DNA of 64,000 nucleotides from Synechococcus sp. (GCA_051439605.1 JBFRWN010000070.1:16168-80167), one strand, 5' to 3'; numbered from the stretch's first letter, positions 1-64,000 are shown. The notes: generated from the letters alone by a model not told the origin. Program-made: numbers and translations.

Positions 1-542
1 GCTAGTCGAGCGGCTTCGGCGTCATTCCCTTCCTGTTGGGAACCGTCAGACCCCAGGCAGAACACAGTTTTTCCGGGGTTTGCAAAGGCTACGCCGTTGA
101 CGTAGGGCCACATGTGGCCAAGACGACCGGAGCTGAACTTAACGCCGGGGGTCAGGCCCAATTCGGGGTGTCCGGGCAGTTTGGAGTCCGCTAACCGATA
201 ACTCATTAACTGCTCGGCGGGCATAGACCCTTCCAGTACGGACATCAGGTACTGGGTGCCGACGCGGTGTCCGGCTTCGTCGAAGTAAATGGGGACAAAC
301 GTTTCGGGATTGCCACGGAATAGGGCATCCAAAATCATCACTTCGGGCACGGTATCGAAGGGGCCGCCCGTATGACCGCCAACGCCGTGGGCTGCACCAG
401 TCGCGGTAAAAAAGACGATTGCATCGCGGCACAGCTGAATATTAAATTCCAAAGCCTCTTTCTGATCGGGGGTCAGAGCGTGATTGGCGGGATCGAGGCT
501 GATGGACTTGTATGCACCGAGGTCAATCGGAAAGGCTGTCAT
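1..542 (-). CDS. Transketolase-like TPP-dependent enzyme, N-terminal part (runs off the window)
   Basis: Not in the ORF track. Manual translation from ATG at 542: MTAFPIDLGAYK...GGHTGG...DEAGHRV...LPGHPELG...SSGRLGH...LGSDGSQQEGNDAEAAR, containing transketolase-like GHP and GDG-like TPP motifs. Confidence 0.8.
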   Translation of the reverse strand, partial: MTAFPIDLGAYKSISLDPANHALTPDQKEALEFNIQLCRDAIVFFTATGAAHGVGGHTGGPFDTVPEVMILDALFRGNPETFVPIYFDEAGHRVGTQYLMSVLEGSMPAEQLMSYRLADSKLPGHPELGLTPGVKFSSGRLGHMWPYVNGVAFANPGKTVFCLGSDGSQQEGNDAEAARL

Positions 543-765
543 TGAAGAGGTTCCTTGCTTAAAACGGGCAACTTTTCTGTATTCGAGTGTAGGCGTTTGC
601 GATCGCTTATTGGTGTTGCATGGCTAACTCAGGTGGACACCATAAAACTGGAGGCAGATCCCCTCAAGGAACTTAGAGTTTTAAAAATACTACTTTAGTA
701 TTCAGAATCGTCCAAAAGCGATCGGACAAGTCGCACTTCAACTCTTTATCACGAACCTGCAGAAT

Positions 766-1548
766 ATGAAAAATCAAAACTTAGCTCGCCGGTTAAAGAC
801 CTTAGACAATGTCTCTCCAAAAAATAAACGCTTACTGCTTCTGGCCGGACTGATTGGAGGTGTTCTTGTGGTGGCTGGGAGTTTAGTGGGCGATCGCCCT
901 GAAGTACTTGCAGTCGATAAGCTGATTCATTTTTCAGCCTACGGTACCCTTGCCGCAGTATTTGTCCTGGCGCTAAACCTGCGCTGGTGCATGTATCCTT
1001 TGATTTGGCTGACCCTATTGAGCTGTCTGATTGAACTCATACAACCGCTCAACACACGTTCGTTTGAGTTGGGAGATGCCATTGCAAATATTGTAGGGGT
1101 GATTGCTGGTGCGTCTATTGGATTGGTCATTCGGTATTGGTACAAGTATTTGAAAACGGAAATGGATGCTGTCCGCATTGAGAAAAATGTCATGACTTTC
1201 CCAGCTGGAACCACTTTGGTAGAGGAAGGGCAAAGGCTAGAATTGTTTTTCACTATCCAGAAGGGGTCGGTAATTCTCTACAAGCAACAAAACGGCAAGC
1301 AGGTTGAAGTGACGCGATTAGGGGAAGGCGAGATGTTTGGGTTATTGCCTGAAATTTTGAAGGTGCCTCAATATACAACCGTTGTGGCAGAAACTTCCGT
1401 GCAAGTCTATCCCATTGATTACGATGTTCTGATTCGAGACATAGGAGGTCCTAAACAACCCCTCGGTATTCTCATTATTTCCATGGCGGAAGAAATACGA
1501 AAACTCAGTCAAACCGTATCGGAACTGAGAGTGTCACAAGACCTGTAA
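766..1548 (+). CDS. VanZ-like membrane domain fused to a cyclic-nucleotide-binding (CAP_ED) domain
   Basis: DKLIHFSAYG...IELIQP...RSFELGDAIAN is VanZ-like; EEGQ...IQKGSV...LGEGEMFG matches the cNMP fold. Confidence 0.75.
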   Translation: MKNQNLARRLKTLDNVSPKNKRLLLLAGLIGGVLVVAGSLVGDRPEVLAVDKLIHFSAYGTLAAVFVLALNLRWCMYPLIWLTLLSCLIELIQPLNTRSFELGDAIANIVGVIAGASIGLVIRYWYKYLKTEMDAVRIEKNVMTFPAGTTLVEEGQRLELFFTIQKGSVILYKQQNGKQVEVTRLGEGEMFGLLPEILKVPQYTTVVAETSVQVYPIDYDVLIRDIGGPKQPLGILIISMAEEIRKLSQTVSELRVSQDL

Positions 1549-1594
1549 TTGACTTGGGTACGCCTATCGAGAGGTTTTGCGATGAGGCGATCGT

Positions 1595-2593
1595 TCATAA
1601 CCCTCTCTCTTCGATCGACAACACTGCTGCCCCCCGAATCTGCCCCGATCGCAGTGCTGCCAACGCTTCATTGCCTCGCTCTAACGGAAATACCTGAACA
1701 TCAGTCTTCACCGGTACTTGAGGCGCAATCTCCAAGAACTCTTCTCCATCCTTTCGGGTCAGATTTGCCACTGATTTCACCACCCGCTCTCCCCACAGAT
1801 AGCGGTAGGGAAATGAGGGAATATCGCTCATGTGAATGCCCGCGCACACCACCGTTCCTCCCTTTGACACTGCCTGTAATGCAGTCGGAACCAACGAGCC
1901 TACCGGGGCAAAAATGATTGCTGCATCCAACTTTGTTGGAGGCGCTTCCTCCGATCCACCTGCCCATGTTGCACCCAGTCGGCGGGCAAAATCCTGCCCC
2001 TGGCGATCGCCCGGTCGCGTAAAGGCAAACACCTCTTTCTTCTGAAAGCGTGCAACTTGAATCAGGATGTGGGCGGCAGCACCAAAGCCGTAGAATCCCA
2101 GCCGCTCTGCATCTCCAGTCATCCGTAGGGAACGAAAGCCAATCAACCCCGCACAGAGCAGAGGAGCGGCCTGTAGGTCGGGATATCCAGCGGGAATAGG
2201 GAAACAGAAATCTGCGTCGGCCACCGCGTATTCGGCATAACCCCCATCGATTTGATAGCCCGTGAACAGGGCGCGATCGCAGAGATTTTCCCGTTGAGTG
2301 CGGCAGTAGGCACAGGTGTGGCAGGTTTGTCCCAGCCAAGGTACTCCGACGCGATCGCCAACGTTTAGTCCTTTAACGGTGCTGCCCAGGGATTCCACAA
2401 TGCCGACAATTTGGTGGCCGGGAATCAGAGGAAGCTTGGGATGCTCTAATTCCCCATCTACGATGTGCAGGTCGGTACGGCAAACACCACAGGCGAGGAC
2501 CCGTAATAATACTTGCTCGGAGCTCGGAGTAGGAATGGGGCGCTCGACCAATTGTAGAGGAGCATGAGGGCGATCGAAGATTAGAGCACGCAT
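1595..2593 (-). CDS. Zinc-dependent alcohol dehydrogenase family protein
   Basis: CGVCRTDLH, PGHQIVG and structural zinc cysteines CHTCAYC...NLC. Confidence 0.92.
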   Translation of the reverse strand: MRALIFDRPHAPLQLVERPIPTPSSEQVLLRVLACGVCRTDLHIVDGELEHPKLPLIPGHQIVGIVESLGSTVKGLNVGDRVGVPWLGQTCHTCAYCRTQRENLCDRALFTGYQIDGGYAEYAVADADFCFPIPAGYPDLQAAPLLCAGLIGFRSLRMTGDAERLGFYGFGAAAHILIQVARFQKKEVFAFTRPGDRQGQDFARRLGATWAGGSEEAPPTKLDAAIIFAPVGSLVPTALQAVSKGGTVVCAGIHMSDIPSFPYRYLWGERVVKSVANLTRKDGEEFLEIAPQVPVKTDVQVFPLERGNEALAALRSGQIRGAAVLSIEERGL

Positions 2594-2980
2594 GATGCAA
2601 GTCGGTGTAATGCGACGCTACACCTTCATACTGGCCTTAAAGGTGTTGTCTCAGTTCTGAAGAAGTGCTTGACTTCACAAACAGACACCGTACATGAGAT
2701 TTATTGACCGATGTATGGGTTTCAGCCCTGTTGAAAAGCGATCGCCCACAGTTCCTATGGTTATGCAGTATTGCTTGGTAGTACCGGGTATCTTGAAAAA
2801 ATGTGCAATCTAAATCTTGTAACAGCAGATCTAATCATCTGTTGGTGCGATCGACGGGTTGACTTTAGATGTGAAGCTACTCTTGTTATCGAGCGTTGAG
2901 ATCTGGACTCTTCATGGAGTGAATTCTCAACTTTCCTGAATTGGCTTTCGAGTTGCAGTATTTCTGCCAGAAGTGAGCAT

Positions 2981-5900
2981 ATGCGGAACACATCCCCATT
3001 TAAATCCTGGGCTCATCAATACCAAAAGTGGTTCAACTCGTTAATTGGCGATCGCCTAGCTCTAGACCAGTTACGTTGGTTGCCCTTTGCGATCGGTGGC
3101 GGAGTGGCTGTGACGGGTATAACGGTAGCCCTACAGCTGAGACAGCTGGAACAAGAGCGTCTCCACAGCACAATACAAATCCAAGTCGAGCAGTTTGCCG
3201 ATAAACTAACCAATCTTTGGCAAAATCGCCTTCTCACTGTTCAACATATAGGGAGTATGTCTGCCCGCCAGCATAACGCTCTATCGGAAGCACAATATCA
3301 CCATGATTCCGAGATCCTATTTGGACCTTTTCCAGACACAATCGCGTTGGCAAAGCTCGATCGAGAAGGTAACTTGCAACATGTCATTGCCCATTCTGAG
3401 GGAGATCGAGACTCTGTTGAGTCTACGATTCAATCTCCCGATATCGCCAAGCTGGTGCGCGATCGAGAACCTCAAGACGCCATCCTTACACGCCACGAAG
3501 AGTGGATGTTGGCTTATAGTCCTATTGTGAGGGAGGGAACCTACTCTGGTGCATTAATAGCAGTATTTGACTACCGCAGCCTACTTGAAAAGACGTTCTC
3601 CCTTACTTCGCTAGAGTCTCTTGCAGTTGTCACCATCACCTGCAATGGCAAACCCTTTTGGAGTAACGGACAAACTACGACTACAGACGAACTTCCCATT
3701 GAAGAAAAGTTCGGTTATGCCAAACACACCTTTGGGATAACAGCACTTCCGCAGCAAAGTACCTTACTAAGTTGGCACTATGGCTCCTTCATTGTGGGAG
3801 GAGGCAGTCTAGCATTTGGTGCAATACTTGCTGGCATGCTGGCTCTGTGGCAAACCTCTTACCGTCGATACCGTAGAGCTACAGACATTAACCAGCAGCT
3901 CGATATCGAGATAGAGGCTCACAAACAAGCCAGAGTTGAGCTGACCAAAAGAAAGAAACAACTTCGAATGGTGCTGGACAATTCCCTGGCATCCATCTTT
4001 CAAAAAGATAGCGATCTCAGGTACGTATTGGTTAACCGGCAGTTTGCCAACCTTTGCGGTCTTGAAATCCATCAGCTACTGGGGAAGCGCGATACCGATC
4101 TATTCCCTGCAGAAATCGCCGAGCCTTTAGAAAACAACGATCGTCAAGTATTGAACTCGAAACAAGCCCACTGTTTTGAAGAAGAATTGATGTTCGCAGG
4201 AAATCAGCGGACTCACTTGACTTCCATCAGTCCGTTAACGGGAGAAACAGGAGAGGTATACGGCATTTGTGGAGTATCGATCGATGTTAGCGAACGCAAG
4301 CTGGTGGAGAATCGGCTGCAGGCTGCGTACAAACAATTAGATTTACAGTTCGATTGCGCCCCAATTGCCATCATTGAATGGGATGCTCAGTGCCGAATCA
4401 CGCGATGGTCCCGCCAGGCAGAACATCTCTTTGGATGGACCTCCGAAGAACAAATGGGAAGACACTGGGGCGATAGCCACCTGCATCTTTCGGAGGAGGC
4501 GGTGCAGGTTAACAGAATATTGCAACGCCTCCTGTCTGGAGCAGAGGACACTGTTGTTAAAACACAATCCAACATCACAAAATCGGGGACAGTATTGCTG
4601 TGTGAATGGCATCACTCTGTGCTGCGGGATGATAGCGGTCAAGTGGTTTCTCTGCTGTCTATGGGACTTGATATTACCGCCCGTCACCAAGCCACTCTAG
4701 CTTTGCAAGCCAGTGAAAAGGGATTGCGGCAGCTTACCGAGAACATTCACGAGGTGTTCTGGATTTCGGATCCGCAATCTCACAAAACGTTGTACGTCAG
4801 CCCCGCCTACGAGGAAATCTGGGGACGGCAGAGGGAGGAACTTCTTAACAATCCTGACATCTTGATTCAGTCCATTCATCCTGACGATCGCCAAGCCATT
4901 CTAGACAGTTATTTTTTGCAAAAACAGGCGGGCCAGGAAACAGAGGCTGAATACCGCATTGTGAAACCCAATGGCAAGATACGCTGGATTCGCGATCGCG
5001 CTTTTCCAGTGTATGGAGGTAGTGGAAAATTACTGCGCGTTGTGGGCTTGGCAGAAGATGTCACCGAAACTAAACAGGCCAAGATTGCATTGCAGCGCAA
5101 AAAACGACAACAGAAACTTATTGCCATTATTGGTCAGCACATTCGTCGCTCCCTGGATGTGAACACAATACTTCAATCTACGGTGGAGGAAGTTAGGCAC
5201 ATTCTAAAGTGCGATCGGGCCATCATTTATGAATTTGACTCCGATTGGAACGGCACGATCGCGATGGAGTCGGTCGATGTCGGCGTTACATCTCTGCTTG
5301 GGAAGACCTTTGAGGATACCTGTCTAGCGCAAACCTCTTGTCTCTATGCCTATGCCAATGGGCAACGCATCCAAGCGATCGCAGATATCTTCGAAGCGGG
5401 TCTAGACGACTGTTATCTAAAGCTCTTGGCCAGTTGCGAAGTCAGAGCAAACCTCGTGGTACCCATCGTTTTTGAACGAGAACTCTGGGGACTTTTGATT
5501 GCCCAACATTGTCGCGCTCCTAGACATTGGGAAGACTCCGAGGTGGATCTACTGAAGCAAATTGCCAACCAAGCGGGAATTGCCATCCAACACAGCCAGT
5601 TGCTGACCCAAGCTCAACAGCAAGCCCAACAGCAACTGTTGCTCAATCAATTGATTCGCAACATTCGTGACAGTCTCGATCGATCGACCGTTCTACAACA
5701 GGCTGCGGATTCTCTGCGCATTGCACTCAACGCTAGTCGGTGCTGCATTAGTTTATGCAACCCTGAAGATGACTTTTTCACAGTTGAATATTCTTCCAAC
5801 GCTTTAGGAATACTCGATATTCGAGGTCGGTCCGTCCCCATAGCTGGCAATCCTCACACCCAGAAAGTAATTAACAGCGATGCTGTCGTAGCTGTTGATG

Positions 5901-7459
5901 ATGTGAACCAAAGTGACCTGATGCAGGGAAAAGGCAGAGAAGCCGCACATCAGCTTGAAATCGGGGCAATTATCGCTACTGCAGTCCGTACAGAGCAACA
6001 GTTCATTGGGGTAATCTCGGTACACCGCACCAATCCCCATCGCTGGGCCGATCGCGAGCTTTCGCTCCTGAAGCAAGTTGCCGATCAACTAGCCGTAGCT
6101 ATCAATCAGGCAACCCTATACGATCGCGTTCAAACCTTGAACGAACAGCTGGAACAGAAGGTCGAACAAAGAACGGCTCAGGTGAGTCAAGCGCTGAAGT
6201 ACGAAGCAACACTCAATCGGATTACCGATAAGGTGCGAGAGAGTCTGGATGAAGAACAGATCTTGCAAGTCGCTCTGCAGGAACTGACGTCTGTTTTAGA
6301 CTTGCTTTATTGCAATACTGCTGCTTACGATAACGAGGCAAAAGTCGCACAGTTAAACCACGAATATTCCTCCCTCGATGCCTCCTTTTCCCAGGCAGTT
6401 GGACAAACTGTTTTGATGGAGGATTTTCCAGATCGGTTTAAACAGATTTATAACCGCGAGCCCTTTCAATTTTGCGAACTAAAGCCATCTTTCAATCGTC
6501 CACATGCGAGCATACTATGCCTCCCGATCGCCGACAATCAAGAGGTTTTGGGAGATATTTGGGCGTTCCGTACATCAGATAGATCGTTTACCGACCAGGA
6601 AGTTCGCATCGCCCAACAGGTGGCAAATCAATGCGCGATCGCTATTCGCCAAGCTCGACTCTATAAAGCTGCCCAGGCCAGGGTGGAAGAACTCGATCGC
6701 CTACATCTGATGAAAGATGATTTCCTCAGCACGGTCTCTCATGAACTGCGCTCTCCTGTGGCAAACATCAAGCTTTCCCTCGACATTCTTCAGGTCGCGC
6801 TAGATAAGATGAAGCAGGCCAGTGACGCAAAAGAGCACGATCGAATGGAGAAAAAAGTTCAGAAATATCTTGAAGTGTTGAATATTGAATGCGATCGCGA
6901 AATTTCTTTGATTAAAGACTTATTGGATCTGCAAAGGCTAGAAGCAGGAACAGAGACGCTTGAGTGGGAATTCGTTAATCTCAAGAGTTGGTTACCTCAT
7001 ATTATTTTGCCATTTGTTGAACGAGCAAAACAGAACAATCAAACCTTAGCCTACGATTTTCCCTCAAATATGGATGGATTAGTCACCGATATGCCAAGCC
7101 TTCAGAGGATTCTGACGGAGCTGCTGACCAATGCTTGTAAGTACACACCTCCCAAAGAATCTATTATTGTGAAGGCATATAGTCACGACGAGCGGTTTAC
7201 GTTTCAAATCACCAACACTGGGGTGGAAATTCCAGAGCGTGAACTTCCCTTAGTCTTTGACAAGTTTTATCGCATTGTTGAAGTCGATCGCTGGAAACAG
7301 GGGGGAACAGGGCTAGGACTCGCCTTAATTAAGCGGCTGACCGAAGAAATTGGTGGAGCAATTAGAGCGTGTAGTAGTGACAACCAGACTACCTTCATAA
7401 TTGAACTACCAAATCGCATAGATATGTTGGTATCTCAGCCAGCTGTCTTAGCAGGTTAA
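2981..7459 (+). CDS. Membrane multi-sensor histidine kinase: TM-periplasmic-TM, 3 PAS, 3 GAF (first is a cyanobacteriochrome GAF), HisKA, HATPase
   Basis: PAS/PAC motifs (EYRIVKPNGKIRWIRD), GAF NLVVPI...LWGLLIAQHC, H-box FLSTVSHELRSP, ELLTNACKY and GTGLGL. Confidence 0.92.
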   Translation: MRNTSPFKSWAHQYQKWFNSLIGDRLALDQLRWLPFAIGGGVAVTGITVALQLRQLEQERLHSTIQIQVEQFADKLTNLWQNRLLTVQHIGSMSARQHNALSEAQYHHDSEILFGPFPDTIALAKLDREGNLQHVIAHSEGDRDSVESTIQSPDIAKLVRDREPQDAILTRHEEWMLAYSPIVREGTYSGALIAVFDYRSLLEKTFSLTSLESLAVVTITCNGKPFWSNGQTTTTDELPIEEKFGYAKHTFGITALPQQSTLLSWHYGSFIVGGGSLAFGAILAGMLALWQTSYRRYRRATDINQQLDIEIEAHKQARVELTKRKKQLRMVLDNSLASIFQKDSDLRYVLVNRQFANLCGLEIHQLLGKRDTDLFPAEIAEPLENNDRQVLNSKQAHCFEEELMFAGNQRTHLTSISPLTGETGEVYGICGVSIDVSERKLVENRLQAAYKQLDLQFDCAPIAIIEWDAQCRITRWSRQAEHLFGWTSEEQMGRHWGDSHLHLSEEAVQVNRILQRLLSGAEDTVVKTQSNITKSGTVLLCEWHHSVLRDDSGQVVSLLSMGLDITARHQATLALQASEKGLRQLTENIHEVFWISDPQSHKTLYVSPAYEEIWGRQREELLNNPDILIQSIHPDDRQAILDSYFLQKQAGQETEAEYRIVKPNGKIRWIRDRAFPVYGGSGKLLRVVGLAEDVTETKQAKIALQRKKRQQKLIAIIGQHIRRSLDVNTILQSTVEEVRHILKCDRAIIYEFDSDWNGTIAMESVDVGVTSLLGKTFEDTCLAQTSCLYAYANGQRIQAIADIFEAGLDDCYLKLLASCEVRANLVVPIVFERELWGLLIAQHCRAPRHWEDSEVDLLKQIANQAGIAIQHSQLLTQAQQQAQQQLLLNQLIRNIRDSLDRSTVLQQAADSLRIALNASRCCISLCNPEDDFFTVEYSSNALGILDIRGRSVPIAGNPHTQKVINSDAVVAVDDVNQSDLMQGKGREAAHQLEIGAIIATAVRTEQQFIGVISVHRTNPHRWADRELSLLKQVADQLAVAINQATLYDRVQTLNEQLEQKVEQRTAQVSQALKYEATLNRITDKVRESLDEEQILQVALQELTSVLDLLYCNTAAYDNEAKVAQLNHEYSSLDASFSQAVGQTVLMEDFPDRFKQIYNREPFQFCELKPSFNRPHASILCLPIADNQEVLGDIWAFRTSDRSFTDQEVRIAQQVANQCAIAIRQARLYKAAQARVEELDRLHLMKDDFLSTVSHELRSPVANIKLSLDILQVALDKMKQASDAKEHDRMEKKVQKYLEVLNIECDREISLIKDLLDLQRLEAGTETLEWEFVNLKSWLPHIILPFVERAKQNNQTLAYDFPSNMDGLVTDMPSLQRILTELLTNACKYTPPKESIIVKAYSHDERFTFQITNTGVEIPERELPLVFDKFYRIVEVDRWKQGGTGLGLALIKRLTEEIGGAIRACSSDNQTTFIIELPNRIDMLVSQPAVLAG

Positions 7460-7553
7460 TCCAGAGAAGCCAGCATGATTGAGAACTAGTCTGAATCCAT
7501 CAATATCCACTTGAATATCCCTATAGTCCAGATAATTATTCGAGTAGAAGAGA

Positions 7554-8288
7554 ATGACTACCTCCAGATTAGGACTTGATGGATGTCGTGCGGGGTGGAT
7601 TGCTTTTTCTGTTTCGCCACACCAACTGCACCATCATTTACTGGAAACGCGACAGCAGCTCTTAGCTCTGTTGAACGATGCCTCGTTAACCTTCATCGAT
7701 ATGCCGATTGGGCTTTCGGATAGTGAAGCAAGCCGCAGGTGCGATCGACTGTTACGTCAGGCTCTTGGGCCCAACTTTCGGTCCAGCGTTTTCAATCCGC
7801 CGGTCAGAGCAGCTGTATATTCCGATAGTTATTTCGAAGCCTGCGATCGCAACGCAGCAGTCACGGGCAAAAAAATCTCTAAACAGTCTTGGAACATTAC
7901 TGCAAAGATCCGTCTGCTGGATGGACTTCTGCAGCAGCATCCTCCACTAAGGGAGACGGTACTCGAAAGCCACCCAGAGTTCCTGTTCTTCCAGCTCAAT
8001 GGTGGCAGGTCTTTATTGAACAAGAAGAAGACACCGGCAGGCAAGGAGGAAAGGCTCGCGATACTTGAAAGATGCTGGCCAGGGGTGTCATCTGCCTTTG
8101 GACTAGCGCGATCGCAGCATCTCAAAAAGCAGGTGGCCGATGACGACATTGTGGATGCATTGGGACTAGCCATTGGTGCACATCTGGCCCATCAGGGGGG
8201 AGTGCTCAGCCTACCCTCACCCATTGATGTAGATTCTGCAGGTATTCCGATGGGGATTCATTACTGTAACCGAGTGACGGCCCAATAG
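7554..8288 (+). CDS. DUF429-family protein (predicted RNase H-fold nuclease)
   Basis: LGLDGCRAGW, FIDMPIGL, RRCDR, SSVF.PP, ESHPE and DDIVDA motifs. Confidence 0.85.
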   Translation: MTTSRLGLDGCRAGWIAFSVSPHQLHHHLLETRQQLLALLNDASLTFIDMPIGLSDSEASRRCDRLLRQALGPNFRSSVFNPPVRAAVYSDSYFEACDRNAAVTGKKISKQSWNITAKIRLLDGLLQQHPPLRETVLESHPEFLFFQLNGGRSLLNKKKTPAGKEERLAILERCWPGVSSAFGLARSQHLKKQVADDDIVDALGLAIGAHLAHQGGVLSLPSPIDVDSAGIPMGIHYCNRVTAQ

Positions 8289-8529
8289 ATGGGGATAGCC
8301 GAACTTGAAACTCGTATAGTCCAGATAATTATTTGAGATAACTCCCTACTTTCTTGCCATCCACTAGTGAATGCGCCTAGGCGAATGTATAACTCAGTGT
8401 TTTTTAGTTTCGACCCCCGATGCATGACTGTATTGCTTCCTCGGGCATCGCTTTACGTCGCATCACACTCTACTCACTCCATATGTACTGCCTACCCTTG
8501 GATATGTTCCGACCTCGGACTCTACCCAA

Positions 8530-8562
8530 ATAGTCCAGATAAGTGAGAGTTATCTGGACTAT
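8530..8562. other. Perfect inverted repeat, 13-bp arms with 7-bp asymmetric spacer (candidate recombinase core or protein-binding site)
   Basis: ATAGTCCAGATAA-GTGAGAG-TTATCTGGACTAT seen directly; the function is inferred only. Confidence 0.6.
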
Positions 8563-9221
8563 CAATATGGCCGCAGGCTGAAATGCTTGCTGTATATGGC
8601 TTTTTAGGAAACTCTTTCCGCTAAAAAATGACCGGATTGAGGTGCAAGCAGAGGCGATCGCTCCCATAGGGCTTTCTCTTGCACAAAGCTCAAGTCACTT
8701 GATGGTTCGCCTTTATACGTTTATCGTCAGTCCAACGACCTTGGGCGAGCTATTGCTTTCATCATCTTGTCCAGATCCTTTCGTTCAGTCTTCTCCCTAG
8801 TTGCTCGTACCCAGCAGTGGACTTAGGAAAACCGAATAATTATCTGGACTATCGGTAGCCACATCGTAAGAAATCTAAGTCCGCCGTCCCCCACGATTTT
8901 TTTCCTCAGTTGTATGGAAAGGCTTCGTTGAGCTAAATATCAGCCGATTAAATAGCCAAGCAACTGCTTGCCCCTTAAGCTCTTATGAAACAGCTTCGAT
9001 CCTCTGCATTGGCCGGAAAAATTATCTGGACTATCTATGTTAAATTGCACAGCTAGTACCAGCGGGAGCATTTGAGTTGAACTATGGGCCTCTCTAGCAA
9101 TTGACAAGCGCGATGGGTACTCAGCCCCTCCCCTTATTAGGAATAGAGCTTGTAGCCCTGACTGAGATGCAACAAGTATCAGTAGAAATTTGATGTTCGG
9201 ACTGGAATTCAAATGCAAATC

Positions 9222-9743
9222 TTAGACGGTTGCCGCTGTTTCTTCTGTGGTTAACTCCTGAGTGGAACTTGCACTGTTCTGAATAACCAACACCGAGCAA
9301 GAGGCATGATGGAGCACGTAATTACTGACGCTGCCCATCAACAATTCACCGATCGCCCCCAATCCTCGGCGTCCTATCACGATCGTGTCGGCCCCCCACT
9401 CTTCAGCAATTTCGCAAATGGTTTTCCCCGGCTCTCCAAACCGGTGACTGTACTCCACATCCACTTGGGCATCCGGAGCGCGTTCTGCATATTCCTGTAC
9501 GGCCTTAGATGTCCGATCCGCAAATGATTTCAGTAATTCCAATCCCAACCGATGCATTTCTGCAGTTTCCCGTAAAAATAGCGAGAGATCTTGCATATCT
9601 GTCCCCAACGCCATTCCTTCAAACAAAGACGTGACGTTCAATAGCAGCGTTTGTGCCCCCATTGCCTCTGCGAGCGCCACCCCCTGTTCAAATACCACTT
9701 CGCTGAATTCGGACTTATCTAGAGCTATCAAAATTCGTTTCAT
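9222..9743 (-). CDS. Universal stress protein (UspA family)
   Basis: MKRILIALD start at 9743 (the track ORF is over-extended to 9914); GEPGKTIC...IVIGRRG...LMGSVSNYVLHHASCSVLV. Confidence 0.92.
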   Translation of the reverse strand: MKRILIALDKSEFSEVVFEQGVALAEAMGAQTLLLNVTSLFEGMALGTDMQDLSLFLRETAEMHRLGLELLKSFADRTSKAVQEYAERAPDAQVDVEYSHRFGEPGKTICEIAEEWGADTIVIGRRGLGAIGELLMGSVSNYVLHHASCSVLVIQNSASSTQELTTEETAATV

Positions 9744-10041
9744 CTCCGCGCCCTCAGAATTCCACTGGCGTCCCCTAGTTTTAAGTCTAGAGATAGATTG
9801 TGGGGAAAGCGTGAGTCTGACAAGCCAGGGATGTCTTCGATTCCGGAAAACGAAAGAATCGTCGTCACAATAATTATCTGGACTATGGACTCCAGCAACT
9901 GCAAGAGCCCTCACTCCCTAAGGTTCTGCTAAACCGCAGGAAAGCTACAATCGCGGGCCCCTTTCCAGCGTGGCATTTCCCAACATTGAGGTATCGGTTG
10001 TTAAGCTGTTCGGGCAATTGAAAAGCTGCTCTAAGTGGATG

Positions 10042-12864
10042 TTAAGCCGGCGTCTTCCGATTGTTGCGCCAACGCCTCCACCCCAGCAAAGCCATCCCCA
10101 TTACCACTAATCCCAAAAGCATCCATTCTTCAGGCTCTGGCACCCCAGAAACCGTCAGCGGGTCAAATGGTTCTCCTAACTCCTCAATCCCCGATTCCAC
10201 CTCGCGGTCAAATCGATCCTCGGCATTCTCTGCCTCGTCCAAATCCTCTAGCTGCCGCTCGTTCACCAACACAATCATGGAGGAATAAGGGCTGACCACC
10301 TTGTAACTTGTGGCGATCGCGTGTAGCCGATCCAGCTGCTCTAATTCACTGCTGCCCCCTCGACTCAAGTCAGCAATCAGCTGACGAGCGGCGATCGCTG
10401 CAAAGCCGCTGCCTCCATCCGATACCTCATCCGACAGTGCCAAATCGCTGCCCACATCTGTACCGGCTCTCTCCCACAAATATCCATCTATCACGCCGAT
10501 TGCCGTAGGTTGCTGCGAGCGTACTGTCAAGGTGTCTATGATTTGCGCCATATCGGTAGACACCCCACCGTGGCTTTGCTGAATAGCATCGAGCATAACG
10601 TCATCGTAAGAAGCCGGTAGCTGCCCCCCCACGTGCATTAGCCAAAGGGGAACCGAAACCTCGCTATCTAGGGAGAGATCGGTGGCCAGTTCGTAACTGC
10701 CTGCATCGGTGACCAGCACGACAGCGTCGTAGGTTCTCCCCTCCTGCTGCTGAAGAAAAGCGTTCAGCATTTCTTGGGGCTGAATTGAGCCGTAGTTAAC
10801 GATCGATGCAGCATCAAATTGCTGTAAGTCATCAATTCTTTTCGCTTCAAATCCTTGTCTGCTGAGATAGAGATCGGCGTCATTCTTGCTTAGTTCGCGA
10901 TCGCTAAATCCGCGCTCTTTCAGCCAATTAAACAGCTCGATAACTTCAGCTTTATTGGCTTCCATACTGAACGAGCGATCGAGCAGGATTGCTAGATGCA
11001 ACTTTGGTTCGATTGCTTCATCCGGTTGCAGATCGCCCTGGAAGGGAGTAGCTTGCAGCTCGTAATCATCTAGCAACTTGACTCTGTGCTCTTTCGGCTG
11101 ATAATCCGCTGTGGCAGGTAATATCTGCTCCAACCAGCTGTCTTGGGAGGGGATTTTCTCACCATTGCGCAATCGTTCTGTTTTGCCGTTCCAATAGACA
11201 TTGCGATACTCGATTGCCTGCGGTAGCGGCCATCCCTGGGGCTGTTGTAGCACGCTATAGGCCATCCACAAATGCAGCTCTGACTGGCGATCGTCATTCA
11301 ATTGCTTGGAGGGAATGGGGAAGGCTCGCAGTCGGTATTGTCTTGGCCCCACCTGTTCTAACAGGGCAGGGTCAACCTGCCGCCTCACCTCGTTGTTATA
11401 CACCTGTTGAGCAGCCCCTCTCGGAGACACCCGGAACTGATAGCGATCTGCCCTCGAAGGACTATTTCCCAGCCACAATCCAGTCAGGGTGGCACTTTCT
11501 AGCAATGAAAACGTATAGAAAATTTCTTGGTCTTGAAAGGTTTGATTTTGGTAGGTTTCGTGAATCTCTATGTCTGCCCAATCCTGATGTTCGTTGATAG
11601 AGATTTCCTGTTGTTTGAGCCAAACTAATGTTTGGTCGATATTAATCAACCCTGCTTGGGCTTCTTGGCGATTAAAAGTAGAGTCCAAAGCAAATTGGAT
11701 TGCTCCCCGCTCCCCCTTTTGAATGGAGGTATCGAAAAACTCTGAATAGAGGGATTCTGCTTTGCGGACGTCGCTGCGGGAGCCATCGTACAAGAAAGGG
11801 GCCATCAATTGGTTGTAGAACCGCTGTAGCCCTAAACAGACCCCGTCAGGCAGTCGGAAGACCTGGCGGTACATGGCATAGATGTGGTTGTTATCTTCCC
11901 GGCTGCTGAGATAGCGATAGGGAGAAAGATAGGCATTGCGCAGTCCAACCTGAATGGTATCCGCTTCGGCCAAGAGCTCCTGTCTAGCTTGGTTGGTTTG
12001 TGGGGACGTGGCTAGTAGTTCAAAGGCTTTTGCGGAGGGCTGTTGCTGCAAGAGTAGGCAAGCGAGCGCTCCTATAGCGGTTGTGGCTGTCACTGCGGCG
12101 ATCGCAATTCCCTGTCCGTATTGCTTGGAAAACCATTGCAGCGATCGACGTCCATCCCGCACGTACAGCCAGCAAAGTGCCAGGGGCATGCCAAAGAACA
12201 AGGTTGCCGACATGCCAAACAGGATTAACGACAGAAGTATCCAGATGCCACTGCTCAGTAAATAGGTAAACCCCTCCGAGACCAGCTCTAGCAGGGGTTC
12301 GAACCAGCCAAACGAGAAAAATCCGATCGCCGTCACCCATACAGCGGGCAGTACATAAAAGGCAAGCACAACGGTTCCGTAGATCCCCACCCAGAACACC
12401 GCTGTCTGACCGCTTAAGTTCAACCAATCCTTTAGAGGAGAGTCTAAATGGATCTTTTTTTCACCCTTTTGAGACACCTTCCCCTGAATCAGATTAAGGA
12501 GATACACCACGATCGCCACCACAATCGTGCCAAGGGCAAAAGCAGCCCCTGCAGGAAGTTCGCGCACAAGGAACAGACGCAGAAGACACAGCAAAAAGAA
12601 CGGAGCTTCCACACCGTAGAACAAGCGTCCTAACCGATCGGGTTGGGTTCTGAATTTCGCAAACCCAATCCCCGTGCAGATCAAAGGGACAGCAACGATC
12701 CCTAAAAAGGACAGCAATAGGCTGTAGGGGATAGCTCCTGCGGCGATCACACGGGGAATAACGGCCCCTCCCGCTGGCAAAATGCCCGCCAAGACGATGA
12801 GGAGGAAAATACCGTTCCAACCCCAGAAAATGCAGTGGATTGCGATCGCTCTCAGTCTTTTCAT
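10042..12864 (-). CDS. PEP-CTERM integral membrane protein (TIGR02921-like; multi-TM, VIT-like and vWA-like domains), exosortase O target
   Basis: Several N-terminal TM helices, LLDRSFSM and VLVTDAGS vWA motifs, C-terminal VPEPEEW + TM + RRWR. Confidence 0.85.
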   Translation of the reverse strand: MKRLRAIAIHCIFWGWNGIFLLIVLAGILPAGGAVIPRVIAAGAIPYSLLLSFLGIVAVPLICTGIGFAKFRTQPDRLGRLFYGVEAPFFLLCLLRLFLVRELPAGAAFALGTIVVAIVVYLLNLIQGKVSQKGEKKIHLDSPLKDWLNLSGQTAVFWVGIYGTVVLAFYVLPAVWVTAIGFFSFGWFEPLLELVSEGFTYLLSSGIWILLSLILFGMSATLFFGMPLALCWLYVRDGRRSLQWFSKQYGQGIAIAAVTATTAIGALACLLLQQQPSAKAFELLATSPQTNQARQELLAEADTIQVGLRNAYLSPYRYLSSREDNNHIYAMYRQVFRLPDGVCLGLQRFYNQLMAPFLYDGSRSDVRKAESLYSEFFDTSIQKGERGAIQFALDSTFNRQEAQAGLINIDQTLVWLKQQEISINEHQDWADIEIHETYQNQTFQDQEIFYTFSLLESATLTGLWLGNSPSRADRYQFRVSPRGAAQQVYNNEVRRQVDPALLEQVGPRQYRLRAFPIPSKQLNDDRQSELHLWMAYSVLQQPQGWPLPQAIEYRNVYWNGKTERLRNGEKIPSQDSWLEQILPATADYQPKEHRVKLLDDYELQATPFQGDLQPDEAIEPKLHLAILLDRSFSMEANKAEVIELFNWLKERGFSDRELSKNDADLYLSRQGFEAKRIDDLQQFDAASIVNYGSIQPQEMLNAFLQQQEGRTYDAVVLVTDAGSYELATDLSLDSEVSVPLWLMHVGGQLPASYDDVMLDAIQQSHGGVSTDMAQIIDTLTVRSQQPTAIGVIDGYLWERAGTDVGSDLALSDEVSDGGSGFAAIAARQLIADLSRGGSSELEQLDRLHAIATSYKVVSPYSSMIVLVNERQLEDLDEAENAEDRFDREVESGIEELGEPFDPLTVSGVPEPEEWMLLGLVVMGMALLGWRRWRNNRKTPA

Positions 12865-12900
12865 CAGTCCCTTTCCCAGAAATTTTTGACTGTTGGCTAA

Positions 12901-14493
12901 TTAGATAAGCGAAGAGTTCGTATTGGCACTCGAGACCGCAAAGCTATGGGAAATTGCGTCCTGTAACGCAGTTGCCATTGACTCGATCTGTTCGTTACCA
13001 GGCAGCAATGGGCGATCGAACAAAATCGACACCATCACCCAGGGCGTATCGGGATGGGTGATGGACTGCCAAAACCGGGCTATATATTCATCAGTTGTCC
13101 CCTGTGGGGATTGAAACCAGTAGGTGGCGGACAGCTTACCGTGTTCCAGCGATAGCCACCTAGCATCCAGCCCTTTTGCCAGCTGTGTTTCCTGCATAGC
13201 ATCCACTTGAAAGCCGTTGCCCGCAAAGCACAATTCTGGAGGATGGTGAGACTTCCAATCTTGGGCCACAACCACCAGCATCGACCCGCTGACCCCGTCC
13301 CAATCAAACTGCCATTTTTCAGCAATGGGAATGGTGGGTTGGTTGAAAAAATGGGCTTCAACCTGACTTAACGGCAGCGGAGTTGCATTGAATTGCTGTG
13401 GCAGCTGTATCGCTGAGATCGCCCCTTGAGAGACGAGTGGAGCAATTCCATTGCTGGCGATCGCAAAAGCCGCCAGAATAGTTACGAGACCCACTTGCCA
13501 GCGTCGATTCAGTCTATCGATGTCTTTTGTGACATAGGCTGTCAGTTGCTCTGGGTTACCGCATGCTGGACGATCGCGGGCAGCAGTGTCAGCCTTTGGC
13601 ACCCACTGCAGTAACAGCCATCCCACCCCGCAAGAAAGACAAAAGCCAATTAACCCCAGCGGTAGGTGCAGCACCTCGGCAAAGGAACGAGCACCCAGTC
13701 CGTAGGCGATCGCCACTAAGAGAAACACCCGGACAGCATTGGCCCAGAACAGACAAAATAGGGTTCCACAGGCAGCTAACAACCAGCGCAGTCCCAATTG
13801 TCGTTGTTCTAGCAAGGTAACTAGCAAAACAAACACACCGCCCGTCCACAGGCTTTTGAGGCCGCTGCAGGGCAAATCTACATGGGCAATTCCGTTCTCC
13901 AACAGAATGATGTCGTTGGCTGAAATCGCTGCTACATGCCACAGGTGCATGGCCCGCTCGACCAAATGGGCCGTCATCACTCTGGCAGGGACCCCTAATC
14001 CCGTTTGGAACTGCGTACTGAAGGGCAGAATGCAGGTAACTAGGGCTGTCACGGGCCATCCCTGCTTCCAGGCTCTGGGGGTTAAGTGCAGCCCCAGTAA
14101 ACCGTAAGTACCGAGGGACAGCAGCATTACGTTCAGCTGGGGAATATCTACAAGAGGTTTGAGCAGCAGAGAACCGAACCCTCCCCCCACCGCCACCGCT
14201 AACGGCCACCAATGGCCATAGCACCTCATCCGAAAACTCCACGCAGAGGAAGAGCCCTTTGCCTTTGTTATCCTGCCTAGCAGCTTCCAAGCCACAATTG
14301 CGCCTACCCCCAAAGCAAGCCCTAGGTTTGTGTTGGAGGCTGCATCCAATGTAGAGAACAACCACCGTAAGGATCCCCAATGGGTGTATCCCCATAGCCC
14401 CCAGACGCATGCCGTCATGGCCACGGACAATATTGCCGGTGGCATTGGGCGATCGCCCAAAACTATAGTTGGGCCGGTGCTTGACTCCTGCAT
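12901..14493 (-). CDS. xrtO: Exosortase O with C-terminal EpsI-like domain
   Basis: Multi-TM protein; VDLPCSG (catalytic Cys), ANAVR (Arg), LHLPLG (His), HHPPELCF; directly upstream of a PEP-CTERM gene. Confidence 0.8.
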   Translation of the reverse strand: MQESSTGPTIVLGDRPMPPAILSVAMTACVWGLWGYTHWGSLRWLFSTLDAASNTNLGLALGVGAIVAWKLLGRITKAKGSSSAWSFRMRCYGHWWPLAVAVGGGFGSLLLKPLVDIPQLNVMLLSLGTYGLLGLHLTPRAWKQGWPVTALVTCILPFSTQFQTGLGVPARVMTAHLVERAMHLWHVAAISANDIILLENGIAHVDLPCSGLKSLWTGGVFVLLVTLLEQRQLGLRWLLAACGTLFCLFWANAVRVFLLVAIAYGLGARSFAEVLHLPLGLIGFCLSCGVGWLLLQWVPKADTAARDRPACGNPEQLTAYVTKDIDRLNRRWQVGLVTILAAFAIASNGIAPLVSQGAISAIQLPQQFNATPLPLSQVEAHFFNQPTIPIAEKWQFDWDGVSGSMLVVVAQDWKSHHPPELCFAGNGFQVDAMQETQLAKGLDARWLSLEHGKLSATYWFQSPQGTTDEYIARFWQSITHPDTPWVMVSILFDRPLLPGNEQIESMATALQDAISHSFAVSSANTNSSLI

Positions 14494-14914
14494 GGTTTCA
14501 TCCGGTTTTACCTACAGCGTTCCCGAGGACATGACCGAATCCTCAATTCTCACTCCTCGTACAGTAGCGAATACGGTTCTCCGTAAGCGGACAAGCCGCT
14601 GCTCAAAACCACAATCCAGCAAGCTCGCCTGCGCATAAGTTTGGCAATAGCGCCTGTAAAGTCTATAGAGAATAGGCTGCAACAATCTAGACGACGCTTG
14701 ACACACACTTTCAGTGGGCAAAAAAGGCACAGAAGGAACCGAAGACAATCGCCAAACAGAGACATATTGTGTCGCAATTACAACTATGGACTCGATATAC
14801 CTGTGCTAATATTGACACATTAGACAATAACGCAATCCGTAGTATTACTGAAATCATGGTATTGCGGATTGAATTTTTTGAAATATGTCTATGTTGATGT
14901 TGTAGGTAGATCAG

Positions 14915-15607
14915 ATGGTCAGTCTCTCCGTGCCTCTCTTCTCCAATTCACAATCCTTCGCTGATAGTGATCGAGAATTTGCACTCAACGTGCTGCGTTC
15001 TCCGCTGGTGCAGCGACTGAAGGCTGCAGGTTTAATCGATAGTATCAACGCTGATATTGTCGAATGGATAAAGGAATGGCGCCAGGTCGGTGGTAGTTTT
15101 GCCAGCGTTTTCTCTAAGCGTTCCGGCTTGTCGATGCAAACGCTGAGGTTTTTCTCGCAAAAAGACCCCCTTCCCTCCGCCGGTGGCCGTCTCGGTGATT
15201 ACTTGGTTGCCGCAGGCTTGGTACCTCGGGTAACAGTTCTTGAGACCCTCGCTGAAATTAACAATAGCAATCGCAAGCAGCTACTAGGGCACGCACTCGT
15301 TAAGCGCAAGTACATTTCTAAGCAAACAGCTAACTACTTTGCAGAAACCTACACAAATCCTTCTCCAGAATCCTTGGATCCGGAACACGCTCTCCTGAGC
15401 AAAGGATTGGCGCGCCCGCAGCAGCGCAAAGCCCCTTACTCATTAGACGAATTCTTTCTCTTGGCAGCAGATGCTGCCATCCATGCCCGGTCGATTGCCC
15501 CCAAACTGCGTGAAGACGCAGCAGACATGCTAGCGGCCTATCCCAAACACCGCATTGTCAAATACTGGTGTGCCCGTTTGGGAGTAACCACAAGCAAGGT
15601 GTTCTAG
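14915..15607 (+). CDS. Hypothetical protein with MshEN-like RLGxxLxxxGL motifs
   Basis: RLGDYLVAAGLV...LLGHALVKRKYIS. Confidence 0.55.
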   Translation: MVSLSVPLFSNSQSFADSDREFALNVLRSPLVQRLKAAGLIDSINADIVEWIKEWRQVGGSFASVFSKRSGLSMQTLRFFSQKDPLPSAGGRLGDYLVAAGLVPRVTVLETLAEINNSNRKQLLGHALVKRKYISKQTANYFAETYTNPSPESLDPEHALLSKGLARPQQRKAPYSLDEFFLLAADAAIHARSIAPKLREDAADMLAAYPKHRIVKYWCARLGVTTSKVF

Positions 15608-15905
15608 GTAATTCTCGGGCTAATGCGCAATGTTTGCCGGAGAGCGTGGCGGATTTGCACAATTGTTTTTAGGAAACTTGGCTGCGATTCGATCGTTCGG
15701 CAGGGGTTACCGGCAGAGGCGATTCCGGCGATCGCGAAACAGCTTGTAATCAATTTTGTTTACTTTAACAACTAGTTTGTCTCGGAGTAAGTTGCTTTTA
15801 AAGCAGCGTTAGAGACAGCGTTTTTTATCTAGGGATGCCTAGCAGAATATTTTGGGAGTCCACCCTTTATTTGATTATTATTGTCAATCTTCTGTCAAAG
15901 CCTGG

Positions 15906-15941
15906 AGGTAGCGAAGGGGCGGTCGCGCCCCCTCGCTACCT
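15906..15941. repeat. GC-rich REP-like hairpin
   Basis: AGGTAGCGAAGGGGCG-GTCG-CGCCCCCTCGCTACCT: 16-bp stem with one mismatch. Confidence 0.7.
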
Positions 15942-16039
15942 ACCGGTTCCAAGCAGAAATACGAAAGCTCGCCAAAAAGATACCTGGATACAAGCAAAAG
16001 ACCGGGGAAGAATAAAAATCAGCCATCCGAAACACCAAC

Positions 16040-16966
16040 ATGCCTGCCCCCAAGGACCCCAACCAGCCAGAACCTAAACGGGTCAACAACGCAGCAAAAC
16101 CGAACCCCTTCCCTCCAGTTACAACCACCTTCCTAGCCATCTGCACCTTCATCTACGCCGGACTTGCCCTCCAAAACAACTACACCTCCGTCGAAGCCGT
16201 CGCCCGATTCGGCTACCTTCCAGCCCCTTTGGTATACGAAGGAGGCTACTGGAGCCTCATCACCTCCGCATTTGTCCATTTCGACCTGATTCACCTAGTC
16301 TTCAACGCTGCCTGGATAGTGAAATTCGGCAGCAGCAGCGAACGAGTCATGGGGTCAATTCCCTACCTACTCTTCTACGCGATCGCAGCCTTCATCAGCT
16401 CATCAATGCAACTAGCCATCTCCGGTAACACCGGCATCGGAGCCTCAGGAGTGGTCTACGCCCTATTCGGATTTATGTGGGTCACCCGCAAGCGCATCCC
16501 CACTTTCTCCCAAGTCATCGACAAACAAATCATCAAACTCTTCATTGGCTGGCTGTTCTTCTGCATAGGGCTGAGCTACTTCAACATTCTGAACATCGGC
16601 AACGCCGCCCACTTTTCGGGCATGGTGTTTGGAATGCTGGTGGGAGCCATCGTCATTCGTTACAAATTTTTCGCCGCACTAGCAGGCTTAACTACCGCAA
16701 TCGCCTTCTCCTTCATCTCTCTTTTCTGGAGTCCTTGGTCAATCCAGTGGCTAACCTACAAGGCCTATCAAGCCCACGACGCGAAAGCCTACGGCCTGGC
16801 ACTCAATTACTACAATCGCCTCCTGCAAAAAGATGACGGTAACGCCTGGGCCTACTACAACCGCGCCTTAGTACACGACTCCATCGGCAACAGCCAACTC
16901 GCCCAATCCGACTGGGAAAAAGCCCGCCAGCTAGACCCCAGCTTGACTGAAAGAGAACCAGAATAA
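16040..16966 (+). CDS. Rhomboid intramembrane serine protease with C-terminal TPR
   Basis: FVHFDLIHLVFN, GASG (catalytic Ser), AHFSG (His); C-terminal TPR AYYNRALV. Confidence 0.9.
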   Translation: MPAPKDPNQPEPKRVNNAAKPNPFPPVTTTFLAICTFIYAGLALQNNYTSVEAVARFGYLPAPLVYEGGYWSLITSAFVHFDLIHLVFNAAWIVKFGSSSERVMGSIPYLLFYAIAAFISSSMQLAISGNTGIGASGVVYALFGFMWVTRKRIPTFSQVIDKQIIKLFIGWLFFCIGLSYFNILNIGNAAHFSGMVFGMLVGAIVIRYKFFAALAGLTTAIAFSFISLFWSPWSIQWLTYKAYQAHDAKAYGLALNYYNRLLQKDDGNAWAYYNRALVHDSIGNSQLAQSDWEKARQLDPSLTEREPE

Positions 16967-17369
16967 GCAATTTGGCTTCAGCAGACAACACAACTGCATA
17001 GAAAAAATTTTCTTTATAGCATGCATAAATAGTGCGAGAAGAAAGAAGCGTTTTTAATGCATCTATATGCTATCTATAACAGCCTAAATAAGCTGTTATT
17101 GTGCTAGCTAGACACACCATAAATAAAAGCACTTTGGAAGTGCCATAATGCTGTATAAGAGTTTATATTTTTTAATTACAGTGTTAGGCATTTAATTAGG
17201 TATTTTGTAAAATATGTAGTTAGAGGCCTGAGGCTATGTTGGCGTTACAAGGTGGATCGCCCCAGAATCTTCATCTGGCAAGCTATTCGACTTGTCCAGA
17301 AATGTGCATTTCAAGCCAGCAGAAAAAAATGGGAGGGACTATAAAGGGGCTTAGTAAACGAGTTCACCC

Positions 17370-18467
17370 ATGGCAGCTTTGAAGCAGTTTTGGCGATCGC
17401 TAAGGTCATCCCCCTACCTGAAACTCATTCCAGCAGTCGTAGGAGTCTTGCTGGTGTTTGCTGTCATGACATCAGGGGCATCGACAAGGGAATCTACAGA
17501 GACGCAAGACAATAACTGCGCCTATCATCCCGAAGCTTACGAAGGATTGAACCCAGCCGCGCTCGAAGGGGAATTAACCAGTACCGGATTGATTGGACGC
17601 ATTCACGGTGCCGCCTCCGAAGCGCAGTTGTACGTGCTTTCCGTGCGAGAACCCAACAACTTCTTTGCCCACACCGAATATTCGTTAGTACCCCGCGATG
17701 AAGATATTCCGAGCTTTCAACAGCTCTCTCGCCACGATTTAGTTTGCGTACAGGGAAAAGTACAGCAAAATCCCAGTCCCCAAACACACATTGCAGTAGA
17801 AGGGATTCAAACCCTAGACATCTGGTCTGGACTCGACAACTATCCCCCCTACCAGCACGAGCAAGGTATCCCAGATGAGTTGAAAGCGGGCGATCGCTTT
17901 GTGGGGAAAGTTCATGCCATTGGGGACGAGGGCAAAGTCTTAGTGGTCGAATACAAAGATGCCGTGTTGCCCGTGTTCGTGCGCTCCGGTGACGTTACCA
18001 AAGACCTCTATCGCGGAGATATTGTCCGCCTCGCCTATCGCATCCAGTCCTGGCCCGATCGCCCCCCTCACCTGCAGCTCGATCCCACTGCAGACACCCC
18101 CATCGAAGTCATTAGCTCCATAGCATCCTGGGATGGTCAAACGAAGACTCTTTCCGGCCAGCTAGTGAAGTTCCCCCGTAGCCCGCAAATTAAGTTGGAT
18201 GTTTACGCGATCGCAGTGCAAACCAAAGGGGTCAAACGCTATTTCACGCTAGTAAATTTCCAAGATATGGACCAGTTCCAAGCCATCCTGGATAAGCTTG
18301 CTGCAATTTGGGAAGACAACCAAGATGCTGCCGTCAACGGACGAAATTTATTGATTGAACCGAATGTCACGATTGAAGCGACTGGGAAAATCAACATGAT
18401 ATCTGCAGAGCAAGCCAACCCTCAGATTTTATTATCTAGCTTGAACGAGTTAAGGCAACTGCAATAG
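17370..18467 (+). CDS. Membrane-anchored or exported hypothetical protein, possibly tandem OB-like folds
   Basis: 365-aa ORF with an N-terminal hydrophobic helix and repeated beta-rich GxxH segments. Confidence 0.6.
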   Translation: MAALKQFWRSLRSSPYLKLIPAVVGVLLVFAVMTSGASTRESTETQDNNCAYHPEAYEGLNPAALEGELTSTGLIGRIHGAASEAQLYVLSVREPNNFFAHTEYSLVPRDEDIPSFQQLSRHDLVCVQGKVQQNPSPQTHIAVEGIQTLDIWSGLDNYPPYQHEQGIPDELKAGDRFVGKVHAIGDEGKVLVVEYKDAVLPVFVRSGDVTKDLYRGDIVRLAYRIQSWPDRPPHLQLDPTADTPIEVISSIASWDGQTKTLSGQLVKFPRSPQIKLDVYAIAVQTKGVKRYFTLVNFQDMDQFQAILDKLAAIWEDNQDAAVNGRNLLIEPNVTIEATGKINMISAEQANPQILLSSLNELRQLQ

Positions 18468-18567
18468 TTCATAGAGCTGGACTCACCGTTCAATAGTTGG
18501 ACGCTACTTCATTCTCACCATCCACAACAGTGCGGTAAAATTTTGGAGCTTTTGACTGCCATTTGCC

Positions 18568-19386
18568 ATGAGTGCCCTCTCTCCTGTTGCCCAAACTCCG
18601 ATTGTTCAACGGTTTCAAGAGTTGAAGGCACGCGGAGAGAAAGCCCTCATCCCCTACGTAACTGCTGGGGATCCAGATTTAGCCACAACCTTTGAAGCCC
18701 TCAAAGTTCTAGACCAAAATGGTGCTGACATCATTGAACTCGGCGTCCCATACTCTGACCCCTTGGCAGATGGTCCTGTCATTCAAGCGGCAGCCACGCG
18801 ATCGCTGGCTCAGGGAACCCGCCTTGATAGCATTTTGTCTGGCTTACAGGCTCTAGAGCTGAATGCCCCTATCGTGCTTTTCACCTACTTCAATCCAATC
18901 TTGCGCATGGGCATCCTCCAATTCATGCAGCACATTCGGGAAAGTGGCTGCAGCGGGTTAGTGGTCCCCGATTTGCCCTTGGAAGAAGCTCAGCCCCTCT
19001 TGAATGCAGCCGCAGAGGTTGGAGTGAACATCATTATGTTGGTGGCCCCCACCAGCCCGGTGGAGCGCATGCAAGAAATCGCCGATAAATCTTCAGGGTT
19101 CATCTACTTAGTCAGTACTACAGGGGTCACCGGCATGCGTGCCCAAATGGCCACCCGCGTCAAAGATTTGATCGGAGATTTACGTTCCCGCACAGAATTA
19201 CCGATCGCGGTGGGCTTCGGGATTTCTGGACCCGAACAAGCCAAACAAGTAATTGATTGGGGGGCAGATGCGGCTGTTGTGGGGAGTGCCTTCGTCAAGA
19301 AACTGGCGGACGCGTCAAATTCCGCAGAGGGACTAGAGGCAATAGGACAGTTCTGCCGCGAGTTGAAAGCTGCCCTGCGAGTTTGA
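18568..19386 (+). CDS. trpA: Tryptophan synthase alpha chain
   Basis: [27 protein letters not shown] and VGFGIS. Confidence 0.97.
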
Positions 19387-19398
19387 GCTCAGAGGACT

Positions 19399-19707
19399 AG
19401 TAGAACGGACTTTGAATGCGATCGGTGGCCGCTGAAAAGTATTAATTTTCGAGAAATGCTGCGCGAAACCTGCAGATTCAACCCATTGCATCGCGCCATC
19501 TCGGGTATCACGCAAAAAATGCTGACTCAGCAGCTGCGAGAGCTGGAAGCAGATGGCATCGTGCACCGAGAGGTGTACAAGCAAGTGCCCCCCAAAGTGG
19601 AATATTCTCTGACAGCAACCGGTAGAAGCCTAGAATCCGTTCTGGATTCCATGCACCAATGGGGACTGGACTATAACGCCAACAATGACAGAGGGAGAGA
19701 CACCTAG
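19399..19707 (+). pseudogene. HxlR-family winged-helix regulator, 5' part disrupted
   Basis: [15 protein letters not shown] (TGA at the conserved Trp), then a frameshift into [28 protein letters not shown]...[10 protein letters not shown]. Confidence 0.8.
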
Positions 19708-19824
19708 ACTTATGGGAGTTTTCTTGCCTACAGAGGGGCCGCTTGGTGATTTAATAAAGCAGCATGCTGCTGATACAAAGCGTGACAGGATATTGCATTT
19801 AACAAGTTGATTTAGGAGGGGCCG

Positions 19825-20232
19825 ATGCCCGCAGTTAGTACCGTAGAAGAATTGCTTGAGAAATACTCTGCCGGAGAACGCGATTTTCGTAACTCTAATT
19901 TGCGCGGAGCAAGTTTGTACAAAGTCAGGCTGTGGTACATCAACCTGCGCGGTGCCGACTTGACCGAAGCCGATTTGCGCGGTGCCGATCTTCGTCGTGC
20001 CAACATGATGGAGACCACCTTGACCAACGCTGATTTACGTGGTGCTAGCCTACGTCGCACTAACTTTGATGGTGCCGATTTAAGGGGGGCCAACCTGGAG
20101 CGAGCCGACCTCAGTGCTGGCGCGAAGTTGAATCAAGCTAACCTAGACGGCGCGAGTTTGGTGGGAGCCACCTACAATGCCTACACCAAGTTCCCCTACG
20201 GCTACGATCCCGTGGGCCAAGGCTTGCGTTAA
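19825..20232 (+). CDS. Pentapeptide repeat protein
   Basis: A(D/N)LxG repeats; N-terminus ELLEKYSAGERDF. Confidence 0.92.
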   Translation: MPAVSTVEELLEKYSAGERDFRNSNLRGASLYKVRLWYINLRGADLTEADLRGADLRRANMMETTLTNADLRGASLRRTNFDGADLRGANLERADLSAGAKLNQANLDGASLVGATYNAYTKFPYGYDPVGQGLR

Positions 20233-20249
20233 CCCACACCATATCGGGC

Positions 20250-21266
20250 TTAACTATTCGGGTTCTGCTCTGCCAATTCGCAGGTTTCTGGCTTCAGCTC
20301 CCGTTCCATCAAGGCTTCAACTGCTGCTTGGGGAGTATCTTTCCCGAGCAGCAATTTGTTTACTTGGCGGGTGATGGGCACCGAAATACCCTCTTGGCTA
20401 GCCAACTCCACCATGACAGCAGCAGTATTTACCCCCTCTGCAGTGCCCTCTAAGCTATCCAGAATTTGTGCCAAGGATTGACCGGTAGCTAGGTAATACC
20501 CCACCTGATAATTGCGACTCAGCATGCTACTGCAGGTGGCAAGTAGGTCTCCTAGCCCCGATAGCCCGCTAAAGGTTTCTGCTTGGGCACCAAAATGCAC
20601 CCCAATGCGCAACATCTCGGCAAGACCCCGGGTAATCAAGGCTGATTTGGCGTTGGTGCCCAACTGGAGCCCGTCACAGACGCCAACGGCGATCGCCATG
20701 ACATTTTTGAGGGTCCCCCCCAATTCAGTACCGATGGGATCGGAGTTGGTGTAAACCCGAAAGCGATCGGAGGAAAACACCTTCTGTACAGCTGTTGCAG
20801 CTGAGGGGTGGCGACTGGCCGCTACAGTAGCAGCGGGCAATCCTCGATCGATCTCTTTAGACAAATTCGGGCCAGAGAGGACCACCACCGGATGATGGGG
20901 AAACGCCTGCTGCCATAACTGAGATGGGGTTTGTAGGGTGGCGGCATCGAGTCCTTTGGTAGCGGTAACAATCGTACAGCCAGCGGGCAAACCCACCCCC
21001 TGCAGCTGTGAAATTGTTGCCGAAACCCCTTTCATTGAAATAGCCGATACCACCATGTCGGTATCAGCGACGGCATCAGCGATTGCCAGCTGCCCCTTCC
21101 GTGACCATACCCGGAGCTGGGTGACATTCTTGCGGGCTAATTGAGCTAAGGTGCTGCCCCAAGCACCTGCCCCTAAGACAGTCACAGTGGATGGAACGCG
21201 GATGAATGTAGTGTTCAAGCTAACCTCAAATGGCACGAACCAGAACTGGTAGTCAGCGACCCTCAA
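20250..21266 (-). CDS. gpsA: NAD(P)H-dependent glycerol-3-phosphate dehydrogenase (true start may be downstream of 21266)
   Basis: GAGAWG, TKG, LSGPN, LKNVMAIA, GLGDL and SRN. Confidence 0.95.
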   Translation of the reverse strand: MRVADYQFWFVPFEVSLNTTFIRVPSTVTVLGAGAWGSTLAQLARKNVTQLRVWSRKGQLAIADAVADTDMVVSAISMKGVSATISQLQGVGLPAGCTIVTATKGLDAATLQTPSQLWQQAFPHHPVVVLSGPNLSKEIDRGLPAATVAASRHPSAATAVQKVFSSDRFRVYTNSDPIGTELGGTLKNVMAIAVGVCDGLQLGTNAKSALITRGLAEMLRIGVHFGAQAETFSGLSGLGDLLATCSSMLSRNYQVGYYLATGQSLAQILDSLEGTAEGVNTAAVMVELASQEGISVPITRQVNKLLLGKDTPQAAVEALMERELKPETCELAEQNPNS

Positions 21267-21386
21267 GTTGCTTGGGACATCTCAGCTCCAGAAACCGAAC
21301 TAGGCAAAGAAAGTATGTGTACTCCCAAATGAGAAGGTGACACCTGTCAATGTTTCTCCCCTTATTTATCATTTCAACCCTAACGG

Positions 21387-22982
21387 TTGAAGGGGTCCGT
21401 TCACAGCGATGAGGCGAGTATCATTGCTGGCAGGAAAAAAGCAACATTCGCTTTTTTGGCAGCGGGAATCGTGAGGCTCCAAAGAATGCTTGTTAAGTCT
21501 TGGCAGCGGCAGCTGGCGTTTTACGGAATCGGTCTCTGTTTGGGTGGATTTCTGATTGCGGTGCTAATTCAACCCAGCATTGCAATTTCCCGTTCAGCCT
21601 TTACTCACCCACCTGCAGCTCCAGCCGATCTGACCGCTCAAGTGGAGGGTCTGACTCCAGCTCCCCCTGCGGAGGCTGAGAACCCTCCTTCTGAAGACAA
21701 CCCTTCCCCCATTGACTCAGTCCCCGCCATTATCGAAGCAGGGCCTGAATTTTCTGAGGTAGAGGCTGAAGAAGCACTCACACTCTGGCAAACCGTTCGC
21801 GATCGCGTACAAAATTTTGTGCGCACGAGCTGGAAACGCTGGTTGGTGGCACTGCTAGCGACTGGAGTGTTGGCACTCCTAATTTGGTTGCTTGGGCTGG
21901 TCTTTCCACAAATCAACAAGCACGTCCAACGCATTGGCGGTCGCTATATCCGGCCTTTGAAATTACAAAATCTGGAAATTCTGTCGACCCAACAGATTTC
22001 GGGGTTTCTACAGGCATTTGTTTCATTCCTACAGGGGCCGATTGTCATTGGCCTGATCGCAATCTACGGCCTGACAATCCTGCGCATTTTTCCCATCACA
22101 AAAAAAATCTCGATTGTTCTATCTGGATATATCCTACAAATCGTCTTTTTGGCCTGGGGTAGCTTTTTGAATTATCTGCCTAATATTGTTTACATCGCGA
22201 TCGTTATCCTCTTACTCAGATTCTTCAACCGTTGCTCGCGATTTATCTTTAAAAATATAGAGCAAGACAATGTTTCTTTTCCAGGGTTTTACCGCGAATG
22301 GGCCAGGCCTACCCAACAAATTATCCGCTTCATTGCCTTTATTTTCGCTCTAGCGGTAATTTTTCCTTTGTTGCCCGGATCGAGCTCTCCCGCCTTTCAG
22401 GGCATTTCCATCGTTGTAGGTTTGCTGGTTTCGTTGGGATCGACTGCTGCTGTAGCCAATATCATGGCTGGATTGGCTTTAACCTACACGCGAGCATTTA
22501 GAGTGGGCGATCGCGTCAGCATTGGTGACATCACGGGAGATGTGCTGGAAAAATCTATTATGGTAACCCGGTTAAAAACGGCCAAGAAAGAGAATATCAC
22601 CATCCCAAACTCCACCGTTTTAGATAGCAAAATCACCAATTTCAGTGCGTCGGTAGCCAAGGGTGGCTTGATTCTCCACGTATCTATCAGCATTGGCTAC
22701 GAAGTCCCTTGGGAAAAAATTCACGAGCTGATGTTAGCGGCGGCAGCAATGACCGAGAACGTACTGACCGATCCCGCACCCTTTGTATTGCAAACGAAAT
22801 TAGATGACTTTTATGTAGTCTACGAATTGAATGCCCACACCAATATCCCTAAGCTAATTCCGATCACCTACTCAAAGCTATACCAAAATTTGTTAGTGAC
22901 GTTTCGTGAGGGAGGAGTTGATATCACCTCCCCCCATTATTCGTTTTTGGTGGGGGGAGCGATGTCTCCTTCAGAAAACTAG
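21387..22982 (+). CDS. Small-conductance mechanosensitive channel (MscS family); start possibly 21486
   Basis: NIMAGL...FRVGDRV.IG...G.V...ITIPNS with preceding TM helices. Confidence 0.9.
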   Translation: MKGSVHSDEASIIAGRKKATFAFLAAGIVRLQRMLVKSWQRQLAFYGIGLCLGGFLIAVLIQPSIAISRSAFTHPPAAPADLTAQVEGLTPAPPAEAENPPSEDNPSPIDSVPAIIEAGPEFSEVEAEEALTLWQTVRDRVQNFVRTSWKRWLVALLATGVLALLIWLLGLVFPQINKHVQRIGGRYIRPLKLQNLEILSTQQISGFLQAFVSFLQGPIVIGLIAIYGLTILRIFPITKKISIVLSGYILQIVFLAWGSFLNYLPNIVYIAIVILLLRFFNRCSRFIFKNIEQDNVSFPGFYREWARPTQQIIRFIAFIFALAVIFPLLPGSSSPAFQGISIVVGLLVSLGSTAAVANIMAGLALTYTRAFRVGDRVSIGDITGDVLEKSIMVTRLKTAKKENITIPNSTVLDSKITNFSASVAKGGLILHVSISIGYEVPWEKIHELMLAAAAMTENVLTDPAPFVLQTKLDDFYVVYELNAHTNIPKLIPITYSKLYQNLLVTFREGGVDITSPHYSFLVGGAMSPSEN

Positions 22983-23134
22983 CAGTACGAACTGAAATGG
23001 CCACAGCTGTCAATTGGCAGTTTGTATTGGTGAGTAAAACAATATTTGCGTAAACTGGCCTGGGAAAATGTCAGGATAGAGGCTGGCTATTTTCAATCTA
23101 GTCTTCCCTGCACGTATCGGTTCAGGCTGCTCAA

Positions 23135-25141
23135 TTGCCCCGCAAACGCTCTTCCACCCCAAAGTCTCAACGACGCACATCTCTGTTGACCGACCTGCTA
23201 GCCGCTTGCCCGCAGGTCAGATCCCAGATGTATTTCAAATCCTCCCTGGTGGCCCTCAGCCACGCACTGGAAGATTTGGTGCTGTTTGAGGCCCAACAGG
23301 CTATTGTGCTGGCCAATTTTCAACGGGAGCGATTTTATCGTCAGGAGGCGGCCCGTTACTTACGCATTCACGATGTGGCCCGTCATGTGTACGTGTTGGC
23401 TGCCCCTGAAACCGGCTTTCACGCGGATGAAGTGCCCTACGAACGGGTGGCACTCGATTTGGACGACCCGCTAGCCAACGAATGGCACCTGATTGTGGTC
23501 AGTCGCCAATATGCCGCTTGTTTGGTGTGCGCAGAAAAGCCCACCCAGGTACAAATGGATGCCATGCGCCAGTTTGAGGGCTATTGGACGTTCGAACCGG
23601 ACGTGACGATCGCCTCGGCAAAGCTACTACTGGGGAAAGTTGCCACCTATCGGCCGGAGCTATCGGATAAACTGGCAGCTCAAATAGCTGAGTTGGACGA
23701 AATTGGAGAGCAGCTCATCTCCAGTCCCCATCGCCGCGATCCCTTCTCAGAGCGGCTGATGACCTATTTGCAGGCGGGACAGTACAAGCTGCAACGGGCC
23801 TACCGCGCGATCGAGAAACAAGAGCAACGGGAGCGACTGCTCAACCGCATTGTCATGACGATACGACGCTCCCTCGATCCCGCCAAAATTTTTGAGATCG
23901 CCGTTCGCGAATTAGGAGAGGGATTAAAGGCTTGCCGCTGCATCTTATACCGCTGCAGCGATCTTCAATCTGATGGCGAGAGCTCGGCCGATCGAGCAGA
24001 GACTGGCAACGAACGCGACTTTGCTAAAACCAACGACTCCGTTATTGAAATATCTACCGAGTTCCTCCAGGAGGGGGTAAGCAGTCTATTGGGACAAAAG
24101 CTATCCCTATCGGACAATCCCCTGTTGGCAAGCGCCCTGCGCAATGGCGAGGCAGTACAGCTCAACGAAGGTCTGATAGAGGGGCTACAGCCCCCAATAC
24201 AAGCCCTGTGGCAAGAGTGGGGCATCACCACCTGGTTAGCGGTACCCATTGTGTACAAGGGGCGGTTGCTGGGGGGCATCGAACTGCACCGATGTGGGTC
24301 ATCAGATGAACGGCGATCGCGCAACGATTGGGTTGAAGCGGATATCGAGCTGGTCAAAACCGTTGCGGTGCAAATTGGTGTGGCTCTCATTCAAGCAGAA
24401 ACTTACGAAAATCTGACAAAACTGAACCAGCAACTGGAGAACCTCGATCGCGCCAAAAGCGACTTGATTGCGGTAACTGGTCACGAATTGCGCACCCCCC
24501 TGTCCACCATCCAAGTGTGTTTGGAATCGCTGGCCAGCGAGCCAGATATGGAACCTGAAATTCGACAGGTTATGCTGGACACCGCCATCCAAGATGCGGA
24601 ACGCTTGCGCAATCTCGTGCAGGATTTCTTAACTCTGTCCCGGTTAGAGAGCGGACGGGTGGAATGGCATATGGAACCTCTTCCCCCTCGCGAATGCGTG
24701 GATTTGGCCCTGAGTAGTTTTGTCCAGCAAGAGGGTTCGCCGGATATAGCGGTTGAAGCGTCTGAAAAATTGCCCCTGGTATCCGCGGATGGGGAATGGT
24801 TGGTGGAAGTATTGCGCAAGCTGTTGGACAACGCCTGTAAGTTCAGCACCAAGGAAGGTCAGGTGCGAGTGGAGGTAGAACCTCGGGGGGAGAAAGAGGT
24901 GATGTTCACCGTCGCGGATACCGGTCGCGGGATTGAATCCGATCGCCTGCAGCAAATTTTCGAACGATTTTATCAAGCAGAACGTTCCCTGCGGCGGACC
25001 GTAGGAGGAACGGGGTTGGGCTTAGCCATCAGTCGTCAAATCGTTGAAGCCATGGGGGGACAAATTTGGGCGGAATCCGGTGGCCCCAATCGGGGCAGTG
25101 CGTTTCATTTTACTGTCCCCATTGCTTCGGCTGCGGCCTAA
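23135..25141 (+). CDS. DICT-GAF-HisKA-HATPase histidine kinase (Hik2-like)
   Basis: DICT motifs YFKSSLVALSHALED, ANFQRERFY and EWHLIV; H-box TGHELRTPL; GTGLGL. Confidence 0.85.
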   Translation: MPRKRSSTPKSQRRTSLLTDLLAACPQVRSQMYFKSSLVALSHALEDLVLFEAQQAIVLANFQRERFYRQEAARYLRIHDVARHVYVLAAPETGFHADEVPYERVALDLDDPLANEWHLIVVSRQYAACLVCAEKPTQVQMDAMRQFEGYWTFEPDVTIASAKLLLGKVATYRPELSDKLAAQIAELDEIGEQLISSPHRRDPFSERLMTYLQAGQYKLQRAYRAIEKQEQRERLLNRIVMTIRRSLDPAKIFEIAVRELGEGLKACRCILYRCSDLQSDGESSADRAETGNERDFAKTNDSVIEISTEFLQEGVSSLLGQKLSLSDNPLLASALRNGEAVQLNEGLIEGLQPPIQALWQEWGITTWLAVPIVYKGRLLGGIELHRCGSSDERRSRNDWVEADIELVKTVAVQIGVALIQAETYENLTKLNQQLENLDRAKSDLIAVTGHELRTPLSTIQVCLESLASEPDMEPEIRQVMLDTAIQDAERLRNLVQDFLTLSRLESGRVEWHMEPLPPRECVDLALSSFVQQEGSPDIAVEASEKLPLVSADGEWLVEVLRKLLDNACKFSTKEGQVRVEVEPRGEKEVMFTVADTGRGIESDRLQQIFERFYQAERSLRRTVGGTGLGLAISRQIVEAMGGQIWAESGGPNRGSAFHFTVPIASAAA

Positions 25142-25303
25142 ACAACTACAAAATAATGCGAACAGGACGGATCGAGCCCCAGCTTAGGGTTCGGAGCCGA
25201 AAAAAATATCCTTAGAGATTTGAGGGTCTTTGCTACCACAAACTGCTTGATGTCAGGAGCAAAGATTGTCATCATGGATACCTAAACTGACTACCCCTGC
25301 AAG

Positions 25304-26539
25304 ATGGTTCCACCATACTCTTCGGAACCGGCAGTTATTCCCGCCCCCGCTGCAGTCTGTCGCGGCTGGGGAATAACTGCCGACCGCGCCACCGATATTG
25401 CCCGATTGGCCCACCGCAACGGAGGTCCTGTCCGCATTTTTGGGATTGGCGGCAGCCACACTTTACCGTTGGTGCAATCCATTCTTGTCCCCGCCTTCGA
25501 TCGGATCTCCAGCACGGTACAACCCGACGAATTAGAATTTAGCGAACTAGAGGTAGGTAAACAAGGGGAAAGTAAGGTTACCAGTCATTGGAGCACCTAC
25601 GGTGTCGACTGTGCGGAACCCGAACTCGAACGATTGCGCAGCGAAGCAAAAGCATTTTCTGCCACTGTCATTGTGGGGATTGGCGGAGGAAAGGCGATCG
25701 ACACCGCTAAGCTGATTGCCCATCAGCTGAAACTACCCATTGCCACTATCCCCACCTCTGCAGCCACCTGCGCCGCCTGGACGGCCCTTTCGAATGTCTA
25801 CTCCGAAACAGGGGCGTTTCAGTACGATGTGCCACTCGATCGCGCTCCAGATTTGCTGATTCTGGATTACGAGCTTGTGCGTGGCGCCCCACTGCACACC
25901 CTGAAGGCGGGGATTGGGGACGCGTTGGCCAAGTGGTACGAAGCCTCTGTCAGCAGCAGCGGTTCCGAGGACACCCTCACCATCGCTGCTGTACAGCAAG
26001 CCAGGGTACTGCGAGATTTACTGTTGCAGAGGTCGGAGGAAGCAATCGCCAACCCCTGCAGTACTGCTTGGGTACAGGTGGTGGATGCCTCTGTCTGCCT
26101 TGCCGGAGTCATGGGGGGACTGGGGGGGGCAAAATGCCGTACCGTAGCCGCCCATGCCGTTCATAACGGCCTTACACATCTAATGGGCCATAAATCTCAA
26201 CTGCACGGGGCTAAGGTGGCCTTTGGCATTTTGGTGCAATTGCGGCTAGAAGAAATCTTGCAGGATCGGCAACTAGCCGCCACCGCTCGCCAACAATTGC
26301 TGAAGTTTTACAACACCATCGGCTTGCCTACCTCCCTAGAGGAGTTAGCGATCTCCGCCTTAGGCAGTGATAGTCCTGTGAACCAGACCTTGGAGGTGGC
26401 GGCTCAAGTGGCCTGTGCCCCCACCTCCGACATTCACAATCTGCCATTTGCCGTCACCCCCGAGGCGCTAATGGTGGCCATGACCACAACGCGGCTTTCG
26501 GCTGCCACAGCCGATCGCTCGGTAATGTCTGCCCCCTAG
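25304..26539 (+). CDS. Glycerol dehydrogenase-like iron-containing ADH / dehydroquinate synthase superfamily protein
   Basis: GIGGGKAID, PTSAATCA, GIGDALAKWYE, AHAVHNG and HGAKV. Confidence 0.88.
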   Translation: MVPPYSSEPAVIPAPAAVCRGWGITADRATDIARLAHRNGGPVRIFGIGGSHTLPLVQSILVPAFDRISSTVQPDELEFSELEVGKQGESKVTSHWSTYGVDCAEPELERLRSEAKAFSATVIVGIGGGKAIDTAKLIAHQLKLPIATIPTSAATCAAWTALSNVYSETGAFQYDVPLDRAPDLLILDYELVRGAPLHTLKAGIGDALAKWYEASVSSSGSEDTLTIAAVQQARVLRDLLLQRSEEAIANPCSTAWVQVVDASVCLAGVMGGLGGAKCRTVAAHAVHNGLTHLMGHKSQLHGAKVAFGILVQLRLEEILQDRQLAATARQQLLKFYNTIGLPTSLEELAISALGSDSPVNQTLEVAAQVACAPTSDIHNLPFAVTPEALMVAMTTTRLSAATADRSVMSAP

Positions 26540-26555
26540 TCCACCCGCGATCGCC

Positions 26556-27761
26556 ATGACCCACCTGTTTACCCCAGCCCAGCGCCTCGATAAATTGCCC
26601 CCCTACGTGTTTGCCCGTTTGGACGAACTGAAGGCCCGCACCCGCGAGCAGGGGCTTGACCTGATTGACTTGGGGATGGGGAACCCGGATGGTGCTACCC
26701 CCGCCGGAGTGGTGGAGGCAGCCCAAGAGGCGATCGCCGATGCCAGCAACCACGGCTATCCTCCGTTCGAAGGCACCAGCAATTTTCGTGCTGCTATCTC
26801 TGACTGGTACTTCCGCCGCTATGGGGTGAAGTTGGACCCCAACGGCGAGGCACTGCCGTTATTGGGTTCAAAGGAAGGACTTACTCACCTGGCGCTGGCC
26901 TACGTCGATCCGGGAGACATTGTTCTCGTGCCCAGTCCAGCCTATCCCGCCCACTTTCGCGGCCCTTTGATTGCCGGTGGAACCGTATACCCGATGGTGA
27001 TGCGCCCGGAGAACGATTGGCTGATTGACCTGAACGAGATTCCCCCCGAGGTGGCCCGCAAGGCCAAAGTGCTGTATTTCAACTACCCCAACAATCCCAC
27101 GTCGGCGGTAGCTCCTCGCTCTTTCTTTGAAGAGATTGTCGAGTTTGCCCACGAATACAACATTTTGTTGGTTCACGATCTTTGCTATGCCGAATTGGCC
27201 TTTGATGGTTTTCAGCCCACTAGCCTGTTAGAAATTCCTGGGGCTAGAGATCTGGGTGTGGAGTTCCATACCTTGTCAAAGACCTACAACATGGCCGGAT
27301 GGAGGGTGGGCTTTGTGGTAGGCAACCGCGACATTATCCAGAGCCTGCGTACCCTCAAAACGAATTTAGACTACGGTATTTTTGCTGCCATCCAAACTGC
27401 GGCTGAAACCGCCCTCAAATTGCCGGACTCCCACTTGGCGGAAGTTCAGGCCCGTTATAGCCAGCGGCGAGACTTCCTGATTTGCGAGTTGGGCAAGCTG
27501 GGCTGGGATATCCCTCCTTCTCGCGCCACGATGTATTTGTGGATTCCCACCCCTCGCACCGCCAGCGGTGAAGCAGAGAACTCTACGGAGTTTGCCCTAC
27601 GGGTGTTGGAAACAACTGGGGTGGTATTCACTCCCGGAAGTGCCTTTGGGAATGGCGGGGAAGGATTTGTTCGCATTAGTTTGATTGCCGATTGCGATCG
27701 CTTGGGGGAAGCTGTACAGCGGCTGGCGGAAGCGGGGATCCGTTTCAATCCTGTTGAATGA
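26556..27761 (+). CDS. Class I/II PLP aminotransferase (aspartate or LL-DAP aminotransferase-like)
   Basis: DLGMGNPD, NYPNNPT, HDLCY and SKTYNMAGWRVG. Confidence 0.92.
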   Translation: MTHLFTPAQRLDKLPPYVFARLDELKARTREQGLDLIDLGMGNPDGATPAGVVEAAQEAIADASNHGYPPFEGTSNFRAAISDWYFRRYGVKLDPNGEALPLLGSKEGLTHLALAYVDPGDIVLVPSPAYPAHFRGPLIAGGTVYPMVMRPENDWLIDLNEIPPEVARKAKVLYFNYPNNPTSAVAPRSFFEEIVEFAHEYNILLVHDLCYAELAFDGFQPTSLLEIPGARDLGVEFHTLSKTYNMAGWRVGFVVGNRDIIQSLRTLKTNLDYGIFAAIQTAAETALKLPDSHLAEVQARYSQRRDFLICELGKLGWDIPPSRATMYLWIPTPRTASGEAENSTEFALRVLETTGVVFTPGSAFGNGGEGFVRISLIADCDRLGEAVQRLAEAGIRFNPVE

Positions 27762-27811
27762 GAGATGAATTGTCATGGATGTTTCGACCGATAAAATTCA
27801 TCTCCTTTCTG

Positions 27812-29503
27812 CTAACGCAAGTGCAAGCGGAGTGAACCTTCGCGAGCGGGAGATTCACGATACTTTTCGGTTTGAGCGAGTTCGAATGTTAGCTCCAGAC
27901 GCTCTGTCAGGGGAGCCGAAATCCCAAGTCCTACGCGAAATGATTCGGGAATTTGACCGTCCTGCAGGCGGTAGGTTGTAAAAAGGTTTGTATCGATCTT
28001 GTTGTTAAACCACTGCTGAGCGTATGAAGCTGATAGCGTCAGGCGGGAGTTATCGAGGGGATTGTTTTCATCAACTGCCAAGAATTTTGCCCCCCGGTAG
28101 GTAGCGCTCAGGTTCAAGGAACTGGCTGGAATCGGAAGGTTCGGACGGAACTGAAAATCGGCTGCAAATCCAGAATCTGCCACAGCAGCCTGGCTCGCTG
28201 CAATCCCCCAATCCAGTTCGCCCGCAAGAGTGGTCCAAGTGACCCCTGTTCCGAAAACTTGTTGCCGAGTTATGCCTTGCAAATATGTCTTTGCCGCAAG
28301 AGTATCGCTGGCATTCCAACTTTTTGAAAGGGAAAGAACCAATCGTTCTTCAAGCTTTTCAGAGTCTTCCCAGGCAGGACCCGGTGGCAATACTCCAATC
28401 GCATAGGCGTACTCTCCCGTAGGGGCGGTTGGCTTGCTCGATGGGGTCGACAAGCCTGAATTATCTAGGAGGTCCGACAACTCTGGGAGATCGAGTGAAT
28501 CGGCAGGAACATCTTTCGCATTATGGATTTCCATTGATTGGAGTGGAGTGCTTTCTGCCGAAATGTCGAGTTGGAAAGCTGGCGGCCTGCTGGAAGTGCC
28601 AGATTTAGCTTGCAAACCCAGCAGAGCAATCGGCTTTTGATAGCCAGTGTTGGATACGAAGAACTCGCCAAATGTATAAGTGGTAGAGTGCTCGAGGTCA
28701 GTACGGACGACCTGCAAGTGATTGCGCTGCCAGGGAACTCCGGTCCCCTCCTGCAACGATCCGCCTGCCTTTAGTTCCCACCCTTCCGCCAAACGGAGAC
28801 GACCGTTCACTGAGAGCCAATTGGGATCGCGATCTAATGTCCAGCCACTATCGTTTGCCGAGACTTGCAACGATCCAGAGGATTCCAGTCGGGCGGCAAT
28901 CGTACCCTTGGCGATCGCGCTTGCCGATTCTGCGCGCGGTCGATCTCCTGCCTGAAGGTAAAGTTCCAAGAATTCCTGACTGAATGTAACCTTCACTCCT
29001 TGTTGCTGCAAGTCGTCTAGAGCCAAAAAGCCGCTGCGAGCCTGCGCGATTTGGGTGAGGCGGGCTGAGATATCCGATGGCAATCTACCGTTTAGTACAT
29101 CCAGCAGCTGGGAAAGAAGGAACTCCACCTGCTGGGGTGAGCCTGCCAGCAGCAATACAGAGAGGGTGCCCTGCTGCGTTCCATTTACAAAAACTCGGAC
29201 AGTTGCCGATTGGGGCACCGAACGATTGTAAGGATCGACGGCAGGTGTTTCCAAACTAGGCGACGCAGATACACTCTCTGCATGGGACTTTGCCGACGTA
29301 GAGAAATACGGAGAACGTGTTTCAAAAGAGGATAGCAGCGCACCATGCTCGGGTGACTGGGACTGGGTTTGAGCGAATGTAGGTAGCGCTACGATCGACA
29401 CAGTATGGGCGATCGTCCATAAACCCGTTCGTATCCCTTTCTGAATTAATCGTTGTGCCCGTTGTAGAGAAAGCGCAACCACGTTCTTTCCCCCGCATTT
29501 CAA
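27812..29503 (-). CDS. Outer-membrane beta-barrel protein resembling a reduced fimbrial usher
   Basis: Signal-like N-terminus, VFVNG, TYTFGE...GYQKPIALLG and alternating beta strands. Confidence 0.55.
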   Translation of the reverse strand: MKCGGKNVVALSLQRAQRLIQKGIRTGLWTIAHTVSIVALPTFAQTQSQSPEHGALLSSFETRSPYFSTSAKSHAESVSASPSLETPAVDPYNRSVPQSATVRVFVNGTQQGTLSVLLLAGSPQQVEFLLSQLLDVLNGRLPSDISARLTQIAQARSGFLALDDLQQQGVKVTFSQEFLELYLQAGDRPRAESASAIAKGTIAARLESSGSLQVSANDSGWTLDRDPNWLSVNGRLRLAEGWELKAGGSLQEGTGVPWQRNHLQVVRTDLEHSTTYTFGEFFVSNTGYQKPIALLGLQAKSGTSSRPPAFQLDISAESTPLQSMEIHNAKDVPADSLDLPELSDLLDNSGLSTPSSKPTAPTGEYAYAIGVLPPGPAWEDSEKLEERLVLSLSKSWNASDTLAAKTYLQGITRQQVFGTGVTWTTLAGELDWGIAASQAAVADSGFAADFQFRPNLPIPASSLNLSATYRGAKFLAVDENNPLDNSRLTLSASYAQQWFNNKIDTNLFTTYRLQDGQIPESFRVGLGISAPLTERLELTFELAQTEKYRESPAREGSLRLHLR

Positions 29504-29738
29504 TTACAACTTACCCACAGTCACTCCCACCTCTACATGCAAAGATATCGAGCTTTTAGGCTAAAGACGATGGGGTATGCAACATTTTGGAGAGAGACTG
29601 AAATTGTGCTCAAAGCAAAGTCAACGAGGTGGTCAGCCAAGCTTCAGTAGGATGTTTGCAACACAGTGTGCTATGTGTGCTTTTGAACCAGACCGACACA
29701 ATTAGTTAAAGTAGAGGTCCAAACCTCTTGTCTATCCC

Positions 29739-30707
29739 GTGTTTGCTTCCACTCTTACCCCCCCAGCTACTCCCCCAATTCCCCAAGACTTGTTTGCGGC
29801 GATCGCCGATCTCAAGCGGGAACTCAACGCGGTAATTCTGGCTCATTACTATCAGGAGTCAGACATCCAGGATATTGCGGACTATATCGGAGATTCTTTG
29901 GGGCTCTCGCGGCAGGCGGCTAGCACCGATGCGGAAGTCATCGTATTTGCTGGAGTTCATTTCATGGCGGAAACCGCCAAGATTTTGAATCCCGATAAGC
30001 TGGTTCTCCTACCCGATTTAGAGGCGGGATGTTCGCTAGCTGACAGCTGTCCCCCTACAGCCTTTGCAAAATTTAAGGCAGCCCACCCCGGTCACATTGT
30101 TATTTCGTACATCAACTGCACGGCAGAAATAAAGGCCCTGAGCGACATCATTTGCACCAGCTCTAATGCCGTCAAAATTGTCCAGCAAATACCGGAAGAC
30201 CAGCCCATTATCTTTGCCCCCGATCGCAACTTAGGCCGCTACGTGTCCGAACAAACGGGGCGCGATTTAGTGTTGTGGGATGGCAGCTGCATCGTGCACG
30301 AAACGTTCTCAGAAAAGAAGATCGTGCGGCTGCAGGTGGAGCATCCGGAAGCAGAGACCCTGGCGCATCCTGAATGTGAAGCCCCTGTATTGCAACTGGC
30401 AGATTATATCGGTTCCACCACTGCCCTGCTGAACTATTGCCAAGCCAGCAGTGCCCCAGAGTTTATCGTGGCCACTGAGCCCGGCATCATCCACCAAATG
30501 GAGAAGCGGGTGCCCCACAAGCGCTTTATCCCAGCTCCCCCTCAGAACGAGACCTGTGCCTGTAACGAATGTCCCTACATGCGTCTCAATACGTTGGAAA
30601 AATTGTACCTGTGCATGAAGAATCGCGCCCCAGAAGTGGATGTACCGGAACCCGTGCGATCGCGAGCGCTCAAACCCATACAGCGCATGCTGCAAATGAG
30701 CGTTTAA
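29739..30707 (+). CDS. nadA: Quinolinate synthase
   Basis: AHYYQ, GDSL, AGCSLA, SYINC, SCIVH, HPEC and CPYM. Confidence 0.97.
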
Positions 30708-30893
30708 ACCCAGTGGGTCAATCCATGGGATGGCTGCAGTCCGATCCGCTGCCCGTAGCAACACCCTAAAGAATGGACAGCTACGAAGCCGCTGGTGTGC
30801 TTCTCCGCAATTCAATCTCCGCGATCGCTCCCCGCAGGATTCGCGACCAAACAGCTAGGGTGGAGACACAGCCCTGTTGGAGATTATCCGAGC

Positions 30894-31592
30894 ATGCGTC
30901 ACTCCTACCTACTACCACTGGCGGCAATCGCCCTTGTGTTGGGGGCTTGTTCGTCAGATGTCAGTCAGTTGGAAAAAACAGGCAGCTGCCCCGGCTGTAG
31001 TCTCAATCGGTCGACTTTTCAGGGTCGCGATCTAAGCCGCGCCAACCTCATCGATGCCCAGCTCAATCGAGCTAAATTACAGGCAGCAGATCTGAGCGAA
31101 TCGCGCCTGCGCAATGCCAGTCTGAGCCGCGCCAATCTCAACTACGCCATCCTTACCCGCGCCCAACTGCAGGGGGCGGACTTGAGCAATGCTACTTTCA
31201 AGGGCGCTGACCTACGGTTTGCGGATCTCTCTAGAGCTAATTTGACTGGAGCGGATCTGCGGGAGGTGGACTGGGGACAAAACGACTTGCAGGAAACGAT
31301 TGCAGACAACTTACCTCTGTGGAAGGAACTACTGCAGGAGGCCGTGACAGAAGAAGCGAATATAGAAGAATTTGAGGAAATGAGCCCACAGGAGATGCTA
31401 GAGCTTGAGGGGGAGGAGTTGGCCAAAGTCCTAGCCATCACAGCATTGGTGCAAGGGACAGATATGGCCAGCGAACACCTGCAGGATGCCCTCTCTAGTA
31501 CCCCAAACCTTCGCAATGCTATCTACGACAGTTCCACCCGCTTTCCTGAGGGATTTGACCCCGAATCAGCTCAAATGCGGTTGGTTGAATAA
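30894..31592 (+). CDS. Pentapeptide repeat lipoprotein
   Basis: Lipobox LGAC after MRHSYLL (ATG at 30894), CPGC and pentapeptide repeats. Confidence 0.85.
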   Translation: MRHSYLLPLAAIALVLGACSSDVSQLEKTGSCPGCSLNRSTFQGRDLSRANLIDAQLNRAKLQAADLSESRLRNASLSRANLNYAILTRAQLQGADLSNATFKGADLRFADLSRANLTGADLREVDWGQNDLQETIADNLPLWKELLQEAVTEEANIEEFEEMSPQEMLELEGEELAKVLAITALVQGTDMASEHLQDALSSTPNLRNAIYDSSTRFPEGFDPESAQMRLVE

Positions 31593-31607
31593 TGGCGCCC
31601 CCTCGAC

Positions 31608-33404
31608 TTATCCACCCACCCACAACACATCTGTTTTGAGAAACTCCTCTGCCTCTGCTGCATTTAACGGCATCGAAAAAAAGTACCCCTGACCGTATTC
31701 GCAACCCATCTGTCTTAACTGCTCCACCAATTCAAGGCTTTCCACCCCCTCGGCGATCGCCGTCATACCTAAGCTGTGGGCCAATGTTACGATGGCTTGA
31801 ACAATGGCAGGGTTACCTTCGTCTTGGCCCATTTCCCGAACGAAAGACTGGTCAATTTTAAGGGTGTTGAGGGGCAGCTTGAGCAAGTAACTCATGGAGG
31901 AATAGCCCGTACCAAAATCATCCAGACATAGTTGAATATGACGATCGCGCAGTTTCTGCAGAAGGCGGCGAGCTGATTCGGGGTTCACCATTAGGGCACT
32001 TTCGGTGAGCTCTAATTTGAGCTGACCTCCACGGAGTGGAATCTCCCCCAGCGTACGATCGATTTCGCTCAGTAAGTCAGAACGGATAAGTTGACGAGGG
32101 GATATATTGACGCTCATCCACAGCGGGCGATCGCGTCCTTTCTGCCATATTTGTAGCTGTTGACAAGCCTGCTGCAGGCTCCAGAGACCGATCCGATCGA
32201 TCTCTCCGGTTTCTTCGGCGACGGGTATAAACTCTGCGGGGGACATGTCGCGATCGGGATGATTCCAGCGCACGAGGGCTTCAAATCCAGAAATTTCGCC
32301 CGTTTTGAGGGCAATGATGGGCTGGTAATACAGCTCCATTTCATCTTTGGCGATCGCCTGACGCAGGTCGTTTTCTACATAAAGGCGATCGCTGACTCGT
32401 TCGTGCATCACCGCTTCAAACAGCTTGACGCTCCCCGGCCCTTCATTTTTAGCTTCGTACATGGCGGCATCCGCCTCTCGCATCAGGGTTTCGGGATTGG
32501 TGTTATGGGCCCGACCAAACGCGATCCCCGCACAAAAATCAATATAGACTTCCCGCCGCTGCAATTCAAACGGTTTTTCCAGCAGGGCTCGGACGGTTAA
32601 CAGCACGTTGAAGGCCTCTCGGTCCGTGGAGGCCCGAGAGGCAATCAAGCCAAACTCATCCTCCCCCAACCGCGCCAAGAAGATACTTTCGGGCAGGTTA
32701 ATTCTTAGACGATTGCCAAGCGCCTTTAGGGCTTTATCGCCCTCGCTATGTCCTAACGAGTCATTAATGACTTTGAAGCGATCGCAATCAATCAATATCA
32801 GTGCAAATCCTTTTTCTTGCCCTTGTTTAAGACGGTGAAATTGCTCTCTTAAGTGCTGTAGTAAATTCAGGCGGTTGGGCAGGCCCGTCAAGCTGTCGTA
32901 GAGGGCCATTCGCTCTAAAGTACGGGTGCGTTCCTTAACTTGAATTTCTAGCCGCTCGCTCCATTGCTGTAGTTCGCGATGTTGTCGCTGTAGAGCAAGA
33001 TGACTGGCCACCCTCACCAAAACCTCTTGGGGTTGAAAAGGTCTCATGATGTAGTCGCTACCCCCTACCTCGAAGGCGCGGACTTTATCTTTAATGTCTT
33101 CGAGAGTGCTAATAAAAACAACAGGAATATTCTGCGTGAGCTTGTCTGCCTTGAGGCGAGTACAAACTTCAAAGCCATTCAACTCTGGCATGTTGATATC
33201 CATCAGGATGATATCTGGCTGATGGGTTTGGGCTAATTTTAGGGCTGAGTATCCGTTGTCGGCCTCGTAAACTCGGTATCCCTCTCGGGTGAGGATTTTA
33301 GACAGGGCCAACCGGTTGACGGAGGTGTCGTCAACAATCAAAATTTCGTCTGAATCAGTGTCAAGATGTGCGGTCGGCATAACGCCTTTGCGAGAGTGGG
33401 CCAA
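31608..33404 (-). CDS. REC-GGDEF-EAL protein (degenerate GEDEF, intact-looking EAL)
   Basis: ILIVDD...MDINMP; YDSLTGLPNR...RLGEDEF; FEALVRW, ELTES and DDFGTGYSS. Confidence 0.93.
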   Translation of the reverse strand: MAHSRKGVMPTAHLDTDSDEILIVDDTSVNRLALSKILTREGYRVYEADNGYSALKLAQTHQPDIILMDINMPELNGFEVCTRLKADKLTQNIPVVFISTLEDIKDKVRAFEVGGSDYIMRPFQPQEVLVRVASHLALQRQHRELQQWSERLEIQVKERTRTLERMALYDSLTGLPNRLNLLQHLREQFHRLKQGQEKGFALILIDCDRFKVINDSLGHSEGDKALKALGNRLRINLPESIFLARLGEDEFGLIASRASTDREAFNVLLTVRALLEKPFELQRREVYIDFCAGIAFGRAHNTNPETLMREADAAMYEAKNEGPGSVKLFEAVMHERVSDRLYVENDLRQAIAKDEMELYYQPIIALKTGEISGFEALVRWNHPDRDMSPAEFIPVAEETGEIDRIGLWSLQQACQQLQIWQKGRDRPLWMSVNISPRQLIRSDLLSEIDRTLGEIPLRGGQLKLELTESALMVNPESARRLLQKLRDRHIQLCLDDFGTGYSSMSYLLKLPLNTLKIDQSFVREMGQDEGNPAIVQAIVTLAHSLGMTAIAEGVESLELVEQLRQMGCEYGQGYFFSMPLNAAEAEEFLKTDVLWVGG

Positions 33405-34609
33405 GTATCGAGTGGGCTAGTCGGACTCTGTGAGCAGAGCGGTGAGGATGGGCTGAATTGTATACGACCCCCATTGTTGGCGCAGTCTTTTGGGCCTTAG
33501 AACACCCGCACAAGAGCAGTCGGGGGAGAAAGTTGTTGGGGAGGGGTTTGTTATTCCGGAATTAACCATCGGCTACTGAAATAACTCATAGATGCCCATC
33601 CTCAACAATATCGAGTATACATTGTTTATTTTATTGCTCTACATGGGTTGATTTGTTAACAGAAATATTCTCCAGAAACACTTAATTAGGCTGGCATCAA
33701 TCGGGAATGGTGTCGAGGGCGAGCAAGCTGAAGCGCTGTAGGGAGAGATGGACGATTGCTAACAACGGAACTTATGGGGCTGGTAACTCATTGGCACTCG
33801 TTGTGAAATAGATATGTGCCGATGCCAAAAAGTTCCTGCGTCTAAGTCGTTTTTACTCTTCTCGATCGTGGCTTTAACAAGCCAAGGATCTTTCGACCGA
33901 ACATTGCTCGAAGATTTTTCAGCAGTCCCCATTTAGGCAGTTTCAACCCCTTGCCTTTGAGCTGTTGAATGATGCCGTTGTTCTCAAAATATAGCTTATG
34001 GTGTCCGCGTCTATGTTTTCGCCACTGAGGATGATGCCGACACGACCTTTTGCTTGAACAGTTCCGCTGAGGATGGTGGTCGCCGGGCCGAGGTCGTGGC
34101 CCACCCTGGCGATCGCTTGGGCATGGTTACCGGAGGAAAAGGTGATGAGGCCTCGGTTCCGCTCTGTTGGGGTGAGTTGGGAGATAGCGTTGTAAGCTCC
34201 CCGGTATTTAAATGCGCCAATTTTCTGTAAGTTTCTCGCATTTGAAGAAGAGTTCTGCCCCCATCATCTTGTTTAAGACGCTTGAGCTGGCGATTGGGGT
34301 GATGTGGGCTTTGTCTGATAGACGTTTGCAGCATCGAGTACGCAATCGCTCGTGCAAGGTTCCATACAGTTGAGTCAGCCACTGAAACGACTCATATCAT
34401 TGTGGCAAGGAACTACGAACCCAATACTCTACTTGTTGGCAGATCGGGTGAGATCTCGTTCACTCACTTTTTCGTTTTTCTCATGCAGGCAAAGTGACAA
34501 AAAGTTTATAGCGGACGATCGGTCGGCTGTCCTCTTTACAATGGAATTGTAGGAGATAGAGCAGATTGCATTTGACAAACAACTCTCCATCGAGTTGAAA
34601 ACAGTAGAC

Positions 34610-35038
34610 ATGACTTCAACATCAGCAGCTATTCACAAACCCCGTAGAAAGAGCGTTCCACGCTCTGAAAACCTGATTCGCCCGCGATCGCACAGCGCGA
34701 TCGCCGAGACGCCTTTAGAACGAGCCTGCATGCAAGTTGCCGAGCGGCTAGCAGCGGTTGAGGCCGAGGAGGAGTTCAATGTTGTTGCTAAGGTTTTTGA
34801 GGTTTTAGACAGAGCTCAACAGGAGCTGCACCAGCAGCGCGTCAAAGAAACTGTTGAATCTGGAAAACGTTTGCGAAGCACAATCGAGACATATCTAAAG
34901 TATGCCTTTAGTTTTGCAATTGTTGGTTTGGGTGCCCTTCTGCTGCAGGGTGGCGAACCCCAGATCGGATATCTATTGCTGGGACTAGGCATTGGCACGA
35001 TCTGTGGCTCTACAATCGAGCTTTCCGAATATAGCTAG
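34610..35038 (+). CDS. Hypothetical protein, coiled-coil plus two C-terminal TM helices
   Basis: ATG at 34610; helical region followed by two hydrophobic segments. Confidence 0.6.
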   Translation: MTSTSAAIHKPRRKSVPRSENLIRPRSHSAIAETPLERACMQVAERLAAVEAEEEFNVVAKVFEVLDRAQQELHQQRVKETVESGKRLRSTIETYLKYAFSFAIVGLGALLLQGGEPQIGYLLLGLGIGTICGSTIELSEYS

Positions 35039-35054
35039 TTGCGGGGGCAATACA

Positions 35055-35282
35055 ATGACCGAATCTTTGGTTTCTGTAGAACAACAATTTGAGTCTTCCG
35101 AGGGGGTATCTAAACCGAATATTGTAGTTATTTTGTCCATTGTTCTGATTGTCTGGGGTCTTATCTCGCTGAGTCTTGCGGCTCTAAATATCTCTGGCAT
35201 CCAAAGCGCGATTAATATTTGGCTGTTTGTGGGTGGATTCAATTTGGCAGTGGGCTTTGCAATGCTCAGTAATCACAGATGA
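35055..35282 (+). CDS. Small two-TM hypothetical membrane protein
   Basis: ATG at 35055, shortly after the previous gene; two hydrophobic helices. Confidence 0.55.
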   Translation: MTESLVSVEQQFESSEGVSKPNIVVILSIVLIVWGLISLSLAALNISGIQSAINIWLFVGGFNLAVGFAMLSNHR

Positions 35283-35482
35283 CCGCTACGGTGCTAGAGG
35301 ATGTTTCGGAATATTTCTGAAGGAGTCTCGATCCCTCAGGTGGATAGTATTTGCTCTGAGGGCAACATTCTTCAGGACAGCCAACAGCGATCGCTGAATG
35401 TTGCCCCCCCGCAGAGGGGAATACAGGACAAAAAAAATGCCCCCATTTCTGGGGATAAGTCATCTAGAGGAAGCAAATCTGA

Positions 35483-36376
35483 CTAAAACTGGCGGCGGGC
35501 AAAAATCATCACCGCGATCGCTAGCAATCCTGTGGCGTAACATAAACTGTACAACGCAGAAAAACCCATGTCTGCGGGGGTAGGTAGTTGGGCGTAAATG
35601 GCGTCATTCTTTAAGTTAAGGCGGGTGAAGTCCGGCAGAATCAAGAACAACCCCTGCATCATAGACTTAGCGACACTGGCCTCCATATTTTGGGCAAATT
35701 GCAGCAGCGTCTGGCTGAGGTGACCCATGACGTACAGGGCCAGCGTCAGCAAGGTGGCTATCAGGGAAGAAGTAATGACTCCGAACAGAAGGGCAGCCCC
35801 CAGGATGACTACCTGCTCAAAAAAGATAAACAGGATGGCAAGTAACAGAGAGGTATAGGGCAGATCCGTTTGCAATATCGCCACTCCCCCCAAATAAATG
35901 GGGGTCATGATGGCAAGTAACACCGAAATCAACACGGCCATGCCAAAGTGCTTACCGACAATCAGTTCCGCTCGGCTCAACGGCTTGGCCACCAGCATAT
36001 ACATGGTGCGCTTTTCAATTTCCTTGTTGATCAGGTTGGGGCCTATGAATGCGGCCACCAGCAACGCCAAAATGTTAATCCCAGCCAATCCTAAGTTAAG
36101 GACAACGGTGACCTCTGCTCCATTAGAAATATCGGGAAGTAGCAGTACAGCCCCCGCCATCACCACTACAAAAAGTAGAACCAAATAGAGAATTTTGTCC
36201 CGTACAGTTTCGCGGAAAACATTATGGGCGATTGCCCAGATACGTTTACCGTTTAACAATCCCAGACCATCCATATTGTATTGGCTTCTCCTTACAGCTT
36301 TTTGATGAGCTGACAGCGCTTTGAGGACCGTCAGCGGTAATGTTGAAGGTGATAGTGTTAGTTTTCCCAATTCCAT
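35483..36376 (-). CDS. ABC-2 type transporter permease (true start probably near 36273)
   Basis: FRETVRDK...KEIEKRT...KPLSR.E.IVGK; multi-TM; ends FARRQF. Confidence 0.88.
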   Translation of the reverse strand: MELGKLTLSPSTLPLTVLKALSAHQKAVRRSQYNMDGLGLLNGKRIWAIAHNVFRETVRDKILYLVLLFVVVMAGAVLLLPDISNGAEVTVVLNLGLAGINILALLVAAFIGPNLINKEIEKRTMYMLVAKPLSRAELIVGKHFGMAVLISVLLAIMTPIYLGGVAILQTDLPYTSLLLAILFIFFEQVVILGAALLFGVITSSLIATLLTLALYVMGHLSQTLLQFAQNMEASVAKSMMQGLFLILPDFTRLNLKNDAIYAQLPTPADMGFSALYSLCYATGLLAIAVMIFARRQF

Positions 36377-36641
36377 GGAATTTTCAGCTCGGATCGTTGT
36401 CAGTCTCCGCCCCTCTGTCCTTGACCCTGCCGGGACTGCCGTGCAGCACAGCCTGCACCATTTGGGTTACGAATCTGTGGAAGGGGTGCGTATTGGTAAA
36501 AACATCACGTTGACCTTGACTGCTGCCGATACAGATACCGCCCGCCAAGATGTGGAAGCGATGTGCGAGAAGCTATTGACCAACCCCGTGATTGAGAATT
36601 ACACCATCGAGATTGAGTCTGTGGCAGCGGCTGTGAGCTAG
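36375..36641 (+). CDS. purS: Phosphoribosylformylglycinamidine synthase subunit PurS
   Basis: LRPSVLDPAGTAV...VRIGK...MCEKLLTNPVIENY; ATG at 36375. Confidence 0.96.
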   Translation: MEFSARIVVSLRPSVLDPAGTAVQHSLHHLGYESVEGVRIGKNITLTLTAADTDTARQDVEAMCEKLLTNPVIENYTIEIESVAAAVS

Positions 36642-36752
36642 GGGCAATCCGATAGGTTTCCCTGCATCGTTCAGAATTCTTGCCAGCAGACTTGAAAGAT
36701 CCAGGCAACCGTTATGTCTTTTTAGGTGAACCATCTATTAGGGTTTAGAGAT

Positions 36753-37481
36753 ATGGGCAAGTGCAAATTTGGGGTAGTGGTATTTCCCGGTTCCAACTGC
36801 GATCGCGATGTGGTGAACGTTACACTCGGTTTACTCGACTGCCCCACCCGCTTAATTTGGCATCAGGATACCGACCTTAGCGATGTGGATGTCGTGGTGC
36901 TACCTGGTGGGTTTAGCTACGGTGACTATTTGCGGTGTGGGGCGATCGCTCATTTCTCCCCGGCGATGCAGGCGGTGAAGGAATTTGCCGATAAAGGGGG
37001 CTACGTGCTGGGCATCTGCAACGGTTGGCAGATTTTGCTGGAGTCCGGCCTCCTACCCGGAGCACTGGTGCGCAACCAGCAGTTGAAGTTTATCTGCGAT
37101 CGCGTAGGCCTCAAGCTAGAGCGTGATGGTTTGCCTTGGACGCAGGGTTATTCGTTAGGCCAGACAATCTCGATGCCCATTGCTCATGGCGAGGGCCGCT
37201 ACTATTGCGATGACGATACACTGAAGCGCTTGGAAGACAACAATCAGGTGGTGTGGCGCTATTGCGATAACGGCAATGGCCTAGCCAATCCCAACGGTTC
37301 CGTCAGTTCCATCGCCGGTATTTGTAACCCAGCTGGCAATGTTTTGGGAATGATGCCCCACCCCGAGAGGGCGGTGGAGGCCATCTTGAATTTGGGCGAA
37401 CCCGGCCAATGTGATGGACTGCCCCTGTGGCAGGGGATTGCTTCTGCTATTGAAGCAAGTGCAGGGTTGGTGTCTGTTTAA
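36753..37481 (+). CDS. purQ: FGAM synthase glutaminase subunit PurQ
   Basis: [28 protein letters not shown] and MPHPER. Confidence 0.97.
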
Positions 37482-37584
37482 TTCATCCAGACTAAGATCC
37501 AGAACACCTCCTTACACACTGCCCCTAGCAGATATATCTGCCGCCTTCTTAGGTAGAGTGGGTTCTGGAATTGTGGAGCTTCCC

Positions 37585-38481
37585 ATGCAGTCATGCGTGC
37601 TCAACGCCCCTGGCAAAATCAATCTGTATTTGGAAATTACCGGAGATCGCCCCGATGGGTTTCACAGCGTGGTCATGGTGCTGCAGTCAGTTGAGCTGAG
37701 CGATCGCGTGGCATTAACCCTGCAGCGGGAAGGGATTACTCTCAGTTGCGATCGTCCAGAAGTGCCCAATGACAGTAGTAATTTGGCTTATAAAGCCGCA
37801 GCGTTGCTGAAAAAACACTGCAAATGCGAAGGGGGGGTGGATATCGCGATCGAAAAGCGCATTCCTGTCGGGGCTGGTATGGCAGGGGGATCCACCGATG
37901 CTGCGGCCGTGCTGGTGGGTCTGAATCAACTGTGGAATTTGGGGCTAACGGAACTGGACCTGCAAGATCTGGCCGCAGAATTAGGGTCGGACATCCCCTT
38001 CTGCGTGCGCGGAGGGACCATGTTAGCCATTGGGCGGGGAGAGCAGCTATCCCCCCTGCCCGATTTACAGCCAGTCTCCCTGTTGCTAGGCAAGCATCGC
38101 GATCTTTCGGTGTCCACCGCTTGGGCGTACAAAAACTATTGCGAGCAGCATGCTGGCCAGAGGGGTCCGATTAGCCCGCTCCTTTCGGCGATCGCCCACC
38201 AAGATCTACCCGCCATAGGCCAGAGTCTATATAACGACCTTGAATCCGTTGTCCTGCCCCTCTATACGCAGGTGGAGGCTCTGAAGACCTCAATAAGCTC
38301 TGCCACAGGCAGCCTGGGGGGTATGATGTCGGGCTCGGGACCGACGGTATTTGGCCTATTTAAAACATTAGATGGGGCGAATGCAGCACGCGATTCTTTA
38401 GCCGGATCCTGCCCCGATATCGAGTTTTGGGTCACATTTACCAGCCCAGCTGGAATTTCCATGGTGGAAACTCGGCCTTAG
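37585..38481 (+). CDS. ispE: 4-diphosphocytidyl-2-C-methyl-D-erythritol kinase
   Basis: APGKINL.L, KRIPVGAGMAGGSTDAA, GSDIPF and MSGSG. Confidence 0.96.
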   Translation: MQSCVLNAPGKINLYLEITGDRPDGFHSVVMVLQSVELSDRVALTLQREGITLSCDRPEVPNDSSNLAYKAAALLKKHCKCEGGVDIAIEKRIPVGAGMAGGSTDAAAVLVGLNQLWNLGLTELDLQDLAAELGSDIPFCVRGGTMLAIGRGEQLSPLPDLQPVSLLLGKHRDLSVSTAWAYKNYCEQHAGQRGPISPLLSAIAHQDLPAIGQSLYNDLESVVLPLYTQVEALKTSISSATGSLGGMMSGSGPTVFGLFKTLDGANAARDSLAGSCPDIEFWVTFTSPAGISMVETRP

Positions 38482-38618
38482 CGGTGAGCTCTCTCTATTA
38501 GCTCCCGTCTCGGTCTGATAATGGTCAGCCACAAACTTCCCAATTCAGCCAAGCAACCTAGAGCTCCTCCTCCGACCGGAAGCTAAAATTCACCGATTAT
38601 TGATGTGAAACTTATAAA

Positions 38619-40469
38619 TTGGATGACTATCGTTACAATAGTAGCCATCTTTTCATTTGGGGACTGGTTCTCTTGGCCGATTTCTCCTCCTCCACCATTG
38701 CCATCTCCCCCACATTTGAGGGCACTTGGGATGTTGTAATTGTCGGAAGTGGAGCCGCAGGTCTTTATGCTGCCCTAAGTTTCCCGTCCGACTGGCGTAT
38801 TCTCCTTGTCACGAAAGAAACCCTGCCCACATCCTCCAGCAGTTGGGCGCAAGGGGGAATTGCCGCCGCTACTGAGCCAGATGATTCCCCAAGATTACAT
38901 GCGGCTGACACCCTGCGAGCAGGGGTAGGTCTTTGCGAGCCCGAAGCCGTTAATGTACTGGTTCAAGAGGCTAGCGATCGCATCGAAGAATTACTGCGTT
39001 GGGGAGTGGAGTTCGATCGCGCGAAACAAAACGGCGACCCATCCCCAGAATTAGGTACGCTTCCTTATCGCTTGGCTGTCACACTAGAGGCCGCCCATTC
39101 TCGCCGGCGCGTTTTGCACGTAGCCGATGCCACCGGCAAAGCGTTGGTGCAACGGCTGCTGGCCCGAGTCATTGAAGCCCCTAATATCACGATTTGGGAA
39201 CGGGCTCATGTGGTGGATTTATGGATGGACCAGGGCCGCTGCTGCGGCGCGTACGGAGTTCGCTGGAACGAAGCCTCTTCTTCCACTCCTCCACAAGGAT
39301 TTAGCCTCCGGGCAGGAGCGACAGTTTTGGCCACTGGCGGAGCCGGGCAACTGTATACCCACACCACCAATCCCTCCTCCAGCACTGGTGACGGTCAGGC
39401 GATCGCCTGGCGAGCGGGGGCGGCATTGCGGGACTTGGAGTTTATGCAGTTCCATCCCACAGCGTTAATGGTACCGAATGCTCCTAGATTTTTGATTAGC
39501 GAAGCTGTGCGTGGGGAAGGGGCCCATTTGGTGGATGCCTCCGGCAGAAGATTTGCCTTCGATTACCATCCAGATGGCGAGTTGGCCCCCCGAGATGTGG
39601 TCAGCCGGGCCATTTTCCTTCATCTGCAACAGCGTTCTCCAGAGGAGCCGAACCACGTTTGGCTGGATATGCGCCATCTTGCCCCCAGTACTATTCAGCA
39701 TCGTTTTCCCACCATTGCCAAGGTATGCAAGCGTCACGGAGTGGATGTTTTCTCCCAACTCGTTCCCGTTGCTCCTGCGGCCCATTATTGGATGGGGGGA
39801 ATAGAAACCGATCTGTGGGGAAGAACGTCCCTACCTCAGCTCTATGCCGTGGGTGAAGTGGCTAGTACTGGGGTTCACGGTGCCAACCGCTTAGCGAGTA
39901 ATTCATTACTAGAGTGCTTGGTGTTCGCCCACCGTTTAGCGGCGGCGATCGGCAAAGAAAATAGTCGGTCTGCCTCCTCAGCTATTTCATATGACATCTC
40001 TGCCAGACCTGTGGAGGAGAAAGAATTACCCAATATGGTTTTACCTGTGGGAGGTAAGGACGTGCAGCATCAGACACGGTCATTAGCCAAAATCATGTGG
40101 GATGCCGCCGGTATCTTGCGCAACGCCGATCGCCTGACAGCAGCCTTACAAGAGCTTGAGACTTTACAACCCCCTTCACAATTTCTGAGAAGTGATGGGG
40201 AGTCAAGTCGCCAGTCCCAAGAGACTTTACCAGCAATGGTAGTGCCGCTGCTGCCATACATGCAACGCAGTTTGGAGCTGCGCAATTTACTGACAATTGC
40301 CCCTTTAGTTTTACATAGCACCCTTTTCCGAACCGAAAGTCGTGGAGGCCACTATCGCGACGATTATCCTGCGTCAGACGATCGCTGGTTGGGGCACACT
40401 CGTTGTGTGGCGACGGAAATATTGTTTGCTCCTTTAGGGGCTACTCAACTTCCCGTGACGTCTAGCTAG
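38619..40469 (+). CDS. nadB: L-aspartate oxidase
   Basis: GSGAAGL, WAQGGIAA, EFMQFHPT, ELAPRD and HGANRLASNSLLE. Confidence 0.96.
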   Translation: MDDYRYNSSHLFIWGLVLLADFSSSTIAISPTFEGTWDVVIVGSGAAGLYAALSFPSDWRILLVTKETLPTSSSSWAQGGIAAATEPDDSPRLHAADTLRAGVGLCEPEAVNVLVQEASDRIEELLRWGVEFDRAKQNGDPSPELGTLPYRLAVTLEAAHSRRRVLHVADATGKALVQRLLARVIEAPNITIWERAHVVDLWMDQGRCCGAYGVRWNEASSSTPPQGFSLRAGATVLATGGAGQLYTHTTNPSSSTGDGQAIAWRAGAALRDLEFMQFHPTALMVPNAPRFLISEAVRGEGAHLVDASGRRFAFDYHPDGELAPRDVVSRAIFLHLQQRSPEEPNHVWLDMRHLAPSTIQHRFPTIAKVCKRHGVDVFSQLVPVAPAAHYWMGGIETDLWGRTSLPQLYAVGEVASTGVHGANRLASNSLLECLVFAHRLAAAIGKENSRSASSAISYDISARPVEEKELPNMVLPVGGKDVQHQTRSLAKIMWDAAGILRNADRLTAALQELETLQPPSQFLRSDGESSRQSQETLPAMVVPLLPYMQRSLELRNLLTIAPLVLHSTLFRTESRGGHYRDDYPASDDRWLGHTRCVATEILFAPLGATQLPVTSS

Positions 40470-41072
40470 TCTTTAGCCAATTGGGGTTTTCTAGCAATTC
40501 TTGTCCGAATAATGGCCACAGCGAATTAAAATCACAAAAAAAGTAAGGGGCCGCACAGTATCAGCCCCCAGGAACGTGAGTGGGTATTGGATTCGGGCGC
40601 ACTGACAAGGCAGCTAAATTAGCAGTACTTGCACCACTTAACATGAATCAACTTGAAATTATGAAGCTCGAGCAGCAGAATTGGCAGATAGCCCCAGGAG
40701 CTCCACCAAAAAGCTCGCGCGGTCTTTATTTTTATCTGAAAGCACCGCAGTTAGCACCACTTCTTGGTCAGTGGAGGTCAGATCGTCTGCAGATAAAGCA
40801 TGCTGAACCAACGGTTTGATTAGTTGGAAATCCATCGGAGAGCGTCTGATTCACGACCCCATTAGTATGCACTACGGAAACAGAATGGGTCGTATCCTAC
40901 GATACCTGCAATCTTACGTATATACTTCTAGAAAGTATTGTGCTTATAAGCCAAGTATTTTCACCAGAAAAGAGTTTCTTTTCTGTGTAGAGGGCAACAG
41001 CCAGTACTCTACACTGTGACACTCTCTCAGATTTGCCGCAAGCTAAAAGTATGAATAGTTAAATGTCCAGTT

Positions 41073-41381
41073 TTAAATACTAGGTAGCCAGCCTTTAAAT
41101 TCATCTTTGCGGAAAACGCGTGGGCGAGAACGGGGACCAAACCGAATCAGGCTGGGTAGGCCGTGTTCTAGAATGTTGCGCTTGAGCCAGGTGCCAATCG
41201 GTGTGCGACCGTCAGCGGGCATTTCAGACTGGAAGTGGCTGTACATCAGCAACAATTGATTGCTGGATTGCAGTGGGGCGTTGTCTTCAATCAGCTTTGG
41301 CAAGATAGTGCTTGGTGTGCGGGAAGCTGTATTGCGGTTGTCTAGCGATCGTCGGTAATAGTTTTTCCGAGTGCGGGGCAT
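41073..41381 (-). CDS. Small hypothetical protein with weakly AlpA/excisionase-like C-terminus
   Basis: 102-aa basic ORF; GLPSLIRFGPRS...FRKDEFKGWL. Confidence 0.45.
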   Translation of the reverse strand: MPRTRKNYYRRSLDNRNTASRTPSTILPKLIEDNAPLQSSNQLLLMYSHFQSEMPADGRTPIGTWLKRNILEHGLPSLIRFGPRSRPRVFRKDEFKGWLPSI

Positions 41382-41817
41382 ATAAATTGAATCCTACGTG
41401 GAGGTTACGCCAATTGAGGAGTCACAGGAGTTCACTTGTTCGGCCGTTCCAACAGGTCTACACATTCATTGGAGTGGCGGAATAATAGTGCGTTGAGCTG
41501 TTCCGCGAGCGCAGGCAAGTTTGCACCCAGCATCGTTACAGATGTGTTTGGCAAATGTAGGAGGTCAGCGACTTAAAGTGGCTGATGGGGTAAGACGTCG
41601 AGGCTTTTTACTAAGGAATCGTATCGTTACCCAAAAACCTGCTAGGACATGCAGCTCAATCGATAGAAAAAGTGACCTAGGCTAATACCTATTATGCAGT
41701 GTTTGCGACAAAATCGCCAGGACGCTAGTTCAAGCTGCTGTCAGGCTCTCTATCTGATGTGCAATTCTCCTGTTCCAATCGGCCAGCTCACCAACACTAA
41801 CTTCGGCCTCAGGTCAT

Positions 41818-43401
41818 CTAAGAATCGATCGCCAGTTTGAGGCTGCGGGGGTCTCCCCAATCCCCTTCTAGGGCCTGAATGCGATTGTTGGCCGCAAGAT
41901 GTCGGACAATTTGGTAAATGCTTTCGATACGCTCCTCAGCCGAGATGCTACTTGCCAGTTGCGATAACGTAGAGGGCTGTTTCTGCAACTCTTCCAGTAC
42001 CTGGGTTTGAAGGTCTAGGATGCTAGCCGCTGCTTTTTTCCCCGCTTCAACCCCAGGCTGGTGATAGGCGTTGATATTGATCAGCGAGGCATATAGACCC
42101 ACTGCCCGCTCGTATAGGGCAATTAATGCCCCCACCGAGCGTTCGTCAACGCTTGGTAAGGTAACCGTGATTGAATCGCGATCGCTATGGAATAATGCTT
42201 GACGCGTACCCAGCAGAAAGCCGGTCAAATAATCTCCAGATGTCACCCCTGGTTCTAGTTCGATGGAGGGATGGTTGCGATCGTGAAGAACTTCAATAAA
42301 TGTGGCAAAGAAGTTCTTGACCCCGTCACGGAGTTGCTGAACGTAGGCATGTTGATCGGTGGAACCTTTGTTGCCGTAAACCGCTAATCCTTGGTTGACT
42401 GTCATGCCTGACAAGTCTTGAGCTTTCCCAAGAGACTCCATCACCAACTGCTGCAAATAGCGGCTAAACAGCATGAGGCGGTCTTTGTAGGGTAATACCA
42501 CCATGTCTTTGCTGCCTCGACCATCCCCCAGCCAGTACCAGCAAGCGGCCAACAACGCGGCAGGGTTGCCCCGCAAGCTGGGCAGGCGGGTGGCTTCATC
42601 CATGGTTTTTGCCCCCGCCAAGAGCGCGCGAATATCGATGCCCTGTAGCGCGGCTGGCACCAAACCCACAGCTGAGAACTCGGAAGTTCTGCCCCCCACC
42701 CAATCGTCCATAGGGAACGTGGCTAGCCAGCCCTCAAAACTGGCCCGATCGTCTAACTTGCTACCGACCCCAGTAATGGCTACCGCGTGGGCCGAAAATT
42801 CCAGGCCTGCATCTGCAAACACCGCCTGGACTTCTGTCATACCGTTCCGAGGCTCTGGAGTTCCTCCCGATTTGGAGGTGACCGTCACTAGGGTGGTACT
42901 GAGCCGTTCCCCTAAGGTTGCTAGGACGCGATCGATGCCGTCGGGGTCGGTGTTGTCAATAAAGTGAATATTCAGGGGAGGGCGATCTGGGGCAAGGGCA
43001 GCCGCAACAAACTGAGGTCCGAGGGCGGAACCACCGATACCGATTGCCAACAAATCTGTAAACTTGCCCCCTGTCGGAGGAAACAGCTTGCCGCTGTGAA
43101 TGTCGGTGGCGAACGCTTCAATTTTGGTCAGGGTGGATTCAATGCTTTGGGTTAGCTCTGGCTTGGGGGCTAATTCTGGGGCGCGCAGCCAATAGTGACC
43201 TACCATGCGCTGTTCATCCGGATTAGCGATCGCTCCTGACTCCAGCGCCTTCATGTCCTCAAAGGCCCGATCGAACCGGGGCTCCATCTCGATGATAAAG
43301 CTATCTGTAAAACGGACGCGACTGATATCGACGTATATTCCCAACTCAGCGTTGAAATAGAGCCATTGTTGGTAGCGCTGCCAAAGCTCTGCTGGAGTCA
43401 T
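41818..43401 (-). CDS. pgi: Glucose-6-phosphate isomerase
   Basis: [32 protein letters not shown] and HQPGVEAGK. Confidence 0.97.
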
Positions 43402-43509
43402 GGGAACTTCTGCCTTCCTACTGACGTGTCCTCAAAAAGGCTAACGCAAAACCGACAGAGGAACGTTAAAACTAAATATGACGCTTGAAATTTAAGGATT
43501 TTTGCTGCT

Positions 43510-43791
43510 ATGGCCGATCCCATTACCCCAGCCGTCAGCGATCGCATCTGCCAGCACATGAATGACGATCATGCAGAGGCGGTGGCGCTCTACGCACAGG
43601 TTTACGGTGGGCTTGCCAACGTGAAATCAGCCCAAATGAAAGCGATTGACCCTCAGGGGATGGATTTAATGGCTGATGTGGATGGTGCTGAGACTGCCGT
43701 GCGAATTGCCTTCGAGCGCGATTTAGCAGATTCCGAAGATGCCCACCAAACCCTGATCGCCATGGTGCGTCAGGCCCGCTCGAAGGGTTAG
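43510..43791 (+). CDS. Standalone DUF2470 (GluBP/HugZ-associated) heme-related domain protein
   Basis: RICQHMNDDH...IDPQGMDL...DAHQTL. Confidence 0.88.
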   Translation: MADPITPAVSDRICQHMNDDHAEAVALYAQVYGGLANVKSAQMKAIDPQGMDLMADVDGAETAVRIAFERDLADSEDAHQTLIAMVRQARSKG

Positions 43792-44336
43792 TTGAGTGAG
43801 TCTTTAAGAATTTAAGCCGCAGCCATAACGCAAATCAGGGTCGAGCCAGCAGCAAAATTCTCTTCGATGTTAACCGCATCAATCGGAGCAAACTGACAAA
43901 TCTTATGTTTACTAGCGTGCTCCCAGCACGTGCTTGCCAATCTTTGTCAGACCTTTGCCGCACCGACGTTTTCCGATCTAGCCCGCACCGAGCTCGTAAT
44001 GTTGTTCGAGGGGCAAGCTTGCTTGGCTTGCAACCCTGCGCTTTAGTCCTTTACTCCGCCTGCTCTTGTTGCTGGATCTAGAGCGATCGAATCAGTAGAA
44101 TCACTACGCTGAGATGGTTTCAGCCTCCAACAGGCTGTCTGAGAGCTGGATTTCGAAACTTTAAGATTATTAACGAGCACTCTGTCGGGCTGGACTTATT
44201 CTATTGAAAGGTTAAAACTCAATCTTGCTTGCAATCCCCCTTGACCGAGGTGGATGCAATCTTTGGCAACATAATTTGCCAGTCTTAATACCTTGATAAT
44301 CATCCTTTTTTGGTGCATCAAAGCTTAGGAGGCCCC

Positions 44337-45065
44337 GTGAGTCATCAATTAGCGACCCTATTGAAAGAAGGGACGAAAGAGTCTCATACGATGGCGGAAA
44401 ACGTCGGATTTATTAAAAACTTTTTGGGCGGTCTGGTTGAAAAAAGCTCCTACCGCAAGTTGGTGGGAAACTTCTACTTTATCTATGCGGCGATCGAGCA
44501 AGAGTTTGAACGCCACAAGGACCATCCCGTGCTGAGCAAATTGTATTTTCCTGAGCTGTGGAGAACCCACACCCTAGAGGAAGACTTGGCGTTTTATTAC
44601 GGCAAGAACTGGCGTTCTGAAGTGAAAGCCTCCCCTGCTTGCGAAGAGTACGTCAAGCGCCTGAAGGTTGTGTCTAACGAACAGCCTGAGCTTCTGGTTG
44701 CCCACGCCTACACCCGATATATGGGAGACCTGTCTGGCGGTCAAATCCTCAAGAATATTGCCAAGAATGCCATGGGACTTGAGGATGGATCCGGCCTTAG
44801 CTTCTACGAGTTTGAATCCATCAACAATCCCGGTCGGTTTAAGAATATTTATCGTGCAGCAATGGATAGCTTGCCCGTGAGCGAGCAAATGGCTCAATCC
44901 ATTGTGGATGAAGCTAACCTCAGCTTTAAGATGAACATGAACATGTTCCAGGAACTGGAAGGTAACTGGTTCATTGGCCTGCTGCGCTTCACCATGAATT
45001 CTCTGCGTGCCAAGCTGCAGTCCATGTTTGGTGCGTCCGAAAAGCCTGCTTCGCAGACTAGCTAA
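44337..45065 (+). CDS. ho1: Ferredoxin-dependent heme oxygenase
   Basis: GTG start after AGGAGG; LKEGTKESHTMAEN and HAYTRYMGDLSGGQ. Paralogue assignment (ho1 vs ho2) is not certain. Confidence 0.9.
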   Translation: MSHQLATLLKEGTKESHTMAENVGFIKNFLGGLVEKSSYRKLVGNFYFIYAAIEQEFERHKDHPVLSKLYFPELWRTHTLEEDLAFYYGKNWRSEVKASPACEEYVKRLKVVSNEQPELLVAHAYTRYMGDLSGGQILKNIAKNAMGLEDGSGLSFYEFESINNPGRFKNIYRAAMDSLPVSEQMAQSIVDEANLSFKMNMNMFQELEGNWFIGLLRFTMNSLRAKLQSMFGASEKPASQTS

Positions 45066-45118
45066 GCCGAGACATGCAGACCGCTTGTATTTGGCATGAA
45101 GCCCGAGCAAGCTAGGTG

Positions 45119-45151
45119 ATAAGCTCCACCAATTTTGGTGGGGCTTTATTT
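45119..45151. terminator. Probable bidirectional intrinsic terminator
   Basis: AAGCTCCACCAA-TT-TTGGTGGGGCTT between the convergent heme oxygenase and nagZ genes. Confidence 0.6.
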
Positions 45152-45218
45152 GGCCTATCAATCTCGCTTTGGTCTGAATTTACGGACGGGGTAGCGACCA
45201 TCAACACGAATCCCTCAC

Positions 45219-46973
45219 TCAAGCCTCGGGAATCCCCTTCACTGCTTGCAACTCAGAGCCCCACAACTGTTTCGCCACCTCCGCCTGGGCTACATCCCGC
45301 CGATCGCCGGAGTAAATGCAGGGGAATCCATAGGGTTCTGACAGCTCTAACATGCGATCGAACGCGCTGCGACTGCCGTAACACACCAGCGCCTTCACCT
45401 TCTGCCAATGCCGCACCAACAGGTGCTGTGTCGCTGGTGATAGTCCCCCATGACCGCGAAACGGGCCGGACTGTACGAATACCTGTACCACCAGTCCGCT
45501 GGCGCTATCCAGCGCCTGCTCGAGCAGAAAGGCAGGCGTATTCAAATCCGCCAGCAAAGTGGGGATCCCCTGCGCAGTAGCGGACTCGATCGCCGGACTG
45601 GTGGGGCTGACAAAACCAGCAGATAGCCAGCGATCGGTCCACATCCAGTTCAACCAATTGGGCTCCGCCTGTAACGGTAATTCTTGCCGACGATAGGGAT
45701 GGACGGCCGCGATGGCGATCGCCTCCGAAATTAGTCTGGAGGCTGATGTGCCCACCACCCGCGCGATCGCATCTGCCGGAGTAGCGGAGCTGACGGCGGT
45801 CTCTAGTAGGCGCTCCAGGCTAGAGGGTTTGTTGCGGGGGGCTGTACCCAATAGCTCAGTTAAGGCGGGGGGGGCGTTGGCAGGTTTTGCCGTAGGTCTC
45901 GACCCTGGCAACAGACGCTCAATTGGAAGTTGCTCCATGCGGGAGCTATCGCACACCCGGTGTTTTGCGTTCAATATCCGCTCCACCGATTGACGAATCC
46001 GCTGGCGGGAAAGGCGGCCCGATTCCACCGCTGCACAAATAGCCTCAATGGCATCCAGCGGTTGCGGCGGCATGACAATAACATCGGCTCCTGCCTCTAG
46101 CGCCCGTACCGCCAACTCACCGCCAGAGAGGGGGGCCTCTGATGAGGGAAACTGTGTCATCGCCCCCATCGTCATGGCATCCGTGACCACCAAGCCGTCA
46201 AAATTCCACTCTTGACGTAGAACGCCCTCTAGCATCTTTTCTGAGAGGGTGGCAGGCCAATCGGGATCGAGCTTGGGCACCATTAGATGGGCGCTCATGA
46301 TGGCATCAACACCAGCGGAGATGGCCTGCTGGAACGGCTGCCATTCCAGGGATTCCAAACGAGCTCGGGGATGAGATAGCTCCGGCAGAATAAGGTGAGA
46401 GTCTACGCTGGTATCGCCATGGCCGGGGAAATGCTTGGCGGTGGTCAACACAGAAGCGGTTTTGGCCCCGCGAATAAATGCACTGGCCAGTTCCCCAACC
46501 CGTTCTGGGCTGGAGCCAAAGGCACGCACGTCAATCACGGGGTTGTTAGGGTTGCTCTGCACGTCCACCACGGGGGCAAACAGCCAGTTAATCCCCAGCG
46601 CCGTTGCTTCGCGGGCGGTCACCTGCCCCATCTGTCTGGCCCAACTAATCCCCGCTTGACCCAGATCGGAGAAGGCGATCGCTGGAGGAAACTCCGTCGC
46701 CCCCCTAAACCTTTGCCCCACCCCCCATTCCACATCCGCACAGACAAATAAGGGGATGGAGGCCCAATCCTGCATCTGCTGCACCCGCAGCGTCACGTCA
46801 GCCACCGTTCCCCCAAACAGCAACACTCCCCCCACCCCCACATCCTGAATCAGGGGCTGCAGCTTCTCTCGGGGCCATTCCCACTGGGGATAGCCTGCTT
46901 GTGAATCGAGCAGGTGACCGGAGGCCCGCACCACGATCGTCTGCGCCACTTGTTGCTGCAGGGTCAGCTCCAT
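45219..46973 (-). CDS. nagZ: GH3 beta-N-acetylhexosaminidase
   Basis: KHFPGHGDTSVDSH, IMSAH, PATLS and TDAM.M. Confidence 0.88.
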   Translation of the reverse strand: MELTLQQQVAQTIVVRASGHLLDSQAGYPQWEWPREKLQPLIQDVGVGGVLLFGGTVADVTLRVQQMQDWASIPLFVCADVEWGVGQRFRGATEFPPAIAFSDLGQAGISWARQMGQVTAREATALGINWLFAPVVDVQSNPNNPVIDVRAFGSSPERVGELASAFIRGAKTASVLTTAKHFPGHGDTSVDSHLILPELSHPRARLESLEWQPFQQAISAGVDAIMSAHLMVPKLDPDWPATLSEKMLEGVLRQEWNFDGLVVTDAMTMGAMTQFPSSEAPLSGGELAVRALEAGADVIVMPPQPLDAIEAICAAVESGRLSRQRIRQSVERILNAKHRVCDSSRMEQLPIERLLPGSRPTAKPANAPPALTELLGTAPRNKPSSLERLLETAVSSATPADAIARVVGTSASRLISEAIAIAAVHPYRRQELPLQAEPNWLNWMWTDRWLSAGFVSPTSPAIESATAQGIPTLLADLNTPAFLLEQALDSASGLVVQVFVQSGPFRGHGGLSPATQHLLVRHWQKVKALVCYGSRSAFDRMLELSEPYGFPCIYSGDRRDVAQAEVAKQLWGSELQAVKGIPEA

Positions 46974-47069
46974 ACCTCAAACCTAAAAATCACCTGACCA
47001 TCACTCTATCCGCCATTATTCCGTCTGGTACTGTGGGAGCACCGCTCGGATAAGTTCCTAAAGTTCGCA

Positions 47070-48392
47070 TTGACTATGCTTAGCCGTACGATCGTTTGCA
47101 CCCATACTCTCAAACACGATTGGACCCATTGCCGTCCCCTTAGAGTGGTGGGGGCGATGAGCGGGACATCGATGGATGGAATTGATGTGGCTTGTGTGGA
47201 GATTCAGCCTTCCCTCCAGTTGGCTACCCCCCTCTCTGTCAGGGTTCTTGCCACCGACAGCGTTCCCTACCCACCAGCATTGCGGCAGCGAATTCTCGAC
47301 ATTGCCAGCGGTTTACAGATTTCTTTGCCCGAATTGAGTCAGCTGGATGACGCAATCGCCAACGCATTTTCCACCGCCACATTAGAAGTCACCTCAGCCG
47401 CTCGAGCTACTCCTAATGCTAGTGGTTGCGCAGCCATCGACCTAATCGGCTCCCACGGTCAAACAGTCTTTCACAAAGCCCCCGATTCTAATTGCACCAT
47501 TGGTCACAGCATTCAGTTGGGGCGAGGGGAAACGATCTCCATGCTTACCGGCATCCCCACCGTAAGCAATTTTCGAGCTGCCGATATTGCCATCAAGGGT
47601 CATGGAGCCCCGCTAGTCCCCCGAGTGGATGCCTTGCTACTGCGCGCTCGAGAAGAATCTCGCTGTATTCAAAACATTGGCGGCATTGGTAATGTGACTT
47701 ACCTACCTGCGCTGCAGCCTGAAGGAAAGCGGTCCGAGGGGAAGCAGTCCAAGGGGGAGATTATCGGATGGGACACCGGCCCTGGCAACGTCCTGATTGA
47801 CCTAGCGGTAGCTCGATTCAGTCAGGGGGAGCTGAGCTACGACCGGGATGGTCAATGGGCGGCCCAAGGCACCCCACATACAGAGTTAGTTGACCGCTGG
47901 CTGCAGGCCGAGTTTTTTCAACAGCAGCCCCCAAAGTCGACGGGCAGAGAACTGTATTCGCCTGCCTATCTGGAGCAGTGCCTAGCCGATTGCGCTCGAT
48001 TCTCTCTCTCGACAGAGGATATCCTCGCCACCCTGACGGATTTCACCGCAGCCTCGATCGCCGATAGCTACCAAAAGTTCCTGATTGCTCAACCCGATCG
48101 CGTTGCCATCTGCGGTGGCGGTGTCCGTAACGCTTACCTGATGAAGCGCCTGCAGCTGCGCTTTGGGAATATTCCGGTGGTTTCCACCGCAGAATTAGGG
48201 ATGGACCCCTCTTATAAAGAGGCGATCGCCTTTGCGGTCTTGGCCTATCTCAGAGTGCATCATATTCCCGGTAACTTACCGTCAGTGACCGGAGCTGCCG
48301 ATTGGTGCTTGCTAGGAGACTTACATGTTGGCAAAAAGCAGCGAATTGTTGCACAGTATCCACAAGCAAATCTGTCTGCGACCCAAGGCTGA
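47070..48392 (+). CDS. anmK: Anhydro-N-acetylmuramic acid kinase
   Basis: MSGTSMDG, GSHGQT, GAPL, NIGGI.N, DTGPGN, KSTGRE and KEA.AFA. Confidence 0.95.
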   Translation: MTMLSRTIVCTHTLKHDWTHCRPLRVVGAMSGTSMDGIDVACVEIQPSLQLATPLSVRVLATDSVPYPPALRQRILDIASGLQISLPELSQLDDAIANAFSTATLEVTSAARATPNASGCAAIDLIGSHGQTVFHKAPDSNCTIGHSIQLGRGETISMLTGIPTVSNFRAADIAIKGHGAPLVPRVDALLLRAREESRCIQNIGGIGNVTYLPALQPEGKRSEGKQSKGEIIGWDTGPGNVLIDLAVARFSQGELSYDRDGQWAAQGTPHTELVDRWLQAEFFQQQPPKSTGRELYSPAYLEQCLADCARFSLSTEDILATLTDFTAASIADSYQKFLIAQPDRVAICGGGVRNAYLMKRLQLRFGNIPVVSTAELGMDPSYKEAIAFAVLAYLRVHHIPGNLPSVTGAADWCLLGDLHVGKKQRIVAQYPQANLSATQG

Positions 48393-48624
48393 TGATTAAA
48401 GGAGAAACATGGAAACATTCCAACTCTCAGGATGCGGAACCTTGATTTGATGTGCTTTCGACAACCACTGGGTCCGCTTCCCAATAGAACGTTTACCGAT
48501 TAGAGATTTCCATTAAAAAGAGATGGGAACACTGTCTACAACTCCGAAATCTGTCCAGGTTGGCTGAATCTATCCTGTACGGCTGACCTCTTGTCGCTAT
48601 TGCCCCCTGCAGCTCTTCATTCAA

Positions 48625-48912
48625 TTGCCTATGCTAACGATTCATCTCCTTTTGGCCTTTACCCTTGTGGTGTCTGCCATGTTATGGGCATATTCTACGC
48701 TGATGGTGTTTTGGGTGCTGTTAGAGGAATCCAATTCCATCTACTCCACCCCGATGCGCAGTGCCCTCGATCGATTTGTAGACACGTTTTATCTGGGGTG
48801 GCTGAAACCTCTCCATCAGCTACATATTTCTGAACGTCGTCCCCTCAGCTACGGTTTGTTTGTGGCTGTCACTATCGGCATTGGGGTTTTGCTTTATCTC
48901 TCAGAAAGCTAA
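48625..48912 (+). CDS. Small two-TM hypothetical protein
   Basis: 95-aa ORF with two hydrophobic helices. Confidence 0.55.
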   Translation: MPMLTIHLLLAFTLVVSAMLWAYSTLMVFWVLLEESNSIYSTPMRSALDRFVDTFYLGWLKPLHQLHISERRPLSYGLFVAVTIGIGVLLYLSES

Positions 48913-49014
48913 TTTCTCTTGTTTCAAGTCTGAATACTCTTGATTGCCTGAGTATAGTGGCTAGACAGCGAATCTTTAATTAAGCCACAAATAGTTGGTG
49001 GAGTCGCAACTCTA

Positions 49015-50538
49015 TTGATGGAGAAAACTAGAGGACTTGTCTATTTCATAGGAGCGGGCTTAGGTCAGCTGGACAGTTTGTCCTACCGAGGGTGGCAAGT
49101 GCTTCAGCAGGCAGAAGTAGCCTTAATCGACGATCTGGCGGACTCGCAGGTACTCTCGTTGCTCCCCAACTATTGCAAGCGGATTCATGTGGGCAAGCGG
49201 GGCGGAAAACCCAGTGTTCCTCAAGACGAGATTAATCGGTTATCGATCGCCTACTGCCAGCAGGGGCTCAAGGTGATGCGACTCAAGTCTGGGGACCCAG
49301 GGATTTTTGGACGCCTCGTTCAGGAGGTACAAGCGTTAAACCAGGCAGGTTGCCCCTACGAAGTCATCCCCGGTATTTCTTCGGCGATCGCGGGACCGCT
49401 ATTGGCAGGTATTCCTTTAACAGCAACGAATCTGAGCCATTCATTTGCCGTCTCCACCGCCCACGATCCGGACCTCCTCGCTTGGGAGGGACTAGCCCAA
49501 CTGGATACCCTAGTGTTTTTGATGGGTACCCGCACTCTGGACCAGATTTGCCAGAACTTAATCCATTCAGGTAAGCCAGTAGAAACTCCTATTGCCCTGA
49601 TTCGTCATTCCGGAAGACCCCAGCAACGGGTGTGGGTGGGGCAATTGGGGACATTTGCTGCCACAATGGCATCGCAAGCTGGATCGCTATCTCCAGCGGC
49701 GATCGTAGTAGGTGAGGTGGTAACGTTGCGCGAAGACCTGATGCAATCGCATTCTGCGCAAAACAGTTCAAGACCGCTGCAAGGAAAAACCGTTTTGGTC
49801 ACCCGTGCCCATACCCAGTCAGGGGCGATGACAGAGAAACTGCAACAGTTGGGGGCAACGGTGGTGGAAATACCCACGATTGAAATCGTGCCCCCCTCCG
49901 ATATCACCCCGCTGAAGGATGCGATCGCCAACCTAAACCAATTTGACTGGCTGGTGTTAGCCTCTGGCAATGCAGTGGAAGCGTTCTTTGCCCACCTACG
50001 AGAGTCTGGACAAGATAGCCGAGCGCTGCAGGGGGTAAAGGTTGCGGTGGTGGGGCAAAAAACAGCCAAGGTATTAGCTCAGCAGGGAATTCAGCCAGAC
50101 TTTGTACCAGAGGAGTTTGTGGCGGATGCGCTGGTGGAGTCTATGCCGGTGTCCGAGGGAGATCGTCTGCTATTCCCCCGGGTGGAATCGGGGGGACGTC
50201 CTACGTTGGTCAACGGTCTGAGTCAGCGGGGAGTCATGGTGGTAGAGGTTCCTGCCTACCAATCTCGTTGTCCTGAGGCGATCGATCCACAGGCGTTGGC
50301 ACTCATGCGACAGCAAAAGATTGACGTTCTAACGTTTGCCAGCTCCAAAACCGTTGTCCACTTTCATCAGTTAGTACAACAGGCAAGGCTGGAAGAAGAG
50401 TTGCTCGAAACTACAACCATTGCAGCCATTGGTCCAAAGACAGCGGAAACCTGTCAAGACCTATTCGGACGGGTGGACGTCTGCGCCCGCGAGTATACGC
50501 TCGACGGTCTAGTGGAGGCGATCGTCGAACTGCATTGA
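49015..50538 (+). CDS. Uroporphyrinogen-III C-methyltransferase / uroporphyrinogen-III synthase fusion (CobA-HemD)
   Basis: VGKRGG, RLKSGDP and PGISS, then VLVTRA...TFASSKTV...AIGPKTA. Confidence 0.95.
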   Translation: MMEKTRGLVYFIGAGLGQLDSLSYRGWQVLQQAEVALIDDLADSQVLSLLPNYCKRIHVGKRGGKPSVPQDEINRLSIAYCQQGLKVMRLKSGDPGIFGRLVQEVQALNQAGCPYEVIPGISSAIAGPLLAGIPLTATNLSHSFAVSTAHDPDLLAWEGLAQLDTLVFLMGTRTLDQICQNLIHSGKPVETPIALIRHSGRPQQRVWVGQLGTFAATMASQAGSLSPAAIVVGEVVTLREDLMQSHSAQNSSRPLQGKTVLVTRAHTQSGAMTEKLQQLGATVVEIPTIEIVPPSDITPLKDAIANLNQFDWLVLASGNAVEAFFAHLRESGQDSRALQGVKVAVVGQKTAKVLAQQGIQPDFVPEEFVADALVESMPVSEGDRLLFPRVESGGRPTLVNGLSQRGVMVVEVPAYQSRCPEAIDPQALALMRQQKIDVLTFASSKTVVHFHQLVQQARLEEELLETTTIAAIGPKTAETCQDLFGRVDVCAREYTLDGLVEAIVELH

Positions 50539-50799
50539 ACCCACTTTAAAATGGTGGGGAGTTTTTAGTGTCTTCTAGCTATCGCGACCGTCAAAGTACT
50601 TAGTCATCTCAACGATCCAGAGCCCTGATTCAGCATAGAAATTGCTCTTAACAGAGATGTCAAGATTTATTTATCATTATCCTAACGGAAATTGCAACAG
50701 ATATATCTATGATTTGATTGGGCCTGTTCCAAAGATTAAAAGAGTTGATTGATACCCCTTGGTAGTCATGATTGTCCACCTTCAAACGGTTAATGACAG

Positions 50800-50835
50800 A
50801 AAATCCACCTGCTATAGCACTAGCAGATGGATTTT
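50800..50835. terminator. Probable intrinsic terminator downstream of cyAbrB
   Basis: AAAATCCACCTGCTA-TAGCAC-TAGCAGATGGATTTT. Confidence 0.6.
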
Positions 50836-50902
50836 TATGTTGCCAAAAGAGCTGTGTGGTGCTGATATTGCAGGGCACCACAGACGAGCAAAGGAAACTG
50901 CT

Positions 50903-51277
50903 CTAGTCTTCGACGCGAGTTAGCGCGATACTGCGCTTGCCCAACTTAATAGAGAATTCATCGCCAGGTTCCAAACCCATCTCTTTTGTGTAAGTGGCAC
51001 CAATGAGCAAGTTACCATTCTTGTGCACAGAAACCCGGTAGGTGGCTTCACGGCCACGGGTTCCTTTAGAGGTGGTGGCGGCATCAAACGACATTCCTTC
51101 AGCCTCAAGCAAAGCGTTGTAAAACGCCATCAGGCTAATACGCTCTTGACCGGTTTTCGTATAGGTCACGTAGCCGCAGGCTTTTGCAATATCCTTCTTG
51201 TCTTCACCCTGCAGATGTTTGACTTTTTCTTGCAGAGCTTTGCCGGTAAGTGGAGAAGTCAGTTTCTTTTCAGCCAT
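50903..51277 (-). CDS. Cyanobacterial AbrB-like regulator (cyAbrB)
   Basis: PLTGKAL...AKACGY...FYNALLEA...YRVSVHKNGNLLIGATYT...GDEF.IKLG. Confidence 0.95.
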   Translation of the reverse strand: MAEKKLTSPLTGKALQEKVKHLQGEDKKDIAKACGYVTYTKTGQERISLMAFYNALLEAEGMSFDAATTSKGTRGREATYRVSVHKNGNLLIGATYTKEMGLEPGDEFSIKLGKRSIALTRVED

Positions 51278-52070
51278 TTCTTGTTAATAAAAGGATGCGA
51301 ATTTCATGTTAACCCTAATTGCACCAAAAAACATTCCATCTTGGCTGTTTTTAATAAATTATTTTCGTGTAAGCAATATTTTGTCGTCGACTTAGCAGCC
51401 TTCAATCTCATGCCCAGACTGGCCTCCAGCGTTACTACTGTAAATTACTCATCTTCAAAAAAGGTTTCAGTGACTGTCTAGGTATCGCGACAATGTGGGC
51501 GATCGATCTCAAGCCACGAGCATGGTGTAGCTCGCTGCACCAACTCTTGTCTACCCGTTTAAGCGATCGGAATATGGAGACTTAGTTAAATCCACCGATT
51601 AGATATCTTGAGAGGATCTTGGGCATTTAGGGATCGTTTGGTTAAGTTGACATGAAAACCACGATGCGAGCGAAGGACTGAATCTCGTCAGAACTGCCGT
51701 CAATGGAAATTGTGCATTAGTTATTCTGAACTCGATGTAATTTCTTTCACTTTGATATCACACTTTCTGGTTTCTGAAGCTAGAGCTGAATGCTTCTCCC
51801 GAATTACCACCCGACTAAGAAATTAGACTCTGGGCAAGCATATCTACTCATGGCCGTACAGATCTAATTTCTTCCATCCTGAAAGTGCGATCGCGCATGG
51901 ATTGCGAACTCTGTTTGTGATGGGCTAAAACAGGTAGGTTATCTCGCGATACCCGCAGGTGCTCGCGAGAACTTACAGCTAATTTCGATCGCCTTTTGGG
52001 GGCTACAGCTAGGAACTTGGATTGATGGCTAATTGCTGACACCAATATTTCTCAGATTAGTTATCGCAAT

Positions 52071-53378
52071 GTGTTGACACGGTCTGCTTTGTTTGGGTTG
52101 ATGAAAGATTCTGTCTCTGGAAATGGTTTGTATTTGTTGAATGTTATGTATTTGAAGGTGCTGGCAACGGGGGTGTTCGCTGCGATCGCCGGATTGACTC
52201 TGCTGAAAGGAGCCTGGGCTCAACCAGATACCTCTTTGGGGAAAGAACCGGTTATTTCTCGAAGAGGAATCGAACTCGTATCCGATGTCGATGTAGCGGA
52301 GGTAGTATCTGGATTTAAACACCCCTGGGGCATGGCCTGGCTGCCATCTGAGTTAGCCGCGCATGAGAATGCGCGATTGGCAGGTGCAATCTTAATTACT
52401 GAGCGTGGGGGTGGGCTGTGGTTGGTGAATCCAGAAGATGCCAGCACTGACGAGGTAGAGGGGGTACCAAACATTTATGTAGACGGTCAGGGGGGATTGC
52501 TAGATGTGGTGGCTCACCCCCAGTTTGCGAGCAATGGCTGGGTCTATTTTTCCTATTCTGATGGCAGCAGAGCCGCTAACTCTACCCACGTGGCACGCGC
52601 CAGATTGACCGGTACAGTGCTGAAGGACTGGACGGTGCTCTTTCAGGTGTCTCAACTGAAGTCGAAGGCTCAGCATTTTGGTTCGCGGTTGAGTTGGCTC
52701 CCCGATGGCACCCTTCTCGTGTCAATCGGAGATGGCGGCAATCCTCCCATAAGTTTGGATGGAGCGTTCATTCGGCTACAGGCCCAGAACCTGAATAGCC
52801 ATTTGGGCAAGATTCTTCGTATCAACGATGACGGGACCGTTCCAGCCGATAATCCTTGGGTTGACAATCCTGAAACGCAACCTCAGTTGTGGAGCTACGG
52901 TCATCGCAATATTCAGGGGATGACAGTTGATGCCGTCACCGGCCAGGTGTGGGCCACAGAGCATGGAGCCCGAGGGGGGGACGAACTCAACACGATCGTC
53001 CCCCGGAGCAATTATGGTTGGCCGGAGGTATCATACAGCCGCGAATATTCCAACAATCAGCCCGTAGCCCCCGTAGAACGGCGAGGGGATGTGATGGATC
53101 CCAAGCTGGTTTGGATTCCTTCAATTGCCCCCTCGGGACTAGAAATCTATCGAGGGGATCGTGTGCAGGAATGGCAGGGAGACTTATTTGCGGGGGGGTT
53201 GGTGTCTCGGGATGTACGCCACATTGAAGTGGATGGTTCGGGGGTAGTAGTTCGAGAGCGATCGATTCCGATTGGGGAGAGGGTGCGGGACGTGAAAGAA
53301 GGACCGGATGGCTTTTTGTACGTACTAACAGATGAGTCCAACGGTCGGTTGTTGAGGCTTCAACCTCAACTGCCTTAG
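52071..53378 (+). CDS. PQQ-dependent sugar dehydrogenase (GSDH family), exported; start may be downstream
   Basis: HPWGMA, GQGGLLDV, HFGSRL, GHRNIQG, EHG.RGGDELN and R.RDV..GPDG. Confidence 0.92.
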   Translation: MLTRSALFGLMKDSVSGNGLYLLNVMYLKVLATGVFAAIAGLTLLKGAWAQPDTSLGKEPVISRRGIELVSDVDVAEVVSGFKHPWGMAWLPSELAAHENARLAGAILITERGGGLWLVNPEDASTDEVEGVPNIYVDGQGGLLDVVAHPQFASNGWVYFSYSDGSRAANSTHVARARLTGTVLKDWTVLFQVSQLKSKAQHFGSRLSWLPDGTLLVSIGDGGNPPISLDGAFIRLQAQNLNSHLGKILRINDDGTVPADNPWVDNPETQPQLWSYGHRNIQGMTVDAVTGQVWATEHGARGGDELNTIVPRSNYGWPEVSYSREYSNNQPVAPVERRGDVMDPKLVWIPSIAPSGLEIYRGDRVQEWQGDLFAGGLVSRDVRHIEVDGSGVVVRERSIPIGERVRDVKEGPDGFLYVLTDESNGRLLRLQPQLP

Positions 53379-53696
53379 ACATTCGTTGGAGTCAACACTG
53401 TCTTTCGGGATGGGCTCTCACTCCTTAAGCAGGCAAGGATTGAGATGAACCGTTATAACGCCTGCTTGGGGTAGTGTTATGGGTCTCTAGAAACGAGTCA
53501 AACCAAAACCCCATAGGTTCGAAACAAAAGTTAATCAAGACTTCAGGATTGCACATATATCGAAGAAAACATTAAAGCTGGGCCAGTAAATTGAGACTTT
53601 TTCTACAGTGATCGTAAAGGCAGTGACTTGAGGGTTTGAGTTTCGTTTCTTTAGTAAACGCGAAATTAAGACTCCTTTCTGCCGTATGCCCTACCT

Positions 53697-54698
53697 TTGC
53701 GCGCTGTTATGCAAAACACCTATGTGTCTGAAACTGAAGCCTGCGTATCCTCGCAAGTTGGGTCGGTTGAGGTCAATGAAACGGCTGTGAATGAAACGCT
53801 CTCGGCCCGATTCCGTTACTGCATATTTGTGCTAGCCGGATTGACGTTCTTCCTGATGGCTCTCGGGAGTGCCACCCGCGTTATGAATGCCGGCCTTTCA
53901 TGTCCAGATTGGCCCCTATGTTACGGAGAATTAGTCCCCCGCAACCAGATGAATCTGCAGGTCTTTTTGGAGTGGTTTCATCGAGTCGTGGCCACCACTG
54001 TCGGCCTGAGCGCGATCGCGCTGGTTGGCAGTAGTTGGAGCTTGCGAAAGTCTTTACCCTTATGGATGCCTTGGGCCTCGCTGGGGGCACTGGGGTTGGT
54101 GATTTTTCAAGGGGTTCTAGGGGGCTTAACCGTCACAGAGCTACTGCGCTTTGACATCGTCACTGCCCATTTGGGGACTGGGTTGCTATTCTTTAGCCTG
54201 CTTTTGAGCATTGCCGTCAGCCTCATTCCCATCTCTTCATCTGTGGGAATTAGCCCTTATCTTCCGTGGGTAGGGGCGATCGCCACACTGACTATTTACG
54301 GTCAAAGTATTTTGGGGGCTTTGGTAGCCTCCCAGTGGGCGTTACACCTGTGCTTTGGAGAATCAGAACTTTGCGGTGTGATGAATGCTCATTTGATCGG
54401 CATCTTGCCCGCGGCAACGGCCACTGTGGCCGTCGCCATTGCGACTTGGCGAGCTAATGCAAAAACAGATTGGCTGCAGCGGCTATCTTTTCTTGCCAGC
54501 CTACTTTTGATCGCCCAATTATCTGTTGGCTTTGCGACCTACAAACTGCACCTACAGGTCGAACCCCTGACCGTAACCCACCAAGCCATCGGAGCTGCGT
54601 TGTTGGGAACTTTGTTGAGCTTCACAGTTTTGTCTTGGCGACAGCGCCTTCACTCTTCTACCGAAAGTTCCGAAGCTGCAGCATCTGTGTCTGCATAA
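53697..54698 (+). CDS. ctaA: Heme A synthase
   Basis: AGLSCPDWPLC, EWFHR, TAHL and VTHQ. Confidence 0.93.
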   Translation: MRAVMQNTYVSETEACVSSQVGSVEVNETAVNETLSARFRYCIFVLAGLTFFLMALGSATRVMNAGLSCPDWPLCYGELVPRNQMNLQVFLEWFHRVVATTVGLSAIALVGSSWSLRKSLPLWMPWASLGALGLVIFQGVLGGLTVTELLRFDIVTAHLGTGLLFFSLLLSIAVSLIPISSSVGISPYLPWVGAIATLTIYGQSILGALVASQWALHLCFGESELCGVMNAHLIGILPAATATVAVAIATWRANAKTDWLQRLSFLASLLLIAQLSVGFATYKLHLQVEPLTVTHQAIGAALLGTLLSFTVLSWRQRLHSSTESSEAAASVSA

Positions 54699-54786
54699 TT
54701 TGCTGAGAAAGAGCCCCTAAGTCCTCCGTGACATTTCCTCTCTGACGACGCCTGTGCCTGGAACTAGAGGGGGCTATCCCAACTGA

Positions 54787-55821
54787 ATGTCTGCAGCCAT
54801 CGCTCGAACAGTGCTGGAATTTAGCTCCAAGCAACCCATTTATTTCTTGAATCTTATGTTTGACACCACAATTTCGGGGTCTAGCCGAGTTAATCGAACC
54901 TTAGGTCAGGTACTCGAAAGCTATTACCAACTCACCAAACCTCGCATCATTGTTTTGCTGTTGATCACCACTGCTGGTGGCATGTGGGTGGCGGGAGGCG
55001 CAACAGTCGACCCCCTGCTCATGCTCGTGACATTGCTGGGGGGAGCCCTAGCTTCGGCATCCGCCAATACGATTAATTGCTGGTACGACCGGGATATTGA
55101 TTACGACATGGAGCGTACCCGCCATCGGCCTCTTCCTTCTGGCCGAGTCAGTCCCCGAGATGCCTTGCTGTTTGCAGGAGTATTGGCGATCGCCTCGTTC
55201 TCGTTGTTATCCACCTACGCTAACCTGCTGGCCGCCATGCTAGCCATGTCTGGGATTGCCGTTTACGTGTTTGTTTACACGCTGTGGTTGAAGCGAACCA
55301 GCACCCAAAACATTGTGATTGGTGGTGCTGCCGGAGCTATTCCCCCATTAGTGGGCTGGGCTGCAGTAACTGGGGGGTTGGATTGGGGTGCATGGGTCCT
55401 ATTCGCGGTTATCTTGTTGTGGACCCCTCCACATTTTTGGGCTTTGGCGCTCATGATGCGGGATGAATACGCCTTGGTGAACGTACCGATGTTGCCAGTG
55501 GTGGTTGGAGATAAGGCCACCGTACAGCAGATGATGGTTTATACGCTATTTACTGTACCTGCCACCTTCTTGCTGGTGTTCCCGCTGCATCAACTGGGGT
55601 GGGTGTATGCCTTGGCAGCATTTGTGTTGGGTGAAGTCTTTATTCGCAAGAACTGGTACTTATTGCAGGACCCAGGGAACCAGGATCTGGCGCGATCGTT
55701 GTTTAAATATTCCCTTTATTACCTAATGCTGTTGTGCTTTGCAATGGGGATTGACTCTCTGCCAATCGTTCACCAGACCACCAGTCAGTTCATTAATGCC
55801 ATCCAGGCGGTACTCGCTTAA
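54787..55821 (+). CDS. ctaB: Protoheme IX farnesyltransferase (heme O synthase); start probably 54856
   Basis: [30 protein letters not shown] and WTPPHFWAL. Confidence 0.96.
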
Positions 55822-55940
55822 CGGGAGTTGACCCATCCACACCGGACCTCCCTGAAGGACGGTTCGTCACCCACAATTTTGAAGTTGTGCATTCCAATCC
55901 TCTGATTTGCATGGTTCGCAACAGCGGAGCAAAGGCAACC

Positions 55941-55986
55941 CCCCCGATCTCGCTAATCTAAGCGGGGTCAGGGATTTTTTTATTTT
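55941..55986 (+). terminator. Hairpin plus T-tract; terminator of ctaB or of a short upstream RNA
   Basis: CCCCGATCTCGCT-AATCTA-AGCGGGGTCAGGG followed by ATTTTTTT. Confidence 0.6.
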
Positions 55987-56098
55987 GATACAGATATCTT
56001 CAATTTACTTAGTAAATGTTGCTGGATTTTGGCAAAAACCGGGAAACTTATGCTCAGGTGCGAATGAGGGATGTCAAGCTGTTCAGCCCGGATGGGAC

Positions 56099-56323
56099 AT
56101 GCGATTGACTCCAAAGACAGACATAGGTATTGAGGCATATCAAGACGCGGTTCGCTACGAGTTATTTGGCGCGCGGTTGAGGATGTATATCAACATCGAA
56201 TCAGTTGACCGGCATCAACCAATCGCGGAGCAGCTGCAGGAATGGCACGGCCGCCTGCTTCACCGGCATCGCATAATGGACGATCTCCTAGAGATGCTCT
56301 CCGCCCTCGATCCCATTCAGTAA
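56099..56323 (+). CDS. Small hypothetical protein
   Basis: 74-aa helical-looking ORF from MRLTPK; the upstream extension in the track overlaps the terminator. Confidence 0.45.
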   Translation: MRLTPKTDIGIEAYQDAVRYELFGARLRMYINIESVDRHQPIAEQLQEWHGRLLHRHRIMDDLLEMLSALDPIQ

Positions 56324-56433
56324 TCCAGACTCCAGTCAAAGGGATACTGGCCAATATTGGGGCTTTCTCAGCCCAGTAAGGAAGTTAGACTGATACCGTA
56401 GCATTTTGTCTGTAGGTCTATAACCATCCTGCC

Positions 56434-56940
56434 GTGACCGTTCTGGCGACATCCTTCAAAACGTGGTTGCCTCACCAACCCACCAATAGCTCGGACGATC
56501 TACTGGGTCTATTGAAAAGCAGCCCCAGTGGCGAATTTGTTACTTGTCTGCGCAAACTTCCAGTTCACTCCGAGCGCGCCTGCGAATCAATTGTTTCTGC
56601 CATTTCCCGACAGGAAACCAGGTTACTACTCTGTTGCGGCATGGCAGAGGGGCGACAGCGACTCAATCTAGAACAATTTGCTCGCAACGGGAGCTCGCGC
56701 TTATCCACCACTCTTCCGCTAGCTGAGGTGGCTGCATCCCTCCCCAATACCTGTATCAGTTACGACGCAGGCAACTTTGTGTGCAACGAAACTTATTATC
56801 GTCTCCTCCATTTCACGCAAAACCATCGCCCACAGACCCAAGTATTGTTTGTTCACGTACCTGTTTTAACCCCAGAGAACCATCCACCCTTGCTGGACGA
56901 TTTCTGTAGCTTGATCTCCACCCTGAAGTTATCCCTCTGA
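56434..56940 (+). CDS. Pyroglutamyl-peptidase I (C15)-like protein
   Basis: TSF...NSS, LNLE, SYDAGNFVCN and FVHVP (Glu-Cys-His triad). Confidence 0.85.
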   Translation: MTVLATSFKTWLPHQPTNSSDDLLGLLKSSPSGEFVTCLRKLPVHSERACESIVSAISRQETRLLLCCGMAEGRQRLNLEQFARNGSSRLSTTLPLAEVAASLPNTCISYDAGNFVCNETYYRLLHFTQNHRPQTQVLFVHVPVLTPENHPPLLDDFCSLISTLKLSL

Positions 56941-57237
56941 AGCCTGTTAAATCAACGGCCTGGGATAGTGCACGCACTATCCTTTCTCGTGTTGCTTGCA
57001 TGCCTTCTGCCCGGTCAAAACCTTAACCAAAATCTATACCTCAAGATATTTGCCCCCTTTAAACGGCACATTTCATTAGTGATTTAAACAATCAATTACA
57101 TCATTTATGATTAATAATCATTTTTTTACATTCTCTGTGCTTGGGGCCAGATATGGCCTTAGGGCCGTTCAGCTGGCATGAGCTTCTGCAGTTTTGTCAA
57201 CCCCTCGATGGATAATCCCCTCTTGCTTCATGTCTCC

Positions 57238-57283
57238 TTAAGCAAGGCTAATCGATTGTATAAATAAAATAATATTTGCTTAA
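57238..57283 (+). promoter_or_regulatory. Possible LysR (CbbR/RbcR-type) operator upstream of rbcL
   Basis: Inverted TTAAGCAA...TTGCTTAA and two TNA-N7-TNA boxes (57239-57251, 57270-57282) in AT-rich DNA. Confidence 0.4.
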
Positions 57284-57567
57284 TTTCGAAGAATGATAGG
57301 TTTTGTGTGACCCGATTAGTGATAGCTCATTAATGCTGCACTAAGAGCGAAATGCGCATCGAGTCGAGGGTGATTCTCAGAGCGCAACAGTTCGTTACGC
57401 GATTTGATTTCCCGAAATTGAGCGAAATTGACGTTAACCCTCACCTGAGAGTTACCAAAACTTCATTGCTCAAAGTGTTGTCAAACTGTTCTGGATTGGG
57501 CAGATTGCCTGCTCCGTTCCTACATTTGCAGCTTCACAGTATTGAGTGGCTTACGAGGAAGTAAGAC

Positions 57568-59001
57568 GTGTCTTATTCACAAACTAGAACTCAGAGTAAA
57601 GCAGCCGGTTTTGAGTCCGGCGTTAAGGACTACAAACTTACCTACTACACCCCTGATTACACGCCCAAGGACACCGACATTCTGGCGGCCTTCCGTGTTA
57701 CCCCTCAACCGGGTGTACCCATCGAAGAGGCAGCCGCGGCTGTAGCTGCTGAATCGTCTACCGGTACCTGGACAACGGTGTGGACTGACCTGCTCACCGA
57801 CCTAGATCGCTACAAAGGCCGTTGCTACGACATCGAGTCTATACCTGGCGAAGACAACCAATTCATCTGCTACATCGCCTACCCCCTCGACCTGTTCGAG
57901 GAAGGTTCTGTCACCAACCTATTGACCTCCATTGTTGGTAACGTATTTGGCTTTAAGGCTTTGCGTGCTCTTCGTCTAGAAGACTTGCGCATCCCCGTGG
58001 CTTACCTGAAGACCTTCCAAGGACCTCCCCACGGCATCACCGTAGAGCGCGACAAGATCAACAAGTACGGTCGTCCTCTGCTGGGTTGCACCATTAAGCC
58101 CAAGTTGGGTCTGTCGGCCAAGAACTACGGTCGTGCGGTATACGAATGCTTGCGCGGCGGTCTTGACTTCACCAAGGACGACGAAAACATCAACTCTCAG
58201 CCTTTCCAACGTTGGCGCGATCGCTTCTTGTTCGTCGCTGACGCGATTCACAAAGCACAGGCCGAGACCGGTGAAATCAAGGGTCACTACCTGAACGTCA
58301 CCGCCCACACCTGCGAAGAGATGCTGAAGCGAGCCGAGTTCGCCAAAGAGCTCGACATGCCCATCATCATGCATGACTTCCTGACCGCAGGTTTCACCGC
58401 TAACACCACCCTGTCCCATTGGTGCCGCGACAACGGCCTTCTGCTACACATTCACCGTGCAATGCACGCTGTCATTGACCGTCAGCGTAACCACGGTATG
58501 CACTTCCGAGTACTGGCTAAGTGCTTGCGCATGTCCGGTGGTGACCACATCCACACCGGTACCGTCGTTGGTAAGCTCGAGGGCGATCGCGAATCTACCT
58601 TGGGCTTCATCGACCTGCTGCGCGAAGACTACGTCGAGCGCGACCTATCTCGTGGTGTTTACTTCACCCAAGACTGGGCATCCATGGGCGGCGTTATGGC
58701 CGTTGCTTCTGGTGGTATCCACGTATGGCACATGCCTGCATTGGTTGACATCTTCGGTGACGACTCCGTACTGCAGTTCGGTGGTGGTACCTTGGGTCAC
58801 CCTTGGGGTAACGCACCGGGTGCAACCGCTAACCGCGTTGCTCTGGAAGCTTGCGTCCAGGCTCGTAACGAAGGTCGCGACCTCATGCGCGAAGGCGGCG
58901 ACATCATCCGAGAAGCTGCTAAGTGGTCTCCTGAACTGGCTGCCGCTTGCGAACTGTGGAAAGAAATCAAGTTCGAATTCGAGACGATGGACAAGCTGTA
59001 A
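57568..59001 (+). CDS. rbcL: RuBisCO large subunit, form IB
   Basis: [33 protein letters not shown] and [14 protein letters not shown]. Confidence 0.99.
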
Positions 59002-59107
59002 AGCTAACGTCACGGTGGGTTGTTCGGAACTTGTCCCGAACAACCCTCGGGTTACAAGGGGGGGGTTCTGCTTTTCCGCTGCGGCATAACTGCATCCGCA
59101 TTGTTCA

Positions 59108-59578
59108 ATGGATCGCAAACAAATCGCGAAAAAGACAGCCGAAGTTACCATCAGCTATCTAACCTATCAGGCGATGCGGACTGTGCAGGAGCAACTGCGC
59201 GAGGTCTATCCAGTCAAAGCGGTATGGCTCGGTCAGTTTTCCTCTCAAGGCAAGCTACAAAACGGCGAAGCCTATTTGGATGAACTCATGGCCGAAGATC
59301 GAGAAATTGCTCTGCGCATCATGACTGTGCGGCAGCATTTGGCCGATGAGATTGCTGAGTTTTTGCCAGAAATGGTGAGCCTTGGCATTCAGCAGGCCAA
59401 CATCGATCGCCGCCGCCGCCTATTGGAGCAGATGACGCAAGTGCAGCCCGCCACCGATGTGGCGCATGCAGAAGAGCAAGTACAGCCCCATCCGGAACTA
59501 ATGTCCGAATCTGACGACACTTCGGTGTCTACTGAGGCTTCCAGTGACCCAACCAATGCCGATGCTGAAGGCGATTGA
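59108..59578 (+). CDS. rbcX: RuBisCO assembly chaperone RbcX
   Basis: SYLTYQA.R...RIMTVR.HLA; lies between rbcL and rbcS. Confidence 0.96.
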   Translation: MDRKQIAKKTAEVTISYLTYQAMRTVQEQLREVYPVKAVWLGQFSSQGKLQNGEAYLDELMAEDREIALRIMTVRQHLADEIAEFLPEMVSLGIQQANIDRRRRLLEQMTQVQPATDVAHAEEQVQPHPELMSESDDTSVSTEASSDPTNADAEGD

Positions 59579-59641
59579 CGCTTACAGCTCCTAACTCTTC
59601 GAAAGACGACCCGTATTTTCATTACAAGGAGAATAGAGATC

Positions 59642-59971
59642 GTGCAAACTCTGCCTAAAGAGCGTCGTTATGAAACGATGTCTTATCTGCCCCCTCTGAG
59701 CGATGCTCAGATCGAGCGCCAGATTGCTTACTACCTCGACCAAGGGTTCATTCCCGCAGTTGAGTTTGACGAAACTGCTGACCCCACCACCTACTACTGG
59801 ACCTTGTGGAAGCTGCCCCTGTTTGGCGCTACCTCCACCCGCGAAGTTCTGCAGGAAGTCAACAACTGCCGTAACGAATACCGCAACTGCTTTATCCGCG
59901 TTGTGGCCTTCGACAACATCAAGCAGTGCCAAGTGGCTAGCTTCATTGTGAACAAGCCTTCTGGCTTCTAA
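59642..59971 (+). CDS. rbcS: RuBisCO small subunit
   Basis: [23 protein letters not shown] and [11 protein letters not shown]. Confidence 0.99.
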
Positions 59972-60047
59972 TCAACTGGGACAGTTCCCATTTGTGTGGG
60001 GTGCTTCTAGCGATCGCCCCAAGACACGACACTCGTAAGCACTAATG

Positions 60048-60092
60048 AATACTGGAGGAGCTTATCATTGGCTGCTCCAGTATTTGTTTTTT
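60048..60092 (+). terminator. rbcLXS intrinsic terminator
   Basis: AATACTGGAG...CTCCAGTATT followed by TGTTTTTT. Confidence 0.7.
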
Positions 60093-60350
60093 GGTCAGAT
60101 AATTGATGGACTTTGGTTGAACTATAGCGAGCATCAAGTCGTTAAGCCTGCAAACCGATAACCGATATGGGAGCGTATTTAATGAATGTGAAGCAGATAA
60201 TTTTTTGAGATTCACCATCATGGGAGAACGATCGTGTTCGTCATTCCCGAAACAAAACTATCGAATGTAACTTGGTTGAGTAATTTACGGAACATCATCT
60301 TTGGTCTGGTTATGAAACCATACTCAATGAATTGATTAACCTGCGACGCC

Positions 60351-60809
60351 ATGACCCTCTCAGATAATGCCGATGGATGCTCAAGCAATCAAACAGAAGA
60401 TCGAGCCTTCGTGATTGAAGTGATTGGCCAGCGTCCGACCGTTGAGTCTACCAACCTGAAAAACCCGATACGTCAAAGTGGTCGAACGGTGTTTAAAGTG
60501 CCCTACACCCGCATGAGCCGAGAGATCCGGAGAATTGTGCTGCAAGGAGGACAAATTCTGAGCATTCGTCCTTTGAGTGCTGGCGATAGGAGAGATAATT
60601 CATCTCAGAAAGAAGCAGATTGGTGGGTTAAAGTTACGACGCATCAGCCAAAACATCAATTCTATTTCGGTCCTTTCTGGACGCCCCATGAAGCTGAATC
60701 CCAGCAGCCAGGCTATGTGGAAGATTTACGCGAAGAAGGCGCTGAAGAAATCACCTTTGAGATTTGGCAGGGTCAACCTGAACAATTGACAATTGCCAAT
60801 TCAGCCTAA
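60351..60809 (+). CDS. CpcD-like phycobilisome linker domain fused to a DUF1816-like domain
   Basis: R.FVIEV.G...IRQSG...KVPYTRMS.E.RRI...GG.I.SI, then WWVKVTT.QP...YFGPF...GYVEDL..EGA. Confidence 0.8.
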   Translation: MTLSDNADGCSSNQTEDRAFVIEVIGQRPTVESTNLKNPIRQSGRTVFKVPYTRMSREIRRIVLQGGQILSIRPLSAGDRRDNSSQKEADWWVKVTTHQPKHQFYFGPFWTPHEAESQQPGYVEDLREEGAEEITFEIWQGQPEQLTIANSA

Positions 60810-60919
60810 CGGGCATTGTTTTTGCCACCACTGTTGGATCGTGCCGAACAAATTCGGCAACAACGTGCGCACGATCCGATACAACAAGACCCCATTGGCG
60901 GGCCTCATTCCATATCTGA

Positions 60920-61620
60920 CTGCTGAGATCGACTGGAAAAGGGACGACGCTGGACGACGCTGGTCGGCAAAATCCATCAGATGCCTGAAAATCCGCCCGT
61001 TTATGCTTCCAGGAGGAAACTGTCCCCCTGCATCCCTTTCACCTGAGTCCCAACCTGTTCATAACTCCACGCACTCATCAATAGTTTGGACTGGATAAAT
61101 GTGGAATTGGCGAGCAGATACAGCATCAATGACGTCTTGACGGGGCATCAAATGCTTGACATTGGCAGCTGGAATCAGAACCCCCCTTGCTTTCCTCGCA
61201 ATTGTCGTACCTTGTGATACTTGTCGCTCTCGAAGGCTTTGGGGATGGCTCTTTGGATTTCCTCCATGAGTCGATGGATATTTTTACGTAGCTTGTCAGC
61301 ACAACCTGCTGGCAGCTCTATCGCAACTGGTTTCCGAGGGATTGCAAAGTTGTTGACGTAACACCAGTCAGATGGCGTCGGCCTGTTTGCAGCCGTTTGT
61401 TTGATGAACTGTCGAACAAAGGTGTGTCGCCCCGTTCCAGAAGATCCCAGAACAAATAAGTTGTAGCCTTTTAAAGATTCACCCCAAAATGTAAGGCTGC
61501 AACCGCCCGATTTTGTCCCAACAACCCCTCGAAATCGGACAGCTCAGCAGTTGTTTCAGATGAAAATAGATTGGGGTCGCAAGACCAATACAAAGCTTTG
61601 GGAGAGCGCGCTTGGCCCAT
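60920..61620 (-). pseudogene. Lon-like (S16, AAA) ATP-dependent protease remnant with stops, frameshifts and a large internal deletion; left boundary approximate
   Basis: N-terminal LYWSCDP...LGQNRAVAALHFG / GYNLFVLG..GTGR / DWCYVNNF joined to C-terminal [14 protein letters not shown]...FHIYPV.TIDE...FPPGSIN. Confidence 0.8.
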
Positions 61621-61628
61621 TATCCTAA

Positions 61629-61885
61629 GAGAGTGTTTGAAAAGGTGCCTGACAGGATCGAGGGGTAGCATGGAGCCCCCAAATGTCTCGTCAATCCTAC
61701 GATACAGATTTGAGCGATGCCCATTGGCATCTTATCGACCCCTTTATTCCTCCTGCCAAACCGGGAGGCAGACCCCGCACAGTGAATATGCGAGAGGTTT
61801 TCAACGGCATTGTATATTTGCTCCGGGCTGGTTGTGCTTGGCGTTTGCTGCCGCATGACTTCCCGAAATGGCAAACGGTGTATTA
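61629..61885 (+). mobile_element. IS5-family (IS1031-like) element: left end and truncated transposase (61683-61883)
   Basis: TAA target followed by GAGAGTGTTTGAAAAG end; Y.TDLSD..W...GGRPR...[26 protein letters not shown]. Confidence 0.88.
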
Positions 61886-63980
61886 GGGGTTTGAGTAGTT
61901 TTGGAACAGAAAACTACGCTAAGGCTGAAAGTTTTACCTAGACTGAGTTTCAGGCGAAATAATCATCGAATTCACGAAGAGGACGTACGCCACCTTGCTT
62001 GAGTTTCTCCTCCAGCTCGAAGTGGTAGCGCCCTAGCACGTTGATATGGGCATAACCAAGCGGGGATAACCGGGCGATATCTGTGGGCAACACTTCCACC
62101 CCCTGCTGGCGCAGGTAGTCGAGAGCCCTATTCATGTAAAAGGTATTCCAGAGGATCAGAGCGTTCACCACCAATCCGAGAGCATTGAGCTGATCCTCCT
62201 GACCCTCCCGATAGCGCTGGCGAATCTCCCCCTTGCGCCCGTAACAGACAACCCGAGCGAGACTGTGACGTCCTTCCCCTCGATTGAGCTGAGTCAGAAT
62301 GCGACGTCGATAGGCTTCATCATCGACATAATTGAGCAAATACAACGTCTTGGCCACGCGCCCTAATTCTCGAATGGCCTTGCCCAAGGCTGAAGGTCTG
62401 CCACCCCTTTGCAGGACTGGCACGATCTCTGCAGCACTGATGTGACCGAGCTTGAGAGAGCCCGCACACCGCAACATGTCATCCCAGTGTTCCTCAATCA
62501 AGGCCGTTTTTACCCGCTGACGAGCAAGCCCATCAAGAACTCCATAATCAGCCTGCGGATCCAACCGCCAGAACCGAGCCGCCCCAACATCGGCCAAGCG
62601 AGGGCTGAACTGGTAACCCAGCAACCAGAACAAACCAAAAACCAGATCGCTATACCCGGCAGTATCCGTCATCAATTCCCGAGGCTCCAGGCTGGTTTTC
62701 TGTTCCAAAAGACCCACCAATACAACAAGAGAATCTCGTAGAGTTCCCGTCACCACCAGGCCGTGAAACCCCGTGAACTGATCTGAAACGAAGTTGTAGT
62801 AAGTGATCCCGCGACCACGCCCAAAATATTTACTGTTCGGTCCCGCATTGAGAGTGCGCACAGGTACGACAAATCGCAATCCATCCGCAGATGCCACCTC
62901 TCCCCCTCCCCAAACGCGCGCGAGGGATATCCGGCTTTGTGCCTCCACCAAACAAGCATTAGCCGCACTCAAGGTTTCGGGCCGAATGTAGTGTTGCTGC
63001 ATCCAGGCCAAGCGGTGACGATTGAGAGCGGGAATCTCCTTGTGTTGCACAGCGCTCAAGCCAATATTACAAGCCAAGCCAATCAGCACCGCGCAAAGAC
63101 TGATAGAGCGATCTGTGGTTCGTATCCCCTCTTCATGAGCGTGGGTAAATGCATCCAAAAAGCCAGTCCTGGCATGAATTTCCAGAAGTGCTTCGGGGAG
63201 ATCGACGCGAGGCAGCAGTCGCTCAACCTCCTCCTTGAGAATCAACAAGCTTTCAGGTTCTTCGAGCTTGTCCAAGTTGCCGACCGTAAGAGTGTCGCGC
63301 CCCTTTTCCCGCTCGATGCTGACCGCCGAATTGCAGGCCAAATTGTTAGCTGTGCGTTGGTAAGCGTCATCAAGCTGTCGTCTCAAACGCTCTAACTCTC
63401 GAGCTGGATGGGTGGCGAGATTCAAAGTGCGACAAACACGGGCACGCTCGCTTTCCCAGGCTTGCCCCTGCAATAGCTTGGCTTGAGGGTTGCTCCAACG
63501 CACGCTGGGACTAACATACAGCTCGCGACGACGGAGGCCATCAATGAGGCGTTCGAGAACGCAGAACGTATAAGCTTTGCGGTCAATCTGACCATCAGCC
63601 AAGACGATCCAGCGCGACCATCCCCCCATGGGAATCAAGGGAGCATCGGCCATATTAGGCTGACGCTTCCCCTCGATAGAACGGAGAAACTGCACAGCAG
63701 CTAGGAGCGGTCGTCCCGCCTTAGTTGTCTCAAATTCGATAGTGTCGAGCAACAGAGGCAAAAATCGCCGTACCGAGCGCCATCGACTTAAAACCTCTGG
63801 GTAGTACTGGTCGTCAGGCGGTCTGGCCAAATCTTCTACCCGAGCAACGGCTGTTTCCAGCTGCTCTTGCGGAATTTGTGCGAAGACAGTCTTACGAACT
63901 TGGGCATCTCTGCAATTCTCATCCAGCAGAACGCTGCAGGCAGCACTCAGTTTTAACGCCGCCGAGTCAAGGTCTTGGAG
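61886..63980 (-). mobile_element. Tn3-family transposon, one end (38-bp inverted repeat at 61886-61923)
   Basis: GGGGTTTGAGTAGTTTTGGAACAGAAAACTACGCTAAG matches the GGGG...ACGCTAAG Tn3 end pattern and lies just downstream of tnpA. Confidence 0.92.
61950..63980 (-). CDS. tnpA: Tn3-family transposase, C-terminal part (5' end missing)
   Basis: DDE segments ASADGLRF, MTDTAGYS and LNRGEGRH; RLSPLG..HINVLGRY.F. Confidence 0.95.
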   Translation of the reverse strand, partial: LQDLDSAALKLSAACSVLLDENCRDAQVRKTVFAQIPQEQLETAVARVEDLARPPDDQYYPEVLSRWRSVRRFLPLLLDTIEFETTKAGRPLLAAVQFLRSIEGKRQPNMADAPLIPMGGWSRWIVLADGQIDRKAYTFCVLERLIDGLRRRELYVSPSVRWSNPQAKLLQGQAWESERARVCRTLNLATHPARELERLRRQLDDAYQRTANNLACNSAVSIEREKGRDTLTVGNLDKLEEPESLLILKEEVERLLPRVDLPEALLEIHARTGFLDAFTHAHEEGIRTTDRSISLCAVLIGLACNIGLSAVQHKEIPALNRHRLAWMQQHYIRPETLSAANACLVEAQSRISLARVWGGGEVASADGLRFVVPVRTLNAGPNSKYFGRGRGITYYNFVSDQFTGFHGLVVTGTLRDSLVVLVGLLEQKTSLEPRELMTDTAGYSDLVFGLFWLLGYQFSPRLADVGAARFWRLDPQADYGVLDGLARQRVKTALIEEHWDDMLRCAGSLKLGHISAAEIVPVLQRGGRPSALGKAIRELGRVAKTLYLLNYVDDEAYRRRILTQLNRGEGRHSLARVVCYGRKGEIRQRYREGQEDQLNALGLVVNALILWNTFYMNRALDYLRQQGVEVLPTDIARLSPLGYAHINVLGRYHFELEEKLKQGGVRPLREFDDYFA

Positions 63981-64000
63981 CTGTCTCTTATACACATCTC
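63981..64000 (+). other. Nextera / Tn5 mosaic-end adapter sequence (technical artefact)
   Basis: CTGTCTCTTATACACATCT(C) is an exact match to the 19-bp mosaic end. Confidence 0.95.

Follow-up and report, generated by a model that had tools for sequence, protein, structure and literature searches.

The perfect palindrome of 33 bases at 8530..8562 in a 64,000-nucleotide stretch of Synechococcus sp. DNA (GCA_051439605.1 JBFRWN010000070.1:16168-80167; called the window below) is probably the dif-like crossover site of a lineage-specific recombinase of the Xer type, and the five single copies of its arm around it are predicted to bind further monomers of the same recombinase. The palindrome is composed of the 13-base arm ATAGTCCAGATAA (8530-8542), the asymmetric 7-base spacer GTGAGAG (8543-8549) and the inverted 13-base arm (8550-8562). 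The initial annotation, made from the sequence of the window, had assigned the locus to a sequence-specific protein encoded elsewhere and named several candidate functions. The distant location of the protein was retained, and the evidence favours an Xer-type recombinase encoded on another contig, so that the "recombination hub" among those functions came closest.

The annotation had described seven identical copies of ATAGTCCAGATAA in 2.4 kb, all forward on the left of the centre and all reverse on the right. An exact search of the window found exactly seven, with this polarity: forward copies at 7523, 8316 and 8530, and reverse copies, given by end coordinate, at 8562, 8852, 9034 and 9886. 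When up to two mismatches were allowed, the window contained one further match, at 45146; shuffled sequences gave a mean of 0.95 matches under the same threshold, and a total of 8 was reached in 0 of 100 shuffles. The whole assembly of this genome (G000; 4,897,348 bases, 143 contigs) contains eight exact copies, which are the seven of the window and one on another contig (C58:5470-5482). The 13-mer is not scattered over the genome like a dispersed repeat, and it flanks neither an IS nor a MITE. Four copies (7523, 8316, 8852 and 9886) extend to the 18-mer ATAGTCCAGATAATTATT, every copy of the cluster lies between ORFs, and the central gap of about 930 bp, noted earlier as having no credible ORF, spans 8289-9221 (933 bases) with ORFs of at most 92 aa, all in agreement with the annotation. 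Four of the small ORFs of this gap were scanned and gave no Pfam match, and an Rfam search of 6500-11000 returned nothing up to E = 1.

The cluster is bordered on the left by a histidine kinase gene ending at 7459 and on the right by a VIT-domain gene ending at 10042. The outer left half-site, as we call a single copy of the arm, is a forward 18-mer at 7523..7540, 18 bases upstream of the start codon of a DUF429 gene (7554..8288, plus strand; PF04250, E 2.4e-51), and the inner left half-site is the forward 18-mer at 8316..8333. On the right, all on the minus strand, are the inner half-site at 8840..8852 (18-mer 8835-8852), the middle one at 9022..9034, which continues with TTTTT, and the outer one at 9874..9886 (18-mer 9869-9886), 130 bases upstream of the start codon of a universal stress protein (Usp) gene (9222..9743, minus strand; PF00582, E 6.6e-32). 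The DUF429 and Usp genes each lie between two half-sites of their side and are directed at the palindrome. At the position of a second arm, the five half-sites match 4, 3, 6, 3 and 6 of 13 bases, from left to right. DUF429 orthologues are also near the cluster in the relatives G001 and G002. In G002, the Usp orthologue and its upstream site are found across the palindrome with their orientation reversed, from which we infer that one inversion through the centre probably separates G000 from G002.

Misassembly was considered, and the locus was reproduced by contigs of three further metagenome runs. Contigs of four metagenome DNA runs showed no joints at the sites, rare events being beyond the reach of such contigs. 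Of 88 letter differences in the metagenome contigs, 40 were listed, and none of these 40 falls inside a 13-mer. Loose contig ends at 8530/8562 and 8834/8853 were traced to related strains that have only the site in common.

The seven sites had been treated as equals, and comparison of 30 related genomes did not bear this out: the conserved single-copy unit is the palindrome only, whereas half-sites are confined to some genera of the order. Of the 30 genomes of this early-branching cyanobacterial order, 25 were found to have the palindrome, each with one copy. When the order was searched for 10-base arms around a 7-base spacer, with at most three mismatches, 21 of the 30 genomes matched. The palindrome of G000 is the single match there; each of the other 20 has one strong match, and second matches have three mismatches. 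A version with an 8-base spacer is found in G016 and G007, a variant palindrome stands at the start of a contig in G004, and G019 has two contigs each ending in an arm, which we read as one palindrome split by assembly. The genes beside the site differ between genera; the annotation had suggested looking for the cluster in related genomes with different flanking genes. Within genus g4 the palindrome is syntenic and lies between the same flanking genes; a loose palindrome search in five g4 genomes gave noise only, the 8-base-spacer form having escaped that search.

The range of the site is narrow. Exact 9-base arms were present in 19 of 30 genomes of the order; among 371 genomes from elsewhere in the class, 4 had them, with spacer lengths that differ from those of the order; the palindrome in the form of the order was absent among the 371 other cyanobacteria sampled. 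A metagenome scan with 9-base arms found full 13-base arms in 5 of the 80 loci examined out of 119, the others among these 80 being unrelated hairpins. The spacer is partly conserved across genomes as (T/C)TnnnAC on one strand, which is GTnnnA(A/G) on the other, and with the inner ends of the arms it forms TAA-N7-TTA. At position 4 the arm has either G or C, and in six genomes the two arms of one palindrome differ there, which argues against a selected hairpin and for recognition by a protein. These arm mismatches, together with the absence of a following U-run, led to the rejection of a hairpin RNA or terminator.

A candidate protein is encoded at G000:C28:14492-15430, a tyrosine recombinase of 312 aa that matches PF00589 (E 1.8e-30). 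Its best NCBIfam matches are XerC (121 bits), XerA (118) and XerD (112), all far below the XerC, XerD and XerA equivalog cut-offs. The nearest solved chains are 4a8e (XerC-like/XerA), 1a0p (XerD), 5hxy (XerA) and 5jjv (XerH), and the sequence shows the catalytic motifs Arg, Lys, His-x-x-Arg, His and Tyr. An orthologue is present as a single copy in 28 of the 30 genomes of the order, with 73-91% identity. Among 1.84 billion representative proteins, the recombinase falls in its own cluster (76% and 73% identity), after which identity drops to 32-35%, and a close homologue outside the lineage was not found there; a word search gave 31 matches, every one with at least 69% identity. Enzyme and palindrome thus appear to have the same narrow range. 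The gene is unlinked to the site: it is on contig C28 and the palindrome on C70 in G000, and in G002 they are at 1,608,866 and 2,947,838, respectively.

The conserved recombinase gene is present in every genome with the palindrome, and G016 has exactly one PF00589 gene and exactly one palindrome. Neither a PF00589 match nor the palindrome was found in G010 and G022 (each 99% complete), and in G022 the palindrome is cleanly deleted between unchanged flanks. In G013, the recombinase gene has an in-frame TAG at about codon 29, and one arm only remains at the syntenic spot. These three genomes are close kin with reduced genomes, so their joint losses count as one or two evolutionary events and not as three; coincident loss of palindrome and recombinase is possible. 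In G003 (85% complete) and G005 (92% complete) the recombinase is intact and the palindrome was not found, which may reflect an assembly gap.

In the proposed mechanism, the pair of inverted 13-base arms would be occupied by two molecules of the recombinase, with strand exchange across the asymmetric spacer of 7 bases, or 8 in some relatives. Chromosome dimers would be resolved by this exchange, in the way known for XerA, XerH, XerS and XerL at dif. A half-site is one arm without a partner, so it could hold a recombinase monomer and should not recombine by itself.

The half-sites show a strong common direction, with 34 pointing towards the palindrome and 3 away at 22 loci. Up to five are found per side, spread across kilobases with genes in between. 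Each is a single arm followed by the beginning of a spacer, rich in T, and a partner arm is lacking; in the cluster arrays, the place of the second arm matches at 2-7 of 13 positions, as in background. The large majority are exact 13-mers, and single-mismatch copies are few. Between G009 and G029, the 34 bases of a tandem double half-site show 100% identity, vs 78-85% in the neighbouring alignable DNA. In G001, the copy ATACTCCAGATAA precedes the DUF429 orthologue at a place matching the 7523 site of G000; the two DUF429 proteins, each preceded by the site, are 63% identical. Because the half-sites are aimed at the core from both sides and remain exact amid diverging DNA, they are taken as functional accessory sites. 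Their likeliest role would be to concentrate the enzyme, or to form a directional nucleoprotein structure round the core where FtsK is absent. This accessory role is the weakest step of our explanation. Genus g4 has the palindrome alone, with no half-site arrays, which indicates that half-sites are not needed for the core function.

FtsK was searched for in G000 through FtsK_SpoIIIE (PF01580), and the only match was a P-loop of 26.8 bits over 36 positions; a cyanobacterial control genome was also without a match. A bolder version of the accessory role, which we put forward as doubtful, is that in FtsK-less polyploid cyanobacteria the half-sites do the job of FtsK/KOPS, of Tus/Ter or of XerD-type unloading sites. 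Monomers at the inward-pointing half-sites would build a directional barrier or wrapping structure, and the core would then recombine only within one molecule, or replication forks or SMC complexes would stall there. If true, this would be a self-contained dif locus that controls its direction through copies of its arm.

Copies of the arm outside the clusters support the Xer reading, and they also bear on another origin of the arrays. Solo copies occur on G000:C58, G006:C583 and G021:C115, each with one perfect and one degenerate arm. The second arm, at 7-base spacing, matches 9, 9 and 10 of 13 positions, and 0.4% of background positions reach 9. The C58 contig is plasmid-like, with genes for a ParA-type ATPase and a PIN protein. 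The plasmid sites cer and psi use the host Xer proteins through one good and one degenerate arm. Such solo sites on plasmid-like contigs are candidate donors if the core is the same Xer-type dif-like site and the half-sites are scars of circular elements integrated at the palindrome in an IMEX-like manner, a history that we judge unlikely. Each half-site would be the hybrid left when an element with one good and one degenerate arm integrated, and repeated captures would stack unrelated segments outward, each bounded by an inward-pointing half-site. Such capture predicts the observed polarity, as well as one arm with a spacer-like TT start and no recognisable second arm. The DNA between sites is indeed unrelated and mixed (DUF429, Usp, pentapeptide, methyltransferase, hydrolases, GNAT, MZB, PIN), the content of the arrays varies even inside one genus, and g4 lacks them. 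Scars should decay, however, and most half-sites are exact, some of them at matching places across species. The 7 bases that follow half-sites (TTATTCG and similar) are unlike the current spacer of G000, and the TT type, expected on one side only of an asymmetric spacer, was seen 18 vs 16 times on the two sides. Homology edges in the pairs G009/G029 and G018/G025 are not at half-sites, and gain or loss of whole units bounded by half-sites was not seen in three congener pairs.

The gene context of some half-sites resembles that of operators. Several lie just upstream of a co-directed gene (DUF429, 18 bases before the ATG; Usp; genes in the array of G006), and GATAAT within the word is similar to a -10 hexamer. 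In g4 a Rubisco-activase-like gene follows 70-150 bases downstream of the palindrome, and G022, which has lost the palindrome, has this gene as a pseudogene. A transcription factor reading an asymmetric word of 13-15 bases would bind singly at promoters and in pairs at the palindrome, as the C1 repressor of phage P1 does at its monovalent and bivalent operators, and the link with the recombinase would be a coincidence. We consider this very unlikely. There is one locus per genome and its adjoining genes vary by genus, and a factor for a single changing target is implausible; many half-sites have no downstream gene or face a convergent one. Operators normally differ between copies, whereas the half-sites are letter-perfect, and spacers of both 7 and 8 bases would be poorly tolerated by fixed dimers. 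A candidate factor was not found nearby. No gene within 3-10 kb is common to the families, so a neighbouring gene was rejected as the source of the binding protein; the gene downstream of the g4 palindrome was rejected as well, since its Rubisco-activase-like AAA product is not a DNA binder.

A location at the replication terminus is among the defining properties of dif, and the position of the palindrome on the chromosome was evaluated in relatives. It lies at 34% (G002), 41% (G016) and 29% (G007) of the circle from dnaA or dnaN, not about 50%. In the complete relatives G002 (40 samples of 20 kb) and G016 (20 samples), GC skew showed no pattern and ORF strand bias was uninformative. Among the functions named by the annotation, a centromere-like site and an iteron-type origin found no support: no par or rep genes are nearby, and the origin was rejected because the site of G002 is 1.7 Mb from dnaA and dnaN. 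A terminus or a trap for replication forks, with opposed polar barrier sites bound by the recombinase itself or by another protein, appears very unlikely. It would account for two opposed polar groups round a centre (34:3), and the genes inside the arrays are mostly directed inward in G000 and G006. The dif sites of known systems do lie inside fork traps. On the 80-kb contig, the cumulative GC skew peaks at the site with a weak and noisy signal, and GC skew and ORF strand bias are together uninformative there. The whole array, however, covers only 2-5 kb and many genomes have none, the samples of G002 and G016 lack a chromosome-wide skew pattern, and the site is not opposite dnaA/dnaN.

Forward copies on the left and reverse copies on the right are also the arrangement of transposon ends, and Tn7 has 3+4 TnsB sites, a number to compare with the seven sites here. 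Nested 13-base terminal inverted repeats, or transposase sites of abutted Tn7- or Mu-like ends, would give this arrangement, and one unit of G001 (a plus site, an ORF of 240 aa and a minus site) resembles a small element; that ORF has no Pfam match. Ends of mobile elements are nevertheless extremely improbable, as no transposase was found in or near any array examined, each genome has a single locus with no spread typical of mobile elements, the position is syntenic inside a genus, and the counts of plus and minus copies are often unequal. Two further recombination systems were rejected. An integron, which has intI next to attI and cassettes that each end in an imperfect-palindrome attC, does not fit a locus with no integrase, partnerless single arms and arrays running in both directions. 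A shufflon (Rci/sfx), in which inverted pairs of single-arm sites enclose invertible segments with alternative gene ends next to rci, does not fit the lack of an adjacent recombinase and of a split gene, or the one direction common to the sites of each side.

A dif-like site in this order would be of interest because of the position of cyanobacteria in earlier work. A systematic survey gave dif predictions for almost all bacterial phyla but for 0 of 5 cyanobacteria (PMC3025954), and our full-text literature search found no later description of a cyanobacterial dif. For one early-branching order of cyanobacteria, the locus supplies specific candidates for both the site and the enzyme. Cultured strains appear to be among its members, judging from source names, so the idea is directly testable. 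The isolated recombinase family would add a lineage-specific single-recombinase system beside XerH, XerS, XerA and XerL. To our knowledge, nothing like the polar arrays of exact half-sites has been described at dif, and no dif known to us has exact copies of its arm arrayed in a polar way on its flanks. The arrays may reveal how a cell without FtsK directs dimer resolution or, alternatively, how DNA is captured at dif. Judging from sequence, the letter-perfect 13+7+13 site and the compact 312-aa recombinase could also serve as a new pair for site-specific recombination.

Compared with known systems, the locus would resemble XerA/dif, XerH/difH, XerS/difSL and XerL/dif in having one recombinase and one single-copy, near-palindromic site. 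XerL is described as specific to Legionellales (PMC9765430), and a lineage restriction is likewise seen here. Among the features of archaeal dif sites, TAA(N)6-8TTA is described as conserved most strongly (PMC11840125), a pattern also read at the inner arms here, and archaeal XerA is stated to act without FtsK (PMC5357621), which is apparently absent here too. This differs from FtsK-dependent XerCD, where the translocase FtsK activates and directs recombination, FtsK not having been found in G000. The usual dif is described with 11-base arms and a 6-base spacer (PMC5357621), instead of the arms of 13 and spacer of 7-8 bases here. The xerS and xerH genes are reported as linked to their sites (PMC5357621), unlike the recombinase gene of this order. 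IMEX elements, in the same account, integrate at dif (PMC5357621). The solo sites on G000:C58, G006:C583 and G021:C115, with one good and one degenerate arm, are similar to cer, psi and IMEX sites. The half-sites, distributed over kilobases with genes between them, are unlike the compact accessory regions of cer, psi and res. In cer and psi, the accessory sequences are bound by ArgR, PepA and ArcA and are confined to about 200 bases on a single side.

Tus/Ter and RTP/Ter have asymmetric sites in two opposed groups round a central zone that contains dif. Known fork traps extend over tens to hundreds of kilobases, their contrahelicases are dedicated proteins, and Ter sites are not copies of the dif arm, unlike the half-sites here. 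In the terminus of Bacillus subtilis, XerD-binding sites other than dif reportedly unload SMC complexes, a role in chromosome architecture and not in recombination (Karaboja et al. 2021); these sites are said to be few and spread over a large terminus region, and we know of no report of strict polarity or letter-perfect copies among them. They and the half-sites are alike as non-dif Xer sites in the region of dif, the latter only predicted as such. The FRT site of the yeast 2-micron plasmid, used by Flp, has 13-base arms round a spacer and a third, direct copy of the arm that points at the core. This extra arm of FRT is single, adjacent and one-sided on a eukaryotic plasmid, whereas the half-sites here number up to five per side over kilobases.

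The initial annotation had described seven exact copies of a 13-mer, ATAGTCCAGATAA, converging on a central palindrome, and this observation was borne out in all details. The 13-mer occurs exactly seven times in the window, at 7523, 8316 and 8530 on the plus strand and at 8562, 8852, 9034 and 9886 on the minus strand, and the two middle copies, at 8530-8562, are the inverted arms of a perfect 13+7+13 palindrome. At four of the outer copies the match continues to an 18-mer, and every copy lies between ORFs. In shuffled sequence, the mean was 0.95 matches even at two mismatches, and the observed count was reached in 0 of 100 shuffles. A genome-wide count (assembly of 4.9 Mb, 143 contigs) gave one further exact copy, on contig C58. 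The locus is real and not ordinary. Its flanking genes encode a PAS/GAF histidine kinase, a DUF429 protein, a universal stress protein (Usp) and a VIT-domain protein, and an Rfam search at the cluster returned no match. The adjoining segment at 10042-14493 holds the gene of the 940-aa VIT-domain protein and then that of a 530-aa exosortase (EpsH family) (minus strand), which may form an exosortase-substrate pair.

In related genomes, the same 13-mer is clustered again around a 13+7+13 palindrome, and it is the palindrome that is conserved in a survey of 30 genomes of the order. A search for 10-base arms separated by 7 bases found one palindrome in each of 21 of the 30 genomes. In two complete genomes the spacer is 8 bases long, a variant stands at the start of a contig in G004, and G019 has an arm at the end of each of two contigs, which we read as a single palindrome that broke the assembly; the total is thus 25 of 30. 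Beyond the order, 9-base arms were matched in 4 of 371 cyanobacterial genomes, with different spacer lengths. At position 4 of the arm, either G or C occurs, and both letters are mixed inside one palindrome in six genomes, so the stem is not maintained as a hairpin, and the pattern fits recognition by a protein. The asymmetric spacer is conserved in part and reads (T/C)TnnnAC on one strand. In one genus (g4), the palindrome is solitary, lacking half-sites (single 13-mer copies with no partner arm), and holds a syntenic position flanked by the same genes. At loci L110, L112, L125 and L126 of this genus, a Rubisco-activase-like gene (AAA and small-subunit-like domains) lies downstream of it at a distance of 70-150 bases; this gene is broken by stops in G022, where the palindrome is also lost. 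A different hairpin, AAAATCCAGATAAC-N6-GTTATCTGGATTTT, was seen in about twenty unrelated metagenome contigs (L190, L193, L194, L202, L208-L212 and others); it has the 9-base arm core in common with the palindrome, but not the full 13-mer.

No gene near the palindrome recurs from one family to another. A PF00589 scan of the 30 genomes detected a tyrosine recombinase in 28, and the gene at G000:C28:14492-15430 of the source genome (312 aa) has a single-copy orthologue in each of these 28, at 73-91% identity. This recombinase is far more strongly conserved than the DUF429 and Usp proteins encoded at the cluster (56-63% identical within the genus). Among protein families, it matches XerC, XerA and XerD best, in each case far under the curated cut-off, its nearest solved structures are XerA-type, XerD and XerH, and the catalytic motifs are readable. 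A search of 1.84 billion representative proteins returned its own cluster and then none above about 35-43% identity, and a word-based search returned 31 proteins, all of at least 69% identity and with source names from this lineage. Since close relatives are confined to its own lineage, the enzyme and the palindrome have the same narrow distribution. The nearest homologues outside its cluster (P0032-P0048) are mostly 620-790 aa, each matching twice, as if two tyrosine recombinase units had been fused in tandem. The cluster's own contig also encodes, at C70:5984-6931, a tyrosine recombinase from another family (PF00589, E 1.8e-20), distinct from the conserved orthologue; its gene is about 10 kb ahead of the window start and 17 kb from the cluster. 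FtsK was searched for in the source genome and not found.

Palindrome and recombinase were also lost together. G010 and G022 (both 99% complete) have neither a PF00589 match nor a palindrome, and in G022 the palindrome is cleanly absent between unchanged flanks. In G013, the recombinase gene (G013:C7:431-1348, L151) has a premature TAG at about codon 29 with the rest intact, and the syntenic spot (G013:C22:32465-32552, L161) retains one arm, followed by a foreign G+C-rich hairpin-forming insert and the contig end; the two defects together give the picture of a decaying system. In G016, a lone tyrosine recombinase gene is accompanied by a single palindrome. The three depleted genomes are close kin with smaller genomes, so only one or two loss events are represented. 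Such graded decay in one lineage is as would be predicted for a functional pair.

From these sequence comparisons, we consider it fairly probable that the palindrome is the dif-like site of a lineage-specific dif/Xer system with a single recombinase. The dif features found are a recombinase of Xer type, a 6-8-base centre between inverted arms, a single site in each chromosome and co-occurrence of site and enzyme; the recombinase gene, in contrast to xerS and xerH, does not lie beside the site. The inner arms read TAA-N7-TTA, and archaeal dif sites are described as being conserved above all in TAA(N)6-8TTA (PMC11840125). Neither of the sampled complete relatives (G002, G016) has a GC skew by which to place the terminus, and the distance from the palindrome to dnaA or dnaN is 29-41% of the circle. 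A fork trap, proposed in the initial annotation, agrees with the geometry; the origin and centromere proposed with it each fail a defining feature. Transposon ends, an integron and a shufflon were rejected, each for the same kind of failure.

Across 22 loci, 34 exact half-sites point towards the palindrome and 3 away (binomial figure 1e-7, overstated since the genomes are related); two metagenome contigs, which look like same-species strains, have a further 4 towards and 0 against. Half-sites were found in the family of the window and in five sister-family genera, and are absent from g4. Downstream DNA was searched for a second arm and none was found; the next bases after most half-sites are T, then T or G. 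Our first reading is that half-sites would be working accessory sites, holding recombinase monomers around the core. Alternatively, they could be scars of Xer-mediated integrations at the core, which is still a live explanation: the content between them is cassette-like, a miscellany of genes varying from species to species, and one-armed sites occur on a putative plasmid. Half-site conservation speaks against scars and favours the accessory-site reading. Almost every copy is letter-perfect, all 34 bases of a tandem double half-site agree in two species where neighbouring DNA is 78-85% identical, and a half-site stands ahead of DUF429 in both G000 and G001. Some sites are positioned before genes, as transcription-factor operators would be, but many have no downstream gene, and one locus per genome with changing neighbours also argues against operators. 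The Usp gene with its site, and also the 40 bases bordering the palindrome, are found on opposite sides and in opposite orientation in G000 and G002, so an inversion through the centre has occurred; such an inversion leaves half-site polarity intact.

Solo copies off the cluster, on G000:C58, G021:C115 and G006:C583, each carry a degenerate second arm, correctly spaced and matching 9, 9 and 10 of 13 positions (9/13 is reached at 0.4% of background positions). The C58 site (5470-5502, L182) reads ATAGTCCAGATAA-TGTTAAA-ACAGCTGGATTAT, with 9/13 in the second arm. A ParA-type ATPase gene, followed by a small ORF and a PIN toxin gene, is about 1 kb away. This contig (12 kb, with a lower G+C content of 45%) is probably a plasmid with a dif-like multimer-resolution site. 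Plasmid cer/psi-type sites have one perfect and one degenerate arm and borrow the host Xer enzyme; the solo copies match this form and lend added support to the dif-like reading. On G021:C115 (L034, 358-2500), two forward copies with a common 12-base upstream flank, each adjoining a Uma2-family endonuclease gene, lead to a decayed palindrome, ATAGACCAGATGA-N7-GTATATGGACTAT, which looks like a second, degenerate locus in this one relative.

A full-text literature search found no description of a cyanobacterial dif. In a systematic survey, dif sites were predicted in 0 of 5 cyanobacteria, a failure discussed in its text (PMC3025954), and cyanobacteria are not named in a review of single-recombinase systems (PMC5357621). 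In a tyrosine recombinase classification, simple recombinases of a cyanobacterial 'Cyan' subgroup fall in another class, and such enzymes are suggested as possible replacements of Xer (10.1101/542381). The XerL/dif system of Legionellales, order-specific and found late (PMC9765430), is a precedent for a dif system confined to one order. A dif/Xer system with a single recombinase is of a known kind; what would be new here are polar arrays of exact copies of the site's own arm, standing in a phylum without any described dif.
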